Source of the DNA: an uncultured Verrucomicrobiota bacterium
GTDB lineage: Bacteria > Verrucomicrobiota > Verrucomicrobiia > CAZIPW01
NCBI GenBank assembly: GCA_964541905.1
Contig: CAZIRU010000004.1
Coordinates: 17,588-81,587 of the forward strand
Direction: 5' to 3'
DNA: 64,000 nucleotides
Shown here: piece after piece, positions 1 through 64,000 of the stretch
How the letters are laid out: each line of letters opens with the position of its first letter
Position numbering within the stretch: position 1 is the stretch's first letter
Notes under the pieces: generated by a model
Told to the model about the DNA's origin: nothing
Databases searched by the model: none
Seen by the model: only the letters and a program-made list of their open reading frames with translations
Translations under genes and position numbers: made by a program

Positions 1-1
1 G

Positions 2-262
2 AAACCCGCCGCTGAGCTGCCCCCCTTTCCTGTCGATCCCGATGGTGCCGTGCCTGCGGTTGTGATGTTTATTCAGGGCAGGCTTTTGAATGACCCTGTT
101 TCGTATCAAAGTGTGAGTTGGTTCCCGATAGAGAAAAATAAGGCGGGGAACTATGAGGTGCGTCATCGCTTCAAGGCCAGAAGCGCCGAAGGCGAATATA
201 ACGATCCGGCGACCTTGCTTTTTATCCTCAATCCGGAAGGTGTAGTCATAGGCTGCCGATAG
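2..262 (+). CDS. C-terminal end of a hypothetical protein that continues upstream of the window
   Basis: Frame 2 is open from base 2 to the stop at 260-262. The listed ORF 50..262 is only its GTG-initiated tail. No recognisable motif. Confidence 0.3.
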   Translation, partial: KPAAELPPFPVDPDGAVPAVVMFIQGRLLNDPVSYQSVSWFPIEKNKAGNYEVRHRFKARSAEGEYNDPATLLFILNPEGVVIGCR

Positions 263-272
263 ACCGCGTGAG

Positions 273-695
273 TTGGCACGGGAGGTGCTTTTTAGGGAGC
301 GTATGTATCCCCTAAAAGCAAAAACGATTTCTGAAACCTTGGGCGAGGCCGAGGCCAAGCTAAATACCATTCGCGATGGGCTGCGCGGCGCGATTTTGGC
401 CTTGGAGGTCGAACGCCACCAGATTAGCCAAGCCGGAGCCGATGCGCTCGACAATTTGAACGGAATTTTGGGGCTGGGAGTCCTGCTTAACGAGCTTCAA
501 GGCTGCCGCAGCCGCGCCCAAGCGGTTCTGGCAGCTCTGCCGAGCCCCAATAAAGTAGGAGCCAAAACGGCTGCCCGTGTGGCCGCGGTGATGCGTTTGG
601 GCTTTGAGACCGTGGAGCACACTCGCAACATTCAGGCGGAGGTCTATCGGCTTGCGCGGCTAAATTTGCGCTCGGCTTGCCACAAGATGAAATAG
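273..695 (+). CDS. hypothetical protein (140 aa; alternative ATG at 303)
   Basis: ORF with a TTG start and an Ala/Leu-rich helical sequence. No recognisable motif. Followed by a weak hairpin and T-run near 696-731. Confidence 0.3.
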   Translation: MAREVLFRERMYPLKAKTISETLGEAEAKLNTIRDGLRGAILALEVERHQISQAGADALDNLNGILGLGVLLNELQGCRSRAQAVLAALPSPNKVGAKTAARVAAVMRLGFETVEHTRNIQAEVYRLARLNLRSACHKMK

Positions 696-837
696 GGGCT
701 GAAGGCGAAAGCCCGAACGGCCGTTTTTTTGATGGAAGTGCTTCAGCGCGTGAATGAAGGGAGTGTGGTAATGTTTCTCGCTGCTAAATAAGCGGCGTCG
801 TGGGGGTAACTTTGCCTATATGATGCCGCATGAGAGG

Positions 838-866
838 TTGACCCCGGTGCTGTATTTTGAGAGAAT
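838..866 (+). promoter_or_regulatory. candidate sigma-70 promoter of fabH (TTGACC-N17-TGaGAGAAT, extended -10)
   Basis: TTGACC lies at 838-843. TG lies at 858-859, followed by GAGAAT at 861-866. Only 8 nt separate the -10 element from the fabH ATG at 875. Confidence 0.3.
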
Positions 867-874
867 ATTTACTT

Positions 875-1819
875 ATGCAATCGATTGTCATCGCAGGAAT
901 GGGGCATGCGGTCCCCGAAAAGATTTTGAAAAATGAGGATTTTGTAAAAATGGGAGTGGATACTTCGGATGAGTGGATCCGCACCCGGACGGGTATTCAT
1001 GAGCGGCACATTGCCGAAAAGGGCGAAACGCTCTTGCAACTTTCCAAAAAAGCCTCGCTTATAGCCCTGAAAAATGCCCGAGTGGACCCCAAAGAGGTGG
1101 AGCTGATTGTTTTTGCGACGTTGACTCCCGATATGCCGATGCCTTCGATGGCGTGCCTTCTGGGGGATGAGCTGGGGATGAATGGCTGTGGCGCGTTGGA
1201 TGTCTCGGCCGCCTGCAGCGGGTTTATTTATGGTTTGAGCGTTGCCGAGGGCCTCATGCGTGCGCGGGGCTATCGGACGGCGATGGTTGTGGGAGGCGAA
1301 AAGCTTTCGGCCGCCACAGACTGGACGGATCGCAATACTTGTGTGCTTTTTGGCGACGGCGTGGGGGTTGCGGTCCTCAAGGCAATTGACGAGCCCGGCT
1401 TTGGCATTACGGATGCGCTTTTGGGCGCCGATGGAAGCGCCAAGGACCTCCTTAAACTTGAGCATGGCGGCTTTATCCAGATGAACGGCAAGGAGGTTTT
1501 TAAAATTGCCGTCAAGGCAATGGGCGAAGGCTGTGAAGCGCTGCTAAAACGCAACAGCTTGGCCAAAGAGAATATTGCACTCCTCATTCCGCATCAGGCC
1601 AACAACCGCATTATCGAGGCGATTGCGGAGCGGCTCAAGATTCCGATGGAGCGTTTTTTTGTCAACGTTAGCCGCTATGGCAATACGTCTTCGGCCTCAA
1701 TTCCAATTGCGCTTTCGGAAGCCCTGAGCGCTGGAAGGCTCAAAAGGGGCGATAAGTTGGTGTTGGTGGCCTTTGGCGGCGGGCTGACTTGGGGGGCCAT
1801 GCTTTTGAAGTGGTATTAG
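875..1819 (+). CDS. fabH: 3-oxoacyl-ACP synthase III (FabH)
   Basis: The N-terminus MQSIVIAGMGHAVPEKILKNEDF...DEWIRTRTGI, the active-site region ACSGF and the C-terminal GNTSSASIP...GGGLTWG are typical of KAS III. I chose the start at the internal ATG at 875. Confidence 0.9.
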   Translation: MQSIVIAGMGHAVPEKILKNEDFVKMGVDTSDEWIRTRTGIHERHIAEKGETLLQLSKKASLIALKNARVDPKEVELIVFATLTPDMPMPSMACLLGDELGMNGCGALDVSAACSGFIYGLSVAEGLMRARGYRTAMVVGGEKLSAATDWTDRNTCVLFGDGVGVAVLKAIDEPGFGITDALLGADGSAKDLLKLEHGGFIQMNGKEVFKIAVKAMGEGCEALLKRNSLAKENIALLIPHQANNRIIEAIAERLKIPMERFFVNVSRYGNTSSASIPIALSEALSAGRLKRGDKLVLVAFGGGLTWGAMLLKWY

Positions 1820-1856
1820 GTTGCCAGCGTATCGGAGTTTCCTTTATCATTGCTTT

Positions 1857-2900
1857 ATGCGATACCTGTTTTTGGCGTCGATGCTTTTCCTAGCTCTGGG
1901 ACTGTATGCCAATTTTACCTACGATCCGGCCAAGGGCTGGATCTCCGCGGATGGAATGCTTGAGAAACGGCTTGCGGATGGTGCGGAAAATCCGGAAGCG
2001 CTACGAACGATGAATCGGGCCGCCCGCACTTATGCTGAGGGCGAAAAAGAGGATGCCCGCAAGCTTTATCGCGACGTGGTGAAACGCTACCCGACTTCGC
2101 TTCTGGCGCCGGAGGCTTTCTATCAAATCGGACGCATTCGCATTGAACAGGATAAGGTTGATAAAGCGTACGAGGCTTATGGACATATTGTCGGGGAGTA
2201 TCCCGGCTATGCGAACTTTGATGGGCTGCTGAAGGAAATGTTTGAGCTCTCGGAGCGTCTGGGCCGCGAAAAAACGGCGAATTTCTTGGGTGTCTGGAAA
2301 TACCGCGACCGCGAGGCGGCCATCGAAGCTTTCGAGAAAATTGTTTCGGCCGCCCCTTACAGCGATTATGCCCCCAAGGCGCTCTTTTTAATCGCGCGGC
2401 TTTACAAGGAGGAAGGCGAGGAGCTTTCCGCGATCGACGGTTATGAACGGCTGATTAGCGCCTATCCCAACCACCCCCTTGCGCTCGAGGCTTATTGGGC
2501 GCTGGCGGAAACCTATCGCGGCATGATTGCCGGCGCGCCCTACGATCAGGGGGCCACGCAACAGGCTATTCGTTATTATGATGAGTTTATCGCACTCTAT
2601 CCGGACGATCCGCGTGTCGCGGAATCGCGGGGCAAACTCCAGCGCATGCGCGAAATTTACGCCCAGGGCAAGTATGATATGGCGGTTTTTTATCTCAACA
2701 AACGCAATAATTCTGCGGCCGCCGCCAATCTTTGCCAAGAGGTGATTCAGACAGCGCCCGAATCGCCGGTGGCCCAAAAAGCACAGCGTATGCTTGAGAA
2801 GATTTCCGGTCGCAAAGATGGTGACCGCGAAGAAAAACCCGAGGCGAACGCCAAAAAGGATAAGAAGAGTTTTTTGGATCGCCTTCTTTTCTGGAAATAG
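1857..2900 (+). CDS. TPR-repeat outer-membrane assembly protein, BamD/YfiO-like
   Basis: N-terminal signal-like hydrophobic segment (MRYLFLASMLFLALGLYA). Repeated TPR-like units follow (RYPTSLLAPEAFYQIG, EYPGYANF, AYPNHPLALEAYWALAE, LYPDDPRVAES). There is no lipobox Cys, so the BamD call is tentative. Confidence 0.45.
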   Translation: MRYLFLASMLFLALGLYANFTYDPAKGWISADGMLEKRLADGAENPEALRTMNRAARTYAEGEKEDARKLYRDVVKRYPTSLLAPEAFYQIGRIRIEQDKVDKAYEAYGHIVGEYPGYANFDGLLKEMFELSERLGREKTANFLGVWKYRDREAAIEAFEKIVSAAPYSDYAPKALFLIARLYKEEGEELSAIDGYERLISAYPNHPLALEAYWALAETYRGMIAGAPYDQGATQQAIRYYDEFIALYPDDPRVAESRGKLQRMREIYAQGKYDMAVFYLNKRNNSAAAANLCQEVIQTAPESPVAQKAQRMLEKISGRKDGDREEKPEANAKKDKKSFLDRLLFWK

Positions 2901-2913
2901 TGAAAATAACCAT

Positions 2914-3423
2914 ATGAGTAGGAACCATCCCTTGCTTTTTGGCGCGCTCTTTTGCGCGGTGGCTTTTGCCGGTTGCGCCCATTATCAACTCGGCACCTCA
3001 GAGGAAAAGCCGCTTTATCACAGCATCTCTTTTGCGCCGGTCAAAAATAATTCCTTCGCGCCGCAGATCGACACACTGCTTTCGGATGCGCTTTTTCGTT
3101 CCTTTGCGCGTGGTGGCGGCATGGCCGTCGAGGCCCAAGGCGGCGGCGAGGTCGTTTTGCAGGTTGTCATCAATGATTTCCAGAAGCTTATCGGCGCCTA
3201 TTCTTCGGAGGATACCGGTCGCGCACGAAGCTTGGTCATGATTATGAACGCGACGGTGAGGCTTTCGACGCCGGAGGGCGTGGTGATTTATAGCGAGGAA
3301 TTTGAGGCGCGGCACGAAACTTATGCCGATAGCGGTTTGGCCCTCGCGGAAAATCAGGCGATGCCCCAGCTTGCCGAGGATCTGGCGCAAAAGATTTATC
3401 GCACGGTCGTTGCGGTGTGGTAG
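2914..3423 (+). CDS. lipoprotein, LptE-like
   Basis: Signal peptide with lipobox (AVAFAGC). Size and beta-rich sequence resemble LPS-assembly lipoprotein LptE, and the gene sits next to the BamD-like gene. I chose the start at ATG 2914. Confidence 0.4.
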   Translation: MSRNHPLLFGALFCAVAFAGCAHYQLGTSEEKPLYHSISFAPVKNNSFAPQIDTLLSDALFRSFARGGGMAVEAQGGGEVVLQVVINDFQKLIGAYSSEDTGRARSLVMIMNATVRLSTPEGVVIYSEEFEARHETYADSGLALAENQAMPQLAEDLAQKIYRTVVAVW

Positions 3424-3433
3424 GAGAGCGCTG

Positions 3434-5542
3434 TTATTGCTGCTCGGTGGTTGTCCACTTGAGACTTAGCACTTGGAATTTGCGTTGCGTTTCTCCTGTG
3501 GCGAGGCGTTGCACAAGCGCCTCAAGAGAAGCTTTCGCGTTTTGGTGTTCGCCGTAGGCGCGAACAAGAAAGGTGTCGCCGCGACTTTGCAAAAGCGCGC
3601 TTGTGCGGCAAAAAACATCTTCCGGCAAAAGACCGTTTTCCAAGGCGTTGTCGGCGGTGAACTCGCTTAGGGACATCCAGGGTTTGCCGCGCGCGCGGAG
3701 CTTGGCGGTAATTTTTGATGCGCATGCGGCTGCTTGTGCGTCGCTAAAAGCTGTCTCTGCGCCGCCTAGAAATTCGAAGGTGTAGCGCTTGCGGGGCAAG
3801 ACGGCTGCCCAAGCTTCTGTGTCTGCGGTATTTATGTTGAAGGCGCCGCGCAAAAGTAGCGTTTGCGCCGGAGTCGCGCGCAATTGTAAAAGCGGTTTAT
3901 CCATTGGCGCCCTCAAATTCGCGTTGGGCAGTGGCAAGCCTTGGGCGGGATACCAAAGCGACTCATCCGCGGGCAGCGTGCTAAAAAAGTATCGGTCGAA
4001 AAGCGCGTTTGCCTCTCCCGCCGCCGCCGTCCCCAAAGAAAGCGGAGGTGTATCGGCGAAACCTTTGTGGCGCAAGGGGCCTATGCTGACCGTATTACCG
4101 ATGGGCAAATCGAAGCGTACATCGCTGGCACCATCACGGTAAATGCCGCCGGAGACAAAATTTGTTTGAGAAAAATTGTTTTTGGCAACGAAAGGATCCG
4201 AATCGAAGAGGTAATGATCGGTTGTGCAGGCGAGCAGGGACGCGCGCGGATCGGTCGTTTTTATCATTTCATCAATGTTCTCGCGTAGCCTTAAAGCGAA
4301 GGCCCATTGCGCTTGCGAGACGGTGTTGTAATTTTCAAATTGGTAGGCGGTCAGGATGTTGTAGGGAAAAGTCTGGCTTGCGCTTGAGGTTGTAAATCCG
4401 TCGAGCGTCTGGACGTCTTGGCCCTCGAGGGTTTCAAAAATGAATTTCCAGTTGCCGGCGCCGATCGTCACGAGTACTTTATCGGCACTCGCGTATGCCT
4501 GAGTGGAAATCGGCAGCATCCGGTAATGCGTGATGAAGCGCACTTCTCCTGGCGCCATGCTGCCATAGAGATCGACGGCTTGTGGGGCAGAAAGCGTGTG
4601 AGACGTGAGGCTCAGCGTAAGAGGAGCGCCCACCTGCGTGCCGGTTGAGTCGAGAAACTTGAGCGTGATGCTCGGCCCTATAAGGCGCAGTTGCAAATCT
4701 TGAGTCCCTCGGGCATTGAAGGGGAGGGCCCGCGTATAGGGGTTCCACGCGTTGGCCCAAAAAGCGAGCCCGAGTTGAGGGATCCCCGTGCCATCGTGAT
4801 AGACGCCCATGAGCATTGCCATCCGCGCCCAGATAAGCGGCCGCGAGATTTGAAAATTGCCGTCAGCCAGCCAGCTCAAAATAGCTGTGGCCTCTGAATT
4901 GCCCGTTGAGGAAAGCGTCGAGAAATCCGTTTTGAGGCCGCCCTCAAGGGGATTACTAAGGACGCCAAAGCTCGTCTGGGTCTTTTGCGATTCTTCAAGG
5001 GCGTCGGCGAGCGGCACAAAAACAGTCTGCCGCCGCAAGCGCTCGATGTCGTCGCCAAAAGCCGAAGAGAGGCTCTCAAGGGTATCGGTTTTTACACTCA
5101 CGCGCTCGGAAAGATCTTCTATCGCGTAGGCGTAGGCCGCGCCGTTGTGCTCAACGCGTGGCGCACACCAGCCCTGCGATAGCGAAACAGCCGCTTGGAT
5201 GCTCGGGTCGCCCGTCCCTGAGACAAGCCAGATGGGCGCGCTTGCGCCGGCCTTCCAAACGCCTGACCAGTTGCCATTGGGGAGGTCCTCGCCAAAGAGC
5301 GCTGCGCCTGCCGTCGCGGAGGTATCGCCGGAAGCTTCCGCCTGCAATTGCGCGCAGGCCACATCGAGCGCATAGAGCGCTTGCGCCCGCGCGAGGGTGT
5401 AGCTGCGCTGCACGGAGGCGTCATTGTGACGTACAAGAGCCGCGCTTAACATGACCGCGCCCGCAATAACAGCCGAGACGAAGAGCGCCACGACCAAAAT
5501 AAAGCCACGGCGCGGCGCGGCGCTTCGGTAGCCCAAAGACAT
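3434..5542 (-). CDS. large GspK-like minor pseudopilin (type II secretion / type IV pilus-like)
   Basis: The N-terminus RRGFILVVALFVSAVIAGAVMLSAAL, followed by ARAQALYALDVA, resembles the GspK N-terminus. The C-terminal FNINTADTEAWAAVL resembles the GspK INxNTA helix-hairpin-helix motif. I chose the start at the Met 1 nt downstream of the preceding stop. Confidence 0.45.
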   Translation of the reverse strand: MSLGYRSAAPRRGFILVVALFVSAVIAGAVMLSAALVRHNDASVQRSYTLARAQALYALDVACAQLQAEASGDTSATAGAALFGEDLPNGNWSGVWKAGASAPIWLVSGTGDPSIQAAVSLSQGWCAPRVEHNGAAYAYAIEDLSERVSVKTDTLESLSSAFGDDIERLRRQTVFVPLADALEESQKTQTSFGVLSNPLEGGLKTDFSTLSSTGNSEATAILSWLADGNFQISRPLIWARMAMLMGVYHDGTGIPQLGLAFWANAWNPYTRALPFNARGTQDLQLRLIGPSITLKFLDSTGTQVGAPLTLSLTSHTLSAPQAVDLYGSMAPGEVRFITHYRMLPISTQAYASADKVLVTIGAGNWKFIFETLEGQDVQTLDGFTTSSASQTFPYNILTAYQFENYNTVSQAQWAFALRLRENIDEMIKTTDPRASLLACTTDHYLFDSDPFVAKNNFSQTNFVSGGIYRDGASDVRFDLPIGNTVSIGPLRHKGFADTPPLSLGTAAAGEANALFDRYFFSTLPADESLWYPAQGLPLPNANLRAPMDKPLLQLRATPAQTLLLRGAFNINTADTEAWAAVLPRKRYTFEFLGGAETAFSDAQAAACASKITAKLRARGKPWMSLSEFTADNALENGLLPEDVFCRTSALLQSRGDTFLVRAYGEHQNAKASLEALVQRLATGETQRKFQVLSLKWTTTEQQ

Positions 5543-5543
5543 C

Positions 5544-5951
5544 TTACGCGGCGCCCCGGCGGCGTTTTTTTGGTAGGAAGGGTTTTTCAAAAGCATCCGC
5601 AAAAGAGTAAACCTCCTTGAAGTCCTCAATCGAATCTTTTTCTGTTTTGCCTAGAACCCCATGCGAGACAAGATTGAAAATGATAGCCCCCACGTCCATG
5701 GTTTCGGTAAGTCCCCAGCTTTGCAGTACCGTTGCGCTCATGGGGCCGAATTGCTCAAGGGCGTAAGTGCGAAAGCCCTCCAGAAGCTGCGCACCGCTTA
5801 TATGTCCGACAGGGCGTTTGGCTTTTTTGGAAATTGACTGAACCGTTGTGTCGAGCGCCTTGCGGACAAAATAATACGCGTTTTTCGAATAACGAGGATC
5901 GTCATGCAGGATCTCGTCAATGACTTCGGAAAAATCGCGCGATTCGGCCAT
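5544..5951 (-). CDS. conserved hypothetical ~135-aa protein (resembles a family I recall as restricted to Planctomycetes and Verrucomicrobia)
   Basis: The sequence DPRYSKNAYYFVRKALD...HISGAQLLEGFRTYALEQFGPM...IIFNLVSHGVLGKTE matches my memory of that family. Not verified by a search. Confidence 0.45.
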   Translation of the reverse strand: MAESRDFSEVIDEILHDDPRYSKNAYYFVRKALDTTVQSISKKAKRPVGHISGAQLLEGFRTYALEQFGPMSATVLQSWGLTETMDVGAIIFNLVSHGVLGKTEKDSIEDFKEVYSFADAFEKPFLPKKRRRGAA

Positions 5952-5966
5952 GAAGGAGAGGGCGTT

Positions 5967-7427
5967 TTAGCCGATAAGTTTTTTGAGGATTTCGTCCAAG
6001 AGCGCCGGATTGGCCGAACCCTTGCTCGCTTTCATGACATAGCCTTTGATGACATTAAGAGCGCCGAGCTTACCCGCCTTGTATTGGGAGAGAGCCTCGG
6101 GGTTCTTCTCGATAGCCTCTTTGGCGAGCGTTTCCAGCGCACCAGCGTCCATCGAGGCTTTATAGCCGCGCTCCTTGATGATGACCGTTGCTGTTTTGCC
6201 CGTCGCGTACATTTCTGCAAAAACCGCCTTGGCGTTTTGCGTCGAAACACTGCCCTCGTCGATGATTTTGACCAGCTCCGCAATCGCCTCGGGGGTGATT
6301 TTCACTTCCTCCAAGGGCGTGAGTCCATCGGGGCTATTGGCGGCGCGCTCGCGCAGAAGGTCGTTGGCCACAAAGTTGCCAATCCCCTGCGGGTTCTTTG
6401 GATACGCTGCGACAGCCTTTTCAAAATAGTCGCACAAATCTTTGTCCGGCACCAGCACGGCCGTTTGAGAGTAGGGCAGCTTCCATTCGCCTTGATAACG
6501 CTCCTGCTTTTTCCAAGGCAACTCGGGAAGCTCATTGGCGAGGCGAACTTTCGTCGCCTCGGCAATCCGCACCGGCATCAAATCGGGATCCGGAAAATAA
6601 CGATAGTCATGGGCCTGTTCCTTCGAGCGCATCGAAAAAGTGGCCTGCTTGCTGGCGTCCCAGCGGCGGGTTTCCTGAGAAATTTTCTCACCGCGTTCCA
6701 CGGCGGCCACTTGTCGGCGAATTTCAAATTCGAGGCCATTGCGTACCCCCGTGATGGAATTGAGATTTTTGAGCTCGACCTTGACGCCAAGTTCTTTTTG
6801 TCCCACCGGACGCACCGAAACGTTCGCATCGCAACGCAGCTGTCCTTTTTCCATGTCGCAATCGCTGATGCCGGCGTAAAGCAAATGCATCCTTAGGGCC
6901 GTCAAATATGCAAAAGCCTCATCGGGGGTGTGCATATCCGGTTCGCTTACAATTTCAATAAGCGGTACGCCCGCACGGTTAAAATCGAGGAGACTATCGA
7001 CTCCCAGGTGTGTCGATTTGCCCACGTCCTCCTCCAAATGGATGCGTGTAAGTTTTACCACCCGATGGGGGCCCATCACGCCGCGCGAAGGGCCGGGCAT
7101 CTCGATTTCAACGCCCCCTCCGAGGCACAACGGCTTGTCATATTGCGAGATTTGATAATTCTTGGGCAGGTCAGGGTAGAAATAATTTTTGCGGTCCCAT
7201 TTGCAAACTTCCGCAATCTGGCAGCCGAGCATAAGCCCCACCTTGACCGAGCGCTCAATTGCCTGGTGATTCATGACGGGCAGCGTCCCCGGGAGCGCAA
7301 GCACGCGTGGGTCGGTAAGGGTATTGGGCTCCTCGCCGTAGCGATTGGCCGCGCGCGTAAACATTTTCGAGTCGGTTTTAAGCTCGACGTGAACCTCTAA
7401 TCCAATGACTGTTTCGTAATTTGCCAT
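5967..7427 (-). CDS. gatB: Asp-tRNA(Asn)/Glu-tRNA(Gln) amidotransferase subunit B
   Basis: The N-terminus MANYETVIGLEVHVELKTDSKMF, then RCDANVSVRP, and a C-terminal YqeY-like tail. Confidence 0.95.
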   Translation of the reverse strand: MANYETVIGLEVHVELKTDSKMFTRAANRYGEEPNTLTDPRVLALPGTLPVMNHQAIERSVKVGLMLGCQIAEVCKWDRKNYFYPDLPKNYQISQYDKPLCLGGGVEIEMPGPSRGVMGPHRVVKLTRIHLEEDVGKSTHLGVDSLLDFNRAGVPLIEIVSEPDMHTPDEAFAYLTALRMHLLYAGISDCDMEKGQLRCDANVSVRPVGQKELGVKVELKNLNSITGVRNGLEFEIRRQVAAVERGEKISQETRRWDASKQATFSMRSKEQAHDYRYFPDPDLMPVRIAEATKVRLANELPELPWKKQERYQGEWKLPYSQTAVLVPDKDLCDYFEKAVAAYPKNPQGIGNFVANDLLRERAANSPDGLTPLEEVKITPEAIAELVKIIDEGSVSTQNAKAVFAEMYATGKTATVIIKERGYKASMDAGALETLAKEAIEKNPEALSQYKAGKLGALNVIKGYVMKASKGSANPALLDEILKKLIG

Positions 7428-7438
7428 GCGCGTAAAAG

Positions 7439-8899
7439 TTAAAGTTTTGCCTCCTTGAGACCCAGGTGATGCTCTTTGTCAAAGGCATTTGCTACTGCAA
7501 AAAGTCGCGTTTCCTTGAAGGGTTGACCGATCAGCTGCACGCCAATAGGCAATTCTGTTTTTGTAAAGCCGCAGGGCACCGAAATGCCCGGCAAGCCGGC
7601 CAAATTCACGCAAATCGTGTAAATATCGGAAAGATACATTGCTATCGGGTCGTCGGACTTTTCGCCAGCCTTGAAGGCGGCAGTAGGCGCTGTCGGGCAA
7701 ATGACGGCATCGACCTTTTCAAAGGCTTTCATGAAGTCGTTGCGAATGAGCGTGCGCACCTTTTGCGCCTTGAGGTAATAGGCGTCGTAATAGCCCGAGG
7801 AAAGCACAAAAGTCCCCAAAATGATGCGGCGCTTGACCTCCGGCCCAAAGCCTTCCGCGCGGGTTTTGTAATAAAGATCAAGCGCATCGGTCGCGTGCGG
7901 CGAACGGTGGCCGTAACGTACGCCATCGTAGCGCGCAAGATTGGAGGATGCCTCGGCGGTTGCAATGGTGTAATAAACAGGGATGGCCAGCGAGGTTCGT
8001 GGGAGTGAAATATCGACGATTTTGTGGCCTTGTTTTTTGTAAAAATCAACCGCCGCTTCGACGCTCGCTCGCACATCGCTGTCGAGTCCTTCTCCAAAAT
8101 ATTCCTTGGGAAGCCCTAGTGTAAAAGGCCCCTTCTCGGCAGCCATGCCTGCACGATAGTCTGGCACCTCCGCGGGGAACGAGGTGGAATCAAGAGGGTC
8201 TTTGCCTGCGAGCGGCTGTAAAAGCATGGCCGCATCCTCAACCGTGCGCGCAAAGGGCCCAATTTGGTCGAGAGAAGAGGCATACGCCACCAACCCATAA
8301 CGCGAAACAAGCCCGTAGGTGGGCTTCATCCCAACGACTCCACAAAGCGCGGCCGGTTGGCGAATCGAGCCTCCCGTGTCGGAGCCCAAGGTCATTGGAA
8401 GCATTCCGGCAGCCACGGCCGCCGCCGAGCCGCCCGAGGAGCCTCCCGGAATTCGCGAGAGATCCCAAGGATTTTTCGTCGTCTTGAAAGACGAATTTTC
8501 GGTCGAAGAGCCCATTGCAAACTCGTCCATATTGAGCCGGCCAAAAATAATTGCGCCTTGCGCGCGCAAGCGGACAATGGCCGTTGCATCGTAGGGCGAG
8601 ACGTAGTTTTTCAAAATCTGGCTTCCGCAAGTCAGCGACTGGCCCTTGACCGCGATTACGTCCTTGATACCCACGGGAAGGCCATCCAGCGGCCCAAACG
8701 CCTGACCTGTGGCGCGACGTTCGTCGCTGGCCCTCGCCTGCGCCAGCGCGTCCGTCTCGTCATAGCGCAAAAACGCATCGACCTTGGGCTCAACAGCCTT
8801 GATGCGTTTCAAATACGCCTGTATGAGCTCAACCGAAGAAATTTCCTTTTTTTCGAGCTTTTGCGAAAGGGTCGTGGCGGGGGTACAAAGCAAATCCAT
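7439..8899 (-). CDS. gatA: Asp-tRNA(Asn)/Glu-tRNA(Gln) amidotransferase subunit A
   Basis: Amidase signature GGSSGGSAAAVAA and downstream GSDTGGSIRQPAA. 486 aa, immediately downstream of the S51 peptidase and upstream of gatB. Confidence 0.95.
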   Translation of the reverse strand: MDLLCTPATTLSQKLEKKEISSVELIQAYLKRIKAVEPKVDAFLRYDETDALAQARASDERRATGQAFGPLDGLPVGIKDVIAVKGQSLTCGSQILKNYVSPYDATAIVRLRAQGAIIFGRLNMDEFAMGSSTENSSFKTTKNPWDLSRIPGGSSGGSAAAVAAGMLPMTLGSDTGGSIRQPAALCGVVGMKPTYGLVSRYGLVAYASSLDQIGPFARTVEDAAMLLQPLAGKDPLDSTSFPAEVPDYRAGMAAEKGPFTLGLPKEYFGEGLDSDVRASVEAAVDFYKKQGHKIVDISLPRTSLAIPVYYTIATAEASSNLARYDGVRYGHRSPHATDALDLYYKTRAEGFGPEVKRRIILGTFVLSSGYYDAYYLKAQKVRTLIRNDFMKAFEKVDAVICPTAPTAAFKAGEKSDDPIAMYLSDIYTICVNLAGLPGISVPCGFTKTELPIGVQLIGQPFKETRLFAVANAFDKEHHLGLKEAKL

Positions 8900-8947
8900 A
8901 GATTCTAGTTTTAAAGCCTCCTTCCGTTGCTGGCAAGGACGGAAACA

Positions 8948-9598
8948 TCACCTCAAAGCGGTAATTTTTCTTTTAACCCCATTGCGGAAGGAGAAAACAA
9001 CGCCACCGACAATAAATTTCTTCTTGGCGCCGACATCAATAAATATCGCCGAGTTCTCCGGCAACCCCAATATTTCCACATCCAACTCCTTCGCCAAAGC
9101 CAAAAGTCTTTCATCGGCCGAAGGCTCATAATGGCAATCCAACACGCGATTTTCCAAAAAATTGAGGCCATCTTCGCGGGTATAATTTTCTTTTTCGGCT
9201 CCCGCCGTTCGAATATTCTTTCCGAAGATGATGGCGCCGGCGCTGCCACCATAAACAAGACCGCCGCGACTGATATATTCAGCCAATTTTATCCCCAAAG
9301 GCGTTGATTGCACATAATCAAGCAACCGATAAGTATTCCCGCCTCCTATATAAAGGGCATCGAAATCTTCAAGTTCGGGAATTCTCTCATCGCGTTGCTG
9401 CAAAACAAAAGTTATATCGTCGTCTCTGTTATGCTTGGAAAGCAAAGTTGAAAACCAGCCGCGACAAGAATCGAATTTATCGCTACTTCTAGCCTCTGGA
9501 ATATAAAGAATTTTGGCGCCTTTTTTGAGGAAAGCAAAATACCTTTCGTCCACTTCAAAACTCACCTCCGCATTTCCGCCGCCTGACAATATAAGCAT
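8948..9598 (-). CDS. peptidase S51 (dipeptidase E-like) / type-1 glutamine-amidotransferase-like protein
   Basis: MLILSGGG...YIGGGNTYRLLDY...GGSAGAIIFG is the S51 nucleophile-elbow pattern. The gene is inserted between gatC and gatA. Confidence 0.6.
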   Translation of the reverse strand: MLILSGGGNAEVSFEVDERYFAFLKKGAKILYIPEARSSDKFDSCRGWFSTLLSKHNRDDDITFVLQQRDERIPELEDFDALYIGGGNTYRLLDYVQSTPLGIKLAEYISRGGLVYGGSAGAIIFGKNIRTAGAEKENYTREDGLNFLENRVLDCHYEPSADERLLALAKELDVEILGLPENSAIFIDVGAKKKFIVGGVVFSFRNGVKRKITALR

Positions 9599-9659
9599 AT
9601 TTTTTAATTTTCAGCCGTCCAAAGCGCATTATAACTTTTGATTTTGCGTTTTGCGAAGG

Positions 9660-9944
9660 TTATTCCTCGACTACCCGCGGCACCACAAACTGATTCGCGC
9701 GCTTTTGGGGCGCATTCATGAGAGCTTCTTCCGGCGTAAAGCCTGGTACGGCCTTGTCCTCCTGCCAAACATTTTCCAGCGGGAAGGCGTGGGAGGTCGG
9801 CTCGACCCCTTCGGTATCAATCGCGCTTAATTGCGAAAAATAATCGAGCATCCCGCCGAGCTGCCGGCCAAATTTTTCTTCCTCTTCGGCCGTCAGGTCG
9901 AGCCGTGCGAGGGTTTTGAGATGCTTGATGTCAATATCCGCCAT
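9660..9944 (-). CDS. gatC: Asp-tRNA(Asn)/Glu-tRNA(Gln) amidotransferase subunit C
   Basis: 94 aa with IKHLKTLARLDLTAEEEEKF...IDTEGVEPTSH, typical of GatC. Confidence 0.9.
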   Translation of the reverse strand: MADIDIKHLKTLARLDLTAEEEEKFGRQLGGMLDYFSQLSAIDTEGVEPTSHAFPLENVWQEDKAVPGFTPEEALMNAPQKRANQFVVPRVVEE

Positions 9945-9998
9945 GCGGGTATTTTTTCAGAAAAAGCACACGGAGTGCAAGAAAGAATCGCATACCCC

Positions 9999-10218
9999 AG
10001 GCTCTGCTAACAAATTCTGACAGGCGCGGCGCTGTCGTAACAGATTCAGCAGTAGTAAGATGCGCAGCGCTTCCGCTTAGCTGAAGTTGGGCGGTTTTGA
10101 GTTTTAACTTCGTTTCTCGGTCGAAGTCCGTGCCTCTAGCACGAGTTTTTCCCTCAAAGCCTTGTTAAAACTCAAACCTGCCTCAACCGCTCCTTGCCAT
10201 AATTTGTTAGCAGAGCCT
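9999..10218. repeat. long-hairpin element, copy 1 (same family as 54158-54389 and 58396-58566)
   Basis: The 18-nt arm AGGCTCTGCTAACAAATT (9999-10016) is the exact reverse complement of 10201-10218. An inner T-rich arm (10086-10108) pairs with an A-rich arm (10164-10187). The core carries CGTTTCTC (10111-10118) and the hairpin CGTGC-CTCTA-GCACG (10129-10143). The right arm overlaps the stop codon of the recO-like gene. Confidence 0.75.
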
Positions 10219-10801
10219 AGCGCGTCCCGAGTTCACGCGCGGCCCAGCTTTTGAGCGATTCCAAAAGAGAGGCCCCCGACATCTCGGGCGGCTCTTCTAC
10301 GGCCGCGCGCAAAAGCCCCTGAGCTTGTGAGCGCTGCGGAGCGCTCAGGATCTCAAGCCAGCCTTCCTTGACCGCGAAACCCTCGGCGGAGAGAATTTTG
10401 TAGAGGGCCTTGAAGGTGATAAGCTCGGCCGCGGCGGGATGTCGAGCGTAGTGGGCAAGCGCTTTTTGAAAGAGGTCGAAAACGCCGCCATAGTCGGGGA
10501 GCTCGCGAAAAGTCGTGCGGAGAAAATGCGCGAGCGCGCAAGCCTGGTTAAAAGCGCCGAGATTCTGCCCAAGGGCGCAAGGCCGCTCAAGCAGGTGTAC
10601 CTCGCGCGCAAAAAATGCCTTGCCCTTGGGCGTGGCGATAAGCTCAACGGAGTCGAAAAGCCCGTAGGGAAGGGCTACTTTGATGGGGAGCGTGAGCGCA
10701 AGAAAGCCCTCCGCGCGGGTGAAAAGCTCCCAGCTTGAGTAACGCTCGGCCTTGGGCGCGCAGAGCACGACGATGCCGGAGAGAACGCGCGAGGTGGGCA
10801 T
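10217..10801 (-). CDS. RecO-like DNA repair protein (tentative)
   Basis: The N-terminus SRVLSGIVVLCAPKAERYSSWELFTRAEG resembles the RecO OB-fold start. The position downstream of phoH-ybeY-ddl is reminiscent of ybeY-era-recO synteny. At 194 aa it is short for RecO. Confidence 0.35.
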   Translation of the reverse strand: MPTSRVLSGIVVLCAPKAERYSSWELFTRAEGFLALTLPIKVALPYGLFDSVELIATPKGKAFFAREVHLLERPCALGQNLGAFNQACALAHFLRTTFRELPDYGGVFDLFQKALAHYARHPAAAELITFKALYKILSAEGFAVKEGWLEILSAPQRSQAQGLLRAAVEEPPEMSGASLLESLKSWAARELGTR

Positions 10802-10841
10802 GAGAGGATTTTCGTCGAAACTACCTGTGAAGGCAAATCTC

Positions 10842-11768
10842 CTAACAAATCGCCAGCGCGTATTTCTCCACAAAGCGCGCGCGGGCGCCACGAAGCATCT
10901 CATTTACAAGGGTCGGGAAATCGCGGCCGGTGACCGAAGCCGACTTGGGAAGAAGGCTGGTGGCGGTGAGCCCTGGGAGCGTATTGATTTCGAGAAAAAC
11001 GGGAGTCCCATCATCGCGCAGGCGAAAGTCTACGCGGGCAAAGTCGCGGCAAGCGCTGGCCTTGAAAAAGGCGGCAGATTCCTCGCGGAGGCGTTTGGCA
11101 ATAGGCTCGGCAATCTTGGCGGGAAATTCGTATTGAGTCTCTCCCGTGGTGTATTTGCGTTGATAATCGTAAACGCCTCCCTGCGGGATGATTTCGACCA
11201 CTCCCAAGGCCTCGCCATTGAGGACGCCCACGGTCATTTCGCGGCCAAAGACAAAACGCTCGGCGAGAGTGGGCTGGCCATCGAACTTTTTGAGAGCGGC
11301 CTCAAGCGATTTTTCGTTTTCGACGATTTGAAGCCCGACCGAAGAGCCTTCGGCATTGGGCTTAAGGACGATCTTGGGGCCGAGGTTTTTCCAAAGGGCA
11401 TGTGCGGGCGGGGGTGTTTGAAAACAAACGCCCTCGGGAATTTCGATGCCGAGATTGCGCGCGAGCGTCAAGGAGCGTTGTTTGTCGAAACAAAGCTGCG
11501 AGCTTTGCGAGTCGGCTCCGGTATATACAAAGCCGCGATCTTCAAGGAGCGCCTGCAACGCGCCATCTTCGCCAAAAGTGCCGTGAGTGGTCAGGAAAAG
11601 GATGTCTTTTTGAGGATCGAGCGCAGAGGGCAGTTCGTAGCTATCGAGCGTCATAAGCGCGGCCTCGGTGTGTTCTCGCAGCGCTTCATAGACGGCCTTG
11701 GCTGAGCGCAGCGAGACTTCGCGTTCCGAGGAAGTTCCCCCTCCCAAAATGACGACTCTTCCCTTCAT
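10842..11768 (-). CDS. ddl: D-alanine--D-alanine ligase
   Basis: GGTSSEREVSLRS, TTHGTFGEDGALQALLE, an ATP-grasp region, and the C-terminus EINTLPGLTATSLLPKSA. I chose the start (MKGRVVILGGG) directly after the ybeY stop. Confidence 0.9.
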   Translation of the reverse strand: MKGRVVILGGGTSSEREVSLRSAKAVYEALREHTEAALMTLDSYELPSALDPQKDILFLTTHGTFGEDGALQALLEDRGFVYTGADSQSSQLCFDKQRSLTLARNLGIEIPEGVCFQTPPPAHALWKNLGPKIVLKPNAEGSSVGLQIVENEKSLEAALKKFDGQPTLAERFVFGREMTVGVLNGEALGVVEIIPQGGVYDYQRKYTTGETQYEFPAKIAEPIAKRLREESAAFFKASACRDFARVDFRLRDDGTPVFLEINTLPGLTATSLLPKSASVTGRDFPTLVNEMLRGARARFVEKYALAIC

Positions 11769-12238
11769 GGTTTGAAATGGAAGATGTTTTTGAGGTCTTT
11801 GGCAAGACTTAAGCACACGGCCTCCTCGCGGCGCATTTGGCGGCGGTCTTTTGGCGTAAGATCATCAAAACCAATAAGATGGAGATAGCCGTGGGCGATA
11901 TATCTCCTAATTTCGAGCTCCACTTTGCTGCCCCTTTTTTTTACATAATCAAGTGCGGCTTGGGGGCTTAGACAAAGCTCGCCAAATTCTAGCGCTTTTG
12001 CGTCATTTGCGGGGCTGGCTGGGAAGGTAATAACATCGGTTGGGGTCGGGTCGGCGCAAAATTCGGCGTGAAGGGCGGCGAGGTGGTCATGCGTAAGGAA
12101 GGCGAGCGAAAGCGTGCCGCGATTGGCGGGAGTGTAGTGGGCGTCGAGGGCGGCAATGAAAGCTCGAAGCGCGCGACGGTCAATTTTTAGCGAACGCAAT
12201 TCGGAGAAGATTTCGATGGAGCGCGGCGGCGGTTTCAT
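11765..12238 (-). CDS. ybeY: rRNA maturation endoribonuclease YbeY
   Basis: Zinc-binding motif HGYLHLIGFDD near the C-terminus. 157 aa. Confidence 0.85.
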   Translation of the reverse strand: MKPPPRSIEIFSELRSLKIDRRALRAFIAALDAHYTPANRGTLSLAFLTHDHLAALHAEFCADPTPTDVITFPASPANDAKALEFGELCLSPQAALDYVKKRGSKVELEIRRYIAHGYLHLIGFDDLTPKDRRQMRREEAVCLSLAKDLKNIFHFKP

Positions 12239-12243
12239 GGCTA

Positions 12244-13236
12244 CTAGCGCAGCGCTCGGGCTTCTTTGAAGCGCTCGTAAGCATCGATGATGCGTTGGAC
12301 GAGCGGATGGCGGACGACATCGTGGCCAAGAAATTCAAAGACGGCGACGCCTTGGGTTTTTGAGAGGACTTCGACCGATTGTTTGAGGCCGGAAATTTTG
12401 CTGCGAGGCAGGTCGATTTGGGTGATGTCTCCGGTGATGACCATTTTGGAGCCTTCACCGAGGCGCGTCAGAAACATCATCATTTGTTCGGGGGTGGTGT
12501 TTTGGGCTTCGTCGAGAACGATAAAGGCGCCGGTGAGTGTTCGCCCTCGCATGTAGGCTAGGGGGGCTATTTCGATAATGCCTTTTTCGACCATTTTTTC
12601 GACGTGGTCTTTGCCGACCATTTCGTCCATGGCGTCGTAGAGCGGGCGCAAGTAGGGGAGAATTTTTTCTTCAAGGTCGCCTGGGAGAAAACCGAGTGCC
12701 TCGCCCGCTTCTACGGCGGGGCGGGTCAAAATGATTTTGCGGACGGAATTTTGCGCGAGGGCTTCGAGCGCGAGCGCAACCGCCAGATAGGTTTTGCCGG
12801 TGCCGGCCGGCCCAATGCCAAAAGTGATTTCGTGGGAGCGAATAGCGGTAATATAGCGCTTTTGGTTGAGCGTTTTGGCCACATAGGTGCCATTTTTGAG
12901 CTGGATAATTGCCGGTTGGCGGAAAAGTTCTTCGAGAGCTTTCCAGTCATTCTGGCGCATATATTCCAGAAGATGCTCAAGGTCGAGAGCTTTGTAGGTC
13001 ATGCCCTGAGATTTGCCAAGCTTCAAGATCTCGAAAAACTTTTCTGCTGTGGCAACGTCTTCGGCTTTGCCGTCAAGCGTCAGTTGACAGTCGCGCGCCA
13101 CCAGAGAGACGCGCAAGCCCGTTTCGAGTGTTTTGAGATTGCCTTCGGCTCCAAAAAGAGAGACGAGGAAACGTCCGTTTTCAAAGTGCAATTGTTTTTG
13201 CATCGGCGCTATGATTTGAAGACAATCACGCGCCAA
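12244..13236 (-). CDS. phoH: PhoH-like ATPase
   Basis: Walker A motif GPAGTGKTYLAVA, then ILTRPAVEAGE.LGFLPGD and VLDEAQNTT. The start may instead be the Met at 13203. Confidence 0.85.
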   Translation of the reverse strand: MARDCLQIIAPMQKQLHFENGRFLVSLFGAEGNLKTLETGLRVSLVARDCQLTLDGKAEDVATAEKFFEILKLGKSQGMTYKALDLEHLLEYMRQNDWKALEELFRQPAIIQLKNGTYVAKTLNQKRYITAIRSHEITFGIGPAGTGKTYLAVALALEALAQNSVRKIILTRPAVEAGEALGFLPGDLEEKILPYLRPLYDAMDEMVGKDHVEKMVEKGIIEIAPLAYMRGRTLTGAFIVLDEAQNTTPEQMMMFLTRLGEGSKMVITGDITQIDLPRSKISGLKQSVEVLSKTQGVAVFEFLGHDVVRHPLVQRIIDAYERFKEARALR

Positions 13237-13245
13237 ATCGCAAAA

Positions 13246-14592
13246 CTATTTTTCGAGCTGCACAATTTCTTTGCGACGACGGATTTTTACACCCAGGAGG
13301 CCCAGCAGTGCTACGCCCAAGCCGATCGTGGCCGGTTCGGGAACAGGAACGACTTCGCCTGAACTCAGGAGCGTGGCGCCGTAGGTGCCAGCCGCGAGGC
13401 CTTCAGGATTGAAAAATTGGACTTGGCTGAGCTGTTGGGTGGTCAGGCCATTGGCGCCGACGAGGAGTTGCTCGTAGCTGCCTCCCGAACGAGAGCCATT
13501 CCAGCCTTTAATGGTCAAAGTAGCCGAAGAATCCCAGGCGACTCCTGAGGAATTCGAAAAGCTCAGGATGCTCGAGCCACTAGAAAGATCGATCGTAGAA
13601 TCTGCATTGAGCGTGAGGACTCCAAACTTTTGGTCATAACCGCGGGTCTTGAGCGAGCCGCCGGAGAGCGTTAAGGCGCTTAGGTTGGCCAAGGTCTGGT
13701 CGCGACCGAGCTGGAGTGTGCCGCCCGAGAGAATCGTCTCGCCAGTATAGGAATTGATGCCGGAAAGGGTGAGGGAGCTTGTGCCATTGATTGTAAGACC
13801 GCCCGTACCACTAATGGAGCCGCCAAAAGAAGTGGAGGCGTTGCCAGAAATGGTCAGGCGTCCGGAGCCCAAGTAAACATTACCAACGCCTGAGAGCGAG
13901 CGAATAGTCTCCTGGTTGTCGTTGAGATTGAACATGCCGTAGTAGTTGCCAATGTCCATATCGGAACTGTCCACAATCTGGTTGCTTGTATTGAGCGTTA
14001 GAGTTGCATCGCCAATTTCGATGTCGCCGGCGATTGCTGTGACGCCTGCGGTTTTGCCAAGGACAACCGTTCCGTCATCAATAACAAAATCTCCCGTGTT
14101 GGTGTTGGCGGTCGTGCCATTAAGAGTCAAGATGCCATTGCCATCCTTAATGAAACGTACGCTATGGCCATCTCGACCACTGATGGAACCGGAGGCAAAA
14201 AGATTACCATCGGTTATATCCCAGGTTTGCGAAGTGGGGGAGGCTAAAATGATGTTGTTGAGGATGGTTTGGGTATTGGGGCTATCGCTCACAATGCCTC
14301 CGTTGCGGATGAAAATATCCTGACCGGAAAGGACGAAGCTGCCTGCATTGGAGGCGAAATTGAGCCCGTAAAGGTATTGTGTTGTGTTGACGTTGCTGTT
14401 GAGGCCATTGGTTCCGGCCATGACAGCGGTGGTCGTGTAATTGGTAGCCGGACGCGCGCCGCCCTGCCAATTGGCGGTATCTGACCAATTGCTCGTGGAG
14501 CTACTGTTTCCTGTCCATATGGATGAGGCGGCCTCTGCCGAGGTCAAACCGAGAATTGCGAGAAAGAAAGCTGCCTTTAGCGCGTTTTTCAT
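13246..14592 (-). CDS. PEP-CTERM-anchored protein with autotransporter-associated beta-strand repeats
   Basis: Signal peptide. Repeated G(T/S)LTL.G.N.YTG.T...GGTL units follow. The C-terminus VPVPEPATIGLGVALLGLLGVKIRRRK is a PEP-CTERM sorting signal. Confidence 0.8.
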   Translation of the reverse strand: MKNALKAAFFLAILGLTSAEAASSIWTGNSSSTSNWSDTANWQGGARPATNYTTTAVMAGTNGLNSNVNTTQYLYGLNFASNAGSFVLSGQDIFIRNGGIVSDSPNTQTILNNIILASPTSQTWDITDGNLFASGSISGRDGHSVRFIKDGNGILTLNGTTANTNTGDFVIDDGTVVLGKTAGVTAIAGDIEIGDATLTLNTSNQIVDSSDMDIGNYYGMFNLNDNQETIRSLSGVGNVYLGSGRLTISGNASTSFGGSISGTGGLTINGTSSLTLSGINSYTGETILSGGTLQLGRDQTLANLSALTLSGGSLKTRGYDQKFGVLTLNADSTIDLSSGSSILSFSNSSGVAWDSSATLTIKGWNGSRSGGSYEQLLVGANGLTTQQLSQVQFFNPEGLAAGTYGATLLSSGEVVPVPEPATIGLGVALLGLLGVKIRRRKEIVQLEK

Positions 14593-14750
14593 TGAACTAT
14601 AATGCCATATTTCGAGTAAAAAATCAAGCTTTTAGTTAATAAATTGTAAAAGAGGGGAGCTGGGACTTCAAACGCAATTGAAGATTAGCAAGTTACGACG
14701 AAAAACAGTGTAAAAACGAACAGCTGCTGCCCTATAATAAGGAGCTATTG

Positions 14751-15857
14751 CTATGTTGTTGGGCCTGTTTTGCGGATAATGTGCCGCGCGTAGGTGTTTT
14801 GCAGGGTGCGCGGCATGAGTTCCAGAGAGACGATTTTGTCAGCCGCCCCCAGCTCAACACAGGCCTTGGGCATTCCATAGACTACGCACGAGGCTTCATC
14901 TTGGGCGTAGGTGGAGGCCCCCCCTTTTTTGAGCTTTAGAAGCCCCTCAGCTCCATCGCGGCCCATGCCAGTGAGAACCGCAGCTGTGGCAAAAGGTGCG
15001 GCATTGCAGGCGATGGCGGACTCGAAAAGAACATCTACTGCCGGGCGCTGGTGCCAGACCATGGGAGTTTTTTTGAGCGAGACGCGGTAAGCGTTACCCG
15101 TCCAATGCAAAACCATGTGGAAATCGCCTGGAGCTACAAGCGCCAAGCCCGCGCGCCCGATGTCGCCTTCTTGTGCTTCACGGACTTCAAAGGGGCAAAG
15201 TTGATTGAGGCGATCGGCAAACGCCTTGCTGAAGTGGGGCGGAATATGTTGGACGATGAAAGTGGGCGGAATTTCGGCGGGAAGCCGCGTGAGCAAATCG
15301 CGTAGGGCTTCGGTGCCGCCCGTGGAAGCTCCCAATAGCAGGGTCGCGTGATTATCGAAAGCGCAGATGAGGGGCTTTTTTTCGACGGTTTTGATGAGCG
15401 TCGGATGGCGCGGCGCGTTGGCGGGTGCGGCGGGGGCTTGCGTGAAGCTGCGCCTGGGAAGCCTTTTGGCAATAGCGGCGGCCTTGATTTTTTCGATCAG
15501 TTGGGGGCCCACGTCTCCAATCGTAAAAGCACTGCCAGGCTTGGCCATCACATCGACCGCTCCGATGCGCAGCGCCTCGAGGGCAATCGCTGAGCCTGCT
15601 TGAGTGAGGGAGCTGATGATAATAACCGGCATCGGATGCTGCTCCATCAGGATTTTGAGAAAGGTGATGCCGTCCATGCGCGGCATTTCGATGTCCAGCG
15701 TCAAAACGTCGGGCTTGAGCTCCACGATTTTGTCGCGTGCAACATAGGGATCTTGAGCAGTGCCAACTACCTCGATTTCATCGTCTTGCGAAAGCATCCG
15801 AGAGACCAATTGCCTGACCGTGGCGGAGTCGTCAACGACTAGAACTTTGATGGGCAT
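14751..15857 (-). CDS. cheB: chemotaxis response regulator protein-glutamate methylesterase
   Basis: Receiver N-terminus (KVLVVDDSATVRQ...DIEMPRMDG) plus a methylesterase domain (GASTGGTEAL, HIPPHF, GMGRDGA). Confidence 0.9.
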   Translation of the reverse strand: MPIKVLVVDDSATVRQLVSRMLSQDDEIEVVGTAQDPYVARDKIVELKPDVLTLDIEMPRMDGITFLKILMEQHPMPVIIISSLTQAGSAIALEALRIGAVDVMAKPGSAFTIGDVGPQLIEKIKAAAIAKRLPRRSFTQAPAAPANAPRHPTLIKTVEKKPLICAFDNHATLLLGASTGGTEALRDLLTRLPAEIPPTFIVQHIPPHFSKAFADRLNQLCPFEVREAQEGDIGRAGLALVAPGDFHMVLHWTGNAYRVSLKKTPMVWHQRPAVDVLFESAIACNAAPFATAAVLTGMGRDGAEGLLKLKKGGASTYAQDEASCVVYGMPKACVELGAADKIVSLELMPRTLQNTYARHIIRKTGPTT

Positions 15858-15860
15858 GTG

Positions 15861-16724
15861 TTACTCCGGTTTTTGGTAGATGGCGGGTTTGATGGTTTTG
15901 TAGCGGTGGTTAGTGCCTGTCAGACTTTCCGCATGCCCGATAAAAAGGTAGCCTCCCGCGCGAATAAGAGGGAAGAATTTTTCCACAAGCTCGGCTTGCG
16001 TGGGTTTATCGAAGTAAATCATGACGTTGCGGCAGAAGATAACATCGTAGGGCTCTTTGAAAGGATAGCGTCCGCCAAGCAGGTTGAGGCGCTGGAAGGT
16101 CATGTGCCGTTTGATTTCGTCGCGGACGCGGTAGTGTCCTTCCCATTGACCATAACCCGCCTGAAAGTATTTTTCGACCATTGCTGCGGGGACCTGTTCG
16201 AGCCGTTCTGACGGGAAAATGCCTTCAGCGGCCTTTTTTAGCACCTTGGTCGAAATGTCGGTGCAATCGATGTTCCATTGGGCTGAAGTGTTGTGAATGC
16301 CGTAATATTCGGCCAGCAAAAGCGCGATGGAGTAGGGCTCTTCGCCCGAGGAGCACGCTGCCGACCAAATGTTGATTTTGGGATTGGGTTTTTCGCGCGG
16401 GGCAAATTTGGGTAGAACAATGTCGCGAAGATAGTCAAAGTGGCCCTTTTCGCGGAAGAAGAAGGTGTGGTTGGTAGAGATGGCGTCAATAAGATCGCCA
16501 AGCTCTTCCTGCCCCTTGGGCGTTTTGACCATTTTGCAGTAGTCGCCGTAGCTCTTCAGCCCCAGCTTCCGCAGGCGCTTGCTTAGCCGCGCCATGACCA
16601 GTTCGCGCTTGTTGTCGCCGAGCTTGATGCGGCTTTGTTCATACACCAAATCGCAAATAAATTTGTACTCGGAGTCGGTAATCGGCGCGGGAGAGAAAAA
16701 GTCGTTGGAAGCTCCAAAGGCCAT
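15861..16724 (-). CDS. cheR: chemotaxis protein methyltransferase
   Basis: NHTFFFRE, IWSAACSSGEEPYSIA and FCRNVMIYFD are the CheR SAM-methyltransferase motifs. Confidence 0.9.
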   Translation of the reverse strand: MAFGASNDFFSPAPITDSEYKFICDLVYEQSRIKLGDNKRELVMARLSKRLRKLGLKSYGDYCKMVKTPKGQEELGDLIDAISTNHTFFFREKGHFDYLRDIVLPKFAPREKPNPKINIWSAACSSGEEPYSIALLLAEYYGIHNTSAQWNIDCTDISTKVLKKAAEGIFPSERLEQVPAAMVEKYFQAGYGQWEGHYRVRDEIKRHMTFQRLNLLGGRYPFKEPYDVIFCRNVMIYFDKPTQAELVEKFFPLIRAGGYLFIGHAESLTGTNHRYKTIKPAIYQKPE

Positions 16725-16827
16725 ACAGGATGCTTTACGGAATTTTTTACAAATCCTTGAGGATAGGGGCGAGGCGAGGCCCTTGCCTGTTGAAAATATA
16801 ATAAGGCGTATCTTGTCTTATTATAAG

Positions 16828-16843
16828 TGGCACGAAGGGTGCT
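16828..16843 (+). promoter_or_regulatory. sigma-54 (-24/-12) promoter match upstream of flgB
   Basis: TGGCACGAAGGGTGCT matches TGGCACG-N4-TTGCW with exact GG-N10-GC spacing. It lies in the cheR/flgB divergent intergenic region. An 8-bp inverted repeat ATAATAAG/CTTATTAT (16798-16824) lies just upstream. The C of GC is 17 nt from the flgB ATG. Confidence 0.6.
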
Positions 16844-16858
16844 ACCGGAGGGAGACAC

Positions 16859-17248
16859 ATGGTAGAGTCGATCCTCAGTTCTCAGTCGTATGTGATGGCC
16901 AAGAAGCTCTTGGACGCAAGCGCTTTGCGTCAAGAGGCGCTCGCTAGCAATGTTGCCAATGCCGAGACCCCCGGATATAAGCGGGTGGATTTGGCGCCGG
17001 ATTTCGATGCGCAGCTGCGCGCAGCCGCAAAAGACTCGAATGTGGGCGCTCTCCGCGCCCTCGAGCCGACTTTGACTTTTGATAAAACGGCAGCTTCGGT
17101 GCGCCCTGATGGCAACAACGTCTCGCTAGACAAGGAGCTTATGCAAATCAATCGAAATACGGTTGAGTATCAATTTTTGACGCAGTATCTCTCCTCGAGC
17201 CTGCAAAAACTTCAGAGTGCTATCAGGTCACAAACTTCTGGTAACTAA
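16859..17248 (+). CDS. flgB: flagellar basal-body rod protein FlgB
   Basis: SNVANAETPGYKR motif near the N-terminus. 129 aa, first gene of the cluster. Confidence 0.85.
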   Translation: MVESILSSQSYVMAKKLLDASALRQEALASNVANAETPGYKRVDLAPDFDAQLRAAAKDSNVGALRALEPTLTFDKTAASVRPDGNNVSLDKELMQINRNTVEYQFLTQYLSSSLQKLQSAIRSQTSGN

Positions 17249-17253
17249 TTTTT

Positions 17254-17688
17254 ATGAACGTTATTCCTTCTCTTGAAATCACTGGTTCCGCGCTTAATGC
17301 AGAGCGCGTCCGATTGGATGTCATTAGCAGCAATATCGCCAATGCCCAGACGACTCGAGATGTGGATGGAAAGCCTTATCAGCGCAAAGTGGTGAGCTTT
17401 GAGGCGGCGATGATGACTGCCGAAAAAGGTAATCCCATGGAATCTTCAAAGGGGGTTCGCGGCGTGCGCGTTTCGGGTATCACGCAAGATACGCGCCCTG
17501 GCGAAAAGATTTTCAATCCCGCTCACCCGGATGCCGACGCAGATGGAATGGTAACGCTTCCCAATGTCAAAACAGCCGAGGAAATGATCGATTTGATTAC
17601 CTCCTCGCGGGCCTATGAAGCCAACTTGACGGTTGCAAAAAACAGCAAGGCGATGGCGGATGCGGCGCTAAGAATGGGGAGACAATAG
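17254..17688 (+). CDS. flgC: flagellar basal-body rod protein FlgC
   Basis: SNIANAQTTR at the N-terminus and SSRAYEANLTV at the C-terminus. Confidence 0.9.
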   Translation: MNVIPSLEITGSALNAERVRLDVISSNIANAQTTRDVDGKPYQRKVVSFEAAMMTAEKGNPMESSKGVRGVRVSGITQDTRPGEKIFNPAHPDADADGMVTLPNVKTAEEMIDLITSSRAYEANLTVAKNSKAMADAALRMGRQ

Positions 17689-17695
17689 ATAATTT

Positions 17696-18037
17696 ATGAT
17701 AGATGCAATTAGTACAGTTTCTTCGGCCGACTTGCTGGACACCGTGCGCAAGATTACGCAGGATGCGCAGACGATGGTTGCGCGCGGGACCGGAAGCGTG
17801 ACGCAGGTAGAGAATAATGTCGGCTTTGACGATATGCTCTCCAATCTTGTGCAGTCCGTGGATGGCAAGCAGAAGGCGGCGGATACAAGCGTTCAGGCGG
17901 TTTTGACGGGCAAAACCAACAATATCCATCAAGCGATGCTGAGCATGCAGGAAGCTGGAGTGGCTTTTACGATGATGTCGGAGGTGCGCAACAAACTAGT
18001 TTCGGCCTTCCAGGAGCTTATCAAGATGCAGGTGTAA
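17696..18037 (+). CDS. fliE: flagellar hook-basal body complex protein FliE
   Basis: 113 aa. The C-terminus LSMQEAGVAFTMMSEVRNKLVSAFQELIKMQV is typical of FliE. Confidence 0.85.
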   Translation: MIDAISTVSSADLLDTVRKITQDAQTMVARGTGSVTQVENNVGFDDMLSNLVQSVDGKQKAADTSVQAVLTGKTNNIHQAMLSMQEAGVAFTMMSEVRNKLVSAFQELIKMQV

Positions 18038-18048
18038 TTTAATTTTTT

Positions 18049-19611
18049 ATGAACACGCTTTTTGAACAACTTGGAAAAATTTGGAAAGAGCTGAGCGCTG
18101 CTCAGAAAATGACGATTGTCGCGGCGGCACTCGCAGTCGCGGTGGGTATGGGAGCTTTGGTCTTTTACTCAAGTCGGCCGCAGATGCGTTTGCTTTATGG
18201 CGGCATTGATTCGAAGGATATGGCGGAGGTGATTTCTACCCTCGACGAGGAAAAAATACCTTATGAGATGGGGGCGGGCGGGCGTTCGGTTTTTGTTCCT
18301 TCGGAGAAAGTATATCAGCTGCGAATGAAGATGGCAGGAGAGGGGATTCCCAGCGGCGGTGGGGTGGGTTATGAGATTTTTGATAAGGGGAATTTTGGAG
18401 TGTCGGACTTTGTTCAGCGTGCGAATTATGTTAGAGCCCTGCAAGGGGAACTTTCGCGCTCGATTAACCAGTTGGAAGGGGTGCGCGCTTCGCGGGTAAT
18501 GATTGTACTGCCTGAAAATAAACTTTTAGTGACAAATGATCATGCACGTCCGACGGCTTCGGTGTTTGTGGACGTAGGAGGCCGGAGCTTGAGCGAAGAG
18601 AATGTGACTGCTATCCGTTATTTGGTAGCGAATTCAGTGGAGGGCCTAAAAACCACCGATGTCGCTGTAGTGGACAACACCGGCAAGGTGTTAAGCTCCA
18701 ATTCGGAAGAGGAATCGACATTCGGAGCGGCCGCAGGCCACTTGAAATTCCGCAAGTCCATAGAAGATTATTTCACAAAGAAGATTGAGACAATGCTTGC
18801 GCCTATTGTGGGGGAAGGAAACGTTGTGGTTCGGGTTTCGGCTGATTTGAGTTTTGATGCACAGACGCTGGTCGAGGAAAAGTATGATCCGGAAGGGCAG
18901 GTGATTCGTTCGCAGACAAGTCAGGAGGAGACCTCCTCGAGCTCGGAGAATTCTCCGGGAGGAGTGGTCGGCACGGCGGCGAACGGGCCGGGTGCATCGG
19001 GCGCAGCGGCAGCCCTGCAGAACAGCAACAGCAATTCGCAGAAGAACAAGAGTATTTCCTATGAAATCAACAAATCGGTGAGCGAAACCGTGCGCACGCC
19101 TGGCAGTATCAAATCGATTTCGGCCGCGATCTTTCTGGCCAAAAAAGTTGAAGGAGGTTCGACTACCAGCGCCCCGGTCAATCGCACGGCTCAGGAGCTC
19201 GATACAATCAAAAAGATGGTTATTAATGCTTTGGGTCTGGATCCCGCGAGCACGCCTGACCAGCGTGTGACGGTGGATGAGATGACCTTTGAGAAGCCGG
19301 CGGCATTGGCCGTCGAGAAAACAAATACCATTGCAAGTGCGACCGGAGGAGCTTCGGGCTTAATGGAGATGGGGCGGAAGCTTTTGGCAATCGCCGCCGC
19401 CGTGGGTATTTTCCTCTTCTTCCTCAAAATGCTCAAAAACCAAAAGAACGAGCCGGCTAGCCTAGAAGTGGTGGAGGAAAAACAGGCCGCTTCAGCTCAA
19501 CAACCTGTCGCAGTTACACCGGAGCTTTTAAATAATTTGATCCAGCAAAAACCTGAAAATGTCAGCGCAACGCTCAAAACCTGGGTGGCGGCCGGACAGA
19601 ATAGACGATAG
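18049..19611 (+). CDS. fliF: flagellar MS-ring protein FliF
   Basis: N-terminal TM segment, RLLYGGIDSKDMAEV, YEIFDKGNFGVSDFVQRANYVRALQGELSRSI, and a C-terminal TM segment. Confidence 0.9.
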   Translation: MNTLFEQLGKIWKELSAAQKMTIVAAALAVAVGMGALVFYSSRPQMRLLYGGIDSKDMAEVISTLDEEKIPYEMGAGGRSVFVPSEKVYQLRMKMAGEGIPSGGGVGYEIFDKGNFGVSDFVQRANYVRALQGELSRSINQLEGVRASRVMIVLPENKLLVTNDHARPTASVFVDVGGRSLSEENVTAIRYLVANSVEGLKTTDVAVVDNTGKVLSSNSEEESTFGAAAGHLKFRKSIEDYFTKKIETMLAPIVGEGNVVVRVSADLSFDAQTLVEEKYDPEGQVIRSQTSQEETSSSSENSPGGVVGTAANGPGASGAAAALQNSNSNSQKNKSISYEINKSVSETVRTPGSIKSISAAIFLAKKVEGGSTTSAPVNRTAQELDTIKKMVINALGLDPASTPDQRVTVDEMTFEKPAALAVEKTNTIASATGGASGLMEMGRKLLAIAAAVGIFLFFLKMLKNQKNEPASLEVVEEKQAASAQQPVAVTPELLNNLIQQKPENVSATLKTWVAAGQNRR

Positions 19612-19612
19612 T

Positions 19613-20647
19613 ATGCCTGAAACACTTGAAATCAACATAGAGTACGACAAGCTCAATAAATACCAGCGCTTGGCGATCTTCATGATTGTGCTGGGAGTGC
19701 CTGTGGCTTCGGAACTTTTAAAGCACTTCGAGGACCACGAAGTGGAGCTTATTTGTCAGGAAATCGCCAACTATCCGCTTATCGACATGAAGACGAAAAA
19801 GCGTGTGATTGATGAGTTTAGCGGGATTATTGGCGAGGGGCTGGGGACTGAACTTGGAGGGTCGTCTTATGCGCTTAAGACGCTCGAGAAGGCAAAGGGA
19901 GATTTCAAGGCGGCCAATATTATTGGGAGAATTGCGCCAGCCACAAGTGCGCTGGAGGTCCTCAACGAGATTTCCGAAATGGAGCCGCGCCAGATTTACA
20001 ATTTGATTAAAAATGAGCAACCCCAGACGGTGGCCTTTATCCTTTCGCACCTTACGGAGGAGAAGTCAGCTGCCATTTTGACGATGTTGCCCCCAGAGTT
20101 GCGCGAAGTCGTCACTGAGCGCATCGGCATCATGGAGACGACTTCCACCGAGCTTGTGGCTAAGGTAGTGCACAATCTCAAAAAGCACATGGTGGGCGCC
20201 CAACGCCAGACGACACACGTTGCTGGCGGGATTCGTACTGTTGTCGGGCTTATCAACGCGATGGACAAAGAGGTCAGCAAGGCTCTCTTGGTCAAACTCG
20301 AGGAACGCAATCCGGCTTTGGGCCAAGCCATTCGCAAAAAACTGTTCTCTTTCGAAGACCTCCTCAAGCTTCAGCAGCCCGATTTGCAGCGAATTTTGCG
20401 CGAGGTCGAAATGGGGGACCTTACGATTGCGCTCAAATCTGCGACGCCCGCGCTTCAACAAGCGATTTACTCCGGTGTTTCCAAACGCGCCGCCGAAACC
20501 CTCAAAGAGGAAATTTCCATGCTCGGGCCTGTCAAGCTCAAGGACGTGGAAGCGGCTCAAGATCGTATTATTCAGGTGGTGCGCCGATTGGGTGACGATG
20601 GAGAAATCTCACTCGACGCTTCCGGCGGAGATCAAATGGTTGGATAG
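19613..20647 (+). CDS. fliG: flagellar motor switch protein FliG
   Basis: KYQRLAIFMIVLG, EPRQIYNLIKNEQPQTVAFILSHL and the C-terminus ISLDASGGDQMV. I chose the start at the ATG 1 nt after the fliF stop. Confidence 0.9.
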   Translation: MPETLEINIEYDKLNKYQRLAIFMIVLGVPVASELLKHFEDHEVELICQEIANYPLIDMKTKKRVIDEFSGIIGEGLGTELGGSSYALKTLEKAKGDFKAANIIGRIAPATSALEVLNEISEMEPRQIYNLIKNEQPQTVAFILSHLTEEKSAAILTMLPPELREVVTERIGIMETTSTELVAKVVHNLKKHMVGAQRQTTHVAGGIRTVVGLINAMDKEVSKALLVKLEERNPALGQAIRKKLFSFEDLLKLQQPDLQRILREVEMGDLTIALKSATPALQQAIYSGVSKRAAETLKEEISMLGPVKLKDVEAAQDRIIQVVRRLGDDGEISLDASGGDQMVG

Positions 20648-20658
20648 AAGTTTTTCTC

Positions 20659-21240
20659 ATGGCATTCGAGACGGCCCTAGTTTTTTCGAGGAAACTCAAA
20701 AGTGTTTCGCTGGAGAGCTCCGGCGAGGCGCCGATTGGCGGAGCGGCTCTTGAGGCCGCGCGCCAAGAAAGCTTTCAGGCTGGCTTTCAGTCGGCCAGCG
20801 ACAAATGCAATGCGCAAATCTTGGAGCTTAGAACCCAGATGCAACAGCATGCCGATGGAATTTTGAAAAAAATCGAGGGGGCTTACGAGGCGCTTGCCGG
20901 CGAGCTGGCCGCAGCGCTGCCCGAGCTGATTGTGGCGGGTGTACATAAAATTTTAGGGGAAGATGCCTCGGGCGTCGAGACGTTGCGCGCCAGAATAGAC
21001 AATGCGGTGGCGCAAAGTTGTCCCGTCGGCGAGCCGGTGAGTGTTCGTTTGGCGCCGCAGGACCTGAAGGCGTTACAGGAGATGGACGCGCAATATTGCG
21101 AGAATCATCCGCGGTTGAGTTTCAAGGCCGACGAGACTCTCAAGGTGGGCGATTGCGTGATGGAGACGAAATTTGGGCTTGTGGATGCGCGGCTAAGAAC
21201 GCAGTTGCGCAGGCTTTTGGAGGAGGTGTCTGTTTTATGA
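20659..21240 (+). CDS. fliH: flagellar assembly protein FliH (by position and size)
   Basis: 193-aa acidic, helical protein between fliG and fliI. Its stop overlaps the fliI start (ATGA). Confidence 0.55.
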   Translation: MAFETALVFSRKLKSVSLESSGEAPIGGAALEAARQESFQAGFQSASDKCNAQILELRTQMQQHADGILKKIEGAYEALAGELAAALPELIVAGVHKILGEDASGVETLRARIDNAVAQSCPVGEPVSVRLAPQDLKALQEMDAQYCENHPRLSFKADETLKVGDCVMETKFGLVDARLRTQLRRLLEEVSVL

Positions 21241-22559
21241 CCGAGCCACTTTTGCAGCGCTTGGAACGTATTCGCGGAAGACTGCATACATTTAGCCCGC
21301 AAGTCAAGGTTGGACGCGTGGTGCAAGTGCAGGGGCTGATCGTGGAGTCTGAGGGCCCAGATCTTTCGTTGGGAGAATTGTGTGTTATTTCCTCGGAGCG
21401 CACCGGCGTTCAGGTGGAGGCTGAAGTGGTTGGCTTTCGGGATGAAAGACTGCTTTTGATGCCGCTAATGAACATGAATGAAATTCACGCTGGGGCAAGT
21501 GTGCGCGCTGCCGGAGTGGGTGAGCGCGTTCCTTTAGGAGAAGGCCTGGTTGGCCGCGTCATTGACGGAAGAGGGCTTCCGATAGATGGCAAAGGCGAGT
21601 TGCGCGCCAGTTATAGCAATGGTTTGCAATCGGCCGCGCCGAATCCGCTCAAACGCGAGCGCATCCGAGAAATGCTGACGACCGGAGTGCGTTCGATCGA
21701 CTTGTTTACGCCATTGGGCTGTGGCCAGCGCATCGGAATCTTTTCGGGCTCTGGTGTGGGTAAGTCGACGCTTTTGGGTATGGTCGCCCGACATTCTGCT
21801 GCGGACGTAAATGTTATCGCACTTATCGGCGAGCGCGGAAGAGAACTGCGCGAATTTATCGAGGGCGATCTCAAGGAGGCGGGGATGAAGCGTTCGGTGG
21901 TGGTGGTTTCGACCTCCGATCAGCCTGCACCCCTGCGCGTGCGTGCGGCGCTGATGGCAACGCGCATTGCGGAGTATTTCCGCTCGCGTGGACAAAAGGT
22001 GATGTTGATGATGGACTCGCTCACGCGATTGGCGATGGCTCAACGCGAAATTGGTCTGGCCATCGGCGAGCCGCCCACTTCGCGTGGCTATACGCCATCG
22101 GTTTTTGCGCTTCTACCAAAAATTTTGGAGCGTACGGGGATGGATGAAATCGGCGCTATTACCGCGCTGTATACAGTCCTTGTGGAAGGCGACGACATGA
22201 ATGAGCCCATTGCCGACGCGGCCCGCGGTATTTTGGACGGCCATATTGTTTTGAGCCGCGCCCTAGCCACCGCCAATCATTATCCGCCGGTCGATATTCT
22301 GGAGAGCTTGAGTCGCCTGACAAGGACGCTTTTAACGCCGGAGGAGCTTTCGTTGGTTTCTACCGCGCGAGACTTGATGGCGATTTATCGCAAGAACGAG
22401 GACCTTATCCAAGTGGGCGCGTATGCAAAGGGCACAAACCCAAAGCTTGATCGCGCCATACAGAAGCAGCCGTTTTTGATGGAGCTTTTAAAGCAGCATT
22501 TTGACGAGTGCGCCGACCGGAAAGCGGCACTCAAAAAACTTAAAGAAATTTTGGCATAG
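21237..22559 (+). CDS. fliI: flagellum-specific ATPase FliI
   Basis: Walker A motif GSGVGKST, Walker B motif VMLMMDSLTR, and the F1/T3SS-ATPase-type sequence YPPVDILESLSR. Confidence 0.95.
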   Translation: MTEPLLQRLERIRGRLHTFSPQVKVGRVVQVQGLIVESEGPDLSLGELCVISSERTGVQVEAEVVGFRDERLLLMPLMNMNEIHAGASVRAAGVGERVPLGEGLVGRVIDGRGLPIDGKGELRASYSNGLQSAAPNPLKRERIREMLTTGVRSIDLFTPLGCGQRIGIFSGSGVGKSTLLGMVARHSAADVNVIALIGERGRELREFIEGDLKEAGMKRSVVVVSTSDQPAPLRVRAALMATRIAEYFRSRGQKVMLMMDSLTRLAMAQREIGLAIGEPPTSRGYTPSVFALLPKILERTGMDEIGAITALYTVLVEGDDMNEPIADAARGILDGHIVLSRALATANHYPPVDILESLSRLTRTLLTPEELSLVSTARDLMAIYRKNEDLIQVGAYAKGTNPKLDRAIQKQPFLMELLKQHFDECADRKAALKKLKEILA

Positions 22560-22560
22560 T

Positions 22561-23010
22561 ATGAAAAAATTTAAATTTTCACTGGATTCAGCCTTGAAAT
22601 GGAAGCTTTCTCTGGAAGAGGCCGCCTTGCAGCTCTTCGGCGAGGCGTCGCGCAAACGCGAACTGGCTTTTGAAACGCTGCAAAACGCGCGGAGATGCCA
22701 AGGCGAACTTTTAAAAATAGTCCGTCAGGCGCGCGAAGGGCGGCAAGAAGGCTGGAGACAGGTTGCCTATTTGCGTGAGGTTAACAGGCAAGAAGGCCTT
22801 TGTAAAAATTATGAAGAGCTTTTGGAACGAGCTAAAGCCGAAGAGGTGAAAGCCCGCGAGGGCTATTTGCTGCAGCGACGCGAGGCGGAAGCAATTCGAC
22901 GATTGCGCCAAAAACGCCACGAAGATTACCAAAAAGAAACCAATCGAGAAATCGAAAAAGAATTGGAAGAGATTATGCTTTCCAGAGAGGGTAGCGCATT
23001 ATGCAGCTGA
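22561..23010 (+). CDS. fliJ: flagellar export chaperone FliJ (by position, coiled coil)
   Basis: 149-aa charged coiled-coil protein directly after fliI. Confidence 0.5.
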   Translation: MKKFKFSLDSALKWKLSLEEAALQLFGEASRKRELAFETLQNARRCQGELLKIVRQAREGRQEGWRQVAYLREVNRQEGLCKNYEELLERAKAEEVKAREGYLLQRREAEAIRRLRQKRHEDYQKETNREIEKELEEIMLSREGSALCS

Positions 23011-23597
23011 TTTTAAACAAGTGGTTCGCGCCTGTCTTGGCGATGTTTATCGTTTTGGCGGTAAGCTCGCTGAGGGTTTACCAGTATTTGGATTCGACGC
23101 TGATGGCTTATGCCAACTCTTTTCGAACCGAAGATGTGGACTATTATGTGTATTGGACTTTCCATACGCGCGAATTACAAAAGCTCATCGACGCACTTGA
23201 GAATCGCCAGAAGGAGGTCGCCGATCGCGGAGAGGAACTTAGACTTTACGAAGAGCGCCTAGGGGCCGAGAAAAAGGAGCTGGAGGTGGTGCGCGAACGT
23301 TTGGAAGCGCTTCGGAAGAATATAGACGAAGTTGTTGTACAGTCGCGTTCGGCCGAGATGAAGAATATAAAGACCCTTGCCTCAACCTATTCAGCCATGA
23401 GCGCAGATGTAGTTGCTGGAATCTTCAATCAGATGGACGATAATATGGTCGTCAAAATATTGGCGTTGATGAAATCGGATACTGTTGGCGCAGTGTTTGA
23501 GGCCATGACCGCCCAGCCGGGCCAGGAGGCGCAAATGCGCGCAAGGATTGCACGTCTTTCTGAGAAAATGCGATTTTACCAGCAGTCGCAAAAGTAG
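23001..23597 (+). CDS. MotE/FlbB-like flagellar protein with an MgtE_N-like domain
   Basis: N-terminal TM segment, coiled coil, then SAMSADVVAGIFNQMDDNMVVKILALMKSDTVGAVFEAM. This resembles the MgtE-N-type domain of proteins found between fliJ and fliK in other clusters. Confidence 0.5.
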   Translation: MQLILNKWFAPVLAMFIVLAVSSLRVYQYLDSTLMAYANSFRTEDVDYYVYWTFHTRELQKLIDALENRQKEVADRGEELRLYEERLGAEKKELEVVRERLEALRKNIDEVVVQSRSAEMKNIKTLASTYSAMSADVVAGIFNQMDDNMVVKILALMKSDTVGAVFEAMTAQPGQEAQMRARIARLSEKMRFYQQSQK

Positions 23598-23599
23598 CC

Positions 23600-24643
23600 A
23601 TGTGGGAATATGACGTCCATGCTACTGCAAACCGCGCCGAGGAGCGCGAACTTCTGGAGGCGGACGCCGAAAAGGCGAGAGCGGAGCGCCTATTGACGAA
23701 AGAAAAGCCTCCCGAGTTTGACTGGGATAAAATGCTTTTCGAGAAGGCGGTGCAAGCGGAACGAATGGTGGAAAAAGAAGCCGTCATTGAAGAGGCGTTT
23801 TCGCGTGCCGAGAAAAGCCGCGAGCAGGGTGAATTTTTGGCGGCTTCGCGGCGCGCCCTGAAGGAAGAGTCCGCGCGCCTTGATGAAGAGGCGCATCTTT
23901 CGAAGCTTGAAAATACAAAATCGGCCGCGCCTGCGGCGGGCGCTGCGATGTGTGATGTGCGCCAAAGCGTCTCTGGATTTTCTCCCGCGCAGTCGACGCC
24001 CGAGCTATGCTCTGAGGCATTGGGGCAGCCTGTGATAGTATCCGAAGGAGTGGCTCCTACTTCGGCCGTGCCATCGGCGCAGGTTCCGTTGGATAAGGAG
24101 AGCGGTCGACATCTTGATGGTAAAGAAACTGTAAAAACATCGACGCAGTCCCATCAAAAAGCGGCATTGCAGCACTTTGGCGAGTGCTCTGGTACGCAAA
24201 ATGCTCCAAAGGAGTCTATGAGTTTTTCGGCGCACCATGAGAATCGTCGCGATACGTCGCGCACGCATGATTTTGCATTCAGTCAAGATGCCCTTGACGG
24301 CGTTTCGCGGATGCGTTTGGGTGCCCTCGTTGAATCGGCGCAAACCGATTTCCAAGACGTGGCCGTGCGCGAGACCTTTATCACTCGCATGCAGGAGCTT
24401 ATCAATCGTCTGTGTGCGATGGGTCAAAGTTGGGCGCGTATTGTTGTTCCGGTGGATGCACAGACAAAGATCATCGTGCGTTTCAACTCAAGCTCGGGGC
24501 GCGTTAAGATTCATATTACTGCCCCCGACAAAGGGCTGGCCGAACTCATTTTATCCGGCTGGAAAACTTTGACAGGAGATGTGGCCAAGAATGGCATTAA
24601 CGTGGACGAACCCACTTTCGACTATTCAAACTATGACAACTGA
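23600..24643 (+). CDS. fliK: flagellar hook-length control protein FliK-like
   Basis: Low-complexity N-terminal part. The C-terminal part (ARIVVPVDAQTKIIVRFNSSSGRVKIHITAPDKGLAELI) resembles the Flg_hook domain. The gene sits before flgD. Confidence 0.5.
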   Translation: MWEYDVHATANRAEERELLEADAEKARAERLLTKEKPPEFDWDKMLFEKAVQAERMVEKEAVIEEAFSRAEKSREQGEFLAASRRALKEESARLDEEAHLSKLENTKSAAPAAGAAMCDVRQSVSGFSPAQSTPELCSEALGQPVIVSEGVAPTSAVPSAQVPLDKESGRHLDGKETVKTSTQSHQKAALQHFGECSGTQNAPKESMSFSAHHENRRDTSRTHDFAFSQDALDGVSRMRLGALVESAQTDFQDVAVRETFITRMQELINRLCAMGQSWARIVVPVDAQTKIIVRFNSSSGRVKIHITAPDKGLAELILSGWKTLTGDVAKNGINVDEPTFDYSNYDN

Positions 24644-25034
24644 AGCAACCAGCGCAGTATCCCCTACTTCATACTTAACTCAGGATGATTTCCTGGAGTT
24701 GCTAACCGTGCAGCTCGAAAATCAAGACCCACTCAATCCCGTCTCGGATACCGACTTTATAGCGCAAATGGCTCAGTTTTCGGCGCTGCAGATCTCAACG
24801 GAGACCAACAATACCCTCGTGGATTTGGCGAGTACTGTTTCCGCGCAGGGGACTGTGTCCTACATCGGCAAGCGAGTGACAGTAGATAGCGCAGATGGCT
24901 ATATTACTGGAGACGTGACCGAGGTGGGAGTCTCTGATGACCAGCCCTATGTGACAATAAACGGCACTAATTATAACGCTTCCTCAATTATCTCGGTTTC
25001 AAATATTTCCACAACCTCAAACACTCAAAGCTAA
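24633..25034 (+). CDS. flgD: flagellar hook assembly (capping) protein FlgD
   Basis: LTQDDFLELLTVQLENQDPLNPVSDTDFIAQMAQFSALQ is the FlgD N-terminal signature. Confidence 0.85.
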   Translation: MTTEATSAVSPTSYLTQDDFLELLTVQLENQDPLNPVSDTDFIAQMAQFSALQISTETNNTLVDLASTVSAQGTVSYIGKRVTVDSADGYITGDVTEVGVSDDQPYVTINGTNYNASSIISVSNISTTSNTQS

Positions 25035-25040
25035 TTTTCT

Positions 25041-26030
25041 ATGTCTCTTACAGGTTCACTTTCTTCCGGCGTCTCGGCTCTAAAAAGTTTTTCAAAGGGG
25101 CTCGAGGTCATCGGCAATAATATTGCCAACGTTAATACCACCGGCTTTAAGGCTTCGCAAATCAGCTATTCCGATACCTTCAGTAATGAACTGGATACGG
25201 CGTCTTCCGCAAGTAGCACAAACAACAATACTTCACAAGTGGGGACGGGAGTGCAAGTGGCGGCCATCTCGACGGTCAATACTCAAGGATCGATTAATGA
25301 GACAGGGGTGAGCACCAACCTTGCAATAGACGGTGATGGGTATTTTATTGTTCGAAATATTCTCGGTGACGAAAATTATGCCACGCGCGCGGGAGATTTT
25401 GCCCTTGATGACGAAGGATATTTGGTGAACTCTTCGGGCTTGCGCCTGCAAGGAGTGGTGGGGGGCTCGATTAGCTACGATGTTACGCAGGATACGGAAG
25501 GTAATTTGATTTACACTTTGGATACGGCTGCCGCTACATCTCCTTCGACCGTGGGGGATATGAGTTTTACCTATTCGCTTGGCGTTGGGAGCGGGTTGAC
25601 GGTGGATAGCTCCGTTACCGCCACTCAGGCGCAGATCGAGGCCAACGCACCCTTTACTTCGGCAATTGCCTTTAGTTCGGATGGGACCATAACCGTTACG
25701 ATGAATGACGGGACGAGTTTTAAACTCGGACAGGTTTTGCTGATGGATTTTACGAATGTCAATGCGCTCAAAAAGACGGGTGATAATCTCTATACGAATC
25801 TGGCGGCGGCTGCTCCGACAACAGGTTCGGTGACGCTTGATCCAACCCTCAATCTTCCAGGGACAAGTGGTTTAGGGGTTTTTAAGACGAGGGCTTTGGA
25901 ACTTTCCAACGTCGACTTGACGGCAGAATTTGCGAACCTTATAGTCACGCAACGTAGCTTCCAGGCCGGATCTCGTATCATTACGGTAACGGATGATATT
26001 TTACAGGAAGTCGTTAATTTAAAACGTTAA
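25041..26030 (+). CDS. flgE: flagellar hook protein FlgE (short, 329 aa)
   Basis: N-terminus LEVIGNNIANVNTTGFKAS and C-terminus LELSNVDLTAEFANLIVTQRSFQAGSRIITVTDDILQEVVNL. Confidence 0.85.
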   Translation: MSLTGSLSSGVSALKSFSKGLEVIGNNIANVNTTGFKASQISYSDTFSNELDTASSASSTNNNTSQVGTGVQVAAISTVNTQGSINETGVSTNLAIDGDGYFIVRNILGDENYATRAGDFALDDEGYLVNSSGLRLQGVVGGSISYDVTQDTEGNLIYTLDTAAATSPSTVGDMSFTYSLGVGSGLTVDSSVTATQAQIEANAPFTSAIAFSSDGTITVTMNDGTSFKLGQVLLMDFTNVNALKKTGDNLYTNLAAAAPTTGSVTLDPTLNLPGTSGLGVFKTRALELSNVDLTAEFANLIVTQRSFQAGSRIITVTDDILQEVVNLKR

Positions 26031-26036
26031 TAATTT

Positions 26037-26684
26037 ATGGCTGAAGAAAAACAAGATAAAAACACTGAGGCAGAAAAGGCGAAAACTGAAGCGCCAAAGG
26101 CCGAAGGTTCTCCCCCAGAGGCAGCCGTCAAACCGAAGGCCGCCTCAGCAGGTGGTAGCCCTTGGTTGCCTGTTCTGATGGTCATTATTGTTTTGCCGAT
26201 ACTGTCCTTTGTTGTGACAGAGACAGTGATGATCCCGCGTTTGAAGAGAACCTTGGGCGACATCGCCAAAGTCCAGCAGCAAAGCGACCAGCCTGCACAT
26301 GGCGGACCTTTGCCATCTCCCAAAAAGGCAGGCGAGAAAAAGGCTGAAGGTGCGCATGGTGGTGGTGAAAAAGCGGAGGGCGGCAGCGGATCGGTGGAAT
26401 TCCCAAATGTTGTCGCCAATCTTGCAGGTTCTATGAAGAGCCGCTTCTTGAAAGTCAGTTTTATCGTCGAAGGCGACGAGCCAGCTTTTAAGGAGGAGAT
26501 TGAGCAGAGCCGTACAAAGATTATTGATAGCGCGCTTGGCATTATGAGCGCCTTGAGCGTTGCGGATTTGGAAGAGCCTGGGATAAAAAATATTATTCGC
26601 AGCGATTTGATTGACGGCTTTAACCAAGTCTTGGGCAAAACTCTCGTGATGCGTCTATATTTTTCGGAATTTGTTGTGCAATAG
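26037..26684 (+). CDS. fliL: flagellar basal body-associated protein FliL
   Basis: Single TM segment (LPVLMVIIVLPILSFVV). The C-terminal FliL-type region is FLKVSFIVEG...IKNIIRSDLIDGFNQVLG. It has Lys/Glu/Ala-rich extensions. Confidence 0.75.
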   Translation: MAEEKQDKNTEAEKAKTEAPKAEGSPPEAAVKPKAASAGGSPWLPVLMVIIVLPILSFVVTETVMIPRLKRTLGDIAKVQQQSDQPAHGGPLPSPKKAGEKKAEGAHGGGEKAEGGSGSVEFPNVVANLAGSMKSRFLKVSFIVEGDEPAFKEEIEQSRTKIIDSALGIMSALSVADLEEPGIKNIIRSDLIDGFNQVLGKTLVMRLYFSEFVVQ

Positions 26685-26695
26685 AAATTTGAAGA

Positions 26696-27892
26696 ATGAG
26701 CGAAGAGCCAAACAGTAGTGAAGCGCCCAAGGAGAATCCGCAGGAAAATTCTTCGGAAGGGGCGCAAAGCTCGACACCAAATCCAGATTCGCAGGCGCCG
26801 GAAGCCCCCGCGCCCGAAACTCCGGCGGCGCAAGCTCCAGTACCAGAACCGCGCCCCTCCGCTCCAACGCCGCCTCCAGCGGCTGAGCCTGCTGCCGATA
26901 TTAATATGCAACTGGATCAGGGCGATATCGAAGCGCTCTTGGCGGAGGTGGAAACAAAAAAAACCGAATTGGTTTATACGCATGATGGCGAACGTTATCC
27001 TTTAGGACAAAAGCTCGTCATCGAAAACTACGATTTCCGCAATCCCGTGTTTCTCACTGAATATGACTTGCGCCAAGTGCGCATTCGCCAAGAGCAATTT
27101 GTCCATTATTTAGCTGCGCGCATGTCGATGTTTCTGCGGATGGATTTTGGACTCAAAATGTCCAAGTTGCAAACGGTGGACTTTAGCAAATTTACGGCAG
27201 CCTTGCCGAATCCAGTTGCGATAACACTTTTTAAAGCTGAACCCCTTTCGGGAGTGGGCGTCCTTTCTATTAGCCCGCGTTTGGCGATGACGATTGTCGA
27301 TAGAATGCTTGGAGGCAAGGGACATTCCGTGCGGCAGGACAGATACTTGACCGAAATCGAAGTCTCGCTGCTCAACGATGTGGTGACGATCTTCTTGGAA
27401 GAGTGGAGCCGGCAATGGACAGATATTCAAGAACTGACTCCCGCCATCGTTGGCAATGAGAATAACGGAAGGTTTTTGCAGACAACGGCTAGCGACGCGC
27501 CCATGTTGGTTTTGGTGATGGAGGGCGACTTGGGGGATTGTGCTGAGGAAATTCAGTTTGCGATCCCCTATTATACAATCGAGCCGCTGGTAAAACAGAT
27601 CCAAGCCAACAGCAAAAAGTATGCGCGCATCCAGTCGCTTGAAAAGACCGTTTCTTGGCAGGAGGCCTATTCGGGCATTCGCATGCCCCTCTATGCAGAG
27701 TGGCCTTCCTTCGACATGACGGTTCGAGATCTATTAGCCCTGCGGGTGGGGGATGTCTTGGAGCTTTCGGCTTCGGTGTTGCAAGATACTTCCGTGCGGG
27801 TTGTCAATTCAACAAAATTTAAAGGCGAGGTGGGGCTTGAAGGCGAACGTGTTGCCGTCAAGATCACCGAACGAATAAAAGAGAAAGTCTAA
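26696..27892 (+). CDS. fliM: flagellar motor switch protein FliM (start uncertain: 26696 or 26906)
   Basis: A CheY-binding-type motif LDQGDIEALL occupies residues 73-82 of the long ORF. The FliM middle domain and a FliN-like C-terminus follow. The Met two residues before the motif (ATG 26906) is an alternative start. Confidence 0.85.
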   Translation: MSEEPNSSEAPKENPQENSSEGAQSSTPNPDSQAPEAPAPETPAAQAPVPEPRPSAPTPPPAAEPAADINMQLDQGDIEALLAEVETKKTELVYTHDGERYPLGQKLVIENYDFRNPVFLTEYDLRQVRIRQEQFVHYLAARMSMFLRMDFGLKMSKLQTVDFSKFTAALPNPVAITLFKAEPLSGVGVLSISPRLAMTIVDRMLGGKGHSVRQDRYLTEIEVSLLNDVVTIFLEEWSRQWTDIQELTPAIVGNENNGRFLQTTASDAPMLVLVMEGDLGDCAEEIQFAIPYYTIEPLVKQIQANSKKYARIQSLEKTVSWQEAYSGIRMPLYAEWPSFDMTVRDLLALRVGDVLELSASVLQDTSVRVVNSTKFKGEVGLEGERVAVKITERIKEKV

Positions 27893-27894
27893 CT

Positions 27895-28149
27895 ATGGCA
27901 GAAACAGAAGCAAAAGGTCTCGATTTGGTTTTGGACGTTAAGGTTCAAATAACAGTGCAGCTTGGCTCGTGCGAGTTGCCGATGCGCGAGGTGCTCGCGC
28001 TGACTCCCGGAGCTGTTTTGCAGCTCAAACAGCAGGCCAAGGATCCTGTGGGGCTCTATGTAAATGGCAAGCTTATTGCTTACGGTGAGGTGGTCGTCGT
28101 CGAAGATAACTTCGGCATCAAGATCACCGAACTCGTTGGCAACTCATGA
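27895..28149 (+). CDS. fliN: flagellar motor switch protein FliN
   Basis: 84 aa with LLDVKVQITVQLGSCELPMREVLALTPGAVLQL...GKLIAYGEVVVVEDNFGIKITE, a SpoA-type domain. Confidence 0.9.
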   Translation: MAETEAKGLDLVLDVKVQITVQLGSCELPMREVLALTPGAVLQLKQQAKDPVGLYVNGKLIAYGEVVVVEDNFGIKITELVGNS

Positions 28150-28532
28150 AAGCACTTATTCCCCTGTTTCTTTTATCGGCAAGCGTCCTTTTTGCTGAAG
28201 AGCCTACCCATGTCTATTACCCTGCGGCGCCGGAGAATACCTCGAGCGTCGCCGTGGCTGGGCCTTCGAGCACGGGAACTGCGTTTGTATATATCCTTTT
28301 TTTGGCTGCGATCGCATATGCCGCCTACGTTTTTTGGAAGCGCAAGAAGGGCTTAAGCGGTGTTAAGAATGCCGCGCAAGCTCCGCTTGAGGTGGTAAAT
28401 ACGCGCGCATTGGGGAATCGGCAATTTTTGGTGGTCGTCAAATATCGCGAAAAAGAACTGCTCTTGGGGGTGGGGCAGGGATTTATAACGCGATTGGATC
28501 AAACGCGGGAGGAATTTGTATGCGAGGAGTAG
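28146..28532 (+). CDS. fliO: flagellar biosynthesis protein FliO
   Basis: Small protein with a TM segment followed by LEVVNTRALGNRQFLVVVKYREKELLLGVG, positioned before fliP. Confidence 0.55.
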   Translation: MKALIPLFLLSASVLFAEEPTHVYYPAAPENTSSVAVAGPSSTGTAFVYILFLAAIAYAAYVFWKRKKGLSGVKNAAQAPLEVVNTRALGNRQFLVVVKYREKELLLGVGQGFITRLDQTREEFVCEE

Positions 28533-29287
28533 TCCTATCTCTTGGGTTATTTTTTGCTTCGGCAATCTGTTTTGGCGCCGATGTGGCTCCGGCCGTTCCC
28601 TCTGCAATGGCAGCGGCCCCTGTGGCTCTCAACATTAGCCTCAATGGTGCGGCCGACCCCACAGACATTTCATTGCCGTTGCAGCTAATGCTGCTGATGA
28701 CCCTTTTGACGTTGGCTCCGTCACTGGTAGTCATGTGCACTTCTTTTACGCGCATTATCATCGTTTTGGGGTTCATACGCGGAGCGGTGGGTGTTCAGCA
28801 GGCTCCTGGAAATCAGATTATCACGGGGTTGGCGATTTTTCTGACGTGTTTCATCATGGCTCCCACTTGGAATAGTATTTATCAAAACGCCATTACGCCC
28901 TATTCTGAAAAGCAGATTACGTCCAAGGAAGCTTTTTCGCGCGGCTGCGAGGATCTCAAGGGGTTCATGCTCAAACAAACCCGCAGCTCCGATATCGAGT
29001 TTTTTCTCAAGATTTCGCGTAGTGGTCCGACAAAAGTGGAGGAGCTTCCAATGCACATCGTGATGCCGTCGTTTATCATGAGTGAGCTGCGAACGGCTTT
29101 TCAGATGGGCTTTTTGATCTACATTCCCTTCATCATTGTCGATTTCATTATCGGCTGCTCGCTTATGTCGATGGGTATGATGATGATGCCTCCGGCGGTT
29201 ATCGCAACCCCCTTTAAAATTCTTTTGTTTGTCTTGGTTGACGGATGGACTCTTATCGTCCAGTCGCTAGTGCAGAGCTTCAAATAA
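28520..29287 (+). CDS. fliP: flagellar export apparatus protein FliP
   Basis: LTLAPSLVVMCTSFTRIIIVLGFIRGAVG and FIIVDFIIGCSLMSMGMMMMPP. Confidence 0.95.
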   Translation: MRGVVLSLGLFFASAICFGADVAPAVPSAMAAAPVALNISLNGAADPTDISLPLQLMLLMTLLTLAPSLVVMCTSFTRIIIVLGFIRGAVGVQQAPGNQIITGLAIFLTCFIMAPTWNSIYQNAITPYSEKQITSKEAFSRGCEDLKGFMLKQTRSSDIEFFLKISRSGPTKVEELPMHIVMPSFIMSELRTAFQMGFLIYIPFIIVDFIIGCSLMSMGMMMMPPAVIATPFKILLFVLVDGWTLIVQSLVQSFK

Positions 29288-29556
29288 TGAACATAGAACA
29301 GATAGTTGAGATTTTGCGAACTTCCGTGATGGTGAGTATGACGCTTATGTCGCCCATTTTGATTACGGCCATGGTTGTAGGCGTTTTGGTTTCGATTTTG
29401 CAGACCATCACGAGTATTCAGGAGCAAACCTTGACTTTTGTTCCCAAGATGATGGGAGTTTCGCTGGTGTTGATCATCGGTTCCCACTGGATGATTCGTA
29501 CCATCGTCGACTATACGGCGTGGGTTTTCCAGAAAATACCCAGCATGGCCTCATGA
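29287..29556 (+). CDS. fliQ: flagellar export apparatus protein FliQ
   Basis: 89-aa two-TM protein with ILQTITSIQEQTLTFVPK. Its start overlaps the fliP stop (TAATG). Confidence 0.9.
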   Translation: MNIEQIVEILRTSVMVSMTLMSPILITAMVVGVLVSILQTITSIQEQTLTFVPKMMGVSLVLIIGSHWMIRTIVDYTAWVFQKIPSMAS

Positions 29557-30323
29557 TTGATGGTTGGGATGTAGATTTCCTCTACCGGGGATTTTTGATT
29601 TCCCTTCGCTTGGGAACTCTTTTGTTTTTTGTGCCGATCTTCAGCGGCAGTAGCGTCCCAATGATGTTCAAGGCGGGGATGATTCTGGTTTTTACAAATC
29701 TGGTGGCGATGATTGTTCCGGAGCGTCCGACCTTTCCTGCCCATGTTGCTGGTCTTTTGGTGGCCGGTCTGCACGAGGTTCTTTTGGGCCTTTTTATGGG
29801 ATTGATTGTAAAAGTGGCTTTTCAGACTGTCGCGATGGGGGGCGAAATCATTTCGATTCAGGGTGGTTTTATGAGAGATGCATCCTTCAACCCCAATACG
29901 CAACTTTCGGGACCCTCTGTGCAACGTCTTTTGGCCCAGACGGCTATTGTCGTTTTTTTAGTCACCGGGATGCATTTAGAAGTGTTTGCTTCCTTTGTGA
30001 AAAGCTTTGATGTGGCGCATTTGGGGACTTGGGTGCCTACGGGCGCGACCGTTTCGGCGCTAATCGCACAAACGGCGCAAATTTTTGTACTGGCGGTACA
30101 AATAGCGGCACCTTTTATCGCCCTTAACTTTGTAGTAAACGCGATCTTTGCCGTTTTAGGCAAAACCGTTCCGCAAATGAATGTATTTATCGTGAGTTTT
30201 TCCATCATGATTGTTGCGGGCTTTTTAGGCCTTATTTTTACTTTAGATGTTATAGTTCAGTATATTATGACGCTTCTTCGAGATTCGGCATTTAATCTGC
30301 TACACCTGCTCGATGTACGCTAG
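29553..30323 (+). CDS. fliR: flagellar export apparatus protein FliR
   Basis: Polytopic membrane protein after fliQ. Its start overlaps the fliQ stop (ATGA). Confidence 0.85.
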   Translation: MIDGWDVDFLYRGFLISLRLGTLLFFVPIFSGSSVPMMFKAGMILVFTNLVAMIVPERPTFPAHVAGLLVAGLHEVLLGLFMGLIVKVAFQTVAMGGEIISIQGGFMRDASFNPNTQLSGPSVQRLLAQTAIVVFLVTGMHLEVFASFVKSFDVAHLGTWVPTGATVSALIAQTAQIFVLAVQIAAPFIALNFVVNAIFAVLGKTVPQMNVFIVSFSIMIVAGFLGLIFTLDVIVQYIMTLLRDSAFNLLHLLDVR

Positions 30324-30380
30324 TCCGAAAGGGGGCAGCCGTGGGCGTTTCCATGGAAGGAACTTTTAAGGGCGGCGCAG

Positions 30381-31493
30381 ATGACAATGGCAGACGCCGA
30401 CAAAGATTCAAAGACGGAGCAGCCGACAGCCAAGCGGCTTGGGGAGGCTTTTGATGAAGGCAATTTTCCCAAAGCTCCCGAAATTGGCGTTGTTTTCATT
30501 CTTGCTGCAAGCTTTGCATATCTTTCGTTGCAAGCGCCGGCGCTGGCGGCTTCCGTTTCCAAGTTCGCAACGTGGCTTTTTGGGCATCTCAACGAATTTG
30601 AGATTACGCCGGATGTGGCGGCCTTTTTGGTCCCCGAGCTTTTTAAGATTGGCGTAAGCATTTTGATTCCTTTTTTGGTGGTCTGTTGCGCGGCGGCAAT
30701 TTTAGCGGGTGGATTGCAGACGGGTTTCCGGATTACGGGAAAGGTCTTGGGCTTCAAACCGGATAAGCTCAATCCGGTGACTGGGCTGCAAAGGCTTTTT
30801 TCTACCGCCAAGTTTGTGGAGATGGGAATCTCGCTGCTGAAGTTTATTGTTGTGACATGGATTCTTTATGGGGTGATTGTGGATATCCGTCATGACCCGA
30901 TTTTTTATACAATGGTTTCGGCGCAGCATATCGTCGAATTTATTTTCAAGACTTTCATGGAGATGCTCTCCAAAATGATTTTGGTTATTGGAGTTATTGC
31001 GGCTCTCAATTTCTCCTATCACAAATGGCAACACATGGAAAATCTCAAGATGACCAAGCAGGAGGTTGAGGATGAAATGAAAAATGCCGAGGGAAATCCG
31101 AAGGTTAAGGGTGCTCGTCGCAAGCGCGCGCGGCAGCTGGCCTATCGCCAGGTGCTCTCCAAGGTTCCGCTCGCGGACGTAGTCGTGACCAACCCCACCC
31201 ACTTTGCCGTCGCGCTTAAATATGAGCGAGGCAAGGACAATGCGCCGGTTGTGCTCGCTAAGGGAAAGGATCTTCTAGCCCAGCGCATCAAGCAAATTGC
31301 CGCCCAAAACGAAGTGCCGATGATCGAAAACCGGCCGGTTGCGCAAGCTCTCTATCGTGAGTCTGTAGTCGGGCGCGCTATCCCCGCTTCGCTCTATCAG
31401 GCGGTCGCGCAGATCTTGGCCTTTGTCTATCGCACTCACCGCTATTATTTCCACCGACTGAAAGCTCGCCGCCTTCTCGAGACCGCCCAATAA
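30381..31493 (+). CDS. flhB: flagellar export switch protein FlhB
   Basis: N-terminus KTEQPTAKRL and autocleavage motif VVTNPTHFAVAL. Confidence 0.95.
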   Translation: MTMADADKDSKTEQPTAKRLGEAFDEGNFPKAPEIGVVFILAASFAYLSLQAPALAASVSKFATWLFGHLNEFEITPDVAAFLVPELFKIGVSILIPFLVVCCAAAILAGGLQTGFRITGKVLGFKPDKLNPVTGLQRLFSTAKFVEMGISLLKFIVVTWILYGVIVDIRHDPIFYTMVSAQHIVEFIFKTFMEMLSKMILVIGVIAALNFSYHKWQHMENLKMTKQEVEDEMKNAEGNPKVKGARRKRARQLAYRQVLSKVPLADVVVTNPTHFAVALKYERGKDNAPVVLAKGKDLLAQRIKQIAAQNEVPMIENRPVAQALYRESVVGRAIPASLYQAVAQILAFVYRTHRYYFHRLKARRLLETAQ

Positions 31494-31496
31494 AAT

Positions 31497-33680
31497 ATGA
31501 CAGCGCCCAAAAGTCCATTAAGTTCATTTCTCAAGCAGAGCGATTTGTTTTTTACGCTCGCGCTCTTCGGCATTGTCATTATTTTGATTTTACCTGTACC
31601 TCCGGCGCTTTTGGACGTTTTGCTGGCTGTTTCAATAGGGCTTTCGTTGATGATCATGATGATCATTATCTATGTCCGAGATCCATCGGAGTTTTCGTCC
31701 TTCCCGACAATGCTTTTGGCGGTGACGCTTTATCGCTTGGGGCTCAATGTGGCCTCAACGCGTCTTATTTTGCTCCAAGGCAATGCCGGACATATCATTA
31801 CGGCCTTTGGCAATTTTGTGGTGGGCGGCAATTTTGTCGTTGGAATCGTCGTCTTTGCGATTCTTGTCATCATTAATTTTATTGTGATCACAAAAGGCGC
31901 GGGGCGCATTGCCGAGGTTTCGGCGCGTTTTACCTTGGATGCCATGCCTGGCAAGCAGATGGCTATTGATGCAGAAATGAACGCGGGACTTATTGATGAA
32001 GTAACGGCGACACGCCGCCGCGAAAAAATACAAAAAGAAGCCGACTTTTATGGCGCGATGGACGGTGCCAGCAAGTTTGTCCGAGGCGATGCCGTTGCGG
32101 GAATTCTCATTACTTTCGTCAATGTCATTGGCGGCATTTGCATCGGCGTGTTCCAAAAAGGAATGGAGCTTTCCGAGGCCGCCTCACGTTATACGCTGCT
32201 TTCGATTGGTGATGGTTTGGTTGCCCAAGTGCCGTCCCTGATCGTTTCTGTGGCGGCAGGTATTCTGGTGACGCGCACCGCCGAAGAGGCAAACTTGGGC
32301 GAACACGTTACGCGGCAGTTGCTTTTTTATCCACGCGCCATTGCGATCGTGGGCGGCATGCTTTTGGTTTTTGGCTTCCTGCCGGGCATGCCCATGTGGG
32401 TGTTTTTCCTTCTTGGAGCGGGGTGTATCTTTCTTTCGTCAAATCTGGAGAAAGCCAAGAAGCAGCACCCCGAACTTGATGAAGATGTATCAGTGGGTGG
32501 GCACCAGAGAGGCAACAAAGGCGCCAAAACAGGCAAGGCCACCGGCGCGGAGGCCTCCAGCTCGGGCACAAGCGCCTTCCAAAGCGACTTTGAAAAGGCG
32601 ATCCATGTGGACGTATTTGCTGTCGAGCTGGGCTATGGATTGTTATCTCTGGCGGACAAGTCCCAAAATGGCGATTTGCTTGAGCGCGTTACCGGAGTCC
32701 GGAAGAACTTTGCTCGAGACGTTGGGTTGGTCTTACCATCAGTGGCCGTCCGCGACAACCTTGAACTTGAGCCCAACGAATATCGTTTTCTCTTGCGCGG
32801 CAAACGCGTAGGTGGGGGAACGCTGGTGCCCCATCGCTATATGGCGATGAATGTGGCCAATCGCGCGGTGACACTTAAGGGCATTCCGGCGGTTGAGCCG
32901 GTTTTCGGGCTGGAGGCGGTTTGGATTGGCGAAGAGGAGAAAGCCTCCGCAGAGATGAATGGCTACACAGTGGTCGATTGCTCTTCGGTGATGATTACGC
33001 ATCTTACGGAAGTCTTTCGCGAGAATGCCGCGCTCATTCTCGAGCGCGAGGACACCCAAAAGCTCATCGACTTTGTCAAGGGCAAGAACCCGACGCTTGT
33101 TAGCGAGCTGCTCCCCGATCTTGTCAATGTCGGTATTATCCAGCGTGTTTTGCAAAATCTACTGCGCGAGCGGTTGCCAATCAAAAATATCACTCTAATT
33201 CTCGAAACAATCGCAGACATGGCTTCTTTCACAAAGAATCCCGACGAGCTTGCCGAGCAGGCGCGCAAACGATTGGGCGTTTATTTCATCCCGAGTTATG
33301 AGGCGGAGGCCGGATTGGTCAAGGCGGTTACCTTGGATCCCCGTTTAGAGCAGCACCTTATTTCACGCATTCGTCGGACCCAGTTTGATGTGGGACTTAT
33401 GATGGATCCTAATCTTACCCAGCGGCTTTTGACTGAACTGAACCCGCTTGTTTCGCAAATTTCCACCAGCGGACTTATGCCGATTGTTGTTACTTCCGCC
33501 GAGCTGCGGCTGCCTTTCAAGCGTTTCTTCGAGCCGAGCTTGCCTCGCATGAATGTTATTTCCTATCAGGAGCTTCCCGCTTCCACGCAAGTGCAAAGCC
33601 TGGCTATTCTTCAGGCTCCCGAAAATCTTTTGGGCGAAAACACGCCTTCCAATACAAACACCAACACCGTACCGGTCTAA
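31497..33680 (+). CDS. flhA: flagellar export gate protein FlhA
   Basis: FGNFVVGGNFVVGIVVFAILVIINFIVITKGAGRIAEVSARFTLDAMPGKQMAIDA and FVRGDAVAGILIT. 727 aa. Confidence 0.95.
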   Translation: MTAPKSPLSSFLKQSDLFFTLALFGIVIILILPVPPALLDVLLAVSIGLSLMIMMIIIYVRDPSEFSSFPTMLLAVTLYRLGLNVASTRLILLQGNAGHIITAFGNFVVGGNFVVGIVVFAILVIINFIVITKGAGRIAEVSARFTLDAMPGKQMAIDAEMNAGLIDEVTATRRREKIQKEADFYGAMDGASKFVRGDAVAGILITFVNVIGGICIGVFQKGMELSEAASRYTLLSIGDGLVAQVPSLIVSVAAGILVTRTAEEANLGEHVTRQLLFYPRAIAIVGGMLLVFGFLPGMPMWVFFLLGAGCIFLSSNLEKAKKQHPELDEDVSVGGHQRGNKGAKTGKATGAEASSSGTSAFQSDFEKAIHVDVFAVELGYGLLSLADKSQNGDLLERVTGVRKNFARDVGLVLPSVAVRDNLELEPNEYRFLLRGKRVGGGTLVPHRYMAMNVANRAVTLKGIPAVEPVFGLEAVWIGEEEKASAEMNGYTVVDCSSVMITHLTEVFRENAALILEREDTQKLIDFVKGKNPTLVSELLPDLVNVGIIQRVLQNLLRERLPIKNITLILETIADMASFTKNPDELAEQARKRLGVYFIPSYEAEAGLVKAVTLDPRLEQHLISRIRRTQFDVGLMMDPNLTQRLLTELNPLVSQISTSGLMPIVVTSAELRLPFKRFFEPSLPRMNVISYQELPASTQVQSLAILQAPENLLGENTPSNTNTNTVPV

Positions 33681-33686
33681 AAATTT

Positions 33687-34748
33687 ATGGCAACACCCAT
33701 CCAGAAAGGGCAAAAAATCAAATTCGTCGTCTCCTCTGCCGAGGAGGCCGTCAATCTCATTCGTCAGGAAATGGGACCTTCCGCAAAGGTCCTCTCCGTG
33801 CGCCAAGTGGAAGGCAAGGGACTGGCGCGCTTCTTGACTGCGCCCAAGCTCGAAATTGTCGCCACCTTGCCGGATGAAAAGCCGGACGTCCCAGCACCTA
33901 ACCAGGCCCCCGCTCCTGAATTTTCCGCCGAAGAAAAGAGCCTTTTGGAAGCGCCGGCGCCAGCCAGTCATCCTGCTGGCAAGGTGCGGGAGACTTCGGA
34001 GGAAGCTCAACCCAAACTTGAGGCGCTTTTGCGTTCGGCAGGTTTTGAAAACTCGCTTATTCGTCGTTTTGAGGCCTCGACCGACTGGACGAAGCTGCAG
34101 CGCGTTCCGGTCAAGACGGCGCTCAACGATCTCGCGCGTCGCCTGCTCATGGACTATGGAAATGTGAAGGTTCCTGCAACAACCCGTGCTTTAGCTTTTA
34201 TGGGACCTTCGGGCGTTGGCAAGACGACGGCGCTTTGCAAGCAATTAGCACACGAAGTCTTCTTTGAGCGCCGCAGCGTTCAGGTTTATAAGCTCGACGG
34301 TGGAGCCCCCAATGCGGATACAGCCTTGGCGCTTTACTGCGAGGTGATGGGGGTTCCCCTTATTCGCGATGCCAAACTTATCGACCCAACTGCGGCGTTG
34401 TTGGTTGATACCTCCGGCATATCTCTGGGCGAACCCGAGGAAGCACTTGCGTTGCGTCGCCAACTTGATGCGTTGGGTGTGCAAACGCGCGTCTGGGTGA
34501 TCAACGCCGCTTACGATAACTCGATGATCGACCGCAGCTTTGCAGTAGCCGAGGAAATTGCCGCTACGCACAGCGTATATACCCATTTGGATGAGATTCG
34601 TTCCAGCTCGCGCTTGTGGCAGTTTGTCCTTTCTGGACGTATGCCTCCTCTTTTCGGGAGCATTGGGCCGGGAATCGCTCATGATAGGGCTGCAGATATT
34701 AGCTCGATTCTCCTGCAAAAGACTTTTCCGGAGTACTTACTCAAGTAA
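33687..34748 (+). CDS. flhF: flagellar SRP-type GTPase FlhF
   Basis: G1 motif GPSGVGKTTALCKQLA, G3-like motif LLVDTSG, and YTHLDE. Confidence 0.8.
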   Translation: MATPIQKGQKIKFVVSSAEEAVNLIRQEMGPSAKVLSVRQVEGKGLARFLTAPKLEIVATLPDEKPDVPAPNQAPAPEFSAEEKSLLEAPAPASHPAGKVRETSEEAQPKLEALLRSAGFENSLIRRFEASTDWTKLQRVPVKTALNDLARRLLMDYGNVKVPATTRALAFMGPSGVGKTTALCKQLAHEVFFERRSVQVYKLDGGAPNADTALALYCEVMGVPLIRDAKLIDPTAALLVDTSGISLGEPEEALALRRQLDALGVQTRVWVINAAYDNSMIDRSFAVAEEIAATHSVYTHLDEIRSSSRLWQFVLSGRMPPLFGSIGPGIAHDRAADISSILLQKTFPEYLLK

Positions 34749-34782
34749 TTGTAAAAAAACTTAATAAAAAACCGTTTGAGAG

Positions 34783-35079
34783 ATGGGGGATGCCTTGAAA
34801 CAACACTTACTATTACTGGGGGGATTTGCTGGCTTTGCGCTTGTCTTTGCCACAGGTATTGCCGTTGGCAAAGAAATTGAGACCGTACTCTTCGAATCGG
34901 CGATAGGGTGTGTGGTTGGCGGGGTGCTCTTTAAGTGGATTTCTGGGCTTATAGTCGATTCTTGGACTATATCGCGGCGCCGTGCGGCAGAAGCACTTGC
35001 GGCGCCCACCGCGCCTATGCCAGCTCCTGCTCAACCGTCTTTGCGACGCACGCCGCCTGCGGGAGGGGGTAAAACATGA
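34783..35079 (+). CDS. small two-TM membrane protein with a Pro/Ala-rich tail (unknown function)
   Basis: 98-aa ORF with two hydrophobic segments. Its stop overlaps the fliA start (ATGA). It occupies the slot where flhG usually lies. Confidence 0.45.
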   Translation: MGDALKQHLLLLGGFAGFALVFATGIAVGKEIETVLFESAIGCVVGGVLFKWISGLIVDSWTISRRRAAEALAAPTAPMPAPAQPSLRRTPPAGGGKT

Positions 35080-35888
35080 GCCAGATGCATCTTCCCAGCA
35101 ATTCCAAAACGGTTTGGAGGGCTTACAGCCGCATCCGCGAGGTTGCGGGTGAACCCATTAACTGGGAGCTCATTGAGCAGTATCTACCTTTGGTAAAAGG
35201 GATTGTTTCGCGCATGGGTATTTACTTCAACTCCCATATCGACATGGAGGATATTTATAGCGTAGGCGTGACGGGTCTTATTTCGGCGGCACAGCGTTTC
35301 GATCCCGAGAAAAGCAAGTCCTTCTCGGGCTATGCGGCCATGCGCATCCGTGGCGCTATCCTTGACGAGCTGCGCCGCATCGACTGGATGCCGCGGACAG
35401 TTCGGGCGAGCGCAAAAAAGCTCCGCAAGGCCATAGAAGAGCTTGAGCACGCGCTCCAGAGGCCTGCCACCGAAGGAGAAATCCGAGAGTCTTTGGGCCT
35501 TAGTGAGGCCGAGTATGCCAAGCTGCTCGATCAGGTGCGGCCGCTGAGTTTTGTCGCGATGGACGAGATAAACGCCAAGGCGGGCGCGGAAGGAAACGTT
35601 TCGATGCATGAGCGTATTAGCGATGCCAACGAAATGAACGCCCGCGAGCAAACTGAAAGCCGCGAAGTAGTCGACTTGGTCCGTGCGAGGATAGACAAGC
35701 TTCCAGATTTGCAAAAGAAGGTACTGTCTCATTACTATTTTGAAGGTCTGCGCCTCTCGGAAATCGCTGCCATTTTCAATCTCAGCGAGGCGCGCATCTG
35801 CCAGATTCATACCCAAACGGTTCTGTCGTTGCGCGCATATTTAGATTCCGTTCACAATCGCCGCGAAAAGGAAGGAGGCAGGGCCTAG
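35076..35888 (+). CDS. fliA: flagellar RNA polymerase sigma factor FliA (sigma-28)
   Basis: Region 2 (FSGYAAMRIRGAILDELRRIDW) and region 4 (LSEIAAIFNLSEARICQIHTQ). 270 aa, positioned after flhF. Confidence 0.85.
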   Translation: MSQMHLPSNSKTVWRAYSRIREVAGEPINWELIEQYLPLVKGIVSRMGIYFNSHIDMEDIYSVGVTGLISAAQRFDPEKSKSFSGYAAMRIRGAILDELRRIDWMPRTVRASAKKLRKAIEELEHALQRPATEGEIRESLGLSEAEYAKLLDQVRPLSFVAMDEINAKAGAEGNVSMHERISDANEMNAREQTESREVVDLVRARIDKLPDLQKKVLSHYYFEGLRLSEIAAIFNLSEARICQIHTQTVLSLRAYLDSVHNRREKEGGRA

Positions 35889-35891
35889 TCT

Positions 35892-36767
35892 ATGATGGTT
35901 ATACTTGGATATGTGATCGTTTTGGGTGCCGTGCTGGGTAGCTTTGTGATGGCTGGCGGCAACCCTGTTTTGCTATGGCAGCCAGCTGAAATCGTTGCGA
36001 TTTGCGGTGTTGCTTTGGGGTCAGTCGTGGTGGCCGCACCCACCGAGGTGATGAAAAACCTGCTCAACGACGTTAAAAATTCCTTTACCTCCAAGGGCCT
36101 GACAAAAGGGGAGGTCACAGACTTGTTCAAGTTGCTTTACGAGATATTTGTCCTCGGTCGTCGCAGCGGTTTGATTGCCCTTGATGAGCACGTTTCCGAT
36201 CCGGAACACAGCACTATTCTTCAAAAATATCCTTCTTTCTTGCACCACAAGGATCGAGTTGAGTTTCTCACCAGCGCCTTACGTCCCGCGATTGATGGTA
36301 AGGTCAAACCCGACCAGCTCAAAATGCTTTTGGAAACCGAAATCGAAGCTAAAGAAGAAGAGGCTGGCCAATCAGTCATGCTTTTGGGGATGGTGGGCGA
36401 TTCACTCCCGGGCATTGGTATCGTTGCAGCCGTTTTGGGTATTATCAATACAATGGCGTCCATTGCCGATGGACCCGAAAAAGTCGGAGAACATGTGGCA
36501 GCCGCGCTTACGGGGACGCTATTGGGCGTGCTTTTGGCCTATGGCATCATCAATCCTTTGGCCAAGCGCATTACTTTCAATCATGCCGGTCATTTCGTCT
36601 ATTTCCAATCTATGAGTCGCGCGATTGGAGGTTTTACAACCGGTCTTTCGCCGATTATGGCTATTGAAATTGCCCGAAGAGGTCTCGACCAATCGTTGCA
36701 ACCGGGTGCCGACGAACTCGAACAGATGCTCAAGGCCGCAGCCATGGCCAAGGCCCCAACATCCTAA
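35892..36767 (+). CDS. motA: flagellar stator protein MotA
   Basis: Four TM segments with GMVGDSLPGIGIVAAVLGIINTM and ALTGTLLGVLLAY. Confidence 0.9.
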   Translation: MMVILGYVIVLGAVLGSFVMAGGNPVLLWQPAEIVAICGVALGSVVVAAPTEVMKNLLNDVKNSFTSKGLTKGEVTDLFKLLYEIFVLGRRSGLIALDEHVSDPEHSTILQKYPSFLHHKDRVEFLTSALRPAIDGKVKPDQLKMLLETEIEAKEEEAGQSVMLLGMVGDSLPGIGIVAAVLGIINTMASIADGPEKVGEHVAAALTGTLLGVLLAYGIINPLAKRITFNHAGHFVYFQSMSRAIGGFTTGLSPIMAIEIARRGLDQSLQPGADELEQMLKAAAMAKAPTS

Positions 36768-36772
36768 TCGCT

Positions 36773-37516
36773 ATGGGGAAGAAAAAACATGCAGAAGCGC
36801 ATGGAGGAGCATGGAAGGTGGCTTTCGCCGACTTCATGACGGCGATGATGGCGCTTTTCTTAGTGCTTTGGATCTCGGCCCAGCAAAAAGAAATTTTAAT
36901 TGCGACTTCAAAGTATTTTCAAAACCCATTTACCTCACCGATGCCTTCTTCATCCGGCGTAATGGACCAAAAGAACGAAACCATTCGCTCGGAAAGCGGC
37001 AGACCCACACAATTGTTTACGCCCGAGATGTATGCGCAACTGGCCCGTGAGTTTCTCAAGATGCTTCAAGCTCCGGATAAAAAGGGCTCTTCGCAGCCTA
37101 TCGAAATCAAAGTCGTCTCAGATGGCATTCTTATCACTCTTTTCAATCGGGAGAATCAGCCACTTTTCGATACGGGGACGGCCAGGCTTACAGATTGGGG
37201 AAACTATGTCAGCCAGAATTTGGCATGGGTCGTCGATCGTTTTCACATGAGGTTGCGCATAGCTGCCTATGCACCCGTTGGCGCTAAGCGTTTGGATGGT
37301 GGCGCGGGCGACCTGTGGGATCTAACCTCCGACCAAGCGAACGTCATTCGGCATGAGTTGGTCCACTATGGCTTGGATGCTTCCAAGGTTGACCACATTA
37401 GTGGTTTTGGAGATACTAATCCCAAGGTCGGACTTGCACCAGAGGCCATCGATAACTATCGTGTGGAGATGGTGCTTTCGGCCACTTCCGATACCCCCAC
37501 ATTCAATCAAAAATGA
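36773..37516 (+). CDS. motB: flagellar stator protein MotB
   Basis: WKVAFADFMTAMMALFLVLW carries the conserved Asp. An OmpA-like C-terminal part follows. Confidence 0.85.
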   Translation: MGKKKHAEAHGGAWKVAFADFMTAMMALFLVLWISAQQKEILIATSKYFQNPFTSPMPSSSGVMDQKNETIRSESGRPTQLFTPEMYAQLAREFLKMLQAPDKKGSSQPIEIKVVSDGILITLFNRENQPLFDTGTARLTDWGNYVSQNLAWVVDRFHMRLRIAAYAPVGAKRLDGGAGDLWDLTSDQANVIRHELVHYGLDASKVDHISGFGDTNPKVGLAPEAIDNYRVEMVLSATSDTPTFNQK

Positions 37517-37520
37517 TTTT

Positions 37521-37742
37521 ATGGAAAACTTTCTAAAAGGTAGAAAAAAGCTGCTTTCGCGAGGCGGACAGCCGAGCGGGACTTTTGCCTCCGAGGAAAA
37601 CGCCCATTTTCAAAAAGTGGAGGTCATCAGCAACGAACCTGGTAAGCCGAAGGTCGAGTTGACTACCGAGCAGGGTGTTATTAGCTCAATTATAGTCACT
37701 TGCAAATGCGGCGAAAGAATTGAGCTCAAGTGTGGCTATTAG
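37521..37742 (+). CDS. small hypothetical protein (73 aa, C-terminal CxC-x8-C)
   Basis: The ATG lies 4 nt after the motB stop and is preceded by an A/T-rich junction like the other genes here. No recognisable motif. Confidence 0.35.
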   Translation: MENFLKGRKKLLSRGGQPSGTFASEENAHFQKVEVISNEPGKPKVELTTEQGVISSIIVTCKCGERIELKCGY

Positions 37743-37798
37743 GTTTTTTCTGCTCTATTATCGAAGCGTGAAGGCAAGTTATCCCTCGTTTTTCGTTC

Positions 37799-37814
37799 TG
37801 GCATCCTATTTGCT
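37799..37814 (+). promoter_or_regulatory. sigma-54 (-24/-12) promoter match upstream of flgF
   Basis: TGGCATCCTATTTGCT has exact GG-N10-GC spacing and TTGCT at -12. The site is intergenic. The C of GC is 13 nt from the flgF ATG. Confidence 0.65.
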
Positions 37815-37825
37815 ACGGAAGGAGC

Positions 37826-38554
37826 ATGAATGTTGGAATTTATCAGGGGGCTTCAGCGCTTACGGCTCTTGAATGTTGGCAGGAAACGCTTTCGCAAAAC
37901 ATAGCCGCTTCCACGGTTCCCGGGTATAAAAAAGATCAAATTTCCGTAGGTGGTATCGATTATGGCGCGTTAGTGGATGGCGCCAGCTCGGGGGCGGCTT
38001 CGGCGGTCTTGCCGCAAAGCTCTTCGACCGTTTCTTTTGCGCCCGGGACTATCCAGCGCACGGGCAATCCAAACGATGTGGCGATTGATTCTGAGGGTTT
38101 CTTTGTGGTTCGCGAAGCTTCCGGCAAACTGCGCTACACTCGCAATGGCGAATTTGAGATTAATGCCTCGGGGCAACTGACGACTTCTTCCGGAGAGCCT
38201 GTGCAAGGGACGGGCGGGCCGATTTCGCTACTGCCAGATGGGGGAAGCCTTATCATCAATCCGGACGGTCAGCTCTATCAGGGGGAGCAGCTGATCGGCC
38301 GCCTGAGGGTTGTTGAATTTTCTGACAAGAGCGGCCTCACAAAAGTTTCCGGTGGCTTTTACGCTGGCGATGCTTCCCAGCCCGTCGAGACGTCCAATCC
38401 GCGCCTTTCGCAAGGTTACCTCGAGGGCAGCAACGTTTCCGCTATCAACGAGATGATCCAAATGATACAGGTTAGCCGCGCCTACGAGGCCAACCAAAAA
38501 GTGCTCCAAGCCTACGACGATCGCCTTGGGCGCGTTAATCAAACCTTCGTTTAA
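37826..38554 (+). CDS. flgF: flagellar basal-body rod protein FlgF
   Basis: N-terminus MNVGIYQGASAL...NIAASTVPGYKK and C-terminus GYLEGSNVSAINEMIQMIQVSRAYEANQKV. Confidence 0.85.
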   Translation: MNVGIYQGASALTALECWQETLSQNIAASTVPGYKKDQISVGGIDYGALVDGASSGAASAVLPQSSSTVSFAPGTIQRTGNPNDVAIDSEGFFVVREASGKLRYTRNGEFEINASGQLTTSSGEPVQGTGGPISLLPDGGSLIINPDGQLYQGEQLIGRLRVVEFSDKSGLTKVSGGFYAGDASQPVETSNPRLSQGYLEGSNVSAINEMIQMIQVSRAYEANQKVLQAYDDRLGRVNQTFV

Positions 38555-38565
38555 TTTTTAAATCT

Positions 38566-39348
38566 ATGAATCTTGCTCTTTACGCCGCCGCTTCGGGAAT
38601 GGACTCCCAACAGCTCAATCTTAGCAATATTTCCAATAATATTGCCAATGTGAATACGACCGGTTTCAAACGTCAAAAAATCGAGTTTCAAGACATGCTC
38701 TATCAGAACATGAAGGCCCCTGGAGCCGATGCTGGCAACGGTGTCTATACCCCCACGGGTATCTCTGTGGGTAATGGTACGCGTGTGGCTTCGACTGCGC
38801 GGGTCTTTACGCAGGGTGAACTTTCCCAGACCGACGTGAATACCGATATGGCCATCAACGGTAACGGTTTTATAGAGATCCAGATGGCGGACGGTTCAAC
38901 GGCTTATACGCGCGATGGGGGCCTGAAAATTTCTTCGACGGGCCAGTGGGTAAATAACGACGGTCTTTTGGTTCTCAGCGGTTTCCAGCAGGTTGCCACC
39001 GATTATACCGATATCAGCATTTCCAAAAACGGCTACGTGACCGTCGAGTCGTCTGGAGGTTCACAAACCTTCCAGGTGCAACTGACGCGTTTCCCAAATC
39101 CGGCGGGGCTCAAGGCTTTGGGGGCCAATCTTTACGCCGAGACCCAATCCAGCGGTTCTGCAGAGACGGGCAATCCCAGCGAAAATGGCTTTGGCTCGCT
39201 TCAGCAGGGGTATCTTGAAATGTCGAATGTCGATGTGGTGGACGAAATGGTCAACATGATTGTCACGCAACGTGCCTATGAGATTAATTCCAAGTCAGTG
39301 CAGACAGCGGACAACATGCTGGCCCAAATCGCGCAACTCAAACGCTAA
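38566..39348 (+). CDS. flgG: flagellar distal rod protein FlgG
   Basis: MNLALYAAASGMDSQQLNLSNISNNIANVNTTGFKRQ and GYLEMSNVDVVDEMVNMIVTQRAYEINSK. Confidence 0.95.
   Translation: MNLALYAAASGMDSQQLNLSNISNNIANVNTTGFKRQKIEFQDMLYQNMKAPGADAGNGVYTPTGISVGNGTRVASTARVFTQGELSQTDVNTDMAINGNGFIEIQMADGSTAYTRDGGLKISSTGQWVNNDGLLVLSGFQQVATDYTDISISKNGYVTVESSGGSQTFQVQLTRFPNPAGLKALGANLYAETQSSGSAETGNPSENGFGSLQQGYLEMSNVDVVDEMVNMIVTQRAYEINSKSVQTADNMLAQIAQLKR
39320..39335 (+). promoter_or_regulatory. weak sigma-54-like match inside the flgG 3' end, upstream of flgA
   Basis: TGGCCCAAATCGCGCA has correct GG-N10-GC spacing but a poorer fit (5/6 at -24, GCGCA at -12). The C of GC is 14 nt from the flgA ATG, the same short spacing as the stronger sites. 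Confidence 0.25.
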
Positions 39349-40037
39349 TGAATAATATTTCGACAGTACTGTTTTTCGCAGTGGTATGTTGCGCGTGGGG
39401 CAACGAAGGCTCGTTTGATTCCGCCGCACAGGTCAAAGTGCTGGCGGGCGCGCTTGAGCAACACTACAAGGTCTCGGGCAAAATCGAGTTGTCAGCGCTG
39501 GCGAACGTACTTCCCGCGTTGCAAGAGACCCCCACCTCGGTGGAGCTTCTCGATGTCCCTTCTAGGCTTTCATCGAGCCTGCCCGTGCGCGTGCGCTACC
39601 TCAAAGGATCCGACCTTCTCGCAGAGGTGAGTGCTACCTACCGCGCCGCTTTGAATCAAAATGTTTTTGTTGCGCGGTCCCAGCTTGCCAAGGGCCGTGG
39701 ACTTTCCGTGGAGGATTTCGAGGTTCAGCTGTTGGATGTTCTTTCCTTGCGTCAGATGCCTGTTCTAGCGTCTGCTGACGTGACGTCCTTGGCGTTGGTA
39801 TCCCCGCTTCCGGCGGGTGCGCCGCTGACTTGGAATCTCGTCAAAAACAGGCCGTCTGTCCGCAAAGGTTCGCTGGTAGATGTGGTTGCTGAGGACGGAG
39901 GGCTCAAAATTACCACTCGCGCCGTAGCTATGGCCGATGCCTCTTTGGGCGAGGCCGTTGCGCTTCGCAATCTGAATACCCACCGCACATTTGAAGGAGT
40001 CGTTATCAATGAAAATCTTGCACAAGTCCGTTTTTAG
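39348..40037 (+). CDS. flgA: flagellar P-ring assembly chaperone FlgA
   Basis: Signal peptide. The C-terminal part (KGSLVDVVAEDGGLKITTRAVAMADASLGEAVALRNLNTHRTFEGVV) is typical of FlgA. Confidence 0.65.
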   Translation: MNNISTVLFFAVVCCAWGNEGSFDSAAQVKVLAGALEQHYKVSGKIELSALANVLPALQETPTSVELLDVPSRLSSSLPVRVRYLKGSDLLAEVSATYRAALNQNVFVARSQLAKGRGLSVEDFEVQLLDVLSLRQMPVLASADVTSLALVSPLPAGAPLTWNLVKNRPSVRKGSLVDVVAEDGGLKITTRAVAMADASLGEAVALRNLNTHRTFEGVVINENLAQVRF

Positions 40038-40143
40038 CGCCGCAGAGGATACCCCGCGCGCTTCTGCTTCCCGCGTGCGGGCCTATAGTCCCGTTCCTGG
40101 GGCCTCGCTTCCTGGCCGGGGCGCCAAAATTAGCTCAAGCGGC

Positions 40144-40776
40144 ATGGAGAATGTCTTATTGGGTAGCCTTTGGTACACCTTTGTGTTTGGCTGTTTAACT
40201 CTTTTCGCTTTGCCTGCGCAGGCAGAATCTCTGTGGTTGCGCGCGGGTAGCAACGTTTCCAGCCACTATGGCGACCATCGCGCGTGCCGGCCGGGGGATA
40301 TTTTAACCATTATTATCTCTGAAGAGATCGATATTACCGCCACCCAAGAAACGAAGGCGGACAAGGACTCGACCGTCAACGATTCTGTTGCATCATTCCT
40401 GTATGCGAACAGCAATTTTGGGAAGTATAAAGGAGAGATGCCTTCGGTTGAGACCTCTAGCACCAATCAATACAAAGGCAAGGGGAATATCACCGTCAAC
40501 CAGTCTGTCAGCGCCCAAGCGGCGGTCATGGTGACCGACGTTCTTCCCAATGGCAATCTTGTCATAGAGGGGTTGCGTTCGATTATTTTTGCCAACGAAA
40601 AACAGTACATGATGTTGCGTGGAATTGTGCGTGCGGATGATATTTCCGCCAGCAATACCATCGATTCCAATCTTATCGCCAACGCTTATGTGGAAATTAA
40701 AGGCGAGGGCGATCTTTCATCGGCCCAGCACAAAGGATGGCTGCTCAAGCTCAATGACTTTCTCAACCCCTTCTAA
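40144..40776 (+). CDS. flgH: flagellar L-ring lipoprotein FlgH (start uncertain; alternative ATG 40009)
   Basis: Lipobox-like VFGC, then GDILTIIISEEI, NQYKGKGNITVNQS, VLPNGNLVIEG and MMLRGIVRADDIS. Confidence 0.85.
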   Translation: MENVLLGSLWYTFVFGCLTLFALPAQAESLWLRAGSNVSSHYGDHRACRPGDILTIIISEEIDITATQETKADKDSTVNDSVASFLYANSNFGKYKGEMPSVETSSTNQYKGKGNITVNQSVSAQAAVMVTDVLPNGNLVIEGLRSIIFANEKQYMMLRGIVRADDISASNTIDSNLIANAYVEIKGEGDLSSAQHKGWLLKLNDFLNPF

Positions 40777-40794
40777 TTTGCGAATACTCTGCCT

Positions 40795-41883
40795 ATGTTA
40801 AAAAGACTCCTTCCGCTTTGCATTTTTACAGTTCTCTTTGCCCTGCCGCTTTTTGCTGCACGCCTCAAGGACATCACAACCGTCGAAGGTTGCCGCGAAA
40901 ATCAGTTGGTGGGTTATGGCCTTGTGGTCGGCCTAGCTGGTACGGGTGATAGCAATGCGGCCTATACCGTGCAGGCTGTTTCCAACTACCTCAAACGCTT
41001 TGGCCTCTCGATTCCTGCCAGCAACATCAAACCGCAAAACATTGCGGCCGTCATGCTTACAGCTAATATAGGTCCTTTTGCCAAGCCGGGTTCCAAAATC
41101 GACGTGACCCTTTCTTCGATTGGCGACGCCAAGACGCTGCAAGGGGGGGTTCTTCTGCAAACACCGCTGATTGGCGCAGATGACCAGGTCTATGCCGTTG
41201 CGCAAGGACCGGTTGCCGTGGGAGGTTTTTTGAGCGGCACCCCCGGAGCGACGGTGCAGCAAAACCACCCGACGGTGGCAATGCTTACGGGTGGCGCGAT
41301 TGTCGAGCGTTCCATTGACACGCACTATCTCTCCAATGGCACTCTCAATCTTGTCTTGAATGCGCCCGACTATGCATCTGCGGCGCGCCTGGCCGACCGC
41401 CTGAATACGGCGTTCCCGCACAGCGCATATACGCCCGATCCCTCGGTTGTGAACGTCAAGCTTCCGGCCGATTACGCACAATATCCGGTTAATTTCCTCG
41501 CGGCCATCGGAGATCTCGAGATTACTCCGGATACTCCCGCCAAAGTGATTATCAACGAGCGCACAGGTACGATTGTTGCAACCGAATCCGTGAAGCTCTC
41601 TCCGGTGGCCATTTCCTATGGTTCGCTTACGGTCAATATTACCGAAACGCTTAGTGCCAGCCAGCCGAATTCCTTTGGGGATGGCGAGACGGTCGTTTTG
41701 AGCCAGCCCTCGACATCGGTCAAGGAAGTCAAAGGCGGCTTTCAAGCGATTGCCGCAGCGCCGACGCTCGATCGCTTGACGGCGGCCCTCAATTCGCTGG
41801 GTGTTTCCACGCGCGACATGATGTCGATCTTGCAGGCGCTCAAAAAAGCCGGCGCGCTTCAAGCGGAGCTGGTTATCGATTAG
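40795..41883 (+). CDS. flgI: flagellar P-ring protein FlgI
   Basis: RLKDITTVEGCRENQLVGYGLVVGLAGTGD, TLQGGVLLQTPL and the C-terminus ILQALKKAGALQAELVI. Confidence 0.95.
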   Translation: MLKRLLPLCIFTVLFALPLFAARLKDITTVEGCRENQLVGYGLVVGLAGTGDSNAAYTVQAVSNYLKRFGLSIPASNIKPQNIAAVMLTANIGPFAKPGSKIDVTLSSIGDAKTLQGGVLLQTPLIGADDQVYAVAQGPVAVGGFLSGTPGATVQQNHPTVAMLTGGAIVERSIDTHYLSNGTLNLVLNAPDYASAARLADRLNTAFPHSAYTPDPSVVNVKLPADYAQYPVNFLAAIGDLEITPDTPAKVIINERTGTIVATESVKLSPVAISYGSLTVNITETLSASQPNSFGDGETVVLSQPSTSVKEVKGGFQAIAAAPTLDRLTAALNSLGVSTRDMMSILQALKKAGALQAELVID

Positions 41884-41884
41884 T

Positions 41885-42313
41885 ATGTCCTCCGTCGCCC
41901 CCATTTCCTCCCAGACGATAGACCCGAATGCGCTTCGAGACGTCATGCACGGCGATGGCAAAAGCGAGGCTGCGAAGATTGATGCGGCGGCCACGCAATT
42001 TGAGGCGATTCTCATCCGCGAATTTATGGGCGAGGCGCTCAAGCCGATGATTGCGGGCGGTGCGCTCGATGAGGACTACGCAGGGGCGGATACCTACCGC
42101 TATTTTATGGTCGATACGCTTTCGCAATCTCTTGCCAGCCAAGGGGTTTTTGGGATTGGCAAGCAGATTTCTGCGCAGCTTAAACTCCAGCGTGGCACTC
42201 CCATCGAGGATCTGCAAAATTATTCTGGCGTAAATAGCCTTTCTTCGCGGCCGGCGCCTCAAAACGGCACGCCTCTTGCTATAAATCAAAAACCAAATCT
42301 CTCAAATGAATGA
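41885..42313 (+). CDS. flgJ: flagellar rod-binding protein (FlgJ N-terminal domain only)
   Basis: AATQFEAILIREFMGEALKPM is the rod-binding signature. At 142 aa there is no room for a muramidase domain. Confidence 0.6.
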   Translation: MSSVAPISSQTIDPNALRDVMHGDGKSEAAKIDAAATQFEAILIREFMGEALKPMIAGGALDEDYAGADTYRYFMVDTLSQSLASQGVFGIGKQISAQLKLQRGTPIEDLQNYSGVNSLSSRPAPQNGTPLAINQKPNLSNE

Positions 42314-42803
42314 ATCTTTGGAAAGTTTACTGGAGGCGCTTCGCGAGGAGCTGCGCGAATATGGTGCGCTGCGGAATGTCCTCGACGAACAACAGAAGTG
42401 CATCATCAAGCGTTCAGCCGCGGAGGTGACCGCAAAGAATTTGGAACTCAATGGCCAGCTGAGGGTTTGCTCGCAGTTGCGTGAAAAGCGCAAGGCGCTC
42501 ATGCGTTTGCTTACGCAGGCTCATTCTTTGCCGGAGAATGCCACTCTTTCCGCTCTTAACGCGGTATTGCCGCAGCCGGTGCAGCCGCTTTTCAAGGCGA
42601 TTGCGGACGAGATTAACTCAATGATCAAAATCTTGCGTCGTCGGCTGCGTCAAAATCAGGTCTTGCTCTCGCGTACCTGCGAGACGATCGAAGATACCTT
42701 GCGCGTATTCCAACCGGATTCTTTTACAAAAACCTATTCTGCCAAGGGGTCTGTTGCGGTTCGTTTTGGGCCTCTCGGCGGCCACATCCAAGCGGTAGGC
42801 TAA
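42306..42803 (+). CDS. FlgN-like flagellar chaperone (tentative)
   Basis: 165-aa helical protein directly before flgK. The N-terminus LESLLEALREELREYGALRNVLDEQQ resembles the FlgN family. Confidence 0.4.
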   Translation: MNESLESLLEALREELREYGALRNVLDEQQKCIIKRSAAEVTAKNLELNGQLRVCSQLREKRKALMRLLTQAHSLPENATLSALNAVLPQPVQPLFKAIADEINSMIKILRRRLRQNQVLLSRTCETIEDTLRVFQPDSFTKTYSAKGSVAVRFGPLGGHIQAVG

Positions 42804-42806
42804 CGT

Positions 42807-44222
42807 ATGTCGGGACTCATTTCATCGCTTCTGGCCAATGCCAAGACGCTTTCGGCGCAGACCCAGCAGATTTCCACAACCGGCAAAAACCTCCAGCATG
42901 TTGGCGATGAGTCATATGCAAAACAAACCGCCAACGTGGCCGACAGCGGGACGGTCGAAACGGCCTACGGGTTGCAGAGTATGGGGCTTACCGTTTCGTC
43001 GATAACCAGCTCTCGCAACGCCATAATCGACAATCAGATTCTTCGTGAAACGTGGAACAATTCTTCGCTTGAGGCCAAGTACCAGATGTCGGCGCTCATC
43101 GAGTCGGCCTTCGGGGAATCGATCGACACGACTTCGACGACAGGTTCCAAAAGCGGTATTTACGCCGCGCTAGACGATTTTTTCAATAAAGCTTCCGCGG
43201 CTGCGGCAAGCCCGGGCGAGGCTGCCACGCAGCAATCCTTTCTCGAAGCCGCCCAAACGCTTTGCGATCTTGTCAATGGGCTAAACACCTCTCTGGAGCA
43301 GATCGACTCCGACATTGTTTCGAATATTGACGCGAAGACTTCCGATGCCAATACGATTCTCTCCGAGATAGCGACCCTCAATAAAGAGATAGCGCGGCTC
43401 GAGCTGACATCCGGACAGCAAGCGCTCGACTTGCGCGATGCGCGTCAGGCGAAGCTCGAGAAGCTTGCGGAAATAATGAATTTCACGACAAGCACCTCCG
43501 CTTCGGGCAGTTTGGCTATTTCGGTGCTCAGCGAAGCCGGCAGTCCGGTGACGCTTGTGGATGGCGTCAACGTGCAAGGGACTCTTTCTTACACGGGGAC
43601 AAATTACGTTGTAACTTCCGGCAGTACGACTACTAATGTTTCAGTTACCGGTGGTAGCCTTCACGGCTTACATGCGATTCGCGCTAGCACGACCGATCTA
43701 AGCCTTGCCACTCTTTCGGATGATCTGGATGCCCTCAAGAACCAACTTGTTGATTCCGTAAATGGCGTTTATAGCCAAGGAGTTGTGGGTACTCCCAATA
43801 CTTTTTTTGAGCTCAATGCTGCGGGCGATTTGAAGATTGTCGATGGGATCGATGCTTCTACTCTTAAGACAGCAACAGATGGAGAATCTGGCAATACCGA
43901 CATTCTCCAGCAAATAGCCGATTTGGCTTCAGCGTCTTTTGATGGCACCACCGACTATATTTCAGGATCCTTTTCCGATTACTACAATAGCATGGTGACT
44001 TCAGTTGGCCAAGAGATGTCATCTACCGAGACGCTAAAGGAAACAAGTGATTTGGTCCTCAATACGCTTAAAACCCAGCGTGACTCGGAAAGTGGCGTGG
44101 ATACCAACGAAGAAATGACTCATCTGCTTCTTTTCGAAAGAGCTTTTCAAGGGACCTCACGCGTTATTTCAATGTTGGATGACATGCTGAGCATTATTGT
44201 GAACGATCTAGGTCGATTCTAG
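42807..44222 (+). CDS. flgK: flagellar hook-associated protein 1 FlgK
   Basis: The N-terminus ISTTGKNLQHVGDESYAKQ and the C-terminus EEMTHLLLFERAFQGTSRVISMLDDML. Confidence 0.85.
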   Translation: MSGLISSLLANAKTLSAQTQQISTTGKNLQHVGDESYAKQTANVADSGTVETAYGLQSMGLTVSSITSSRNAIIDNQILRETWNNSSLEAKYQMSALIESAFGESIDTTSTTGSKSGIYAALDDFFNKASAAAASPGEAATQQSFLEAAQTLCDLVNGLNTSLEQIDSDIVSNIDAKTSDANTILSEIATLNKEIARLELTSGQQALDLRDARQAKLEKLAEIMNFTTSTSASGSLAISVLSEAGSPVTLVDGVNVQGTLSYTGTNYVVTSGSTTTNVSVTGGSLHGLHAIRASTTDLSLATLSDDLDALKNQLVDSVNGVYSQGVVGTPNTFFELNAAGDLKIVDGIDASTLKTATDGESGNTDILQQIADLASASFDGTTDYISGSFSDYYNSMVTSVGQEMSSTETLKETSDLVLNTLKTQRDSESGVDTNEEMTHLLLFERAFQGTSRVISMLDDMLSIIVNDLGRF

Positions 44223-44259
44223 CCGGTTGGCTTCTGAAATTTTATCGCATGGCCAAGTT

Positions 44260-44275
44260 TGGCTTGTTTCCTGCT
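44260..44275 (+). promoter_or_regulatory. sigma-54 (-24/-12) promoter match upstream of flgL
   Basis: TGGCTTGTTTCCTGCT has exact GG-N10-GC spacing. The site is intergenic. The C of GC is exactly 12 nt from the flgL ATG. Confidence 0.5.
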
Positions 44276-44285
44276 TTAGGAAGCT

Positions 44286-45182
44286 ATGCGCATCACGCAG
44301 AATACGGTTATCAACAGTTTTCTTTCGGGCGTGCAGGATCTAACCGCCGAACAGGCAAAGTTGTATTCTCAGCTTACGACGGGGCAGAAAATAACAACTT
44401 CCTCGGATGACCCTTCGGGTGCGAGTGAGGTCATGGCTTTGCAGAGCGACCAGCGTAATCTCGAGCAGTATAAGGCGAATATCCAAACAGCCTCGGCGAT
44501 TAGCGAGGTGACCTACTCAAAAGTAAGCGCATTGAGCGATTTGGTGATTCAGGCCGAAGAAATCGCCACATCGGCTGACGATTTAACAGAATCAAGCGAA
44601 TACACCTCCTACGCAATCGAGGTGGAATCCTTAATCGAATCTGCCATTGACCTGCTCAACTCGAAATACAATGGCAACTATATTTTTGGCGGCACCGATA
44701 TTGAAAGCGCTCCAGTGGAGATAGACGGGTATGATGCCGATGGAAATATTACGGGAGTGACCTATGTTGGCAATGACGATGCCATTACCGTCAAAATTAG
44801 CGATGGGATTGCCGTTTCGCCTTATTCCACGCCCGAGGACACAAAAAAGCTTGTTGCTACGATCAACAATCTTATCCAGTTGCGCGAGGCCCTTTCACAA
44901 AAAGACCCCGCTGCGGTGGCCACGGTCAACGAGACGCTCCAGTCCGATGGGGATGAGGTGATTGACCAGATGTCGAAATCTGCATCGGTACAGGCGCGAT
45001 TGGAGATTGTTGAAGATCAAATTAGCGCTTCTTCTACTGCGATTACCAATCGTGTTTCTAGCGTTGCGGATGTCGATATAACCTCCGCAACGGTAGAATA
45101 TTACGAACTATACACCTCCTTCCAGGCAGCGATGTCTGCCGGAAGCAAAATGCTGAGCATTTCTTTGCTCGATTACATATAA
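44286..45182 (+). CDS. flgL: flagellar hook-associated protein 3 FlgL
   Basis: Flagellin-like N-terminus (MRITQNTVINSFL...LTTGQKITTSSDDPSGA) and a C-terminal helical region. 298 aa. Confidence 0.85.
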   Translation: MRITQNTVINSFLSGVQDLTAEQAKLYSQLTTGQKITTSSDDPSGASEVMALQSDQRNLEQYKANIQTASAISEVTYSKVSALSDLVIQAEEIATSADDLTESSEYTSYAIEVESLIESAIDLLNSKYNGNYIFGGTDIESAPVEIDGYDADGNITGVTYVGNDDAITVKISDGIAVSPYSTPEDTKKLVATINNLIQLREALSQKDPAAVATVNETLQSDGDEVIDQMSKSASVQARLEIVEDQISASSTAITNRVSSVADVDITSATVEYYELYTSFQAAMSAGSKMLSISLLDYI

Positions 45183-45184
45183 GT

Positions 45185-45200
45185 TGGCATGAGATCTGCT
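45185..45200 (+). promoter_or_regulatory. sigma-54 (-24/-12) promoter match upstream of fliW-csrA-fliC
   Basis: TGGCATGAGATCTGCT has exact GG-N10-GC spacing. It begins 3 nt after the flgL stop. The C of GC is 22 nt from the fliW ATG. Confidence 0.6.
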
Positions 45201-45220
45201 ATTTTACATTTTGTTAACTT

Positions 45221-45664
45221 ATGAAACTGACCGCACCAGCACCGCAAGATGTTGCCGACAAGGCGACGGCACAGCAGCAAATCCAGCTGCCCTCGGGCCT
45301 TATTGGCTTTCCAAATTTCAAGAGTGCCGAGATAGCCTATCGCAAGGAAGAGCATCCCTTTATGTGGTTGCGAGAGGTGGGGGGCGAGAAGATTTCGTTT
45401 ATTGTTGTGGAACCGGCTGGGCTTGTAAAGGGCTACGAAGTCGAGGTGACGGATGCGGATGTGGAGGCCTTGGGGCTCCAGTCTTCCGCCGATGCGCTTG
45501 TCCTTAATATTGCCACGCTGCATACGCAGAAGGGCAAGAATTCCATTTCGCTCAATTTGATTGGGCCCGTTGTCATCAACCGTCGCACTTTGGTGGGACG
45601 TCAAATCATCATCGGCAATTGTCAAAAATACTCGGCGCGTCACCCCTTGTTTGAAACCGAATAA
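45221..45664 (+). CDS. fliW: flagellar assembly factor FliW
   Basis: [18 protein letters not shown]...FMWL...FIVVEP...NLIGPVVIN is the FliW pattern. 147 aa. Confidence 0.85.
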
Positions 45665-45665
45665 C

Positions 45666-45962
45666 ATGTTGGTACTTTCCAGAAAAGTGGATCAGTCGAT
45701 TATGATCGGCGAGGACGTCGAGGTGCACATCACCCGTATCGACGGCGATGTGGTCAAGATAGGTATAGTGGCGCCGCGATCGGTGCCTGTTCACCGCAAG
45801 GAAATTTTTGAGTCCATACGCGAATCGAACCGCGAGGCGGCTAAGTCCCAGGGGAATGCCGCAACGCTTTTGATGAGCTATGCACAAAAAACTCATGGAA
45901 GTGGCCCCGGAGGCGGCCATGGAAGGAAAACATCCACGGAAGGAGACGCAAAACAATGGTAA
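45666..45962 (+). CDS. csrA: carbon storage regulator CsrA with a C-terminal extension of about 30 aa
   Basis: [47 protein letters not shown] is canonical CsrA. The tail to residue 98 is Gly/Lys-rich and overlaps the fliC start by 7 nt. Confidence 0.9.
45921..45944 (+). promoter_or_regulatory. two GGAAGGA motifs (candidate CsrA-binding sites) in the flagellin translation-initiation region
   Basis: GGAAGGA occurs at 45921-45927 and 45938-45944. The second contains the only SD-like AGGAG, 10 nt before the fliC ATG. Both lie inside the csrA 3' coding extension. Confidence 0.4.
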
Positions 45963-46810
45963 TCAATACTAATACCTACGCGACCAGCGCCACGAGGAGT
46001 TTGGACAACAGCCAAACGAATTTGGGCCGGTCACTTGCGCGGTTAAGTTCCGGGGATAAAATTCAACAACCTTCGGATGACGCCGCTGGTCTGGCCGTTT
46101 CTGAGAAAATGAAAGCTCAGCAGAAACGCGTTGAGGCCGCTTCAAACAATGTCGAAAACGCCATCTCTTACGTGCAGACGGCGGATGGCTTCCTTACCAA
46201 TATGTCGTCGATGCTCTCTCGCATGAGCGAGCTGACCATGATGGCGCAGGATGTCACCAAGAATTCCGAGGATATTTCGCTTTACGATCAGGAGTTCCAG
46301 TCACTCAAGGAACAGCTCCGTGCGACCATTGGTGGCGACGAGTACGGCATCACGGGTGAGCCTTTGGGCTGTTTCAACGGCATATCGCTCTTCGGTTCCT
46401 CGACAGGTCTCTCGGTCACAATTGGCGAAGGCTCTTCGCAGACGATGACGATCGGAGGTATCGACTTGCGTGCCGCCGATACGGTGATGCGCGAGCTGCT
46501 ATCGATCTCGACCGGTGCAACGATCTCAGTGAGCGATTCAGACGCTAACGATACGGTAACCAGCGCGATTCAGGAGTTGGCGACTGTTCGAGCGAGCTTG
46601 GGTGCTTCCCAGTCGCGCCTCGAGGTGGCTTCCGATCTGCTGACGGTTCAGGACGAGAATCTTTCTTCGGCCATTTCGACCATCCGCGATGTCGATGTGG
46701 CGTCCGAGTCCACCGCATACGCTCGCTACCAGATCTTGGTGCAAAGTGGCACCGCGATGCTGGCGCAGGCGAATACGATGCCTCAGACAGCCCTGCAACT
46801 TTTACAATAA
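45956..46810 (+). CDS. fliC: flagellin
   Basis: N-terminus [16 protein letters not shown]...[23 protein letters not shown] and C-terminus [29 protein letters not shown]. 284 aa. Confidence 0.95.
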
Positions 46811-46872
46811 CCACAGGGCGCGCCGCGATAAGTTCATCGGCGCGGGCCTCAGGTTAGGTAAACGGGGATACG

Positions 46873-46914
46873 CCTCCCGCCTCCACCTCCATGGGGGCGG
46901 GGGGTTTCTTTTTT
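46873..46914 (+). terminator. rho-independent terminator after fliC
   Basis: CCTCCCGCCTCC (46873-46884) pairs with GGGGGCGGGGGG (46893-46904), allowing G-U pairs. TTTCTTTTTT follows. Confidence 0.7.
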
Positions 46915-46971
46915 GCCTCGTTTCTATATTTTTGATTGTCATTTTCCGCGCAAGGTCTCTATTCTGCGTGC

Positions 46972-47157
46972 ATGACAGAGGAGGGCCGATCATTCCTCGG
47001 TGTTTTTTTTGTGACGTGCAACGTCTATGGCCGTCTTTACAAAAATGACGCTGGCACGGCCTACGAAGGTCACTGTCCCCGCTGTGGGATGCCCTGCCGC
47101 GTTTTGGTGGGCCGCGAAGGGACTTCGGCGCGCTTTTTCCGCGCCTTTTGCCAGTAG
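46972..47157 (+). CDS. small Cys-rich (zinc-ribbon-like) hypothetical protein, 61 aa
   Basis: VTC-x19-HCPRCGMPC arrangement of four Cys residues. No other recognisable motif. Confidence 0.35.
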   Translation: MTEEGRSFLGVFFVTCNVYGRLYKNDAGTAYEGHCPRCGMPCRVLVGREGTSARFFRAFCQ

Positions 47158-47220
47158 CCTCTTCGCCGGTTGCGTTGCTTTTGATTGCTTTTTTCCTTTT
47201 GCGCTGGCAGGCTTTCCTGC

Positions 47221-48132
47221 ATGCCCTCTCGAAGGAGCCTAGTTCTATTCTTGCAGTTGATTTTTAGTGTGGGCGTGTTGTTTTGGCTGGTGCGGAAACT
47301 GGGGGCGGGTGCGCTCTTGGATGCGTTTTCGCATTTGGACGCCGCAACACTTTTTTTGGGAGTGGTTGCCTATATTGTTGCTCAGGGCCTTTCCGCTTGG
47401 CGTTGGGCCATTCTCTCGCGCATTTTTCGTTTCCGCGCCGCTTTTTGGAATTACGCCCAGCTTTATTTCCTTGGGATGTTCTACAATTTATTTTTGCCAA
47501 GCGGCTACGGTGGAGATGTCGTGAAGGTTTTCTATCAGGCTCCGGATCGGAAAATTCCCAGCAAGACGCTCTCGGCGCTGACGATCTTTCTCGATCGCCT
47601 GACGGGGCTACTGGCGTTGCTTCTTTTGGGAGGGCTTTGCTCATGGGGTTTGCGGAACGAGTTGGGGCTTTACGGAGCGGTGATGGGGTGGGGGTTTGCG
47701 GCAAGCATGCTTCTAGGGTTCTTGGGGCTATTTTTTGTCGAGCGACTGCGCTTTTTGCCGCGCAAATTGCGTTTTGCGGCGCTGGCGATTCGCGCTCATT
47801 TTCGCAAATTTGTCCCCGTCGCGCTGCTTTCGGTTGTTATCCAGCTTCTCAATGTAGCCATCTACTATTTTCTCTTCTTCGAGTTGGGGGCGTCGCTTTC
47901 CTTCGTGGCGGTTTGTTTTGCCTACTCAATTGTGACGATAGCCACGCTGCTTCCCGTCTCGATAGGAGGACTTGGCGTGCGCGAGAGCGGATGGGCGGCG
48001 TTGATGCTTGCCTTTGGCGCGGCGCCTTCGATAGGCGTCACGGCGGGGCTCATCTATTTCATTCTTCAAACCCTTTCAAGTTTGCTAGGTCTGTGGCCAT
48101 TTTTCACCCGCAAGCTAACCCCATCCTCCTAA
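47221..48132 (+). CDS. UPF0104 / lysylphosphatidylglycerol-synthase-TM-region-like (flippase-like) membrane protein
   Basis: Polytopic membrane protein. The sequence WRWAILSRIF...YFLGMFYNLFLPSGYGGDVVK and the C-terminal GGLGVRE are typical of this family. Confidence 0.6.
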   Translation: MPSRRSLVLFLQLIFSVGVLFWLVRKLGAGALLDAFSHLDAATLFLGVVAYIVAQGLSAWRWAILSRIFRFRAAFWNYAQLYFLGMFYNLFLPSGYGGDVVKVFYQAPDRKIPSKTLSALTIFLDRLTGLLALLLLGGLCSWGLRNELGLYGAVMGWGFAASMLLGFLGLFFVERLRFLPRKLRFAALAIRAHFRKFVPVALLSVVIQLLNVAIYYFLFFELGASLSFVAVCFAYSIVTIATLLPVSIGGLGVRESGWAALMLAFGAAPSIGVTAGLIYFILQTLSSLLGLWPFFTRKLTPSS

Positions 48133-48142
48133 ACTCCGATCT

Positions 48143-49261
48143 ATGCGTCGCCCTTTGTTCTTCTTTTGGCTTGCCTGCGCTGTTTTTTTTACGCTTCCCT
48201 TTTGGTTTTCGCCGCTCGATCTCGCCATCAGCCGTTTTTTTTACAATCCCGAGCTGACCGACCCTTGGCCTATTGCGGCCTCGTCCTGGGCGCGCTTCTT
48301 CTATCGCGCCGCGCCCGTGCTCACTATTTTGCTCGGCGGAGCGGGACTTGGGATGATTTTGGCTGGATCGCTTCGCAAGGAATGGCGCGCTTATCGTCTG
48401 TGTGGTTTATGCGTTTTCCTTCTTTTGGCGCTGGGGCCGGGTCTTGTGGTCAATGCCGTCTTCAAAGATTATGCGGGCCGCTCGCGACCACGCCAGCTTG
48501 TTGAATTTGGCGGCACGCAAAGTTACGAGCCTCCTCTGCTTTTCAATGGCGGCGAAGGCAAATCTTTTCCCTGTGGACATTGTTCGGTGGGCTTTGCTTT
48601 TGGGATTTTTGCGCTCTTTTTTTGGCGCAAGCAACGCAAGCTTGCGTGGACCTTAGTCGTTTTTTCGCTTTTACTTGGAAGCGCGATGGGTCTTGGCCGT
48701 ATAGCGGCGGGGGCGCACTTTTTTTCCGACGTGCTTTGGGCGGGGCTTTTGGTGTGGGGTGTTGCAGGAGTCCTCTGGGGACCTCTGTTACGGGTAACCG
48801 AGCGCCTTTTGGCCCCCGACAAATTCCCTCCGCTTGAGGGTCGTGCGTTTGCGACTTTCGTCGGGATTCCTTTGGGCGCGCTAATGCTTGTGTGTCTTGC
48901 TTTTTTAGCCACTCCGTTTGAGCAAACCTTGTCGGGTTCCGTTGCAAGTTTGCCGGAGCGTACACTTAAGCTTGTCCTGCCTCGGCTGCCGAGTAAAATT
49001 ACCTACACCTCGAATGGTCCCGCGCTCGAGTTCGAAGGTTCTTTCAGCGGCTTCGGCTTTCCGGGGCGCAAGGTCAAGCTCCGGCAAAGCGCTCCCGATA
49101 CTTTTGCTTTCTACAAGCGAGGGCTCTTTACCGAGCTGGACGGCTCGTTGATTCTGCGGGTGAATATCTCCAAGGTGCGTTCGCTTTCGCTTCGTGCGCC
49201 GCAAAGCCCCGAAATCCAGACCAATGGCCTCGCAGAAGCCCCTGCCTTGAGTCAATTTTAG
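48143..49261 (+). CDS. PAP2-family phosphatase with an extra C-terminal domain
   Basis: The PAP2 motifs are KDYAGRSRPRQ, FPCGHCS and RIAAGAHFFSDVLWAG. A further TM segment and a non-membrane domain of about 130 aa follow. Confidence 0.75.
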   Translation: MRRPLFFFWLACAVFFTLPFWFSPLDLAISRFFYNPELTDPWPIAASSWARFFYRAAPVLTILLGGAGLGMILAGSLRKEWRAYRLCGLCVFLLLALGPGLVVNAVFKDYAGRSRPRQLVEFGGTQSYEPPLLFNGGEGKSFPCGHCSVGFAFGIFALFFWRKQRKLAWTLVVFSLLLGSAMGLGRIAAGAHFFSDVLWAGLLVWGVAGVLWGPLLRVTERLLAPDKFPPLEGRAFATFVGIPLGALMLVCLAFLATPFEQTLSGSVASLPERTLKLVLPRLPSKITYTSNGPALEFEGSFSGFGFPGRKVKLRQSAPDTFAFYKRGLFTELDGSLILRVNISKVRSLSLRAPQSPEIQTNGLAEAPALSQF

Positions 49262-49351
49262 CGCGCCAAGAGGCTGCCTGTGGCGTACCCTTGCATATTT
49301 GCCGCCTTATAAAAGTTCGCCGCAAGCGCGGCTTGAGGTTACATTGCAAAG

Positions 49352-49807
49352 ATGAAAACTTTCTCAAAAAACCTCGAAGGTTTTTGCCTGATGGCCTCGC
49401 GGTCGCTTGAGGGAAGTTTTTTTGGCGCAGCCGTCATCTTAATCACGCACGATGACAAGCTGGAAGGAACTTTGGGAGTGATGCTCAATCGTCCGCTGGG
49501 GAAAAGGCTCAATGAGTTTTTCAATGGTCGGTGGCCGGAAGATGTGGAGCTTTTCCGTGGCGGTCCGGTCCAGCCCGAAACGCTGGCGCTCATCGGTTTT
49601 AGGTTTGGCAGGCGCAAGCTGGAAGCGCGCACACATTTGACGCCCCAGCAGGCTTTCGCCTTCAAAAGGGAAGCTCCCTCCCAGACCCAATTGCGCGGTT
49701 ATTTAGGCTACGCGGGCTGGGAACTTGGCCAGCTCGAAGACGAAATCGATCGCGGCGATTGGAAAGTCGTTCCTCTTACACCGGTAATCCTAGCCCCGCC
49801 CGATTAA
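49352..49807 (+). CDS. YqgE/AlgH-family (UPF0301) protein
   Basis: AVILITHDDKLEGTLGVMLNRPLG...GGPVQPE...GYAGWELGQLEDEI. Confidence 0.7.
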   Translation: MKTFSKNLEGFCLMASRSLEGSFFGAAVILITHDDKLEGTLGVMLNRPLGKRLNEFFNGRWPEDVELFRGGPVQPETLALIGFRFGRRKLEARTHLTPQQAFAFKREAPSQTQLRGYLGYAGWELGQLEDEIDRGDWKVVPLTPVILAPPD

Positions 49808-50760
49808 GGTTTGGCCTTGGTGGTATATATTTTTTTGCCAGTGCTCTCGTAATAAGTCCTGACGATTAGTTCCGCGCACAAGCCTATCGAGAGCAAAACA
49901 ACCCCGACGAGCATTGCGAAAACGCCAATAATGAGGATAGGACGCCCTCCCACATTGTGCCCCATGAGCTTTTCGATAAAAAGCTCCAGCAAAATGACTC
50001 CGCCCAACGCTCCAGCCAAAAGACCCGCTCCGCCAAAAAACTGAATCGGCCGGGTCGCAAATTTTTGAAAGAAAAACATCAAAAGCAAATCCAGCAGTAC
50101 CCTTGGCGCCTTCGCTAGGTTATACTTGCTCTTTCCGGCTACACGCGCATGGTGTCGCACGGCGACTTCCTTCAGCCGTGCCCCTTGTTGCGAAAGTAGA
50201 ACGGGAATAAACCGGTGCAGCTCGCCATAAAGCGTGAGATTCTTTGCAAACTCCGCGCGGAAAACACGCAGCGCGCATCCATAATCATGCATTCTCACTC
50301 CCGTCATATTGCGGATAAACCAATTTCCAATGAGAGAGGGGATTTTGACATCTGCGGCGCGGTCTTTGCGATCGACGCGCCAACCGCAAACAACGTCCGC
50401 CTCGCCGTTTTTTACGCTTTCGAGCATCGCAGGAATGTCGGAAGGGTCATTTTGCAGATCGCCGTCGAGCGTAATTATGTACGCTCCCTGCGCCGCGTCA
50501 AAACCGGCCGTGAGGGCAGCGCTTTGTCCATAGTTGCGCCGATGATAGACGGGTCGCAAAAGCGGGTGTTCGCCCTTGAGTTTCTCCAGCGCCTCTGCGG
50601 TGCCATCGTCCGAACCGTCGTCCACCAGCACCAGCTCAAAAGGGTGCCCCGTTTTCTGGAGAGCCTCTTCCAGCTTGCAAACGAGCGCGCCTACATTTTC
50701 TACTTCCCTATAAAGCGGGACCACCACACTCAGAAGTTCCTCACTGGCATTTGATGACAT
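49804..50760 (-). CDS. family-2 glycosyltransferase (polyprenyl-phosphate glycosyltransferase, ArnC/GtrB-like)
   Basis: LSVVVPLYREVENV, LVDDGSDDGT and ITLDGDLQNDP, plus two C-terminal TM segments. Confidence 0.8.
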   Translation of the reverse strand: MSSNASEELLSVVVPLYREVENVGALVCKLEEALQKTGHPFELVLVDDGSDDGTAEALEKLKGEHPLLRPVYHRRNYGQSAALTAGFDAAQGAYIITLDGDLQNDPSDIPAMLESVKNGEADVVCGWRVDRKDRAADVKIPSLIGNWFIRNMTGVRMHDYGCALRVFRAEFAKNLTLYGELHRFIPVLLSQQGARLKEVAVRHHARVAGKSKYNLAKAPRVLLDLLLMFFFQKFATRPIQFFGGAGLLAGALGGVILLELFIEKLMGHNVGGRPILIIGVFAMLVGVVLLSIGLCAELIVRTYYESTGKKIYTTKAKP

Positions 50761-50874
50761 GGGTAAAGCTTAAGCGTTAAGCACAGCTTTCTTCAAGCCG
50801 TATAATAAGGCAGTGTTTCTCCGCTGTCTTGCCTGTTTCGGGCTCCGGCCTTAAACTCAACTTGTTTTCTCCCC

Positions 50875-51471
50875 ATGTCGCAGTTGCCAAATTTCGAGAA
50901 GGAGCATTTCGAGCGCGTTTTCCTTGCGGTCGGCGTTGAGGAGCCGACCTCTGGTGCTCTGGCCGAACTGGCGGAGGAGCGTTCGGGCTTTCGTTGGGTG
51001 GAGAGCTCCCAGTTTCACCTGACGCTGCGTTTTGTTGGTGAGGTGGATGCCTCTCTACGAGAGGCTATTGCCGCCAAAATGCGCCCGATTGCGGTCGAAC
51101 CTTTCATCCTTCCGGTTGAAAAAGTCGGAGTTTTTCCCTTACGCGGTCAGCCTCAGGTTGTCTATGCGGGTTTAGGCAGCGCTCATCCGCGACTCTTCCA
51201 GCTCCAACATCGGGTAGAGGACGCTCTTGCTTCATTGGGGTTGCCTCTTGAGTTGCGAGCGTTTACACCGCATATCACTCTGGCGCGCGTCTCGCGTGCA
51301 TCGCCACAGGCTGTGCGCGCCTTCATCAAAAGCCGCCGCGACTTTGCCGCGCCTCCCTTCCGTGTGGAAAGTTTTGGCCTCTATCGCAGCCGCATGACCC
51401 ACTTTGGCGCTCAATACGAACTTTTGGAAAGCTACCCTTTGCGCCACAAGGAGCGGCAAAGGGCCGGCTAA
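50875..51471 (+). CDS. thpR: RNA 2',3'-cyclic phosphodiesterase (2H phosphoesterase, ThpR/LigT-like)
   Basis: Two HxTx motifs (FHLTLRF and PHITLAR) at the expected spacing. Confidence 0.75.
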   Translation: MSQLPNFEKEHFERVFLAVGVEEPTSGALAELAEERSGFRWVESSQFHLTLRFVGEVDASLREAIAAKMRPIAVEPFILPVEKVGVFPLRGQPQVVYAGLGSAHPRLFQLQHRVEDALASLGLPLELRAFTPHITLARVSRASPQAVRAFIKSRRDFAAPPFRVESFGLYRSRMTHFGAQYELLESYPLRHKERQRAG

Positions 51472-51497
51472 ACATCTCGCAGTGGCGCTGGGCGTAC

Positions 51498-52202
51498 CTA
51501 TTTTTTGGGCTCCAAGATTCTCAATTCTCCCTTGGGCGTACGGTTTGGCGCGACGGCGTCCGAAATTGCCAAGGTGTTTGCGACGATCTTCTGACATTGT
51601 TCGACACTTGCTTGAAGCTGACGGATTTCCTCCGAGCGCTCGCTGGCGGACATGCGCTCGGAGTGGTTGCGCAACAGACTTGTCGAGAGCGAGATAATTG
51701 TCAGCGGGTTGCGCAGTTGTTCGCCTATGGATCGCAGAGCTTCTCTATGAGTGCAGGGCCTTTTGCAATCTTCCATTAAGTGTCCCCAAACAACTTTCAA
51801 TTCGGAATATATGGCTTCGGGCAGTGCCACCAGATGCATCGGGCAGCAAAATGGAGAGGGTTCGGCGGCCGAGCTTTCCCCTCCTTTCCGGTAGAAGAGC
51901 CTCACGCATAAGGCAGAGCTATCCTTGCGGCATAGATGCGTAATTGCTACATGTTCCCCTTGCGATGCGGTTAAGATGCTTTGTGCTTCAACTAGCTCGT
52001 TGAGTTGTTCCTTTTCGCAAAAAAGCGCTCGCAAAGGCATACCCACAAGGGCGTCCTTGGAATATCCGAGGAGTTCTTCTGCGGCCGTATTGCATGCCGA
52101 AATGATACCTCCGGCTTCGATATACAGCCAAGGGAGATGTTCGTAGGATTCTTTTTTTACAGAAGTGTTGGTAGGGGGGCGCTTCACTATTGGGGCGGAC
52201 AT
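51498..52202 (-). CDS. PAS-domain protein with a degenerate DHp (HisKA-like) helix and no ATPase domain
   Basis: PAS-like segment (GIISACNTAAEELLGYSKDALVGMPLRALF). It is followed by IGEQLRNPLTIISLSTSLL, which aligns to the H-box SHELRNPLT with Glu in place of the phospho-acceptor His. The protein ends about 60 aa later. Confidence 0.55.
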   Translation of the reverse strand: MSAPIVKRPPTNTSVKKESYEHLPWLYIEAGGIISACNTAAEELLGYSKDALVGMPLRALFCEKEQLNELVEAQSILTASQGEHVAITHLCRKDSSALCVRLFYRKGGESSAAEPSPFCCPMHLVALPEAIYSELKVVWGHLMEDCKRPCTHREALRSIGEQLRNPLTIISLSTSLLRNHSERMSASERSEEIRQLQASVEQCQKIVANTLAISDAVAPNRTPKGELRILEPKK

Positions 52203-52237
52203 AAGAGTCCTCTGTAGATCTTGTGAGAAAAGGGACA

Positions 52238-52468
52238 GTCGGAGGGAGTGAGTCTCCCTCCGACCCCACGGTCGCCAACTGGGATGGGGTAGGATCGATA
52301 GAGTTGGCGATTCGTGGCGGGAAATTTGTGGCGGCTGTCCGTGTTAAGGACAGCCGCCTGGTTCTCAAGGGACACCGTGTCCTGATTAAGAACCCCCTCA
52401 TGCGTTGCCGGAAATTTTGCGATTGAAAAAGGTCCAAAAACTCCTCCGGAGAACGCAAATTTTCTCCG
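52238..52468. other. cluster of stable stem-loops in a 460-bp intergenic region (candidate ncRNA or long structured leader)
   Basis: There are four perfect stems. They are an 11-bp stem (52238-52248 with 52254-52264), an 8-bp stem (52273-52280 with 52302-52309), an 11-bp stem (52330-52340 with 52348-52358) and a 7-bp stem (52447-52453 with 52462-52468). Confidence 0.4.
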
Positions 52469-52631
52469 CTGAATTTGAATCAACTTTTGTTTTCCTACCC
52501 TTTTCACAGGGATAACATTTACATTTGCCGTGCCACTTTTAAATTTATTTTATAAGTGACTGTTATAGAGTTGTTTTTTTTATATTCGTGTGACATTCGA
52601 CCGATTTATTGTCGTTTTTTTCTCTTTTTTC

Positions 52632-52659
52632 TTGAACTTAAGTTTACGCTCCTTAAACT
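52632..52659 (+). promoter_or_regulatory. candidate sigma-70 promoter of the sigma-54 activator gene (TTGAAC-N16-TAAACT)
   Basis: Lies in an A/T-rich stretch. The -10 element ends 7 nt before the ATG at 52667, which would give a leaderless transcript. Confidence 0.35.
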
Positions 52660-52666
52660 TTAGTTG

Positions 52667-54157
52667 ATGGATTTGGTTGCATTCTTTTCTGGCAAGGAAC
52701 TTATGAGCGCGGGTCTACTCGAGGGCGAGCCGACCAAGGGTCCGCTTTTAAAAACCATCGAACTTCTGCGCCCGGAACGCATTTTACTTTTGGCGCGCGA
52801 AGGGAGTGCCGAAGATGTAAAGACGCTTGCGGTGCTGCTTCCCGTCTACGTCCGGATGGAAACACTTCTTTGGAGCAATGGCGCTGGAGAGAGCATGAGC
52901 ACGTTGCTTGCGTTTCTGAAAGCTCACCGCGAGGAGCTTGCCGCCTATCGTGATGCCGCGATTCTCAACGCGGGAACGCCGCAAGAGCGGGCCACGCTTT
53001 GGATTTTAAAACATGACGGGACTTTTGTGGGAACGATGGTCGAGCCTCCCAGCGATTACAGTTTTTTGCCTGCGGTGCCCCAATATTTTGGCCGTGCGGC
53101 CGAAAAGAAAGAAACCTTTGTCGAGGAGGCGAGTGAAAATGCCGAGAGGCTTGAGGAGCCTTGGGTGAGTGTAGCGGCTAAGATTGGCTGCGTGGGGCGC
53201 AGCCCCCGTTTCCGGCAGATGTTGGAGGAAGCGGCGGCGTTGGCCAATCATCCTACCCCGATTCTTCTTTTTGGCGAAACCGGCACGGGCAAGGAAGTTG
53301 TTGCGCGTTTCGTGCACATGCTCAGCTCGCGTTCAGCCAAGCCCTTGGTTTGCGTCAACTGTGCTGCGCTTCCCGAAACTTTAGCCGAGTCGATTCTCTT
53401 TGGCCACGAGAAGGGTTCTTTTACGGGAGCCTACAAGCGCCAAGTGGGCAAGTTCGAGCAGGCGCACGAGGGGACGCTCTTTTTGGACGAGCTAGGCGAG
53501 CTTTCATTGGCCAATCAGGCCAAGCTTCTCCGCGCGCTGGAAACCCGCTGCGTGGATCCTCTGGGCAGCAATCAACCGGTGGAAGTGGACGTGCGGGTGA
53601 TTGCGGCGACGAATCGCAATTTGCTTCAGGCGGTGGCGCAGGGCCGTTTTCGCGAGGATCTTTACTATCGCCTGCGCGCGGGGGAGATCGACATCCCAAG
53701 CCTTCGCGAACGCGCCTCCGATATCCCGCTGATAGCGCTGCATTTGTTGGAGCGCTTCAATGCCACGTTGGCGATTCCCAAGCAATTTTCGCGTCAGGCG
53801 CTCAAGTTTTTGGAGGCCCAACCTTGGCCAGGGAATGTGCGCGACCTGATAAATACCATCGAGCGTGCAGCGCTTTTGTGCCCGCGCAATATTATCGAGC
53901 CCGAAGACTTTCGCGTTCAGACCGAATCCTTGCGGGCGGGCGCGCTAGGCAACTCGCTGCCGGCGCTCTACCCGGGTTTTTCGGTAGAGGGCTATCTCCA
54001 AAAGATTCGCCGCGATCTTTTCGAAAAGGCGCTGGCGCAAGCGGGGGGCTCGCGGGGCGAGGCGGCCCGCCTTTTGGGCATCACCCCCCAAGCCATCCAC
54101 AAATATCTCAAGCAGCAGGAGCAGGAAAACCTCATGCAAGAGAAGAACCCGCAATGA
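52667..54157 (+). CDS. sigma-54-dependent transcriptional activator (bEBP) with a non-receiver N-terminal domain
   Basis: AAA+ Walker A motif [14 protein letters not shown]-type loop [26 protein letters not shown], and a C-terminal Fis-type HTH ([18 protein letters not shown]). The N-terminal ~190 aa lacks the receiver DD/D/K pattern. Confidence 0.85.
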
Positions 54158-54389
54158 GAGCGTGTTTAGAATCTCTTCGCCATATTGCGCCGCATAATTT
54201 GCTGATAAACAATAATGAGCGGCGCCCTTCGGGTTGGGCGCTTTTGTGTTTTGGCGGCGTTTCTCGTTCGCATTTCGGGCTTCTAGCCCGTGTTGCTCGC
54301 TCGAAGAACCCCGATTTCATCGGGGCTTGGCCTTGCCAAAACGCCAAAATCATCCCAACAATACTGCCAAATAGATTCTGAACACGCTC
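54158..54389. repeat. long-hairpin element, copy 2 (same orientation as copy 1)
   Basis: GAGCGTGTTTAGAATCT (54158-54174) starts on the base after the activator stop codon. It pairs with AGATTCTGAACACGCTC (54373-54389) as 17 bp with one G-T. The core at 54233-54289 is homologous to copy 1 (27/35 over the CGTTTCTC...TCTAGC block) and to copy 3 (39/49). Confidence 0.75.
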
Positions 54390-54465
54390 TAAGGGCTTTT
54401 GTTTTGGGTGGCACGCAGCCTTGCGTCGAGCGCACCGCGAATTGCCGTGCAAAACGCCCGCGCCT

Positions 54466-55062
54466 CTACTTTACCTCAGCTATGGGGCAATCCGCGCGGA
54501 TGCCTGCAAAGTCGGCCGGGCAGGTGCGGAACTTATTCTTGTACATTCCCGATTCTTTTGGTCGCGGGTCGCGCTGATTAAACTTGGCGTTGGGCTTTTT
54601 GTCGTAGGTCACCGATACCTGTCCATGGATCGTGTGATAGGTCAGTTGTGCGATCGGCATTCCCGCATAAACACGCACGGGTTTGACGACGGAGAGCTCC
54701 ATCGTCCAAAAATTGCAAAAGCCCACGTCCCCGCGACCGGCGGTCAGGTGGATGCAAATGCCCAGCCGTCCGGTGCTCGATTTTCCGTCCAAATAGGGCA
54801 GGTGCTTATGGCTCTCGGTGTACTCAAGGGTCGAGCCCAGATACAGCGTTCCGGGCTGCAACACAAAACCCTCTTGCGGGATCTCGAAGTGCCGGAGCTC
54901 ATTTCTTTTGGCGGCGTCCAGCACGTCCATGTCATAGACGGCCAGATGCGGACTCAGATGCACATCATAGCTGTTGGAGCCCAGACATTCGCTGTCAAAC
55001 GGGTCTATTACAATGGAACCTTCGCGAATCGCCGCAAGGATAGCTGTGTCAGAGAGGACCAT
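54466..55062 (-). CDS. dcd: dCTP deaminase
   Basis: The N-terminus MVLSDTAILAAIREGSIVIDPF, plus GKSSTGRLGICIH.TAG.GDVGF and WTMELS. Confidence 0.85.
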   Translation of the reverse strand: MVLSDTAILAAIREGSIVIDPFDSECLGSNSYDVHLSPHLAVYDMDVLDAAKRNELRHFEIPQEGFVLQPGTLYLGSTLEYTESHKHLPYLDGKSSTGRLGICIHLTAGRGDVGFCNFWTMELSVVKPVRVYAGMPIAQLTYHTIHGQVSVTYDKKPNAKFNQRDPRPKESGMYKNKFRTCPADFAGIRADCPIAEVK

Positions 55063-55095
55063 CGCGATGCATTCTAAAATTCCGCGTCTCGCGGG

Positions 55096-56484
55096 TCAAT
55101 TAAATTGTGCTGGCGCGGCAGCGATTGCGGTTTTGCCGCTCTTGGAGCGCGATACCCAAACAAATCTCCCCACCATAAAGAGTCCCGAAAGCATGATGCC
55201 GCTGCAATAGCCCCACCAGACTCCTTCCGCCCCCAATTGCCAGTCAAAGCCCAAAACCCACGCCAGCGGCATTGCCACCAGCCAAAAAAGCCCCATGTAT
55301 GCGCCGGCAGGCACGACGACATCTCCGAGCCCTCTGAGCGCCCCAATACTCACGCAATCCACCCCGTCAAAAACACGGAAGAGCGCCGCAATCAGCAGCA
55401 GGCTTACGCCGATTGTTTGGATCTGCGGATCCCCGGAGAAGAGAGCAAAGATTTGCTCGCGAAAAACGATCATGCCCGCCGAGGCCGCGGCGCAAAAGAG
55501 GAGCGCCAAAAGAACTCCCCCTCGATAGATGACGCGCGCAAGCTCAAGATTGCCGGCTCCATAGGCGCGTCCCACGCGATTGGCCATCGCATAGGAGAGG
55601 CCCACGGGAATCATATAGATCGCGGCATCAATCATGCCGACGATCCGATTGGCCGCCAGCGCGCTTGCGCCGAGCGTGCCTATCCAGATGCCTCCGACGA
55701 TAAACGCAAGGTCCGAAACGACGATTTGCGCACCGCTCGAGGCGGCCATGCGCAGTTGCGTCCCCAAAAGTTCCAGCGGCACGCCCTTGCGGTCAAAGGG
55801 TTTGGCGAGGACGCCTTGCGGTTTTTTGGAGTGCAAAAAAAGTCCCGCGGCAATTATCGTTCGCGCCAGAAACGTGGCCACGCCTGCGCCGGTAACGCCC
55901 AACTCGGGGGCGCCGAGCTTTCCGTAGATAAAAACCCAATTCAAAAATATATTGAGTCCCAAGAGCGCCAGCATAAACGCAAAGGGAACCCACGGTTTGT
56001 TTAGCGCCTCATAGTAATTTCGCAGCGTCTGGAAGTTCAGGGCGGGAATGAACGAAAGGGCCACCCACAGCGCGTAAGGTTTTGCGAGTGCCGCGACCGC
56101 CGCTTCTTGCCGCATCCAGTCAAATACGGGCATCAGCCCAAGCGTCAAAACCACACCCGCCGCGCTATATACAAAGGCAGTCCACAGCCCCAAGTAAAGG
56201 ATGCCGCGCGCACGTTCGTTTTTGCCGGCGCCGAGAGCCTGTGAGGCCAGCGCCGAGACCGCTTGCCCGATCCCCAGTCCGCCAAAGAGAATCAAAACGA
56301 CCATCATCCCGCCAAAGGCCGCTGCGGCCAGGTCAAGAGTGCGATAGTGTCCCAGCATCAGCGCATCCGTCAGTTGTACCAGCGAATGTCCGACCATCCC
56401 GAGCGCGATGGGAAGCGCCAGGTGCCACGTCTTGGGGATTTCCTTGAGAAGGGCCCCAAAAGCTGCGGGTGAAAAAAGCCGCAT
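55096..56484 (-). CDS. MATE-family efflux transporter
   Basis: 462-aa, 12-TM protein with the N-terminal pattern ALPIALGMVGHSLVQLTDALMLGH typical of MATE/NorM pumps. Confidence 0.8.
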   Translation of the reverse strand: MRLFSPAAFGALLKEIPKTWHLALPIALGMVGHSLVQLTDALMLGHYRTLDLAAAAFGGMMVVLILFGGLGIGQAVSALASQALGAGKNERARGILYLGLWTAFVYSAAGVVLTLGLMPVFDWMRQEAAVAALAKPYALWVALSFIPALNFQTLRNYYEALNKPWVPFAFMLALLGLNIFLNWVFIYGKLGAPELGVTGAGVATFLARTIIAAGLFLHSKKPQGVLAKPFDRKGVPLELLGTQLRMAASSGAQIVVSDLAFIVGGIWIGTLGASALAANRIVGMIDAAIYMIPVGLSYAMANRVGRAYGAGNLELARVIYRGGVLLALLFCAAASAGMIVFREQIFALFSGDPQIQTIGVSLLLIAALFRVFDGVDCVSIGALRGLGDVVVPAGAYMGLFWLVAMPLAWVLGFDWQLGAEGVWWGYCSGIMLSGLFMVGRFVWVSRSKSGKTAIAAAPAQFN

Positions 56485-56566
56485 AATAACCGCATAACAA
56501 ATACAGGGCGTTTTGGCAAATTTTTAGACTTGGCCTGCCCAAAATTTGTTGTCAGGATGAGCGTGC

Positions 56567-57274
56567 ATGGCAGAAGAACATATTTCCCCTTCACGTCCTT
56601 TGGCGGTCGATTTGGATGGGACGCTGATCAAAACCGATTCGCTGCTGGAGGCTTGCGCGGCGCTTTGGTGCGCGGAGCCCTTTGCGTTTGTGAGGCTTCT
56701 CTTTTCGTCGGTTTTTTCCAGCGCGGCGGCGTTCAAGTGGGCGCTTTTTTCTCGCGTGGATTTGCAAACCCTTGAGGTTCCCTTTAGCGAAGCGCTCCTC
56801 GAGTGGCTGCGCGCGCAGAAGGCCTCCGGTCGCAGCCTTTTGCTTGTGAGCGCCACGCCGCAATTCTGGGTCGAGCGTTTGGCGGCGCGTGCGGCCGAAG
56901 CGGGCCTGCGTTTTGATGAAAGCATTGGCAGCACTCCGGTTGAAAATCGTCGCGGCAAGGGCAAGGCGGCGTACTTGGTCAAGCGTTTTGGCCGCGGCGG
57001 CTTCGACTACGTTGGCAACTCCCAAGCTGATATGGCGGTTTGGGCGGCGGCGGGCACGGCTTACAATGTGAACCCCTCGCGGCGGCTCGCGGAGTTTGCG
57101 CGCAAAAGGAAAATCGAGCTTTTGCAGATTGCCTCGCAGGAGCAAAGCCCTTTTATGGAGCGCTGGGATGAATTTCTGCGGATGCGCTCGGGGCTGGCAC
57201 TTTCAGCTTTTGCAGGGATGTTGACAGGGCTTGTCGGCTGGGCGGCATGGACGGGTTGGGGGCTTTTCTTATGA
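56567..57274 (+). CDS. HAD-superfamily (subfamily IB-like) hydrolase with a C-terminal TM segment
   Basis: DxDxT motif in LAVDLDGTLIKTDS. Later motifs are LLLVSATP and GNSQADMAVW. The hydrophobic tail overlaps the next gene (ATGA). Confidence 0.6.
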   Translation: MAEEHISPSRPLAVDLDGTLIKTDSLLEACAALWCAEPFAFVRLLFSSVFSSAAAFKWALFSRVDLQTLEVPFSEALLEWLRAQKASGRSLLLVSATPQFWVERLAARAAEAGLRFDESIGSTPVENRRGKGKAAYLVKRFGRGGFDYVGNSQADMAVWAAAGTAYNVNPSRRLAEFARKRKIELLQIASQEQSPFMERWDEFLRMRSGLALSAFAGMLTGLVGWAAWTGWGLFL

Positions 57275-58395
57275 TTGCACTTGACGTTACTACCACCCTG
57301 CGAAACCGTTCGCTTACGGGCATCCAGCGTGTCGTCATCGAATACCTGCGCGCCTTTCGCGAGCTGCGCGAGGACGTTCGTGCGGTGCGCGTCGAAAAGA
57401 GCAAGGGGCTTTTCGCGCTTTCCGAGCGCGAGACGACCTCGCTTCTCGAGCGCGGGCTCAACAACCGTCCGGCTTTGCGGCGCAAACGCTGGCAATGGCT
57501 GCGCAACGCGGGCGTTCCCTTGCAAATTTCCTCTACCGACGTGCTTTTTGCGCCGGAGTTTTTTGATGAGGCTCTTCTGGAATACCTCCCGCATTTTTCT
57601 CGGAGCGTTGCAATGCTGCACGATCTCAGCGCGCTCAAACATCCGCAATGGGTAACTAGCCCCAAGATGGCTGCCGCCTATCCGCGTTACGCTTTGGCTT
57701 TGTCACGTTTTTCGCGTGTAGTAGTTCCTTCGCTTGCCTCCAAGACCGATTTGGAGCGCTATTGGGATTTCCTTGAGCTTCCTTTGCGCCCGGGCGTGAG
57801 CGTCGTTGAGCACGGTCTGCGCGAGATTGGTTCCGGCGAGCTTCGCAACGCTCCTCCTTCGGATGCGCCCAAAAACCTTTTGTGTTTGGGCACGCTTGAG
57901 GCTCGCAAAAATCATCTTTGTTTGCTGGAGGCCTGCCACAAGCTCTGGCAAAACGGCGAGCATTTCACGCTGACGGTGGTTGGGGCGCAAGCTTCAAGCG
58001 GGGCCGCTGCCGCTGAGAAAATCCTCCAGCTTGCCAAGGAGGGCTTCCCCGTCCATTGGCGCGGGACGCTCAGCGACGTTGAGATTTCGCAGCTCTGGCG
58101 GAGCGCTTGGGCCTTCGTCTATCCCTCTTTCGAGGAGGGCTACGGCCTTCCGGTGATGGAAGCTCTTTCGCGCGGCGTGCCGGTCGTGTGCGGGACGGGT
58201 GGGGCCTTGCGCGAGCGCGTACGCGAGGGCGGCTGCGAAGTGTGCGAAGCTGTGGACGCGGAGGGCCTTGCGCGCGGGGTCAAAAACATCCTCAATCCCT
58301 CCGAGCGCGAGGCGCGTGCGGCCGAAGCGCGCCGTCTCAAGCCCCGCAGCTGGCACTCCGCCGCCAAGGAGCTCTTGACTCTTTTGCGAGCCTAA
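57271..58395 (+). CDS. family-4 (GT-B, Glycos_transf_1) glycosyltransferase
   Basis: The C-terminal pattern AWAFVYPSFEEGYGLPVMEALSRGVPVVCG is the EX7E GT4 signature. Confidence 0.8.
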   Translation: MIALDVTTTLRNRSLTGIQRVVIEYLRAFRELREDVRAVRVEKSKGLFALSERETTSLLERGLNNRPALRRKRWQWLRNAGVPLQISSTDVLFAPEFFDEALLEYLPHFSRSVAMLHDLSALKHPQWVTSPKMAAAYPRYALALSRFSRVVVPSLASKTDLERYWDFLELPLRPGVSVVEHGLREIGSGELRNAPPSDAPKNLLCLGTLEARKNHLCLLEACHKLWQNGEHFTLTVVGAQASSGAAAAEKILQLAKEGFPVHWRGTLSDVEISQLWRSAWAFVYPSFEEGYGLPVMEALSRGVPVVCGTGGALRERVREGGCEVCEAVDAEGLARGVKNILNPSEREARAAEARRLKPRSWHSAAKELLTLLRA

Positions 58396-58566
58396 GAGCC
58401 TATCCCGATAGGAGAGCGTAGGCGAGGCGCGAGGATTTTTGTTTTTTAGCAAGGCTTCGGAGGAGGAAGTGGGCTAGAAGCCCATACTCCGGGGGAGAAA
58501 CGCCGCTAAAAGACAAAAAGACCGCGAGTTTCTCGTCCGCGCCAGCTAACCTATCGGGATGGGCTC
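58396..58566. repeat. long-hairpin element, copy 3 (reverse orientation relative to copies 1 and 2)
   Basis: GAGCCTATCCCGATAGG (58396-58412) starts on the base after the GT4 stop. It pairs with CCTATCGGGATGGGCTC (58550-58566) as 17 bp with one G-T, and the right arm overlaps the stop of the AP2-like gene. The reverse complement of 58471-58519 matches 54241-54289 at 39/49 positions without gaps. Confidence 0.75.
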
Positions 58567-59078
58567 TAACCCTTTGCCCCTTCGTCGGCTTGGCCTTGCA
58601 GTCTTTTCTTTGCGGCGATTTTCCTGAATACGCCTGCGCCAAAGCGGCGGATGAGGCCCTTGTTGCGGATTCGGCAGGCTTTTTTCAAAGCCTTTTCCTC
58701 GCCATACTTCAAAATCGAGATGCTTGTGGTTCGCTGCACTCCCGGCATCGGGTGCCAAGTCACCAGATAATAGGGGGCGCTTGTGCCGTCGGCTTTCTTT
58801 TTGTTGACGCGGGTCACTCCGATGACTCCCGAGCGGTTTCTTTTGTTTTTGCAAACAATGTTTTTGCCTCGCACGCGGATGCCCTGACGTTGCAATCGCG
58901 AGAGTGTTTCGTCGCGGAAGAGTCGGGCGGCTGTTTGGGAAAGTCGTTTTCCGCCGGCGGCCTGATCGCTAAAAAACTTCATAATGCGCTCATCTCCCCT
59001 GACGATGCGCACCAACCAGCCGCCGCTTGAGGGCTTTTCCATTCTCGAGATATTGCGATTGGGATTCGGCAAAGCCAT
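58566..59078 (-). CDS. putative DNA-binding protein with two AP2/ERF-like repeats (tentative)
   Basis: Two segments resemble AP2-type beta-sheet-plus-helix units. They are GGWLVRIVRGDERIMKFF...AARLFRDE and GVIGVTRVNKKKADGTSAPYYLVTWHP...YGEEKALKKACRIRN. The protein is basic. Confidence 0.35.
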   Translation of the reverse strand: MALPNPNRNISRMEKPSSGGWLVRIVRGDERIMKFFSDQAAGGKRLSQTAARLFRDETLSRLQRQGIRVRGKNIVCKNKRNRSGVIGVTRVNKKKADGTSAPYYLVTWHPMPGVQRTTSISILKYGEEKALKKACRIRNKGLIRRFGAGVFRKIAAKKRLQGQADEGAKG

Positions 59079-59134
59079 GCGCCAAGCATAGGCGATTTTG
59101 CTTTTGTGGTGAAGCCCAAAAACCCGCCCGTGCG

Positions 59135-59743
59135 CTATTTTTCCTCTGGCACGGCTTCGGCTATGGCGCGGGCAAGTTCGGGTAGCAGAGCGCTCGTGCG
59201 CCGAGCAAAGTCCTCGTAATTTCCATTGCGCCAGCCGTTTTGCGTAAAGCTTCGCGAGAAGCTGTTCAGGAGCGCTCCCGCTTCGTCAAGCACCGAGACG
59301 TGGCAGCTCAATACCACTTCGCCATTGGGGGAGGCCCAAAGCTTCTCCACGCTTACGTTGATGCGCACGTCGGGCTTATACGGGCCAAAGAGGGGAGGCG
59401 TTTCCACTTGCAGAAAGTATTCTCTAAGTCCGGCGGCCAGCTCGCGTCCCAGAGCGCGTTGCAGGGGTTCGGCCCAGCGATAGTTTTCCTGATAGGCCAG
59501 CTGATAATCCGAGCGCGCTAAAATCATTCTCGGCGAACGCAGCGCGGCGGAGGTGTCCACCTTCAAAAGCACCTTCTGCTCTCTGGGAGCGAGCCCTTCA
59601 TTGGCTTTGTCGGCGACATATTCGATGCGGTAAAAATTGGCGGGGGCCGAGGAGGCCATCGGTGGGGTTAGACAGCCGGAGAGCGCCACACAGACAAAAG
59701 CGCAGAAGGCTCCGAGCGACAACAACTCATTAACTTTATTCAT
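59135..59743 (-). CDS. ABC-type transport auxiliary lipoprotein (PqiC/YmbA-like, DUF330-like)
   Basis: Lipobox LSGC. About 200 aa, directly downstream of and overlapping an MCE-domain gene, as for PqiC. Confidence 0.5.
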   Translation of the reverse strand: MNKVNELLSLGAFCAFVCVALSGCLTPPMASSAPANFYRIEYVADKANEGLAPREQKVLLKVDTSAALRSPRMILARSDYQLAYQENYRWAEPLQRALGRELAAGLREYFLQVETPPLFGPYKPDVRINVSVEKLWASPNGEVVLSCHVSVLDEAGALLNSFSRSFTQNGWRNGNYEDFARRTSALLPELARAIAEAVPEEK

Positions 59744-60635
59744 TGGCGGGTCTTCCTGTTAAGATTGCATTGGGATGTCTTTCAAGGTAATCGGTCAGGC
59801 GCGCCACCGCTTCGGCGGCATCGCTGACGTTTTCCAAAAGCCGATAAAGCCGCAAGCCAACAGCGCTTTCGCCCTGCAGCGCGCCGCCAATTTCTTGCGA
59901 AGCCCTGCCCAGTCCCACAAGCGCTTCGGCTGCGTGACGGGCCACATTTTCTTCGCGCGCCTCTTTCAAGATGGCGTCGAGCGAGGCCGCGGAATTTTGC
60001 ACCGAGGCGCCGAACTCTTTTGCGTCCACCGAAGCGAGGATGCGGTTAAGCGAAGTGGCGAGATTGCGGATGGAGTCGGCCAGTCCCGCATAATCCACAG
60101 CGTTGAGCCGGGCAAAGAGGTCGTTGGCGGAGTTGCCCAGCTCGCTGAATTGGCCGCGGACGGTGGGGATTTCGGGATAGATATCGCTTTGCGCAAAATA
60201 TTCGGGCTGGATATTGCTGGGGAAGTAATTAAGGTCCACAAAAAGCAGTCCCGTAATAAAGCTCTCAAGTTGCAGTTGGGCGCGCAGCCCTCCTTTGACT
60301 TCCTCTCGAAGGACGTCGCTGACCGAAACCTTGCGCAGCTCGGCGAGTTGTTTAAGCTGTTCGCTTTCGATTTCCATCAGCACGGGGATTCGGGCAGAGG
60401 TCTTGGCCTGATTGTAGCTGATGTAGATTTTTTTGACCTGGCCGATCGGTACGCCCTTGAATTTGACCGAAGAGCCGACCGAAAGCCCTTTTACCGAGTC
60501 CTCAAAGTACATGATATACGTCTGTGTGCTGGAAAAAAGCGAGGTTGTGCTAAAAAAAAGGAGCATGCCCAAGGCCAAAAAAAGGGCCGTTAGGACAAAA
60601 GTGCCAACTTTAATGGGAGAGATTTCCCGTGCCAT
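59736..60635 (-). CDS. MCE/MlaD-family protein
   Basis: N-terminal TM segment, then the MCE domain signature LSVGSSVKFKGVPIGQVKKI. Confidence 0.75.
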   Translation of the reverse strand: MAREISPIKVGTFVLTALFLALGMLLFFSTTSLFSSTQTYIMYFEDSVKGLSVGSSVKFKGVPIGQVKKIYISYNQAKTSARIPVLMEIESEQLKQLAELRKVSVSDVLREEVKGGLRAQLQLESFITGLLFVDLNYFPSNIQPEYFAQSDIYPEIPTVRGQFSELGNSANDLFARLNAVDYAGLADSIRNLATSLNRILASVDAKEFGASVQNSAASLDAILKEAREENVARHAAEALVGLGRASQEIGGALQGESAVGLRLYRLLENVSDAAEAVARLTDYLERHPNAILTGRPANE

Positions 60636-60713
60636 ATCAAAAACTGTTCTACGCTCTACGGCTTAAAGGCGCAAGCGGATAACAACGGATGCGTGATGTG
60701 GAATCTCCGCGCG

Positions 60714-62177
60714 CTATTTTTCCGGAGCCGCGGGATCCTCGGGCCGCGAAAAATAGCCCCAGATTCCCTCCAGCGGGAGCGCTTTTGCTGATTTTTGAGC
60801 TAGAAATTTCTGAAGATCTCCGGCAAAAGCCTTGGGGACGTCCAACGTAAAGGCGATGCGCCCCTTTCCGAGCGAAGCGGCCAGATACAGACTTCCTTTT
60901 TCTCCCGAATACGGCGCCCCCGAAAGATCGTTCCAGAGTTTCGAGGCATCCGCTTTGGCTTGCAGGCACAAGGTGGGGTAGAAGGTAAACGCCTTGCTAA
61001 GCATTTTTCCTGACGCGCCTTTCGAGCTGCCGAGGGTCTCCAAGAGGGCCGTCACGCTTTCCGCCGAGGGAGCACTCAGGATATTCCCATCGCTAAGCGC
61101 CACAAAGAGGCGTTCGGAGCCCTCTTCTTTTTTGGAGAGCTTCCAGACGCTGGCGCCGCTTACTTCAAAAGCCGTCCGTGCTTGCGTCCCCTCAAAAAAC
61201 ATTCCCGCCGCGTTGAGCGCTTGGGCGCTGGTGCTGCTATTGAAGCGCCCGGTTGCAAAAATGCGCGGGGCAGCCTCGCCCTTGTAAAAGGCAAAAGCCG
61301 CATAGCCATTCAAATAGGGTAGTGCACTTTGAAGCTCCGTGACGCTTTTGCCCGAGAGCGTTTGGTAGTGAGCCAGATATTCACTCACAACGGTCGGGTT
61401 CAAAAGCGCATAGCCATACAAGAAGGCATCGTTCACCGTTAAAAGGTTGTGAGCTTCGGGAGCTTTGGCGATGAGCTTTTGGTTAAAAAGATCGTGCAAG
61501 GGTGTTCCTTGGCGCGCGGCGAGGATAAGGATCGAGCGCAGACCCTCGGGGATGGTAAAGACGCGCAGCTCGGCATAGTCGAGGTCCTTGAGCTCTGTCA
61601 AAACGGGCTTGTACGCATCTGTCAAAAACGCGCCGAAGGGATTGCCCTCCAAGGCGCCGGCAAGTACGCTTGGGGCCAGCCGCACAAAGAAAGGGTATCC
61701 CTTGCCGTCTTCGCAAGCCTCTTTGAGGGTATTTTGAGCTTCGTTGTCAAGGGGGTGTTCTTGAGGGAACCCGATGACCCCTGGAGTATTGCCCTCTCTT
61801 TCCACAAAGGTATAGCGGCCCGAAAGGCTTTCGGTGAAGTGATCCAGCGGCCCATAATCGTCAAAGCCGGCGACGACGGCCCAAAAAACATTTTCTCCCT
61901 CCTTCAGCAGAAACAGGTCGAGCGTTTGAGTGTGGCGCTGCACCCACAGGAACATATCGCGCTGACGGCCGAGTTCCGCCACTTTGCCCAGAATCGTTTT
62001 TTCCTCGGCCTCGTTAGGAGCTTTGGTTTGCTGCCAAGCCTCGATGGTAGCGTCAAACTTTTGCCGTACCAGTTCCGTGCAGTCGGCGGGCAAAAGGTGT
62101 ATACGGAGGAGTTGTTCCGGCGCGGCTACTGCGACCGAGCACGCGAGAAAAAGGCCCAAAAGAAATCGATAATGCAT
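60714..62177 (-). CDS. secreted hypothetical protein (487 aa)
   Basis: Signal peptide (MHYRFLLGLFLACSVAVAAPE). No recognisable motif. Upstream of the MCE gene on the same strand. Confidence 0.5.
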   Translation of the reverse strand: MHYRFLLGLFLACSVAVAAPEQLLRIHLLPADCTELVRQKFDATIEAWQQTKAPNEAEEKTILGKVAELGRQRDMFLWVQRHTQTLDLFLLKEGENVFWAVVAGFDDYGPLDHFTESLSGRYTFVEREGNTPGVIGFPQEHPLDNEAQNTLKEACEDGKGYPFFVRLAPSVLAGALEGNPFGAFLTDAYKPVLTELKDLDYAELRVFTIPEGLRSILILAARQGTPLHDLFNQKLIAKAPEAHNLLTVNDAFLYGYALLNPTVVSEYLAHYQTLSGKSVTELQSALPYLNGYAAFAFYKGEAAPRIFATGRFNSSTSAQALNAAGMFFEGTQARTAFEVSGASVWKLSKKEEGSERLFVALSDGNILSAPSAESVTALLETLGSSKGASGKMLSKAFTFYPTLCLQAKADASKLWNDLSGAPYSGEKGSLYLAASLGKGRIAFTLDVPKAFAGDLQKFLAQKSAKALPLEGIWGYFSRPEDPAAPEK

Positions 62178-62424
62178 CTGCTTTATATTGAATTTTATTA
62201 AAACGCCTATTTTTGAGGGAAAAGGCGTCTTATGGCAAGGTTTTGCCCTCGGAATGCCTTTTTTTAGCCCTAAAAACGTCTTAAGCTACTGTAGTGTAAT
62301 AGTTTAATATAAAAACTCAAAAATTTAACAATTTTTTTGAAAAAAAGCTTTTACTTTTGGCAATAACTTGTCATTATCTCTTTTGAACCGTGTCGTCATG
62401 GCAGGGTTCACAAAACAAAACACT

Positions 62425-63192
62425 ATGAAAAACACTCTGACAATCGTCGCCCTTACGGCGCTTTTTGCGGGTGCGTTGTTCGCTGCCGAGACCACGACGT
62501 CTTGGGTGGACGACCTCTCCGTACAGGCTTCCGTCGGGTTTGATTCCGAGTACGTCTTCCGTGGCCGCAATATCGATCACAATGTGATCACGGCTACCTT
62601 GGACGGCTCCTACAAGCTCTACAAGGGCTCGCTCTACACAGGATTGAAGAGCATTAATGGTCAGGACTCCACCTACACTGAGACGAACCTCTACGTCGGC
62701 TATAAACTGCCGGTGTACGAGAAGTTCTCTGCTGACTTCGGTGGTACCTACTATTACTACAGCAATGACAACCCGGCAATCGACCGTACTTTCGAGCTCT
62801 ATGCGGGCTTGATCTACAACGGTCTTTATGTCAACCCGGCAGTGTATGTCTTCTACGACTTCGCTCTCGAGCAGTGGGTTGGTGAGCTCTCCGGCAAGTA
62901 CAGCTGGGATCTCTCCAAGTATGGCATGGCCAACACCTCTTTGGATGTGGGTGCCTTCTTGGGCGTTCTCGCCGCTGATGACGCTGATTCCGATCAGGTC
63001 GCTGGCGACACCAAGAACAGCTATATGTACTATGGTGTGACTGCAGACCTCGTCTACAGCTTCACCAAGACCGCTTCTGCCTCGATTGGCATTGCCTACA
63101 ACGGCAATGACGACGACCAGAGCACTGGAGACAAACTCTTCGACCGCGAGAACAGCTTCTTCTGGGGAGCCAAGTTCACCGCTGGTTTCTAA
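62425..63192 (+). CDS. outer-membrane beta-barrel protein (Gcw_chp/TorF-like, tentative)
   Basis: Signal peptide (MKNTLTIVALTALFAGALFA), alternating Tyr/Gly-rich beta-strand pattern, and the C-terminus FWGAKFTAGF ending in Phe. Confidence 0.6.
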   Translation: MKNTLTIVALTALFAGALFAAETTTSWVDDLSVQASVGFDSEYVFRGRNIDHNVITATLDGSYKLYKGSLYTGLKSINGQDSTYTETNLYVGYKLPVYEKFSADFGGTYYYYSNDNPAIDRTFELYAGLIYNGLYVNPAVYVFYDFALEQWVGELSGKYSWDLSKYGMANTSLDVGAFLGVLAADDADSDQVAGDTKNSYMYYGVTADLVYSFTKTASASIGIAYNGNDDDQSTGDKLFDRENSFFWGAKFTAGF

Positions 63193-63214
63193 TTGTAGAG
63201 TCTAGCTAAAAATT

Positions 63215-63247
63215 TGGGCCCTGCCGCAAGGTGGGGCCCATTTTTTT
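63215..63247 (+). terminator. rho-independent terminator after the OMP gene
   Basis: TGGGCC (63215-63220) pairs with GGCCCA (63235-63240). TTTTTTT follows. Confidence 0.65.
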
Positions 63248-63277
63248 GCCATGCGTTCACAATTTTTCACAAAACAT

Positions 63278-63307
63278 TTGACAAATGACAAAGGCGTGCG
63301 CTAAGAT
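63278..63307 (+). promoter_or_regulatory. candidate sigma-70 promoter of rplM-rpsI (TTGACA-N18-TAAGAT)
   Basis: Consensus -35 element at 63278-63283 and -10 element at 63302-63307. Only 11 nt separate the -10 from the rplM ATG. Confidence 0.5.
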
Positions 63308-63318
63308 AATTCCTCTTT

Positions 63319-63744
63319 ATGAAAACAACTTTGGCTAAGAAAGGAAGTGTCTCGCAGGACTGGTATATCATTGACGCTTCCAAGGAAATTTTGGGACGCA
63401 TGGCGGTCAAGATCGCAACAATTTTGCGCGGCCGCAACAAGCCGCTCTACACCCCCAACGCGGATGCGGGCGATTTTGTGATTGTCATCAATGCCGATAA
63501 AGTGAAAGTGACCGGCAAGAAGGAGACCGACAAGGACTACATGTTCTTTGGGGGTTACGTTGGCCGCGAGCGCCATCAGAATCTCGCTTCTATGCGCGCG
63601 CGTCGTCCCGACTACATCATCAAGCACGCCGTCAAGGGAATGCTTCCGCAGAACCGTCTGGCCGATCGCCTTTTGACCAAGCTCAAGGTTTATCGCGGTG
63701 CCGAGCATCCTCATGCCGCCCAGAATCCCAAGCCCCTCAACTAA
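63319..63744 (+). CDS. rplM: 50S ribosomal protein L13
   Basis: DWYIIDASKEILGRMAVKIATILRGRNKPLYTPNADAGDFVIVINADKV is canonical L13. Confidence 0.95.
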   Translation: MKTTLAKKGSVSQDWYIIDASKEILGRMAVKIATILRGRNKPLYTPNADAGDFVIVINADKVKVTGKKETDKDYMFFGGYVGRERHQNLASMRARRPDYIIKHAVKGMLPQNRLADRLLTKLKVYRGAEHPHAAQNPKPLN

Positions 63745-63753
63745 ATTTTTAAA

Positions 63754-64000
63754 ATGACCGCTTCCAATACCATTGTCACCGTCGGCCGCCGCAAAACGGC
63801 CGTTGCTCGTGTCCGCCTTTCCCCCGGGACCGGCAAGATTGTCGTCAATCGCCGCGAGTTCGCGGAATATTTCAAGACGGATTCCCTCCAGCGTGCGGCG
63901 ATGGCACCGCTCTCGACGATCGAAGCCAAGGATCAATACGATTTTACAGTTCTCGTGAATGGCGGCGGCTCTTGCGGCCAAGCGGGAGCGATGGCTCTTG
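63754..64000 (+). CDS. rpsI: 30S ribosomal protein S9 (5' part; runs off the window)
   Basis: My translation from ATG 63754 gives MTASNTIVTVGRRKTAVARVRLSPGTGKIVVNRREFAEYF...NGGGSCGQAGAMAL. The frame is open to the window end. Confidence 0.9.
   Translation, partial: MTASNTIVTVGRRKTAVARVRLSPGTGKIVVNRREFAEYFKTDSLQRAAMAPLSTIEAKDQYDFTVLVNGGGSCGQAGAMAL

Follow-up and report, generated by a model that had tools for sequence, protein, structure and literature searches.

What kind of element is the 220-nt imperfect palindrome that separates gatC from its neighbouring gene in this DNA, and why do similar palindromes occur at two other places in the same stretch? The earlier note, which was made from the letters alone, had described a three-member family of long-hairpin elements and had read their conserved pairing and variable outer stems as selection on structure, acting on a structured RNA or on a DNA cruciform or recombination site, and as an argument against a classical MITE. 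We have analysed the whole 64-kb stretch (hereafter the window) together with sequences from outside it. Our results point to another answer: the palindromes probably represent a new family of MITE-like intergenic repeats that inserts at TNA and often on stop codons. The host of the family would be an uncultured Opitutaceae-like verrucomicrobium.

Three imperfect palindromes with lengths of 171-234 nt are present in the window (Table 1), and a core of about 100 nt (given as about 82-100 nt for the core hairpin) is common to all of them. A degenerate 32-nt apex pattern matches the window only at 10111-10142 (+), 54258-54289 (+) and 58471-58502 (-), and its chance level is 0.00 matches over 100 shuffles. 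The four-row core alignment was fitted to a covariance model (R1), which was run over the whole window with filters off; it finds the three copies only, at 90-99 bits, and the next unrelated site scores 16.8 bits. Both searches thus give the same two additional copies that the earlier note had listed. The closing stems of the copies are the three longest local inverted repeats of the window. Their arms pair at 22/24 positions in copy 1, 22/26 in copy 2 and 20/23 in copy 3, where the 17-nt core of the stem pairs at 16/17. A hidden coding sequence in the core was considered and ruled out, because reading frames are not conserved: there is a stop in copy 1 where copy 2 is open, and copy 3 has a 1-nt indel.

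Table 1. Coordinates of the repeat copies and their parts in the window.
Feature	Position	Strand	Details
Copy 1, whole element	9999..10218	+	220-nt imperfect palindrome; fold -94.0 kcal/mol, z = -7.4
Copy 1, left closing stem (terminal inverted repeat), AGGCTCTGCTAACAAATT...	9999..10022	+	pairs with 10195-10218
Copy 1, right closing stem	10195..10218	+	last 2 nt overlap stop codon 10217-10219 of minus-strand ORF
Copy 1, accessory hairpin (GC-rich stem, AT-rich loop)	10026..10070	+	fold, alignment
Copy 1, core (T-rich 5' arm, CGTTTCTC, apex hairpin, GCCTTG..AAAA A-rich 3' arm)	10086..10187	+	R1 99.3 bits, alignments
Copy 1, apex hairpin CGTGC-CTCTA-GCACG	10129-10143	+	
Copy 2, whole element (GAGCGTG...CACGCTC unit 54158-54389)	54157..54390	+	fold -96.8 kcal/mol, z = -6.7
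Copy 2, core, with extra hairpin CCCCGATTTCATCGGGG at 54309-54325	54233..54359	+	R1 90 bits
Copy 2, right terminal 28 nt	54363..54390	+	reverse complement identical to last 28 nt of contig L011
Copy 2, left flank TGA, stop codon of activator gene	54155..54157	+	partner TAA 54390-54392; 2/3 matching
Copy 3, whole element	58396..58566	-	171 nt; fold -79.4 kcal/mol (model strand), z = -8.1; -93.7 on other strand
Copy 3, core	58428..58526	-	R1 93.1 bits
Copy 3, flank TAA, stop codon of GT4 gene	58393..58395	+	partner TAA 58567-58569; perfect 3-bp direct repeat

The structure proposed for copy 1 holds in its details. The closing stem is perfect over 18/18 positions (9999-10016 with 10201-10218) and extends to 24 nt with 22 pairs (92%). 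The inner helix is 89% paired over 10090-10108 and 10164-10182 and forms part of the minimum-energy fold. The motifs CGTTTCTC, CGTGC-CTCTA-GCACG and AAGCCTTGTTAAAAC are found where they had been reported, and the identity of 27/35 positions, obtained by hand alignment with another copy, is correct. A hairpin built like the accessory hairpin of copy 1 is present in copy 2 and missing in copy 3. Both neighbours of copy 1 are on the minus strand, so in the model orientation the element is antisense to them. One is an unannotated 228-aa ORF (10217-10903), whose stop codon is overlapped by the right arm of the element; the other is gatC (9660-9944), which faces the element with its start side. While this context is as described, the label 'recO-like' given to the ORF is not supported, since it has no Pfam, NCBIfam or PDB sequence match.

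Each of the copies in the window folds into one long rod, and none of 200 shuffles folds as well. The opposite strands fold with energies of -94.9, -102.1 and -93.7 kcal/mol in copies 1, 2 and 3, respectively. In the core alignment of four sequences 87.8% of cells pair, and 12 pairs change on both sides, compared to 6.0 +/- 1.5 in shuffles and at most 4 if the partners are slid. The compensatory changes seen in the internal helices are real (alignment columns 21/105, 22/104 and 46/56), and the claim of conserved pairing is borne out by these controls. Covariation in the internal helices above the controls suggests some constraint on the pairing itself. An RNA that is selected on one strand should favour G·U pairs on that strand. 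In the elements, G·U (9) and A·C (10) appositions are about equally frequent if the pairs are taken from both strands without bias, the consensus fold energies are -32.3 and -31.3 for the two strands, and both strands fold equally; hence there is no sign of a strand-specific RNA. Of the two possibilities that had been put forward, a structured RNA or a DNA site, a palindrome at the DNA level fits better than a structured RNA gene.

Similarity between the closing-stem arms of different copies in the window is no better than in shuffles (z <= 1.3), while within a copy z = 8-13. The stems had been reported as unrelated in sequence between copies, which is confirmed, and residual homology between stems of different types was rejected because their arms are no more alike than shuffles; the terminal repeats of the three types described below are unrelated beyond about 5 nt. 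The stems had also been called copy-specific, and here two copies from outside the window lead to a different conclusion. The Logan contig L011 runs 309 nt beyond the window end and its final 28 nt are the exact reverse complement of the right end of copy 2, while the 132 nt that precede them are unrelated to the copy 2 flank. This indicates another copy (copy 4) about 282 nt beyond the window end that shares its stem with copy 2. Copy 4 lies behind the rplM-rpsI operon, with about 125 nt between it and the rpsI stop codon.

The second additional copy comes from a metagenome. A looser three-block pattern has one match in the JGI metagenomes, on contig L015, and this match scores 62.8 bits with the covariance model. 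Over the unit bounded by GAGC and GCTC, closing stem included, the L015 element (228-421) and copy 3 share 84% identity, which drops to 40% in the flanks. The stems, GAGCTTATCCC/GGGATAAGCTC in L015 and GAGCCCATCCC/GGGATAGGCTC in copy 3, differ in two respects, a compensated change from C:G to T:A and a mismatch that is repaired, and the terminal inverted repeats of the L015 element are perfect over 11-13 bp. This element lies between divergent genes and not at a stop codon: one gene is a fragment of a site-2-protease-like (RseP-like) gene, named from its reading frame alone, and the other is an orphan ORF for which no homologues were found. On a second contig that carries this locus the two genes are likewise 300 nt apart, as judged by gap length only.

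Based on these comparisons of sequence, the stems are type-specific: type 1 is represented by copy 1, type 2 by copies 2 and 4, and type 3 by copy 3 and the L015 element. Stems recur at unrelated loci and homology stops where they end, which means that the stem ends are the boundaries of the copied unit. The argument that variable stems exclude a MITE does not hold for this reason. Four full copies (copies 1-3 and L015) and one partial copy (copy 4) are now in hand; there are indeed three members in the window, and for the family this number is a lower bound. All of the copies are intergenic and 4/5 are at gene 3' ends.

Further copies are implied by the ends of assembled contigs. Logan contigs are built with k = 31, and a de Bruijn assembler breaks contigs at repeat edges. 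In two short-read runs, contigs of the host organism break off within the element, 25-30 nt from its edge, at 5/5 observed ends. Specifically, contig L001 stops at window position 10028, 30 nt into copy 1; L018 spans 54365 to 58420, from 25 nt inside the right end of copy 2 to 25 nt inside the left end of copy 3; L011 starts at 58540, 27 nt inside the right end of copy 3 (30 nt if the flanking TAA is counted), and its 3' end is in copy 4. The arms are too short and too imperfect to cause these breaks themselves.

The flanks of the elements give a hint about the mode of insertion. In the units with GAGC...GCTC ends the 3-nt flanks are TGA/TAA in copy 2, TAA/TAA in copy 3, where the inverted repeat inside the flanks is GAGCC...GGCTC, TAA at the one visible end of copy 4, and TGA/TTT in L015. 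TNA is thus found in 6/7 flanks of the four GAGC-ended copies, a count that is confounded by three flanks lying on stop codons, and the flanks are direct, not inverted, repeats, the form that a target-site duplication takes. This candidate duplication is perfect only in copy 3; it matches at 2/3 positions in copy 2 and 1/3 in L015. Copy 1 has different ends (GGCTCT...) and no flanking duplication. Copy 2 lies between the convergent genes of a sigma-54 activator (52664-54157, +) and dcd (54466-55062, -), and copy 3 occupies the entire gap between a convergent GT4 glycosyltransferase gene (57247-58395, +) and a 170-aa ORF (58566-59078, -).

The family appears to have a restricted distribution. 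Rfam 15 has no match in the whole window at gathering thresholds, and at E <= 10 there is unrelated noise on copy 1 only and nothing on copy 2, copy 3 or L015. A hit to a described family, which the earlier note had named as a refuting outcome, was not obtained even at relaxed thresholds. The exact apex pattern has no match in GTDB genomes (one per species) or in JGI metagenomes, meaning that the organism of the window itself is not in those collections. An arm pattern gave four matches in GTDB, which equals the chance expectation, and none of them passes the covariance model. Two patterns found nothing in IMG/VR, and blastn of copy 2 found nothing in plasmids, phages or 5,426 genomes of E. 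coli, a species in which ERIC, REP and BIME occur. GatA places the host near Opitutaceae in the Verrucomicrobiota, and the nearest relative among 5.8 billion proteins has 82% identity. In 36 kb of sequence from relatives with 78-82% GatA identity neither the covariance model nor an inverted-repeat scan found a copy or a comparable hairpin; in these relatives pheT abuts gatC and the gene order upstream of gatC differs from that in the window, and an empty site was not seen. The family is young or narrow, and not an ancient conserved RNA.

A gene for a mobilising enzyme was searched for in the window. A Pfam scan of 18 window ORFs (8 flanking the copies and 10 of middle size) revealed no transposase, integrase, Rep or Y1 gene. 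Flagellar, chemotaxis and housekeeping genes are among the ten mid-size ORFs. When the three terminal repeats were compared by blastn with plasmids in search of a parent IS, only chance matches (E ~5) were obtained.

How would a MITE-like repeat account for these observations? The copies are dispersed and their homology ends at the terminal repeats, as in copies 2 and 4, which share at least 28 terminal nucleotides, and in copy 3 and L015. The terminal inverted repeats of copies 1-3 are 17-26 bp long, which is above the MITE minimum of 10-15 bp, and elements of 171-234 nt without transposase-coding capacity have the size and coding features of MITEs. In the proposed mechanism a transposase supplied in trans would cut at the ends (A)GAGC...GCTC(T) of types 2 and 3, and the element would insert at TNA and duplicate 3 bp, as IS5-family and PIF/Harbinger transposases do. 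Since the stop codons TAA and TGA both fit TNA and the first base of the element is G or A, insertion on a stop codon would rebuild the stop and would be harmless. This would explain why four element ends abut or overlap stop codons. Transcripts that read through from either side would carry the long hairpin, which probably blocks or ends transcription, stabilises the 3' end or serves as a target for RNase III. Such an effect on transcripts would be a by-product or a secondary use of the element rather than the reason for its existence, and it would agree with descriptions of ERIC, Correia and similar elements (PMC3184786).

The point that fits this explanation least is the diversity of the ends. 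Conserved terminal repeats with candidate target-site duplications, a combination named earlier as the mark of an ordinary MITE, are found within types and not across types; a MITE would require terminal repeats that are common to the whole family and match an autonomous IS of the genome. Here unrelated terminal repeats surround an interior that is 68-81% identical between types; MITEs usually show the reverse, and the arrangement is difficult to reconcile with a single transposase. Nor can the types be explained by faster decay of the stems, since in the comparison of copy 3 with L015 the outer parts (85% identity) are as conserved as the core (81%). Equal divergence of outer parts and core points to module exchange, or to a core that may have come to lie in different shells. 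What sets the family apart from an ordinary MITE is one core within three unrelated terminal repeats, and nothing else about it is unusual. We consider it unlikely, though worth stating, that a conserved hairpin core of about 100 nt was brought together with three or more unrelated pairs of terminal inverted repeats, either as a self-contained module that enters palindromic shells or is captured by them, or because the whole element is mobilised by an enzyme that reads the hairpin shape together with the conserved apex and not the sequence of the terminal repeats.

The diversity of the ends would be explained if the core hairpin were a functional or mobile module that has been inserted or recombined into the middle of three unrelated pre-existing palindromes or MITE shells, to which the stems belong. 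A common core inside unrelated outer parts agrees with this explanation, and the similar divergence of the two in copy 3 and L015 favours module exchange over differential decay. In addition, copy 2 and L015 have a variable extra hairpin at the same internal site, a different hairpin in each, which indicates that the element is modular. However, the 64-kb window contains no solo core (the covariance model with filters off finds three full copies only), no core-less shell and no solo terminal repeat; the core has no flanking direct repeats inside the shells, and on the left side the homology of copies 1 and 2 has no sharp end but declines little by little. We regard insertion of the core into foreign shells as unlikely. 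A multi-copy structured RNA, either a cis-acting 3' UTR element or an independent small RNA in which selection acts on the core sequence and the overall rod shape while any sequence that pairs will do for the closing stem, would account for the strong folds, the doubly compensated pairs and the high proportion of paired cells. The conserved apex loop YTCTA above a covarying stem (GGGC/GCCC and GTGC/GCAC), the U28·G74 pair that is invariant in the model orientation, and the fact that copies 2 and 3, read in that orientation, each come immediately after a gene of their own strand can be taken in the same sense. It is opposed by the equal folding of the strands and the lack of a G·U bias, and the orientation relative to neighbouring genes is inconsistent across copies: copy 1 is antisense to both of its neighbours and the L015 copy lies between divergent genes. 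Units that end sharply at TNA direct repeats, with unrelated sequence beyond, relatives without the element and the lack of an Rfam match also speak against such an RNA, which we think is quite unlikely. As they stand, the data do not support a new class of structured RNA.

It is conceivable that, whatever its origin, the element is kept by the host as a bidirectional terminator or a stabiliser of mRNA 3' ends that insulates neighbouring genes. The convergent gaps in which copies 2 and 3 lie, the second of them filled completely, and the location of copy 4 behind a ribosomal protein operon would suit such a role; similar functions have been reported for repeats such as ERIC (PMC3184786). In copies 1 and 2, though only on the model strand, there is a called site that consists of a small GC hairpin with a T-run behind it. 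On the other hand, no terminator-like site is called in copy 3, the main hairpin of copies 1-3 has no trailing T-run or U-tract on either strand, and the L015 copy is situated in a divergent promoter region. Moreover, a terminator describes a consequence and leaves the dispersed copies unexplained, so that we find this very improbable as the main explanation. The palindrome could also be the target of a recombinase or HUH nuclease, similar to attC or a replication origin, which would recognise a DNA cruciform or a single-strand hairpin by its shape and conserved apex loop. The conservation of the loop over a covarying stem, the variation of the stem sequences between types and the symmetry of the two strands would agree with recognition of this kind. 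No integrase, Rep or Y1 transposase gene was seen among the 18 scanned ORFs, though; the attC signature RYYYAAC / GTTRRRY is not conserved, as the TTTTAAC/GTTAAAA of copy 1 is internal and is replaced by GGC/GCC in copy 2; and the copies are dispersed one by one and form no arrays. A nuclease or recombinase site of this sort is in our opinion extremely unlikely. A retron ncRNA was ruled out as there is no reverse transcriptase, and a 6S-like RNA because the element has no Rfam match and is multi-copy.

If the MITE-like interpretation is right, these elements give the first view of small mobile repeats in an Opitutaceae-like lineage that has been poorly sampled. They fragment short-read assemblies, every observed element end being a contig end, and this matters for binning; their location on stop codons matters for annotation and for inference of 3' UTRs in this lineage. 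Should one core with three terminal repeats hold genome-wide, it would bear on the origin of MITE families and on the question whether the mobilising enzyme always reads the sequence of terminal repeats. Shape-guided mobilisation, if true, would be a mode for small elements that has not been described for MITEs.

On the MITE-like interpretation the family is of the general type of ERIC, Correia or YPAL elements. Like integron attC sites, the copies are imperfect palindromes that retain their structure although much of their sequence differs from copy to copy. In attC sites, however, the conserved boxes are at the outer ends and the middle is variable, and the reverse is true of this family; attC sites occur in cassette arrays together with intI, and here neither was seen with the single dispersed copies. 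An integron attC site was rejected because the only box-like motif, that of copy 1, is internal and becomes TTTTGGC/GCCAAAA in copy 2 and TTTTAGC/GCTAAAA in copy 3. With REP, BIME and REPIN sequences, which are linked to RAYT (Y1), the family has in common intergenic hairpin repeats, a mosaic modular build and lineage-specific sequence. REPs are units of 20-40 nt with a 5' GTAG and REPINs are two inverted REPs, while here there is a single palindrome of 170-230 nt with a conserved centre and no GTAG ends; no RAYT gene was seen, and REP/REPIN was ruled out.

IS5-family elements (IS1031 / ISL2 / IS427) and PIF/Harbinger elements (Tourist-like) produce TNA/TAA duplications of 3 bp and have GAG or GG ends. 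The family described here resembles MITEs of these groups in its 3-bp TNA/TAA-type flanks, which are candidate duplications, and in ends that start with GAG or GG. It differs from them in that the duplication is perfect in one copy only, that no IS with matching ends was found in plasmids and that no transposase was found among the 18 ORFs.

In ERIC the most conserved part is the central one. ERIC (IRU), YPAL and Correia (NEMIS) elements, known from enterobacteria, Yersinia and Neisseria, are non-coding, intergenic palindromic repeats of 100-230 nt that are often co-transcribed at gene 3' ends; inverted repeats form their boundaries, short A/T-rich duplications lie on either side, and some copies contain internal insertions (PMC3184786). 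Many bacterial MITEs are likewise located at gene 3' ends (PMC3184786). As in ERIC, YPAL and Correia, the element is an intergenic imperfect palindrome that forms one long hairpin on either strand. It has no sequence similarity to them according to the blastn searches of 5,426 E. coli genomes, plasmids and phages, and its flanks are 3-nt TNA instead of the TA dinucleotide. Finally, ERIC, YPAL and Correia keep one terminal repeat, whereas in this family three unrelated types of terminal repeat surround one core.

The neighbourhood of copy 1 of the element differs from that of the nearest relatives on both sides of gatC. Since gatC and gatA are adjacent in the relatives (contigs L006 and L009), the peptidase S51 gene that intervenes between them in the window (Table) would be an insertion into the gatCAB operon specific to the window lineage, judging from the gene order. 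Upstream of gatC, the order of genes differs between the window (9945-10903) and the relatives (L006:7286-9997 and L009:456-3293): pheT directly precedes gatC in the latter, while the 228-aa ORF and copy 1 take this place in the window. The earlier note had called this ORF recO-like, a label that found no backing, with no sequence matches in Pfam, NCBIfam or PDB.

Features of the window, of the short-read contig of the same organism that extends past its end (L011) and of an unrelated metagenome contig (L015)
Feature	Location	Strand	Remark
Peptidase S51 gene (dipeptidase E-like)	window 8948-9598	-	between gatC and gatA
228-aa ORF	window 10217-10903	-	
phoH	window 12244-13236		
170-aa ORF	window 58566-59078	-	stop codon overlapped by copy 3
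487-aa ORF	window 60714-62177	-	no Pfam family on record
rpsI stop-to-copy 4 spacer	L011:5611-5742		weak core-like stretch
Start of copy 4	L011:5743-5770		about 282-309 nt past window end; ~125 nt downstream of rpsI
100-aa ORF	L015:466-768	+	adjoins metagenome element copy

Copies 1 and 2 lie in the same orientation and bracket a stretch of roughly 44 kb with flagellar and chemotaxis genes, which are dispersed over 15861-46810 and comprise cheR, a rod protein and two flagellin genes according to Pfam. This arrangement is probably a coincidence. A 36-nt motif repeated within the stretch, at 25115 and 38634, is probably due to the N-terminal sequence conserved among rod-family proteins.

Beyond the window end, copy 4 is inverted with respect to copy 2 and shares its terminal 28 nt; only these first 28 nt are seen because contig L011 ends there. 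The spacer that separates copy 4 from rpsI shows a weak likeness to the element core (TTGCCTTTTGCCGGCGGTTTCTTGG versus TTGTCTTTTAGCGGCGTTTCTCC). An equal score was reached in 3-5 of 300 shuffles, and the covariance model did not detect the element core in this spacer. The core-like stretch is either a decayed remnant of the element or a chance resemblance.

Regarding the ORFs next to other copies, the 100-aa ORF is an orphan that matches nothing in the database but its own sequence, which occurs on two short contigs. For the 170-aa ORF, NCBIfam and PDB gave no matches, and its sole match, to an AP2 DNA-binding domain, is sub-threshold (E = 7.7e-4; 20 bits, with the cut-off at 33). As a general remark, not tied to these repeats, AP2-type domains are frequently associated with mobile elements.

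Follow-up and report, generated by a model that had tools for sequence, protein, structure and literature searches.

A long-hairpin repeat between a sigma-54 activator gene and dcd in an uncultured Verrucomicrobiota bacterium is probably a MITE with IS1031-type ends

In an uncultured Verrucomicrobiota bacterium, a sigma-54 activator gene (52664-54157, plus strand; domains Sigma54_activat, AAA_lid_14 and HTH_8) converges with dcd (54466-55062, minus strand; DCD domain), and most of the gap between them is occupied by a long inverted repeat. What is this repeat, and why does it start on the very base that follows the activator stop codon? The original prediction regarded it as the second copy of a dispersed family of long hairpins that might work as a bidirectional terminator or an RNA-stabilising structure. 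We analysed it within the 64-kb window, that is, the whole stretch of 64,000 nucleotides in which it lies, and in related sequences from other genomes and metagenomes. The results suggest that the repeat, copy 2, is probably a non-autonomous transposable element (MITE) with ends of the type found in the IS1031 group of the IS5 family.

Copy 2 extends over 54158-54389 (232 bp) and is bounded by 17-bp inverted repeats. The left terminal repeat, GAGCGTGTTTAGAATCT (54158-54174, plus strand), pairs with the right one, AGATTCTGAACACGCTC (54373-54389, plus strand), through 16 Watson-Crick pairs and one G-T pair, and it begins on the base after the activator TGA, both as predicted. This TGA (54155-54157) is at the same time the left flanking TNA trinucleotide, and its counterpart on the right is TAA (54390-54392). 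The terminal repeats form part of an imperfect stem (54157-54182 / 54365-54390) with arms of 26 nt and 85% complementarity. Inside the stem, reading along the plus strand, there is a side hairpin at 54187-54225, whose arms GCGCCGC (54187-54193) and GCGGCGC (54219-54225) enclose a 25-nt A+T-rich loop. It overlaps a terminator-like hairpin, GGCGCCC-TTCGGGTT-GGGCGCT, which is followed by TTTGTGTTTT (54221-54252). The conserved T-rich inner arm, CTTTTGTGTTTTGGC (54241-54255), pairs in the minimum-energy fold with GCCAAAACGCCAAAA (54335-54349) of the A-rich arm, in agreement with the pairing proposed earlier. Between the two arms lies a conserved asymmetric apex (54256-54308) with CGTTTCTC (54258-54265), the hairpin GGGC-TTCTA-GCCC (54277-54289) and a CGAAG segment, and with invariant columns in the family alignments A3 and A4. 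An optional extra hairpin, CCCCGAT-TTC-ATCGGGG (54309-54325), comes next, and a conserved GCCTTGCC and the A-rich inner arm (GCCAAAACGCCAAAA and onwards), recognised from alignment and fold, complete the interior at 54330-54359. The apex motifs and the extra hairpin all lie where the original prediction had placed them.

Because nearly the whole body of copy 2 is self-complementary, it folds as a single long hairpin, and both the DNA and any read-through transcript would be expected to adopt this form. The predicted fold of a 321-nt region containing copy 2 has an energy of -128 kcal/mol, compared to -102.8 +/- 4.7 kcal/mol for dinucleotide shuffles (z = -5.4), and none of 100 shuffles equalled it. 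The opposite strand gave z = -5.3, and the folds of copies 1 and 3, the other two family copies in the window, gave z = -5.8 and -4.3, respectively.

Copy 1 (10000-10217, plus strand, 218 bp) has terminal repeats GGCTCTGCTAACAAATT and AATTTGTTAGCAGAGCC that are complementary at 17/17 positions and are flanked by CCA and TAG. The right end of copy 1 overlaps the stop codon of a minus-strand gene (10217..10903). Copy 3 (58396-58566, minus strand, 171 bp) spans 58393-58569 when its flanking repeats are included. A 21-base core pattern matched the window at exactly these three copies, with 0.01 matches expected. The core covariance model R1, built from alignment A4, detected the three copies at 97-128 bits and nothing else credible in the window; a match at 45048-45110 (18.9 bits) falls in a coding-like stretch and looks like chance. 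In a single metagenome scan, two further full members were found in JGI contigs from peat or wetland metagenomes, L056 (Ga0265338_10363283) and L057 (Ga0172380_10216519), at loci unrelated to those in the window. With these, five full copies are known, ranging from 171 to 232 bp, and copy 2 is one member of a dispersed long-hairpin family, as had been proposed. The terminal 17 bp are complementary at 17/17 positions in copy 1 and L057, at 16/17 plus a G-T in copy 2, at 16/17 in copy 3 and at 14/17 in L056. L057 resembles copy 2, including the CCCCGAT...ATCGGGG hairpin, and the two have the side hairpin in common, with one compensated pair in it (pair 34-70, C-G to T-A). At the site of the extra hairpin, L056 has a different hairpin and copies 1 and 3 have none. 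L056 and copy 3 are homologous from end to end (75% over 197 nt), yet the two have different flanking genes.

The spacer between copy 2 and the dcd stop codon, which lies 76 nt past the right arm, had been suggested as a possible degenerate partial copy of the element. The repeated motif behind this idea, GGGCTTTTGTTTTGGG (54393-54408), is present and pairs with GCAAAACGCCC in the fold. The stretch as a whole (54393-54465), however, forms only a weak hairpin and its membership of the family is not demonstrable: the 75-nt sequence gave z = -1.4 against mononucleotide shuffles, its local scores were marginal (12 vs 8.9 +/- 1.4 with copy 2, and 15 vs 9.2 +/- 1.6 with L056), and the core model misses it even at E <= 10. 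A candidate sigma-54 promoter noted by eye in this spacer, TGGCACGCAGCCTTGC, was rejected since its GG-N11-GC spacing is one nucleotide out and it faces into the dcd 3' end.

The position of copy 2 raises the possibility that it evolved in place to serve the convergent activator and dcd genes, as an intrinsic terminator working in both directions or as an RNA stabiliser. The 7-bp G+C hairpin and TTTGTGTTTT are located directly behind the activator gene, the module at 54221-54252 passes a scan for terminator-like sites as predicted, and convergent gaps are filled by both copies 2 and 3. Against this, homologous copies are found elsewhere, both in this organism and in others, at loci unrelated to this one, which already contradicts a local origin. 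The module passes the scan in two of the five members (copies 1 and 2) and fails in copy 3, L056 and L057, and the dcd strand gave no terminator-like site. The T-run that the family conserves is its T-rich arm, the pairing partner of the A-rich arm. L056 is flanked by two divergent gene starts, that of a minus-strand membrane-protease-like gene, whose sequence shows an HELGH motif, and that of a plus-strand gene, so a terminator would have no transcript to act on at that locus. L056 has no co-oriented upstream gene, and copy 1 has one only if it is read on the opposite strand; the orientation of the family is therefore not tied to the neighbouring genes. In addition, the length, conserved loops and compensated pairs exceed what a terminator needs, a point the original prediction had itself made. 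We consider a locally evolved terminator or stabiliser very unlikely. What stands of the earlier suggestion is the terminator-like hairpin behind the activator gene, and from its sequence it is plausible that the G+C hairpin and T-run of copy 2 act as a terminator for that gene; as the primary nature of the element, termination does not fit a family in which two of five members carry the module, one member sits between divergent genes and orientation is inconsistent.

A coding function was considered as well. A type I toxin-antitoxin-like locus or small-protein gene would give an mRNA that is strongly folded, has paired 5' and 3' ends and codes for a short hydrophobic peptide, and the ends of the element do pair with each other, as in hok or aapA mRNAs. 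Copy 2 and L057 also have a frame of 22-32 codons ending at the conserved TAG of GGGCTTCTAGCCC (peptide ...FCVLAAFL...GF). This frame is interrupted by an in-frame TGA in copy 1 and has no start codon in L056 and copy 3, no Shine-Dalgarno sequence was found, and the hydrophobic stretch is only ~9 residues long. The other open frame is shifted between copies by a 1-nt indel after GCCC. As no ORF with a conserved start is common to the five copies, a toxin-like peptide is extremely unlikely.

The terminal repeats indicate what kind of element the family is. ISLrh, an 857-bp member of the IS1031 subgroup of the IS5 family, has 17-bp terminal repeats, GAACCTGTCTAGTATCT, and members of the IS1031 group insert at 5'-TNA-3' and exclusively generate a 3-bp direct repeat (PMC12016507). 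The copy 2 end, GAGCGTGTTTAGAATCT, is identical to the ISLrh terminal repeat at 13 of 17 positions (P ~1.2e-5 for one comparison), and to the end of a 160-bp MITE from an Oscillospiraceae genome (L122) at 16 of 17. Copies 1 and 3 have ends that resemble ISLrh only weakly (7-8/17). Across the subfamilies the ends share 4-11 of 17 positions, and the close match to a documented IS end is a property of the copy 2 type only. The copy 1 end, GGCTCTGCTAACAAATT, and the L057 end, GGGAGTGTTAACGAAGT, are identical at 11/17 positions, and neither element shows a TNA duplication.

We merged the copy 2 end with the ISLrh repeat into a degenerate pattern, TNAGARCSTGTYTAGWATCT, and scanned it against representative genomes. 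At least 120 stretches matched, with ~70 chance matches estimated for the whole collection, and among the matches listed many genomes were matched repeatedly and as inverted pairs. In Pediococcus cellicola (L126) and Liquorilactobacillus oeni (L130), pairs of this type bound 857-bp elements, and the P. cellicola element encodes DUF4096 and DDE_Tnp_1 proteins. Six further pairs among the matches listed bound MITEs of 160-161 bp in Oscillospiraceae, Ruminococcus and other Bacillota MAGs. These MITEs have the ends GAGCCTGTTTAGTATCT, GAGCGTGTTTAGTATCT (16/17 to copy 2) or GAACCTGTTTAGTATCT, and they are flanked by perfect TTA/TTA or TAA/TAA duplications in five of the six cases and by TAA/TTA in the other. 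All six form long-hairpin folds (-56 to -92 kcal/mol) whose inner arms are T-rich and A-rich. Nearer to the host lineage, a Verrucomicrobiae MAG (L142) has TAA followed by GAGCCTGTCTAGAATCT, which is 15/17 identical to the copy 2 end, and then by a copy 2-like subterminal stretch; related ends are also found in a Chlamydiales MAG (L171). A search for paired 17-bp inverted repeats in the 64-kb window and in the fetched contigs of the lineage found no autonomous IS with matching ends and, apart from the MITEs themselves, returned noise. An end-like 17-mer in L102 (3 mismatches) has no element around it.

The sequences flanking the elements fit insertion of this kind in some copies and not in others. 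Copy 3 is bordered by TAA on both sides of its ends GAGCCTATCCCGATAGG and CCTATCGGGATGGGCTC, a perfect 3-bp direct repeat and the one perfect target duplication among the five copies. The flanks of copy 2, TGA and TAA, differ by one mismatch. Those of copy 1 (CCA/TAG) and L056 (TGA/TTT) show no TNA duplication, and L057 is flanked by CTAG/CTAG or TA/TA (CTA/TAG), which is indistinguishable from an extension of the palindrome. Copies 2 and 3 have TNA at either end; it is also found at the junction in contig L066 described below and on one side of L056, and is absent at copy 1 and L057. All 12 of the end-flanks have A as their last base, and 11 of them have T or C as their first. In copy 3 the left TAA doubles as the stop codon of a glycosyltransferase gene (57247-58395), and the stop codon of the minus-strand gene at 58566..59078 is made up of the last base of the copy 3 terminal repeat and two bases of the duplication. 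TAA and TGA are both TNA sites, which would explain why members of the family adjoin or overlap stop codons and why a convergent gap can be filled exactly. On this reading, copy 2 starts directly after a stop codon because its closing arms are terminal inverted repeats of the IS1031-group type with TNA flanks.

Other palindromic elements were compared at this point. REP/REPIN sequences are G+C-rich palindromes of 20-40 bp with a GTAG or CGTC head and have neither long terminal repeats nor duplications (PMC3733652). A REP/REPIN-type element moved by a RAYT, or a palindromic element derived from IS200/IS605, either of which acts on single-stranded DNA hairpins, would account for a long palindromic intergenic repeat, with GGGC-TTCTA-GCCC as a possible recognition hairpin, and the absence of strand bias reported below fits selection at the DNA level. 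The long terminal inverted repeats and TNA flanks are absent from such families, however, and the arms match IS1031-group ends. At 171-232 bp the elements are also far longer than REP, and no GTAG or CGTC head motif was seen by eye beside a short G+C stem at the ends of copies 1-3. An origin of this sort is, in our view, very improbable.

Evidence for mobility came from related contigs. Three Logan contigs that encode proteins identical to those of the window (L001, L064 and L065) break inside copy 2. Contig L066, from the same sample as L064, starts with 30 nt identical to 54364-54393 of the copy 2 right arm and, after ...GCTCTAAG (...CACGCTCTAAG), diverges into the upstream region of yidC, with a junction that reads ...GCTC followed by TAA. 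The identical arm and the subsequent divergence indicate a second genomic copy with the same right arm. In the same contig, the yebC stop codon is directly followed by GGGAGCGTTAACGAAGT, which matches the L057 left arm at 16/17 positions, and the rest of the element is absent; here the element has decayed to a solo end. The place behind yebC holds a full copy in L057, this solo end in L066 and nothing in L099, L102, L104 and L106, and in distant relatives with yidC-yebC-M50 peptidase synteny it is a gap of 15-51 nt with no element. Multiple copies at unrelated loci and presence or absence between relatives were both seen (at the three window loci, the L066 junction and the yebC locus). Together with a size below the ~300-500 bp limit of MITEs, the absence of a transposase gene and the terminal inverted repeats, these are features of a MITE.

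Outside these contigs, the searches returned no full member of the family. Rfam gave no match at the gathering score over the whole window and nothing relevant at E <= 10 over 53900-54700. Three core patterns scanned against 185,579 representative genomes produced chance matches only (L054, L055 and L098), one pattern scan of viral contigs produced 29 chance matches and no model match, and blastn against a plasmid collection produced no match. No family member was present in the activator relatives at 60-67% identity (L058-L063), and no full copy in the yebC relatives at 71-83% identity (L066-L068 and L099-L106). The host lineage, an uncultured Verrucomicrobiota group, comes from peat or wetland samples. 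Its nearest dcd among representative genomes is 69% identical, the nearest activator among 5.8 billion proteins is 67% identical, and the YebC of L057 is ~59% identical to the YebC of Opitutales and Puniceicoccales. The original prediction had allowed that the family might turn out to be a known repeat. This is so in kind, as the element is of the MITE type, and not for the family itself, which was found neither in Rfam, nor in the 185,579 representative genomes, nor in the papers searched, and seems undescribed. The family is a new one, probably of a known kind of repeat: a long-hairpin MITE with IS5-family (IS1031-group type) ends.

The interior of the element is less simply accounted for. 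The most conserved part of the family is an asymmetric core of ~100-130 nt that includes the T-rich arm, CGTTTCTC, GGGC-TTCTA-GCCC, GCCTTGC and the A-rich arm, with a mean column identity of 72% and 45 invariant columns. The core is retained across subfamilies with differing ends and in organisms whose YebC proteins differ by ~17%. Simple MITE decay would lead one to expect the opposite, namely ends that are better kept than the core. Of the core structure, 90% is paired, and 12 pairs differ on both sides; in slid controls pairing collapsed to 38-56%, and none of 500 shuffles reached the observed values, although related sequences that have no structure at all are known to exceed this shuffle control. 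In helix 2 (54241-54255 / 54335-54349; 15 pairs), 89% of the cells are paired and four pairs are changed on both sides, and apex helices 4 and 5 also contain compensated pairs. A comparison of copy 2 with L057 gives 14 compensated pairs, some of them in the side hairpin and the apex, vs 10 broken ones. Such compensation within local hairpins is not explained by transposase recognition of the ends, whereas identity of the ends is expected for any transposon. As they derive from five sequences related by descent, these core statistics are suggestive only.

These observations bear on the proposal that the family is a structured non-coding RNA, either a cis-acting 3'-UTR element or a small RNA, with its fold under selection and its likeness to IS ends secondary or coincidental. 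The paired core with its both-side changes, the compensated local hairpins and the invariant loop motifs CGTTTCTC and TTCTA all argue for it, and the strand opposite to the alignment folds slightly better in all five copies, by small margins in four. The isolated mismatches, however, comprise 7 G-T and 11 A-C, which indicates no strand bias at wobble positions, and the strand tests taken together would be compatible with selection on RNA or on single-stranded DNA alike. No Rfam family matched even at E <= 10, and no conserved sigma-70-like promoter was found when the five copies were scanned. The orientation with respect to the flanking genes is inconsistent, with one copy located between divergent gene starts, and the proposal accounts neither for the TNA flanks nor for arms that match IS1031-type ends at 13/17 and 16/17. 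We regard an RNA family of this description as unlikely. A combination of the two ideas seems somewhat less so, though still improbable: IS1031-type ends may carry the core as a passenger with a function of its own, as a structured RNA or as a module that binds protein.

Returning to the MITE interpretation, copy 2 resembles ISLrh and the MITEs with such ends in its 17-bp repeats, which begin with GAG or GAA (13/17 and 16/17), and, for copies 2 and 3, in TNA flanks with a 3-bp duplication (perfect in copy 3, one base off in copy 2). It also resembles them in size (160-230 bp) and in forming one long hairpin with T-rich and A-rich inner arms. In contrast, the internal sequence of the Firmicutes MITEs is unrelated, with no match to the core model, and the family differs from IS1031-group insertion sequences in having no transposase gene and no cognate IS in the window and fetched contigs. 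A further difference is that the subfamilies of a single genome bear GAGCG..., GAGCC... and GGCTC... ends around one asymmetric core.

Correia elements of Neisseria have 26-bp ends and duplicate TA. These elements (CREE/NEMIS) are dispersed MITEs of 100-200 bp with long inverted ends and size variants of an internal segment, and their RNA is co-transcribed with neighbouring genes and forms a hairpin that is cleaved by RNase III at the inverted ends (PMC10969869). Their sequence is unrelated to that of the family, and promoter and IHF-site functions are documented for them, whereas nothing comparable was found in copies 1-3. ERIC sequences, or intergenic repeat units, of enterobacteria are imperfect palindromes of >100 bp that lie in transcribed intergenic regions in either orientation, have variants with internal insertions and alter mRNA stability when located at gene 3' ends (PMC10969869). 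They differ from the family in sequence and lineage and have neither an established mobility nor an assigned transposase, whereas the ends of the family point to a specific IS group. The pneumococcal SPRITE repeat bears a rho-independent terminator-like sequence, and QMITE2 of Coxiella is found mainly in the 3' UTRs of ORFs (PMC10969869). Both properties come together in copy 2; unlike in SPRITE, the terminator-like module is present in two of the five family copies and does not define the family. The family probably resembles Correia, ERIC, SPRITE and QMITE2 in function, and would then act as an incidental terminator or stabiliser and as an RNase target in the transcripts that contain it.

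If copy 2 is a MITE, an IS1031-group transposase would bind both of its identical inverted ends, insert the element at 5'-TNA-3' and duplicate three bases. This transposase would be encoded elsewhere in the genome and act in trans, and its cognate IS would bear GAGCGTGTTTAGAATCT-like or GAGCCYATCCCGATAGG-like ends. The internal G+C hairpin and T-run of copy 2 may incidentally terminate or stabilise the activator transcript, and the long double-stranded stem would make read-through RNA a likely substrate for RNase III, as for Correia and ERIC.

An element that targets TNA offers a simple mechanical reason for a feature that looked designed: it would land on TAA or TGA and can even supply the stop codon of a gene. 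For annotators, the repeat breaks short-read assemblies of this lineage and could pass for a structured RNA or a terminator. Because the core is better conserved than the ends, the family offers an inexpensive way of testing whether hosts keep MITEs for the benefit of their hairpin RNA. If the core is a passenger, the MITE would serve to carry a regulatory RNA to gene 3' ends, and the core would represent a new RNA family.

Copy 2, the 232-bp hairpin-forming element (a probable MITE) between the sigma-54 activator gene and dcd (window 54158-54389), is an assembly breakpoint. Logan short-read assemblies of the source samples break within it on both sides, at window 54365 and 54197 (ends of L001, L064 and L065). 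A further Logan contig, L066, has two such traces: next to yidC, a junction that repeats the right arm of copy 2 without a mismatch (1-30), and immediately 3' of yebC, a solo left end of the type found in the metagenome contig L057 (3238-3267).

Within the region 50875-54157 of the window (also covered by contigs L058, L062, L063 and L064), the sigma-54 activator has no receiver domain, and its more distant homologues (~40% identity) carry an RtcR domain. The activator is preceded by a LigT-type 2',5' RNA ligase (50875-51471) and a PAS/HisKA protein on the minus strand (51498-52202). The order glycosyltransferase, RNA ligase, PAS/HisKA protein and activator is mostly preserved in relatives, with unannotated ORFs standing in place of the PAS protein in L058 and L063. 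The region could be an RNA-repair-type regulon without adjoining rtcBA. On the other side of copy 2, the closest homologues of dcd (54466-55062) among representative genomes share 59-69% identity and are scattered across Verrucomicrobiota, Bacteroidota, Patescibacteria, Ignavibacteria and Bdellovibrionota, a spread suggesting that this type of dcd has been laterally transferred. Upstream of the activator region lies a flagellar late-gene block encoding FlgN, FlgK, two flagellins, FliW and CsrA (window ~42700-46800; L064 1-4144). The window also holds direct repeats at 25115-25150 and 38634-38669, which probably stem from sequence conservation at the N-termini of the rod and hook proteins. A weak match to the covariance model of the family's conserved core at 45048-45110 (18.9 bits, E ~0.002) is a short hairpin (GTTGCGG...CCGCAAC) within apparently coding sequence and looks like a chance hit.

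Copy 3 (58396-58566, minus strand) touches a minus-strand ORF of 170 aa (58566-59078), whose sole domain match is to AP2 and is sub-threshold (20 bits versus a cut-off of 33). The stop codon of this ORF is formed by the end of copy 3 and the duplicated TA, and the C-terminus of the product was therefore probably reshaped by the insertion.

An almost perfect palindromic element of 175 bp is present in a Chlamydiales MAG (L171 1547-1722). Its ends read GAGACTGTCTACGAACT..., its inner arms are T-rich and A-rich, and it matches the core model weakly (26 bits). In the Verrucomicrobiae MAG MFD09495.bin.1.6 (L142 3761-3990), TAA is followed directly by a left end, GAGCCTGTCTAGAATCT, and then by CGGCCATTTTGC, which is similar to the subterminal region of copy 2. 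Its inner T-rich/A-rich hairpin terminates in AAAACAAAAATCCT, as in copy 3, and no right end was found in the 8-kb locus. This element may be related to the copy 2 family, either distantly or as a decayed form.

Six MITEs of 160 bp were located in Bacillota MAGs (Oscillospiraceae, Ruminococcus and others) among the matches listed (L115 1961-2127, L122 1830-1996, L156 5571-5736, L167 3700-3865, L173 6366-6532 and L184 808-973). All have IS1031-type ends (17-bp terminal inverted repeats) and TNA duplications, perfect in five and TAA/TTA in the sixth. Each forms a near-perfect long hairpin, although the interior sequence varies from genome to genome. MITEs with IS1031-type ends may therefore, as a class, stay complementary over their whole body even as their sequence turns over.

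Follow-up and report, generated by a model that had tools for sequence, protein, structure and literature searches.

A 173-nt palindrome lying between two convergent genes of an uncultured, Opitutales-like verrucomicrobium (copy 3) belongs to a family of long-hairpin repeats, four copies of which occur within about 78 kb of contiguous genome, in both orientations, all of them intergenic and with different neighbours each time. We lean, on balance, towards reading this family as bacterial MITE-type repeats that are palindromic, 170-235 bp long, non-coding, non-autonomous, and restricted to this lineage. Three full copies (copies 1-3) are located in the 64,000-nt stretch of DNA analysed here (the window), whose gene content is that of an ordinary chromosome (gatCAB, ddl, phoH, cheB/cheR, a large flagellar cluster, glycosyltransferases, mlaD, and rplM). 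The GroEL and GatA proteins are those of Opitutales-like Verrucomicrobiota, with the nearest relatives 80-82% identical and one partial NCBI GroEL sequence scoring higher.

The coordinates and sequences reported for copy 3 in a first-pass annotation all match the window sequence. That annotation had set the limits of the element at 58396 and 58566, with the arms GAGCCTATCCCGATAGG (58396-58412) and CCTATCGGGATGGGCTC (58550-58566), and these arms do pair over 17 bp with a single T:G; the palindrome, however, runs one base further on each side (A58395/T58567), which results in 18 paired positions, one of them T:G (58395-58412/58550-58567), and it therefore overlaps both stop codons. An inverted-repeat scan delimited the palindrome arms as 58395-58417 and 58545-58567. 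The proposed position of the element, wedged between two convergent stop codons, was borne out, the stop codon of the family-4 glycosyltransferase (GT4) gene being TAA at 58393-58395 and that of the AP2-like gene being TAG, read as CTA at 58566-58568 (Table 1). The pairing of the inner helix (58436-58449 with 58506-58519, one T:G) and the positions of the apical hairpin GGGC-TAGAA-GCCC and of GAGAAACG were likewise confirmed. The AP2-like domain itself is weak (PF00847, E = 7.7e-4, below the Pfam cut-off). As RNA, the + strand of copy 3 folds at -93.7 kcal/mol, compared with -56.0 +/- 3.8 kcal/mol for shuffled sequences (z = -9.98; 0 of 200 shuffles folded as well), and the - strand at -79.4 kcal/mol (z = -8.05 versus shuffles). 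An assembly artefact can be ruled out as the origin of copy 3, because its arm-flank junctions were recovered without mismatch in two independent Logan assemblies (SRR8925774 and SRR8925805).

Table 1. Copies 1-3 of the long-hairpin repeat family, parts of copy 3, and its flanking genes (positions in the window).
Feature	Position	Strand	Remarks
Copy 1, whole element	9999..10218	-	220 nt; orientation as copy 2; covariance model 93.5 bits
Copy 1, ends			Right end overlaps the TAG stop codon of the - strand ORF 10217-10903; left end 55 nt upstream of the gatC start codon
Copy 2, whole element	54157..54390	-	234 nt; core inverted versus copy 3; covariance model 98.1 bits
Copy 2, left end			Overlaps the TGA stop codon of a sigma-54 activator gene
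Copy 2, accessory region	~54183..54236
Copy 2, extra hairpin	54309..54325
Copy 3, whole element	58395..58567	+	173 nt; covariance model 102.9 bits, E = 4e-23
Copy 3, left terminal arm AGAGCCTATCCCGATAGG	58395..58412	.	Starts with the final A of the GT4 stop codon
Copy 3, inner helix, T-rich 5' strand TTTTTGTTTTTTAGC	58436..58450	+	Pairs with 58505-58519
Copy 3, apical domain	58450..58504	+	Non-palindromic; carries invariant motifs
Copy 3, invariant apical motif CAAGGC	58450..58455
Copy 3, invariant apical hairpin GGGC-TAGAA-GCCC	58471..58483
Copy 3, invariant apical motif GAGAAACG	58495..58502
Copy 3, inner helix, A-rich 3' strand GCTAAAAGACAAAAA	58505..58519	+	Conserved
Copy 3, right terminal arm CCTATCGGGATGGGCTCT	58550..58567	.	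Final CT is part of the AP2-like stop codon CTA, which is TAG on the - strand
GT4 gene	57271..58395	+	374 aa; stop codon adjoins and partly lies within the left end of copy 3
AP2-like gene	58566..59078	-	170 aa; convergent with GT4; stop codon overlaps the right end of copy 3
Left flanking direct repeat CTAA (or TAA)	58392..58395	+	Includes the GT4 stop codon TAA at 58393-58395
Right flanking direct repeat CTAA (or TAA, 58567-58569)	58566..58569	+	Includes the AP2-like stop codon, CTA being TAG on the - strand
End sequences of family elements			GAGCGTGTTCAGAATC, GAGCCTATCCCGATAGG, GGCTCTGCTAACAAATT

The suggestion that copy 3 is the third, inverted member of a family is supported by the shared core pattern, the alignment, and the covariance-model score. 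A core of about 95 nt, 66-75% identical among the three copies, is common to all of them, with the orientation of copy 3 opposite to that of copies 1 and 2; the similarity to copy 2 pointed out in the first-pass annotation was recovered as 48 nt with 81% complementarity (54242-54289 versus 58471-58518). Exact matches to the 24-nt core pattern TTTTGNNTTTTNNCNNCGTTTCTC number three in the window; when up to three mismatches were allowed there were four, compared with 0.15 expected by chance. The three copies are also the top three among the 75 local inverted repeats of the window, and each carries a terminal inverted repeat of 17-18 bp with no or one mismatch. With all filters off, a covariance model of the core scored them at 93-103 bits, whereas the next match other than the opposite strand of a copy reached 13 bits, and scanning the window with the model found no family members beyond copies 1-3. 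A further long hairpin at 19939-20161 was considered as another copy, but it lies inside fliG and is not a member of the family. Copy 3 is the shortest member (173 nt versus 220 nt for copy 1 and 234 nt for copy 2); it lacks the accessory hairpin region of about 50-60 nt common to copies 1 and 2, as well as the extra hairpin found in copy 2, and thus represents the minimal architecture, as had been supposed.

The fourth copy was reached through a Logan contig (L105) that matches the window perfectly from 58540 to 64000 and runs on to 64309 in window coordinates. Copy 4 is situated about 280 nt past the window edge, begins about 132 nt downstream of rpsI, and is inverted relative to copy 2. The 28 nt of its terminus that are visible match the right arm of copy 2 at 28 of 28 positions; outside the arm, the flank of copy 4 (TAGCAATATTG) is unrelated to that of copy 2 (AAGGGCTTTTG), so that similarity stops at the base of the hairpin. 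A terminus shared between unrelated flanks points to recent copying of a self-contained unit. Every Logan contig that runs into an element ends 26-30 nt inside an arm. The Logan assembly graph uses k = 31, and such contig ends suggest the behaviour of this graph at repeats and, for copies 1 and 3 as well, further, nearly identical copies elsewhere in the genome; alternatively, the breaks could have arisen because sequencing coverage was lost at the hairpins. Separately, the 314-aa product encoded at 875-1819 of the window (FabH) was also called on another Logan contig (L107).

The arms and the core of the element differ in the way they have changed. The 18-nt terminal arms of copies 1-3 agree with each other at only 5-10 of 18 positions, and the two arms of each copy are still complementary; the pairing of the arms has been kept while their sequence has drifted. 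In the three-way alignment, 94% of the pair positions are paired and both sides have changed in 27 of 64 pairs, among them 5 of the 15 pairs of the inner helix (helix 4) and 4 of the 10 pairs of helix 7 in the apical domain, these covariation statistics being based on the three full copies (1-3). None of 500 shuffles reached the observed value, and sliding the partner by 1-3 columns reduced the paired fraction to 39-48%. Because the arms evolve faster than the core, selection on pairing, or arm-to-arm correction, together with a separate constraint on the apex, may be considered: pairing may be maintained by selection on a folded strand or by arm-to-arm palindrome correction during replication, and the asymmetric apex of about 55 nt is under an additional constraint of its own and is probably a module acting at the level of protein binding or of RNA.

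This pattern of conservation is where two other explanations have to be weighed. According to the first, the elements would be multi-copy functional structured RNAs, derived or processed from 3' UTRs, in which the apical domain (CAAGGC, the GCUAGAR loop, and GAGAAACG) would be the active part, e.g. protein-binding or catalytic, the closing helix would need only to pair, and duplication would be incidental. The strong covariation along the whole hairpin, including the small apical hairpin, the conservation of the core above that of the arms, and the presence of several invariant unpaired motifs agree with such a function; the covariation signal of a palindrome, however, is equal on either strand and at the DNA level. 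In all three copies, folding is more stable on the same element strand, namely the one reading GCUAGAAGC...GAGAAACG, at -95.3 versus -81.0 kcal/mol for the opposite strand in copy 3, -102.1 versus -96.8 kcal/mol in copy 2, and -94.9 versus -94.0 kcal/mol in copy 1 (differences of 14.3, 5.3, and 0.9 kcal/mol, respectively), and this strand is co-directional with the upstream gene in copies 1 and 4, the copies in which this can be judged. We regard the assignment of the functional strand to the one reading GCUAGAAGC...GAGAAACG as a lean rather than a result; the provisional sense strand of copy 3 is accordingly its + strand, which reads ...GCUAGAAGC...GAGAAACG... The first-pass annotation had left the orientation unsettled and had noticed that, in copy 2 as in copy 3, the T:G pair of the closing stem is a wobble when read on the + strand. 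The latter is correct and the caution was fair: the arm mismatches comprise overall 4 of the G:U type, 2 of the A:C type, and 9 transversions, and a wobble asymmetry of 4 versus 2 is not significant, decides nothing, and was dropped as an indicator of the strand.

Other observations also weigh against a functional RNA class. Screening the whole window against Rfam 15 (4227 models) at gathering thresholds gave no match, and searching each copy at E <= 10 returned only noise (13-17 bits against thresholds of 36-66). No promoter-like site was predicted in or beside the elements on the relevant strand, and copies 1 and 3 have no room for a promoter of their own because their 5' ends touch stop codons. 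In addition, the terminus shared by copies 2 and 4 beside unrelated flanks, and the pattern of stop codons in the flanks, resemble insertions, and the absence of the family from every other genome searched is unusual for a functional RNA class. Structured RNA thus appears to us an unlikely explanation, though one that deserves to be kept in view.

The second explanation would place function in folded single-stranded DNA, with the apical hairpin and neighbouring motifs being recognised or nicked by a structure-specific enzyme, for instance an HUH nuclease of the IS200/IS605 or REP-RAYT kind or a tyrosine recombinase of the kind that acts on integron attC sites, and with arms that need only pair. 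Variable arms with preserved pairing, combined with a small hairpin that has a GC stem and a 5-nt loop, correspond to the logic that such enzymes read; the sense-strand 5' flank is always of the TA type (CTAG, CTTA, CTAA, CTAA), while the 3' flank varies, which recalls one-sided target recognition; and stop codons directly adjoin the elements, as they do attC sites. Against this, no HUH transposase, RAYT, or integrase is encoded in the window, the ends of IS200/IS605 elements are not mutual inverted repeats, and the stem-base conservation, length, co-oriented arrays, and adjacent intI of attC sites are not found here. Extrusion of a cruciform from duplex DNA would also be unlikely with an asymmetric centre of 45-70 nt. 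We therefore consider this explanation very improbable. A related idea, that a new functional module resides in the apex (CAAGGC, the 4-5-bp stem with a CUAGAR loop, and GAGAAACG) and is carried on a freely varying hairpin, being either an undescribed protein-binding or catalytic RNA domain or the recognition or nicking hairpin of a structure-specific single-stranded DNA enzyme, strikes us as a long shot.

The elements do not encode protein. All six frames in copies 1-3 are interrupted or not conserved between the copies, and ten candidate translations across the elements are absent from a collection of 15 billion proteins. The apex of copy 3 could be read as a small ORF (GTG-GGC-TAG), but this reading was rejected, as the ORF is not conserved between copies. 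By eye, no sigma-54 or sigma-28 promoter, IHF site, or GANTC motif consistent across copies was found in the core or arms. A scan for tRNA and tmRNA genes in the sequence found none.

The position of copies 2 and 3 between convergent genes brings up the question of transcription termination, and the elements might be seen as elaborate bidirectional terminators or insulators that are non-mobile and have diverged in place from an ancestral terminator. A terminator scan indeed flagged copies 1 and 2 on the CGTTTCTC strand, which contains a GC-rich hairpin followed by TTTTGNGTTTT. This module, however, is absent from copy 3, in copy 1 it faces a strand without an upstream gene, and its T-tract is the 5' strand of a helix rather than a tail after the hairpin. 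Moreover, half-elements show no folding advantage over shuffled sequence (z = +0.3 to +0.8), and the flanks beyond the full hairpin are not U-rich. Divergence in place also fails to explain the identical terminus of copy 4 beside unrelated flanks. The terminator explanation accordingly has little to recommend it in our estimation.

We return to the MITE-like reading. The repeat CTAA (or TAA) that borders the element on both sides is a putative target-site duplication, judged from sequence. Comparison of the flanks gave TAA/TAA or CTAA/CTAA for copy 3, TGA/TAA (2 of 3 positions) for copy 2, and 0 of 3 positions for copy 1, and the direct repeat of copy 3 is partly forced, because both of its flanks have to be stop codons. 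A stop codon is overlapped by 4 of the 6 ends of copies 1-3. We infer transposition accompanied by a TAA/CTAA-type duplication, as follows. In the ancestral site, the GT4 and AP2-like genes would have had overlapping stop codons in a TAA/CTAA-type sequence, into which the element would have been inserted; the duplication of the site would have left one stop codon at each end, so that both genes would have kept their stops and the hairpin would occupy the entire gap. The exact filling of the intergenic gap would thus be due to the duplication of a shared stop-codon site on insertion. The empty allele at this site is predicted as ...GCCTAACCC... Elsewhere in the window, the stop codons of another convergent gene pair do overlap (TTAA at 49804-49807), which makes the proposed pre-insertion state realistic.

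Several observations speak against a MITE. The terminal arms are less conserved than the interior, whereas the terminal repeats of classical MITEs are conserved transposase-binding sites; among copies 1-3, the matching repeat is perfect at copy 3 only; and neither a transposase nor a related autonomous element was found in the window, which also encodes no integrase, reverse transcriptase, HUH transposase, or RAYT.

Relatives of the family were sought in several collections, with exact core patterns used for the genome, metagenome, and viral scans. In species-representative genomes, the exact pattern TTTTGNNTTTTNNCNNCGTTTCTC was found at 71 loci, which were single chance matches in unrelated taxa, none with a downstream TCTAG. 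The pattern CGTTTCTC-N3-CG-N8-GC-N-TCTAGC gave five matches in JGI metagenomes, all attributable to chance, and exact core patterns gave 16 loci in IMG/VR viral sequences; none of the matches from these three collections fitted the covariance model. A blastn search of plasmids detected no family member and no related autonomous element, and about 36 kb from the two closest accessible relatives (GatA 78-82% identical) was free of family members and of long hairpins. The family is absent from all other sequences searched and, on this basis, looks lineage-restricted. In relatives, gatC directly follows pheT, and in those bearing GT4 a tlyA-like gene comes after GT4, which means that gene order is broken at the positions of copies 1 and 3, respectively. 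The location of these two copies at gene-order breaks would fit repeat-associated rearrangement. Because of this rearrangement at copies 1 and 3, the relatives offer no clean empty site.

The family shares features with several known repeat systems. Like the Correia/NEMIS elements of Neisseria and the ERIC elements of Enterobacteriaceae, it consists of non-coding intergenic repeats of 100-230 bp with terminal inverted repeats, one long stem-loop, and TA-type junctions. In ERIC, too, the most conserved part is the centre. In contrast to these systems, the arms of the present elements differ strongly between copies (5-10 of 18 positions), while the asymmetric core of about 95 nt is conserved. 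There is also no sequence similarity to these elements (Rfam and BLAST were negative), the G+C content is about 50% rather than A+T-rich, and the target-site duplication is here only a candidate, perfect in copy 3 alone. Correia/NEMIS and ERIC elements are, as here, often found just downstream of genes, are co-transcribed with them, and can affect mRNA processing and stability (PMC2229807; PMC3184786). In bacterial MITEs more generally, the 5' and 3' ends pair into a stem-loop, termini are of the TA type, and elements located at gene 3' ends are co-transcribed (PMC2229807; PMC3184786). The Bacillus repeat bcr1, in which compensatory changes keep the secondary structure, belongs to the group A repeats of the Bacillus cereus group, and is similarly interspersed, about 155 bp long, non-conserved in its genomic distribution, and transcribed (PMC3184786); the present family differs from it in forming one long hairpin with an apical junction and in having ambiguous flank repeats.

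With IS5 and PIF-Harbinger ('Tourist-like') MITEs, the family shares ends that begin with GAG... in copies 2, 3, and 4 and flanks of the TAA/TTA/CTAA/CTAG type. Subgroups of the IS5 family and Tourist MITEs produce 3-4-bp TNA/YTAR duplications and have GAG/GG termini. The resemblance to their ends and duplications may serve as a lead, by analogy, but neither a matching transposase nor an autonomous element was found, conservation of the terminal repeats does not extend across subfamilies, and only one duplication is perfect. Integron attC sites are likewise imperfect palindromes of variable sequence and conserved pairing, located directly after stop codons and working as a folded single strand. 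They are about 57-141 bp long, have conserved R''/R' core sites (RYYYAAC/GTTRRRY) at the stem base, and are arranged in arrays of a single orientation next to intI. The present elements, by contrast, are 173-234 bp long, copy 3 points the opposite way to copies 1 and 2, and no integrase is encoded in the window; a GCTAAC/GTTAGC pair is present in copy 1 only and absent from the other copies. REP/BIME sequences and REPINs are extragenic palindromes at gene 3' ends as well, which stabilise upstream mRNA and are dispersed and lineage-specific. REPs are 20-40 bp long and carry a GTAG or CGTC tag (PMC3733652), whereas the elements described here are 5-8 times longer (173-234 bp), carry neither tag at their ends, and enclose a large core that is asymmetric.

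In the MITE-like reading, the elements would be transcribed only by read-through from flanking genes, having no space for a promoter of their own, and would be co-transcribed into 3' UTRs. The transcript would fold into an interrupted hairpin of about 70 bp at the 3' end of the mRNA. ERIC, Correia, and REP hairpins are known to act on mRNA 3' ends or on convergent transcription (PMC2229807; PMC3184786) and, by analogy with them, the hairpin could be a barrier to 3' exonucleases, a processing site for a double-strand-specific RNase, or a block between convergent genes. An effect on mRNA 3' ends or on convergent transcription is thus probable by analogy.

If this reading is right, the elements represent a MITE-like family from a poorly sampled verrucomicrobial lineage, and copy 3 exemplifies insertion into overlapping convergent stop codons, where the duplication of the site leaves both genes intact. 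Hairpins of this kind break short-read assemblies and mark points of rearrangement, and their recognition helps in finishing and annotating MAGs. A core more conserved than fast-changing arms that are still complementary offers a natural test of how palindromes are maintained, by selection or by correction. Should the apex prove to be a recognition hairpin for a single-stranded DNA enzyme, the family would constitute a new type of hairpin-borne mobile element, read at its centre and not at its termini.

Gene order in relatives was compared with that around the hairpin repeats. In two of them (L111 and L112, compared with window positions 8948-10903), the genes are arranged as pheS-pheT-gatC-gatA-gatB. 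Here, a gene encoding a 228-aa protein, for which no family match was found, and copy 1 of the hairpin family lie upstream of gatC in place of pheT, and an S51-peptidase gene separates gatC from gatA; the break in gene order relative to these relatives coincides with copy 1. Copy 3 is the second hairpin element located at such a break: in relatives L085 and L110 (compared with 57271-59078), a HAD-GT4 pair is followed on the same strand by a tlyA-like (S4/FtsJ) gene, whereas in this genome copy 3 comes next after GT4, and beyond it lies the convergent AP2-like gene.

The GT4 protein shows only 47% identity to its closest homolog among 5.8 billion proteins. The product of the AP2-like gene may contain two AP2-like repeats and has no NCBIfam match; nothing ties this protein to the hairpin repeat. 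Copy 3 had been proposed to have inserted into overlapping convergent stop codons. Elsewhere in the window, two convergent genes have overlapping stop codons in a common TTAA (49804-49807), which provides a precedent for the proposed state before insertion.

Positions of genes, hairpins, and contig ends (window coordinates)
Feature	Position	Strand/orientation	Remarks
Chemotaxis and flagellar gene region	about 10900-52500		cheB, cheR; fliF, fliG, flagellar export ATPase, flgK, flagellins
Convergent pair with overlapping stops	49352-49807; 49804-50760	+; -	second gene, family-2 glycosyltransferase
GT4 gene	57271-58395	+	Glycos_transf_1 match; also Pfam 'GT4-conflict' PF20706, E = 4.7e-18
AP2-like gene	58566-59078	-	170-aa product; AP2-domain match below threshold, E = 7.7e-4
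Terminator-like hairpin + TTTTGNGTTTT	54221-54252 (copy 2); 10073-10104 (copy 1)	+	
Extra hairpin CCCCGATTTCATCGGGG	54309-54325		copy 2 only
Copy 4, visible terminus	64282-64309 (window-equivalent)	inverted vs copy 2	L105:1-28, just past window end
Contig ends inside arms	10028, 54365, 58420, 58540		Logan contigs L072, L105, L107

A fourth copy lies approximately 132 nt downstream of rpsI. The part of its terminus that is visible, 28 bases, matches copy 2's right arm (54363-54390) at every position, and the flank of the fourth copy is unrelated. At every element reached, Logan short-read contigs from two runs stop 26-30 nt into the hairpin arms, which indicates that k-mer assemblies break up at these repeats. 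To the left of copy 1, one of these contigs extends for 23.9 kb without interruption, and this stretch therefore holds no hairpin copy. No copy was found either across the gene-dense region of approximately 42 kb (about 10900-52500) that carries chemotaxis (cheB, cheR) and flagellar genes; the 36-nt direct-repeat family D1 is located in this region.

Internally, copies 1 and 2 carry a GC-rich hairpin followed by TTTTGNGTTTT, flagged as terminator-like. In copy 2 this hairpin faces a sigma-54 activator gene, and in copy 1 there is no upstream gene on that strand. The extra hairpin of copy 2 forms part of an insertion of approximately 24 nt in the apical domain; its presence in this copy alone shows that the family evolves through the gain and loss of whole hairpins.
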